DNA from: Promethearchaeia archaeon
GTDB lineage: Archaea > Asgardarchaeota > Lokiarchaeia > Sigyniarchaeales > SOKP01
Assembly (NCBI GenBank): GCA_046497275.1
Contig: JAWOFX010000056.1
Coordinates: forward strand, 1-6,010
DNA length: 6,010 nucleotides
Direction: 5' to 3'
Positions 1-6,010 of the stretch are shown here, one piece after another. Both the position numbers and the translations under genes were made by a program. A model generated the notes under the pieces. The model was not told where the DNA came from, searched no databases, and worked only from the letters and a program-made list of their open reading frames with translations. The stretch's first letter is position 1. Every line of letters begins with the position of its first letter.

Positions 1-96
1 AAATGGCACGACTGCACCAACTGCCACAAATTTGGATTGAACAGCAATACCCCACTCCCGAGTTTTCTTATCAAATGCGACAATTGAAAATGTCAT
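1..96 (-). CDS. DUF1028 family protein (Ntn-hydrolase-like), 5' part only, runs off the left edge
   Basis: Not in the ORF track. The reverse complement from ATG at 96 reads [32 protein letters not shown], matching the typical DUF1028 N-terminus (MTFSIVA-D--TGE-GVAV-SKFLAVGAVVP). Thr2 is the expected N-terminal nucleophile. AAGTGA SD-like motif just upstream. Confidence 0.88.
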
Positions 97-224
97 TGTT
101 ATGATTCACTTTTACTTGATTTTTATATGTATTATATAAAGAAAGTATAATTTGTTTTAGTTTATTATATTTACTTTATTATATTTTGTAACACATTAAA
201 ATTAATTAAAAACTAATTGAAGCT
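97..224. promoter_or_regulatory. Divergent promoter region between DUF1028 and the epimerase gene
   Basis: 128-bp very AT-rich spacer between head-to-head start codons, with several TATA-like stretches (e.g. TTATATAAA around 132-140). Exact elements cannot be assigned. Confidence 0.5.
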
Positions 225-1124
225 ATGAAAATACTTATCACTGGAAGCTCGGGTTTTATCGGTTCTCATCTTAAGGAATTTTTAAAATTAAAAGGAAATG
301 AGGTCATTGATTTTGATGTAAGAGAAAACCCTCTTGAGGATATTAGAGATATCCATCAACTTCAAAAAAAATTAAAAGGAATAGGTGGGATAGTACATTT
401 GGCGGCTGTTAGTCGGGTTAAAACAGGGTATGAAAATCCCCTCATTTGCGCTTCTATTAATATGGAGGGAACTGTTAATGTTTTAGAGGCAGCAAGGAAT
501 AATCCTGAGAATCCTTGGGTAATTTTTGGTTCCTCTCGGGAAGTTTTTGGTAATCCTGAAGAGCTTCCAGCAACAGAAAAAACTCATCGTAAACCTATCA
601 ATATCTATGGAATTTCTAAAAAGGCTGGAGAGGAATTTTGCAAAAGCTATTCTGAAAATTATGGTCTTAAAACAAGAGTTTTAAGATTTTCTAATGTGTA
701 TACTGGTCCAAATGATCAGTTAGATAGAGTCATACCAAAATTTATTCTACGAGCTTTTCGGGGTGAAAATTTATATATAAATGGTAACGGAGAAGAAATG
801 ATTTTTGATTTCACTTATATCGATGATGTGATTAAGGGAATTTGGGGATGTGTTCAAGACATCCAAAATAGGAACGATAAATATAATGATTTTATTTTGG
901 GAACTGGGAAACCTATTTCTCTAAAAAAACTAGCGGAAATTATTGTTGAAAAAGCTAAAAAGGATGTTGAGATCCATTATAGAGAAGCCAGAACATACGA
1001 TGTAGACAAGTTCTATGCTAATCCAAACAAGGCAATGAAATTTTTGAATTTTGAACCCCAAATTAGTTTAGAAGAGGGAATTGATTTGGTGATTGAAAAT
1101 TTCAAAAAAGAAGGTCTTATATAG
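225..1124 (+). CDS. NAD-dependent epimerase/dehydratase (extended SDR family; UDP-glucose 4-epimerase/dTDP-glucose dehydratase-like), 299 aa
   Basis: N-terminal Rossmann motif ILITGSSGFIG (GxxGxxG), HLAA motif, catalytic Ser in FGSSREVFG, YxxxK (YGISK), RFSNVYTGP and DFTYIDD motifs. Substrate cannot be called. Confidence 0.93.
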   Translation: MKILITGSSGFIGSHLKEFLKLKGNEVIDFDVRENPLEDIRDIHQLQKKLKGIGGIVHLAAVSRVKTGYENPLICASINMEGTVNVLEAARNNPENPWVIFGSSREVFGNPEELPATEKTHRKPINIYGISKKAGEEFCKSYSENYGLKTRVLRFSNVYTGPNDQLDRVIPKFILRAFRGENLYINGNGEEMIFDFTYIDDVIKGIWGCVQDIQNRNDKYNDFILGTGKPISLKKLAEIIVEKAKKDVEIHYREARTYDVDKFYANPNKAMKFLNFEPQISLEEGIDLVIENFKKEGLI

Positions 1125-1248
1125 TTTTAATTTTAAGCTAAGATCTTTTCATTAATTCTTAGTAAGCTTTCTGAATCATTCCTTTCTGGAATAAAATAAT
1201 TTCCTTAAATGATGAATGCTCCATTAGATCCAACAAGTTTTTATAATA

Positions 1249-1267
1249 ATACACATTGATACACATT
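1249..1267 (+). repeat. Tandem direct repeat ATACACATT x2 with 10-bp period
   Basis: ATACACATT at 1249-1257 and 1259-1267, directly after TTTTTATAAT (1238-1247). Same core as the 1442-1510 array. Confidence 0.8.
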
Positions 1268-1433
1268 ACGAAAAAAGGCATTAATTGTAGTTAGAAGGAA
1301 TTTCTTCGTCTTTTTTAATAACTATATCAAGTTTTTTATTGATTAAAACAGAGATTTTACCTATTATTATTATTTTGGTTGCCTAGATTTTGTTGATCCC
1401 AATTTTATTGATAGATTCATCTGGGAGTTTTCT

Positions 1434-1514
1434 TGTATTAATACACAACATTTAAATATGGATGTGTATTCTATCTAATTAAGTACACAATAATAAAAAT
1501 AAAATACACAATAA
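1434..1514. repeat. Phased TACACA box array (four boxes at exact 21-bp spacing, one inverted) plus a 12-bp palindrome; putative operator
   Basis: TACACA 1442-1447, TGTGTA 1463-1468, TACACA 1484-1489, TACACA 1505-1510. AATACACA-N15-TGTGTATT inverted repeat (1440-1470). TACACAATAA direct repeat (1484-1493, 1505-1514). Perfect palindrome TGTATTAATACA (1434-1445). Confidence 0.8.
1451..1458 (+). promoter_or_regulatory. Putative archaeal TATA box (TTTAAATA) for the 39-aa ORF
   Basis: Matches the archaeal TTTAWATA consensus and lies inside the spacer of the AATACACA...TGTGTATT inverted repeat, about 75 bp upstream of ATG 1533. Confidence 0.5.
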
Positions 1515-1532
1515 ATAGAGGTAAAATAAAAA

Positions 1533-1652
1533 ATGAATATGAAAAGAATTAGGAAAGCATTTGGAAAGGACGAGATTAATCATGAGTCTATTAGTAATAT
1601 AAAAAGTAAAATAGACAGCCAAATGATAAGAAATAATATTATAACCTATTAA
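1533..1652 (+). CDS. Small hypothetical protein, 39 aa (MNMKRIRKAFGKDEINHESISNIKSKIDSQMIRNNIITY)
   Basis: Below the ORF-track cutoff. GAGGT SD at 1518-1522 sits 10 nt before ATG 1533; TAA at 1650-1652 is followed immediately by T8-GCG-T9. Alternative start at Met3 (1539). Confidence 0.65.
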   Translation: MNMKRIRKAFGKDEINHESISNIKSKIDSQMIRNNIITY

Positions 1653-1653
1653 A

Positions 1654-1673
1654 TTTTTTTTGCGTTTTTTTTT
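1654..1673 (+). terminator. Oligo-T archaeal-type terminator after the 39-aa ORF
   Basis: TTTTTTTT-GCG-TTTTTTTTT starting 2 nt after the stop codon; the longest T tracts seen in the window. Confidence 0.7.
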
Positions 1674-1765
1674 AAAAATTATTCAGAAAAAATGTGTTAG
1701 TATAACCAAAAATAAAAATAAGAAAAAAAAATAAAGATAAAAGATAAATAAACATAAGAGAGAAA

Positions 1766-2755
1766 ATGAATATAAAAAAGAATAAAGAAGAAGAAAATAT
1801 TATTGAAGAGGAAAACGAAGAAAAGAAGAGTAAAAAAGTGAGTTCCGAGGAGAAGAAAGAGGATTTAGAGGAAACTTTAGAGGATTATGAGGAAGAATAT
1901 GAAGATTTAATGGATGAATTAGAAGACATCAAGGATGAAGTCGAAGATATTTTAGAAGATATAAAAGATTTGGAAGAGAATTTGTTTGAAAAACAACAAG
2001 AAAAAGAGGATGCAGAAACTGAAATTAAAAGACATAAAATAGAAAACAAAATACATGAACTTAAAGAAGAAAAAGCAAAACTTAAGAGCAAACTTGCCAA
2101 CGCAAAGAAGAAAGAGAAAGAAACAGTGAAGAAAATTAAAGATGCAGCCCATAAGATGGAAGAAGCGAGAAAAAAATATGTTCGTATGAATATATCTCTC
2201 CCATCTAACATGAAAGAGGATTGGAAAGATTTAGCTGATGATATCAATACATCCGTTTCAGAATTAATTCGGAGTGCGGTGGGAGCAGTAGGTCCTGTAT
2301 TGAAGAATCTCAAAAGTATAAAGGATTTGGAAAAATTGGGGGATTCAATTGATAAATGGGGTGAAGATCTTGAAATAGAAATTAAAAGGTCTGGAATTGA
2401 GGAGTTAGGTAAAAATTTAGAAATTAAATTTGATAAAGAGTATGAAAGTCCCAGAGCTAAACCACCCAAACCTCCTACACCACCCAAACCACCATCTTAT
2501 CAGAAAAAAAATCTGGAACGGATAAAAAAGCGCATTTATGGATTAATCAAACTACAAAAATCGTTGCCTATTTCAAAATTGGCCCAAGTATTATCAATCT
2601 CAGAGGGAAAGGCAGAGAACCTCATTTATGAATTAGCAGCGGAGGGGATTGAGGGTCAACTAGAGGAAAATGTATTCACATTTAAGAATTCCACAGAAGA
2701 AGTAATCGAAAAAGTATATGAATTAATTGAAAAGATGTATGAAACAGAAGGGTGA
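1766..2755 (+). CDS. Multidomain putative DNA-binding protein: acidic/basic coiled coil + ribbon-helix-helix (CopG/MetJ-like) + Pro-rich linker + C-terminal winged helix (PCI-like), 329 aa
   Basis: Heptads LEDYEEE-YEDLMDE-LEDIKDE-VEDILED-IKDLEEN-L. RHH pattern KYVRMNISLPSNMKEDWKDLADDINTSVSELIRSAV (about 2174-2281). PRAKPPKPPTPPKPP linker (2450-2494). wHTH-like KRIYGLIKLQKSLPISKLAQVLSISEGKAENLIYELAAEGIEGQLEENVFTF. ORF reality is high confidence; domain calls are by eye. Confidence 0.75.
   Translation: MNIKKNKEEENIIEEENEEKKSKKVSSEEKKEDLEETLEDYEEEYEDLMDELEDIKDEVEDILEDIKDLEENLFEKQQEKEDAETEIKRHKIENKIHELKEEKAKLKSKLANAKKKEKETVKKIKDAAHKMEEARKKYVRMNISLPSNMKEDWKDLADDINTSVSELIRSAVGAVGPVLKNLKSIKDLEKLGDSIDKWGEDLEIEIKRSGIEELGKNLEIKFDKEYESPRAKPPKPPTPPKPPSYQKKNLERIKKRIYGLIKLQKSLPISKLAQVLSISEGKAENLIYELAAEGIEGQLEENVFTFKNSTEEVIEKVYELIEKMYETEG
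2751..2755 (+). promoter_or_regulatory. Shine-Dalgarno GGTGA of the MFS gene, overlapping the stop codon of the upstream gene
   Basis: GGTGA at 2751-2755 contains the TGA stop (2753-2755); ATG follows at 2760. Confidence 0.7.
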
Positions 2756-2759
2756 AAAT

Positions 2760-4052
2760 ATGGAAATAGAGCCAACAAATAAATCATTTAAAGATTATTT
2801 AATTTTTTGGTCAGGACAACTTTTTTCTTTACTTGGATCCATTGTTATTCAGTTTGTTATGATTTGGTGGATAGAAATCAAATATTCGAATGTTTTATAT
2901 CTATCATTAGCGAGCTTTTTCTTTATTTTACCCATGGTAGTTTTGATGCCTTTAGGGGGAGTTCTATCTGACCGATATAGCAAGAGAAAGTTAATTTTTA
3001 CCGTAGATTCCCTTCAAGCTTTTGTAACTTTTATTTTAATTATCATATTCACATTAAATTTGGGATCTATCTGGATCGTATTCATATTCATTATACTTAG
3101 AAGCAGTCTTCAAGCCATCCATCAACCGGTGGTAAGTTCTATAGCTCCTTCTATGGTTCCCAAAGATAAATTGAGTCGGATTAACGGGATAAATTTTCTT
3201 TTTTCAGGATTGATTCAATTAATAGGACAGCCATTAGGAGCATTGTTATATTTTCTTCTTCCTTTCAATCAAATTTTCTGGATTGACATTGGAACATTTT
3301 TAATATCCGTAATCCCCTTAGCTTTAATAAGGATTCCTAAAGTGAGAGAAATTGATATATTAGATAAGTTGAATGTGAAGTCATTTATTAAGGATCTTAA
3401 GGAAGGTTTCGCAATTTTAAAGGCAATACCAGGTTTATTGATTTTATTATTCGTGAGTGTTTTAGCTAATTTTCTTTTACAACCCGTAAATGTCTTATTA
3501 GCAAATTATATTCACACAATTCATGGAGGAGCGGAATTTGAGTATAGTTTAATTTCATTATTAATGAATGCTGGTTTTATTTTTGGAGCAGGAATAACTT
3601 CAATCAAAAAGAAATGGAATCGGAAGATTTTAACTATGCTTTTAGGAATAATAATAGTAGGAATCGGATATGCACTATTAGCTTTTATCCCAACTGGAGC
3701 GTTTTTAATAATAGGGGGAATCTTTTTTGTATTTGGAAGTATATTACCTATAATAAACACAATTTATCAAACAATATTGCAAATATCCGTTCCAAAAGAT
3801 AAAATTGGTCGCGTATCATCTCTTGATATGACTTTTTCAATGATGGCCTCTCCAATCGGAAGTTTAATTTCTGGACCGATCGCAATTATAATCTCTGTTG
3901 AGGCGCTTTTTTTAAGTTCTGGATTAATTCTTATAGGCCTAATAGGTTCAATATACCTTTTTACTAATATACGCCATATAAGATATGAAGAAGAAGCCAC
4001 AGAAATGGAAAGTATCGAAAAAAAAATGCAAAAATTGGATAAAATAATATAA
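2760..4052 (+). CDS. MFS transporter, DHA3/MefA-like (macrolide-efflux-type) exporter, 430 aa
   Basis: About 12 hydrophobic helices, FWSGQLFSLLGS TM1 signature, motif A GGVLSDRYSKRK, SINGINF/GRVSS loop motifs. Start moved from 2727 to ATG 2760 (MEIEPTNK) because of the GGTGA SD and to avoid overlap with the upstream CDS. Confidence 0.93.
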   Translation: MEIEPTNKSFKDYLIFWSGQLFSLLGSIVIQFVMIWWIEIKYSNVLYLSLASFFFILPMVVLMPLGGVLSDRYSKRKLIFTVDSLQAFVTFILIIIFTLNLGSIWIVFIFIILRSSLQAIHQPVVSSIAPSMVPKDKLSRINGINFLFSGLIQLIGQPLGALLYFLLPFNQIFWIDIGTFLISVIPLALIRIPKVREIDILDKLNVKSFIKDLKEGFAILKAIPGLLILLFVSVLANFLLQPVNVLLANYIHTIHGGAEFEYSLISLLMNAGFIFGAGITSIKKKWNRKILTMLLGIIIVGIGYALLAFIPTGAFLIIGGIFFVFGSILPIINTIYQTILQISVPKDKIGRVSSLDMTFSMMASPIGSLISGPIAIIISVEALFLSSGLILIGLIGSIYLFTNIRHIRYEEEATEMESIEKKMQKLDKII

Positions 4053-4108
4053 TAACAGAAGGAATCTTTCATTCAAATGCTAATGAGCAATTATTAAATT
4101 TATCTATC

Positions 4109-4139
4109 TTTTTGAAGTTCTTTAATTTTTTAATTTTTT
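4109..4139 (+). terminator. T-tract putative terminator after the MFS gene
   Basis: T5 (4109-4113), T6 (4126-4131) and T6 (4134-4139) downstream of the stop at 4052. May overlap the promoter of the next gene. Confidence 0.4.
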
Positions 4140-4185
4140 ATAATATTAAAACAAATTTTTTATTTATTCAAGTCTAATCCTATTT

Positions 4186-5466
4186 GTGAATTTCAACTCA
4201 TATCCTTATGTCCCAAATTATATTATTCTAAGGAAATATAAAAATCATAATATTTACGATTTATATAACGATGAATCTTATATTATAGATGAAGAAGCTT
4301 ATGAAATATTGAAATCTGCGGATGGCTTAAATACAATAAGTCAAATTGTGGAAAACTTTCCAGATAATAAAAAAAACATAGTGTTAAAGGGCATAGAACA
4401 ATTTGAACAGCTCGGAATTATAAAAGTGAGCTCATCGAAAATTTTAAGCGAGCAGATAAAATCACTTCAACATATTAACATCCCCAATGATAATCCGTTC
4501 AAACCTCCATATCTCAAAAATCTTATGATTAATATCACTGAACGTTGTAATCTTTCATGCAAACATTGCTATATCACAGAAAAAAATAAGATTGATATGC
4601 CCTTAAAAGATATAATATCCATTATAAATGATTTTTATAAATATCAAGGCATTAGACTAATTTTAACTGGAGGAGAACCGTTATTATACTCTCAATTTAA
4701 AGAATTATTGACTAAACTAACATTAATCCCCCTCCAAAAAGTAATATTAACGAATGGGGTATTAATTAGCGAAATAGAAGAAGAAACACTTAATCTCTTG
4801 AAAAAAAATTATTTTGAGGTATTTGTAAGTATAGATGGGTTGGAAAAAAGTCATAATGATTTTAGAAACGCAAATAGTTTTAATGCTACTATCAAAGGAA
4901 TTAAAAAATTACTCAATAATGATATAACAGTATCTATAAATACAATGGTCCATAAGCAAAATCTTGATGAATTTGAAGGAATTTATAAGATAATTTCAGA
5001 TTTGGGAAAGATCAGAAACTGGTCAATTGATATTCCCACCTTTGATGAAGAGACTCCTAAAAAAATTAGAGAGAAATATGAAATATCCTATGAGGAGGGC
5101 GGAGAAGTATTGAAGAATTATGGATGGGGTGTAATCTATGAAACTCCTTCGGAAGGAGAAGAAGTTGATTATGCGTGCGGCCCTTATCTGATGGCCGTGG
5201 ATGTAATAGGTAATATAACAAAATGTGGTTTCAATTTTTATGATGAGAGTGTTGGAAATGTGTTCAAATTAGGGTTGAAAAAAAGTTGGGAATTAATTCA
5301 AGAAAATCTCAATTGGTCCATTCAAGATCTTGAATGTACCAAAATAGAATGTGAATACTTAAATGAGTGTAGAGGGGGATGCCGTTATCGTGCACTACAA
5401 CATACTGGTGAGATTCACGGAATTGATTCATTTAAATGTTATCAGTTTGGAAAATTAAAAAATTAG
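4186..5466 (+). CDS. Radical SAM/SPASM domain protein with N-terminal PqqD/RRE-like winged-helix domain, 426 aa
   Basis: CxxxCxxC (ITERCNLSCKHCY), LTGGEPLL, TNG and VSIDG motifs. SPASM with 7 Cys: C-x10-G-x4-C ... C-x4-C-x5-C-x3-C-x18-C. N-terminal ~80 aa (YIIDEEAYEILKSADGLNTISQIVENF...IEQFEQLGII) fits the PqqD/RRE pattern. Start is GTG; the upstream in-frame stop is at 4147-4149. Confidence 0.93.
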   Translation: MNFNSYPYVPNYIILRKYKNHNIYDLYNDESYIIDEEAYEILKSADGLNTISQIVENFPDNKKNIVLKGIEQFEQLGIIKVSSSKILSEQIKSLQHINIPNDNPFKPPYLKNLMINITERCNLSCKHCYITEKNKIDMPLKDIISIINDFYKYQGIRLILTGGEPLLYSQFKELLTKLTLIPLQKVILTNGVLISEIEEETLNLLKKNYFEVFVSIDGLEKSHNDFRNANSFNATIKGIKKLLNNDITVSINTMVHKQNLDEFEGIYKIISDLGKIRNWSIDIPTFDEETPKKIREKYEISYEEGGEVLKNYGWGVIYETPSEGEEVDYACGPYLMAVDVIGNITKCGFNFYDESVGNVFKLGLKKSWELIQENLNWSIQDLECTKIECEYLNECRGGCRYRALQHTGEIHGIDSFKCYQFGKLKN

Positions 5467-5523
5467 TATCAAATAACAATTTTAAATTTTAATTTCATAA
5501 AAAATGTGAAAAGTGATTATAAT

Positions 5524-5769
5524 ATGGCTAAAAAACATAAAATTCTAAGAACAGAAGAGGATATAAGCCCTCTAAATCGAAAATTAATTAACGCTGTGTG
5601 TCATAAATGTAATTTCTATGCTGAGGATCAAGAATATTGGGAAAGGGAATATGAGTGTGGAGCCTATAAACTTATTAGGCAGATGGTTAAAGAAGACATG
5701 ATTACTATCGATGATATAGAGAATTTTTTTACAAGAGTGGATTTGAATCCTGAAAGAGAACTAAGATAA
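5524..5769 (+). CDS. Small Cys-containing hypothetical protein (CxxC-x15-C), 81 aa
   Basis: ATG 5524 is preceded by AAGTGA (5510-5515) and is preferred over GTG 5506. Protein-like composition with VCHKCNFYAEDQEYWEREYECGAYKLIRQMV. Confidence 0.8.
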   Translation: MAKKHKILRTEEDISPLNRKLINAVCHKCNFYAEDQEYWEREYECGAYKLIRQMVKEDMITIDDIENFFTRVDLNPERELR

Positions 5770-5799
5770 GGATGATCTATTACAGCTCAATCCCGTAGC

Positions 5800-5838
5800 T
5801 AGATTAAAAAATCTAAATTCTATTTTCTTTCTCTTTTT
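5800..5838 (+). terminator. Short hairpin plus pyrimidine tract, putative terminator
   Basis: TAGATT-AAAA-AATCTA (5800-5815), followed by TTCTATTTTCTTTCTCTTTTT to 5838. Confidence 0.35.
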
Positions 5839-5917
5839 AAATTATTAATATAAAGGTTTTATAGTTTCCTATTCTACTTAAAACAACTTATAAGCGAAAT
5901 ATAATGAATGTTTAATT

Positions 5918-6010
5918 ATGATTCTAAAAAGAATAAAAAGCGAAGGTTTAGCCCATATATCATATTTTCTTGCGTCCGAAAATGAAGCTTGTGTAGTGGA
6001 TCCTCGGAGG
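5918..6010 (+). CDS. MBL-fold metallo-hydrolase (persulfide dioxygenase/hydroxyacylglutathione hydrolase-like, often rhodanese-fused), 5' part only
   Basis: Not in the ORF track. ATG 5918 reads MILKRIKSEGLAHISYFLASENEACVVDPRR, matching the conserved N-terminus (S-GLAH-SY------EA-VIDPRRD) of this MBL subfamily. Truncated by the window end, so the HxHxDH motif is not visible. Confidence 0.85.
   Translation, partial: MILKRIKSEGLAHISYFLASENEACVVDPRR

What the first reader, a model, noticed from the sequence alone, without database searches (positions are those of the whole stretch)
1533..5769. Candidate archaeal (probably Asgard) RiPP-like locus: RRE-radical SAM/SPASM, two small-peptide candidates, MFS exporter and RHH regulator
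Seen: five co-oriented genes, namely a 39-aa ORF, an RHH/wH protein, an MFS exporter, an rSAM/SPASM with a PqqD/RRE-like N-terminus, and an 81-aa Cys/aromatic protein. Established: RRE-rSAM-SPASM enzymes (PqqE, MftC, AlbA, CteB, SuiB types) modify ribosomal peptides, usually encoded nearby, often with an exporter. Inference: the set could make and export a cross-linked peptide. No known precursor motif (PqqA, MftA, SCIFF) is visible, so the system would be uncharacterised. Caveat: likely terminators at 1654-1673 and 4109-4139 split the cluster into several transcripts, so the adjacency could be coincidental.
Basis: partly seen in the sequence, partly recalled or inferred. Interest (0 to 1): 0.72.

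Follow-up and report, generated by a model that had tools for sequence, protein, structure and literature searches.

The report
Radical-SAM maturase with conserved 3-Cys partner
Only two of the five flagged genes belong together: a peptide-modifying radical-SAM enzyme and an 81-residue three-cysteine protein, which with a tiny cysteine-rich peptide gene 9.3 kb upstream form an undescribed three-part system shared by Asgard archaea, Methanoperedens, Archaeoglobi and syntrophic bacteria.

Summary

The five-gene "RiPP export locus" does not hold. The 39-aa ORF, the coiled-coil/RHH protein and the MFS recur only in one 91%-identical relative.

The enzyme and the 81-aa protein are conserved together:
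- Both occur in 21 of 301 Asgard genomes sampled, usually adjacent.
- 69 of 72 loci from Syntrophaceae/Thermodesulfobacteriota, Methanoperedens and Archaeoglobaceae hold both.

A third part lies outside the window. It is a 20-42-aa peptide, MKIxKVxK…CKCxxxC, here (CKCGGGC)x3 on contig C164, which overlaps the window start by 191 nt. It is in 18 of the 21 Asgard genomes with the pair and in all five outside genomes tested.

Best reading (0.6): the enzyme binds the Lys-rich leader and cross-links the peptide's cysteines. The folded, novel-fold 81-aa protein is an obligatory partner of unresolved role (co-substrate, scaffold or metal site). No family model or paper I searched describes the system. 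This scan flagged the peptide on this genome (e1-5426339), and what looks like the same trio elsewhere (e1-5032041).

The parts
4186..5466 (+). RRE-radical SAM-SPASM enzyme, 426 aa (GTG start)
   Evidence: Pfam Radical_SAM E 6.8e-23. AF2 pLDDT 91.3. Best solved folds are SkfB Z 25.0, SuiB Z 24.5 over model residues 7-424, anSME and CteB. More than 90 full-length Asgard homologues.
4186..4440 (+). N-terminal RRE-like winged-helix domain (residues 1-85)
   Evidence: Predicted strands 6-8, 13-17, 21-25 and 30-34, then helices 36-43, 51-56 and 60-75. It is included in the whole-chain superpositions on SuiB and TigE. The best PDB sequence hits of its profile are the TigE N-terminus and PqqD, each at E 0.1 only.
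4546..4569 (+). CX3CX2C radical SAM cluster motif (C121, C125, C128)
   Evidence: Direct reading; invariant in 36 homologues.
5176..5439 (+). SPASM region with seven cysteines: C331-x10-G-x4-C347 ... C384-x4-C389-x5-C395-x3-C399 ... C418
   Evidence: Direct reading; all seven are invariant. Superpositions on SPASM enzymes run to residues 420-426.
5467..5523 (+). 57-nt spacer between the enzyme gene and the 81-aa gene
   Evidence: Contigs of RNA libraries from two studies run across it, for example X5 record 15 at 5172-5701. This fits co-transcription but does not prove it.
5524..5769 (+). 81-aa three-cysteine helical protein, the conserved partner of the enzyme
   Evidence: 116 homologues at 64-99% identity, all Asgard. 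Found in the same 21 genomes as the enzyme. AF2 pLDDT 86.5 with three helices. No solved fold matches: best Z 3.8. The profile reaches bacterial and euryarchaeal relatives, which sit beside orthologous enzymes.
5599..5658 (+). Cys-bounded loop C26-x2-C29-x-F31-Y32 ... C45 of the 81-aa protein
   Evidence: C26, C29, F31 and C45 are the only invariant positions across Asgard, euryarchaeal and bacterial members.
4110..4139 (+). Oligo-T runs after the MFS gene, a likely archaeal terminator that sets the enzyme gene apart
   Evidence: Sequence read. That archaeal RNA polymerase terminates at oligo-T is established knowledge.
1654..1673 (+). Oligo-T runs (T8 GCG T9) after the 39-aa ORF
   Evidence: Sequence read.
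2727..4052 (+). MFS transporter (DHA3/Mef/EntS-like), a bystander and not part of the conserved system
   Evidence: MFS_1 E 6e-32. Among 89 loci it is found only in the window and in L009.
1766..2755 (+). 329-aa acidic coiled-coil protein with weak RHH-like and winged-helix-like stretches, a bystander
   Evidence: Found only in L009.
1533..1652 (+). 39-aa ORF, probably not a gene
   Evidence: Found only in L009, with 1 synonymous against 4 non-synonymous codon changes. No family hit.

Best explanation
Window 4186-5769 encodes two of the three conserved parts of an undescribed radical-SAM peptide-maturation system.

- Part 1 is an RRE-radical SAM-SPASM enzyme.
- Part 2 is a folded, acidic 81-aa protein whose only family-wide invariants are three cysteines and one phenylalanine.
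- Part 3 lies off the window. It is a tiny peptide with a Lys-rich leader (MKIxKVxK) and a C-terminal CKCxxxC core. In this genome it reads MKIVKKEKTTSAA(CKCGGGC)x3 at G000:C164:902-1021, on the same strand and about 9.3 kb upstream of the enzyme gene.

Proposed working, all of it inferred:
- The RRE holds the basic leader.
- The radical SAM site abstracts a hydrogen atom, and with the two SPASM clusters it forms cross-links at the core cysteines. Thioethers of the sacti/ranthi type are the most likely.
- The 81-aa protein is needed alongside as a co-substrate/acceptor, a scaffold or a metal-binding helper. Which of these is not resolved.
- No protease or exporter travels with the system, so the product probably stays in the cell.

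The MFS, the coiled-coil/RHH protein and the 39-aa ORF are unrelated neighbours.
For: Shown here.

(1) Enzyme architecture: CX3CX2C plus a seven-Cys SPASM motif, all invariant. The confident model's best matches are peptide- or protein-modifying enzymes: SkfB, SuiB, CteB, anSME, ChlB and TigE. The SuiB and TigE alignments include the N-terminal domain.

(2) Enzyme plus 81-aa protein:
- In 301 Asgard genomes, 22 have the enzyme at E<=1e-40 and 22 match the small protein. 21 genomes have both, mostly head to tail.
- Around homologues of 91%, 69% and 59% identity, only this pair is kept.
- Outside Asgard, 69 of 72 loci found with the small protein carry an orthologous enzyme directly downstream. 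These enzymes are 30-37% identical, nearly all over the full length.

(3) Tiny peptide:
- M1, K8, C14, K15, C16 and C20 are invariant from bacteria to Asgard.
- It lies within 3 kb of the pair in 32 of 37 bacterial, 10 of 28 Methanoperedens-type and 6 of 7 Archaeoglobi-type loci.
- It is present in 20 of 301 Asgard genomes, 18 of which hold the pair.
- It is present elsewhere in all five outside genomes tested, including ones that lack it beside the pair.
- In the own genome it occurs once, on C164, whose last 191 nt equal window 1-191.

(4) Charges fit the model: leader +3 and whole peptide +6, against RRE -3 and 81-aa protein -3.

(5) Contigs of RNA libraries from two studies span the enzyme/81-aa junction.

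Published precedent: an archaeal RRE-rSAM-SPASM enzyme (CrpC) installs ranthionine cross-links on a Cys-rich protein (PMC13692751).
Against: - No chemistry has been shown.
- CKC/CxxC motifs are classic metal sites, so both small products could be metal or Fe-S binders rather than cross-link substrates.
- In this genome the peptide gene is 9.3 kb from the enzyme, and in some Asgard families it is 10-96 kb away or on another contig.
- Three Asgard genomes with the pair gave no peptide match: G183, G117 and G165.
- The 81-aa protein is predicted to be a compact folded domain and is conserved over its whole length. That leaves its role open.
- Sequence evidence for the RRE is weak: PqqD in 4 of 38 members at E>=0.048.
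Confidence: 0.6

Rival explanations
1. The 81-aa protein is itself the substrate, or a second substrate. The enzyme cross-links its Cys-bounded loop (C26/C29 ... C45), giving a modified small protein, as QhpD does with QhpC or CrpC with CrpA.
For: - It is the enzyme's most constant neighbour.
- It is duplicated in tandem after one enzyme gene in one Asgard family and fused into a two-domain protein in another, as substrates often are.
- One genome holds an extra copy with no enzyme match in the stretch fetched around it (L094).
- Loki-type members carry a Lys-rich N-terminal extension (MAKKHKILRTEED) that is absent elsewhere and loosely resembles the peptide leader. This last point is inference only.
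- A protein substrate has precedent in PMC13692751.
Against: - It is predicted to be a compact three-helix domain at pLDDT 86.5.
- There is no split into leader and core.
- Only three Cys and one Phe are invariant, and the loop between them varies in length. No acceptor residue is conserved.
- A far more precursor-like peptide co-occurs with the system.
Confidence: 0.22
2. The enzyme works on a non-peptide substrate such as a lipid, isoprenoid or cofactor intermediate, possibly together with the co-distributed CrtI-family flavoenzyme. The two small Cys products serve as metal, Fe-S or sulfur carriers for it.
For: - A CrtI/phytoene-desaturase-family FAD enzyme of one orthogroup (33-36% mutual identity) lies next to the system in some Asgard, Syntrophaceae and Methanoperedens loci.
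- It is found in 19 of 301 Asgard genomes, 16 of which hold the pair.
- Two-domain bacterial relatives of the small protein have a four-Cys second domain that looks like a metal site. The one looked up (P0324) is not beside a radical SAM gene.
- Some loci have NifU or rhodanese genes nearby.
Against: - The fused RRE and the nearest solved folds all point to peptide or protein substrates.
- The flavoenzyme link is facultative. No match at E<=1e-20 was found in Methanoperedens Mnv1, which has two copies of the pair.
- The own genome has at least eight matching places for CrtI-like proteins, so chance adjacency is easy.
Confidence: 0.1
3. One reading: the 39-aa ORF, RHH regulator, MFS exporter, rSAM and 81-aa protein form one locus that makes and exports a cross-linked peptide.
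For: The five ORFs are co-oriented. The same arrangement is present in the 91%-identical relative L009. The MFS is of an efflux type.
Against: - The MFS, the RHH protein and the 39-aa ORF are absent around the 69% and 59% homologues and from the 87 other loci.
- Oligo-T runs separate the units.
- The 39-aa ORF shows no sign of selection.
- L009 is collinear with the window at 91% nucleotide identity over its whole length, so it is not independent evidence.
Confidence: 0.04

Closest known systems
SCIFF peptide with its maturase CteB (ranthipeptide system of Clostridia; NCBIfam TIGR03973/TIGR03974; PDB 5why)
   Same: A short, strongly conserved Cys-rich peptide is paired with an RRE-rSAM-SPASM enzyme that has a seven-Cys SPASM motif. 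No dedicated protease or exporter is conserved with it. Its distribution looks housekeeping-like within some anaerobe lineages. CteB is among the best fold matches.
   Different: No model reaches its cut-off. TIGR03974 scores 60 bits against a cut-off of 425 on the Helarchaeota relative, and it is not among the 25 best families shown of 82 for the window enzyme. The peptide is 20-42 aa with a CKCxxxC core, not six Cys in 45 residues. A third conserved protein, the 81-aa three-Cys protein, has no SCIFF counterpart.
CrpC/CrpA of Methanococcus voltae (TIGR04463; PMC13692751, 2026)
   Same: An archaeal RRE-rSAM-SPASM enzyme with three [4Fe-4S] clusters was shown to install ranthionine thioethers on a Cys-rich protein encoded beside it. 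Substrate engagement there goes beyond the RRE-leader contact.
   Different: TIGR04463 (cut-off 525 bits) does not match the window enzyme at all in the own genome. CrpA is a large protein with ten 17-residue repeats. Here the candidates are a 39-aa peptide and an 81-aa helical protein.
SuiB/SuiA (streptide, Lys-Trp cross-link; PDB 5v1q/5v1s/5v1t)
   Same: It gives one of the best full-length structural superpositions, N-terminal RRE included: Z 24.0-24.5 with 380-388 residues aligned.
   Different: Identity is 16-21%. To my knowledge SuiB's auxiliary clusters are fully Cys-ligated. The substrate and the chemistry are unrelated.
PqqE/PqqD/PqqA and MftC/MftB/MftA (peptide-derived redox cofactors)
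   Same: An rSAM-SPASM enzyme with an RRE acts on a very conserved small peptide. Oxidoreductases are co-distributed. The product stays in the cell.
   Different: MftC TIGR03962 scores 72 bits against a cut-off of 265 on the window enzyme. PqqE TIGR02109 scores 73.5 bits against 381 on the Archaeoglobus orthologue. There is no PqqA or MftA motif. The conserved residues here are Cys and Lys, not Glu/Tyr or Val-Tyr.
QhpD/QhpC (thioether cross-links within the small gamma subunit of quinohemoprotein amine dehydrogenase)
   Same: An rSAM-SPASM enzyme modifies cysteines of a roughly 80-110-aa protein that remains a protein.
   Different: Not tested by profile here. There is no amine dehydrogenase context, and the 81-aa protein shows no family or fold match to anything solved.

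Membership tests
Radical SAM superfamily (PF04055) | CX3CX2C motif for the SAM-binding [4Fe-4S] cluster, and a partial TIM-barrel core | tested here: met
   PF04055 scores 82.1 bits against a cut-off of 29.5. C121/C125/C128 are invariant. The core superposes on many solved radical SAM enzymes at Z 15-25.
SPASM subfamily of radical SAM enzymes | C-terminal seven-Cys motif CX9-15GX4C ... CX2CX5CX3C ... C for two auxiliary clusters | tested here: met
   The motif reads C331-x10-G342-x4-C347 ... C384-x4-C389-x5-C395-x3-C399 ... C418, and all seven are invariant. The first spacing is x4 rather than x2. Alignments to the SPASM enzymes anSME, SuiB and CteB reach the C-terminus.
SPASM subfamily of radical SAM enzymes | Match to the Pfam SPASM model (PF13186) | tested here: inconclusive
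   PF13186 was not reported at E<=0.1. Only PF04055 and PF13353 were.
RiPP recognition element (PqqD-like, PF05402) | Three-stranded sheet followed by three helices (winged helix) at the N-terminus of the maturase | tested here: met
   The AF2 model has strands at 13-17, 21-25 and 30-34 (plus 6-8) and helices at 36-43, 51-56 and 60-75, at block-mean pLDDT 92-96. This part is included in the whole-chain alignments to the RRE-bearing SuiB (model 5-424) and TigE. The structure is predicted, not solved.
RiPP recognition element (PqqD-like, PF05402) | Significant sequence match to PqqD/RRE profiles | tested here: inconclusive
   PF05402 is hit by 4 of 38 N-terminal domains, best E 0.048. The best PDB hits of the profile are the TigE N-terminus and PqqD, each at E 0.1.
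SCIFF maturase / SCIFF peptide (TIGR03974 / TIGR03973) | Scores above the curated cut-offs for the enzyme and the peptide | tested here: not met
   TIGR03974 scores 60 bits against 425 on the relative P0095. It is not among the 25 best families shown of 82 for the window enzyme. There is no NCBIfam hit for the 81-aa protein beyond chance, and none for the CKC peptides at E<=10.
CrpC family (TIGR04463, rSAM_vs_C_rich) | Score above 525 bits | tested here: not met
   A search of the own genome gives seven weak matches (45 bits or less), none on contig C138.
Mycofactocin maturase MftC (TIGR03962) and PqqE (TIGR02109) | Score above the cut-off, with an MftA or PqqA precursor nearby | tested here: not met
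   TIGR03962 scores 72 bits against 265. TIGR02109 scores 73.5 bits against 381 on the Archaeoglobus orthologue. No such precursor motif is present in the window.
Sactipeptide maturases AlbA (NF012164) and StsB (NF045574) | Score above the cut-off | tested here: not met
   61 bits against 850, and 67 bits against 625.
QhpD/QhpC | QhpD-type enzyme with a QhpC gamma subunit in an amine dehydrogenase operon | not tested
   No QhpD or QhpC profile or sequence was compared here.
Metallothionein (for the off-window CKC peptide) | Match to a metallothionein family, or a metal-gene context | tested here: inconclusive
   The only hit is Pfam Metallothio_2 at E 7 on one peptide. The peptide travels with the radical SAM enzyme. 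Metal binding itself cannot be tested with these tools.

The most novel reading that the evidence does not exclude
The three parts, together with the co-distributed CrtI-family flavoenzyme, make something other than a free modified peptide. One possibility is that the enzyme covalently joins the CKC peptide to the three-Cys protein. Another is that it converts the peptide into a Cys/Lys-derived redox cofactor that the 81-aa protein carries. Either would be a mycofactocin/PQQ-like system of strict anaerobes, shared by Asgard archaea, Methanoperedens, Archaeoglobi and syntrophic bacteria.
Probability: 0.1. Interest if true: 0.85.

Novelty: new variant of a known kind. Interest (0 to 1): 0.62.

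Why it matters
Radical SAM/SPASM maturases with an RRE are known. This family has three unusual traits:
- a precursor of only about 20 residues, conserved across two domains of life;
- an obligatory small protein of unknown fold;
- no export machinery.

It occurs in organisms of wide interest: Asgard archaea, nitrate-dependent methane oxidisers and syntrophs. At least one cultured carrier exists (Archaeoglobus sulfaticallidus PM70-1, gene Asulf_02007), so the system can be tested directly.

If the product is intracellular, as the gene content suggests, it adds to the small set of conserved modified peptides with a cellular rather than antibiotic role. SCIFF, whose function is still unknown, is the nearest example.

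For annotation, the 20-42-aa gene is missing from the gene calls wherever it falls inside the loci with listed gene calls.

Tried and rejected
- Complex prediction of the enzyme with the 81-aa protein returned no answer (score 0.00). It counts neither for nor against binding.
- A search for fused forms of the 81-aa domain longer than 157 aa found none. The tool itself calls this weak evidence.
- Fold searches for the 81-aa model gave no significant PDB match (Foldseek E>=3.4; best VIA Z 3.8). The ESM Atlas gave only unnamed clusters.
- The first related-loci run failed because the alignment was too diverse. It was repeated with a closer subset.
- The weak hit of Asulf_02007 to the C-terminus of TIGR04084 (E 0.024) was not pursued. 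It is probably Cys-motif likeness.
- L009:478-621 (47 aa) was checked as a possible peptide gene and is unrelated.
- No 20-45-aa Cys-rich ORF of the CKC type lies in the window itself.
- The literature searches found nothing on this family: rSAM/SPASM with Asgard or with Methanoperedens, with phytoene desaturase, and archaeal RiPP mining.
- An earlier-findings look-up by sequence with a distant 78-aa member found nothing.
- The codon-change count for the MFS was mis-framed and is discarded.
- RNA-library contigs gave no cover over 1207-1608.
- The MBL-rhodanese gene downstream was considered as a PqqB-like third part. It was rejected because it is absent beside the 59% homologue.

Full report
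**What is in the window**

The 6,010-nt window is the whole of contig C138 of a 3.85-Mb genome (98.9% complete). Homologues of its proteins are labelled Promethearchaeota/Lokiarchaeota.

On the + strand it holds:
- an NAD-dependent sugar epimerase/dehydratase (225-1124);
- a 39-aa ORF (1533-1652);
- a 329-aa acidic coiled-coil protein (1766-2755);
- an MFS transporter (2727-4052);
- a 426-aa radical SAM protein (4186-5466);
- an 81-aa protein (5524-5769);
- the start of a metallo-beta-lactamase/rhodanese gene (5918 onward).

Oligo-T runs follow the 39-aa ORF (1654-1673) and the MFS gene (4110-4139).

**The enzyme**

Pfam gives Radical_SAM at E 6.8e-23. The protein has exactly ten cysteines. 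Three form CX3CX2C (C121/125/128). The other seven form a canonical SPASM pattern: C331-x10-G-x4-C347, C384-x4-C389-x5-C395-x3-C399, and C418. All ten are invariant in 36 homologues down to 33% identity.

An AlphaFold2 model built on that alignment is confident, with pLDDT 91.3 and pTM 0.90. Its best solved matches are peptide- or protein-modifying SPASM or twitch enzymes:
- SkfB, Z 25.0;
- SuiB, Z 24.0-24.5 with 380-388 residues aligned, spanning model residues 5-424;
- anSME, Z 24.5;
- CteB, Z 23.9;
- ChlB and TigE.

Residues 1-85 are predicted as strands followed by three helices, which is the RRE topology. This domain is carried along in the full-length superpositions on the RRE-bearing SuiB and TigE.

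Sequence evidence for the RRE is only suggestive. The best PDB hits of an N-terminal profile are the TigE N-terminus and PqqD, each at E 0.1. Pfam PqqD is hit by 4 of 38 members. None of the NCBIfam equivalogs listed comes near its cut-off: the best is 96 bits against 525. The recently characterised archaeal CrpC family (TIGR04463) does not match this gene.

**Which neighbours are real partners**

I looked up the neighbourhoods of homologues at 91%, 69% and 59% identity. Only the gene for the 81-aa protein stays next to the enzyme.

The MFS, the coiled-coil protein and the 39-aa ORF are present only in the 91% relative. That relative is collinear with the window at 91% nucleotide identity throughout, so it is not independent. 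None of the three was found in any of 87 further loci.

The 39-aa ORF differs from its one counterpart by 1 synonymous and 4 non-synonymous codon changes. The 81-aa gene shows 10 against 5, and the enzyme gene 50 against 39. The RHH and winged-helix calls in the 329-aa protein are sub-threshold. The five-gene locus is thus not a unit.

**The 81-aa protein**

It has 116 homologues, all from Asgard sources. Nearly all are 81 aa long and 64-99% identical, so it is better conserved than the enzyme at 55-60%.

In 301 genomes sampled across the phylum:
- 22 have the enzyme at E<=1e-40, and 22 match the small protein.
- 21 genomes have both.
- The one enzyme-only genome is 80% complete. The one small-protein-only match is a weak hit full of stop codons.
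- Within the window's own family the pair is present or absent by genus: 0/22, 0/28 and 0/4 against 4/4, 4/5 and 2/2.

In most genomes the small gene follows the enzyme gene directly. One family has two tandem copies. Another has a fused two-domain protein 11-20 kb away.

AlphaFold2 predicts a compact three-helix domain at pLDDT 86.5. It has no significant match among solved structures and no Pfam or NCBIfam family.

A profile search of 1.84 billion representatives found 87 clusters. They include bacterial proteins and Archaeoglobus sulfaticallidus Asulf_02007. Across all of these only C26, C29, F31 and C45 are invariant, and the loop between the cysteines varies in length.

The distant members again sit beside an orthologous enzyme. 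This holds in A. sulfaticallidus and in a bacterial metagenome contig, where the enzymes are 31-33% identical over the full length. It holds in 69 of 72 loci from named genomes of Syntrophaceae/Thermodesulfobacteriota, Methanoperedens, Archaeoglobaceae and Hydrothermarchaeales. There the order is small gene then enzyme, often overlapping.

**The third part, outside the window**

I tested this on my own loci.

A scan for short Cys-rich ORFs found one family in bacteria, Methanoperedens, Archaeoglobi and Asgard. Aligned, it reads MKIxKVxK-x4-5-CKCxxxC, with M1, K8, C14, K15, C16 and C20 invariant. Loki-type members carry three CKCGxxC repeats.

A profile of it finds the peptide within 3 kb of the pair in 32 of 37 bacterial, 10 of 28 Methanoperedens-type and 6 of 7 Archaeoglobi-type loci. 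All five outside genomes searched whole have it somewhere, including ones that lack it beside the pair. In the 301 Asgard genomes it is found in 20, of which 18 hold the pair.

The usual Loki-type order is peptide, enzyme, three-Cys protein. G141, G207, G270, G291, G019 and G156 show this order.

The window itself has no such ORF. The genome has exactly one, MKIVKKEKTTSAACKCGGGCVSSSCKCGGGCICKCGGGC, at C164:902-1021. The last 191 nt of C164 are identical to window 1-191. The peptide gene therefore lies on the same strand about 9.3 kb upstream of the enzyme gene, with the unrelated genes in between.

No Pfam or NCBIfam model matches the peptide.

**How it most likely works**

Shown:
- the enzyme's architecture;
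- the three-way co-occurrence and synteny across two domains of life;
- the absence of a conserved protease or transporter.

Inferred:
- The Lys-rich leader (net +3; whole peptide +6) is held by the acidic RRE (net -3).
- The enzyme cross-links the CKCxxxC cysteines. Thioether formation is the best guess because the nearest enzymes of this architecture do that (CteB, SkfB and, in archaea, CrpC; PMC13692751).

The 81-aa protein is required, but its role is open. Its tandem and fused duplicates and its constancy fit a co-substrate. Its compact fold, its whole-length conservation and its lack of a conserved acceptor residue fit a scaffold or metal-binding helper.

Contigs of RNA libraries from two salt-lake studies run across the enzyme/81-aa junction, for example 5172-5701. 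This is compatible with co-transcription but does not prove it.

**A further lead**

One orthogroup of CrtI/phytoene-desaturase-family flavoenzymes (33-36% mutual identity) is adjacent to the system in some Asgard, Syntrophaceae and Methanoperedens loci. It occurs in 19 of 301 Asgard genomes, 16 of which hold the pair. The own-genome copy is on another contig. No match at E<=1e-20 was found in Methanoperedens Mnv1. It may be an optional fourth part, or a sign that the product is more than a cross-linked peptide.

**Comparison and novelty**

The system works like SCIFF/CteB: a conserved Cys peptide plus an RRE-rSAM-SPASM enzyme, with no exporter. It also resembles CrpC/CrpA. It fails the membership tests for both, and for the MftC, PqqE, AlbA and StsB families. 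It adds a protein of unknown fold.

I found no paper on it. I rate it a new variant of a known kind.

The kin caveat applies. The genome counts are samples of related genomes. The strongest argument is recurrence in lineages as far apart as Asgard archaea and Thermodesulfobacteriota.

Noticed in passing
window 1-191 and 5951-6010; G000 contigs C164 and C86: The contig ends overlap. C164:6130-6320 is identical to window 1-191, and the last 60 nt of the window occur reverse-complemented in C86 at 3294 of 3484. The three short contigs are one stretch of genome broken by the assembler.
   Followed up: yes
L020:2915-4000, L067:4303-5862, L029:1776-3413 (-); own genome C118:53189-54286: A CrtI/phytoene-desaturase-family FAD enzyme of one orthogroup lies next to the system in some Asgard, Methanoperedens and Syntrophaceae loci. 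It is co-distributed with the pair in Asgard genomes (19 of 301, 16 shared). It may be an optional fourth part.
   Followed up: partly
L027-L062, e.g. L053:4552-5463 and L048:2011-2850 (-): In Syntrophaceae-type loci an ATP-grasp-like 304-aa gene follows the CKC peptide gene in 31 loci (most of the bacterial set, plus the JGI metagenome locus L024). A NifU-like gene lies upstream on the other strand in 12. This may be shared synteny of related genomes or further parts of the system.
   Followed up: no
window 5918-6010 (continues on C86); L009:9744-11114; L010:9735-11105: A 456-aa metallo-beta-lactamase plus rhodanese fusion (persulfide-dioxygenase-like) follows the 81-aa gene here and beside the 91% and 69% homologues, but not beside the 59% one.
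   Followed up: partly
G135:C187:5740-6699 and G291:C78:10898-11854 (L021): In two genomes of the window's family the enzyme match stops at about residue 321, inside open frames of 448 and 467 aa. The SPASM end is divergent or carries an insertion.
   Followed up: no
P0255, P0249, P0262, P0324; L025:6001-6357: Two-domain bacterial relatives of the three-Cys protein have a second domain with four cysteines (CxxC-x5-6-C ... C). The one looked up (P0324) sits beside a UbiE-type methyltransferase and not a radical SAM gene. The domain family is wider than the radical SAM system.
   Followed up: partly
G019:C124:2826-2942 and C275:25128-25244; G301:C7 and C73: Some genomes carry two copies of the CKC peptide gene. 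Methanoperedens Mnv1 also has two copies of the enzyme/three-Cys pair (L064, L077).
   Followed up: no
window 1766-2755: A 329-aa protein combines a very acidic coiled-coil N-terminus, an RHH-like stretch, a Pro/Lys linker (KPPKPPTPPKPP) and a PCI-like winged helix. It was found in only one close relative among the 89 loci examined.
   Followed up: partly
window 1-96 (-); C164:5371-6225 (-): A DUF1028-family gene (Pfam hits DUF1028 and PG_binding_2 on the L009 homologue) runs off the left end of the window.
   Followed up: no
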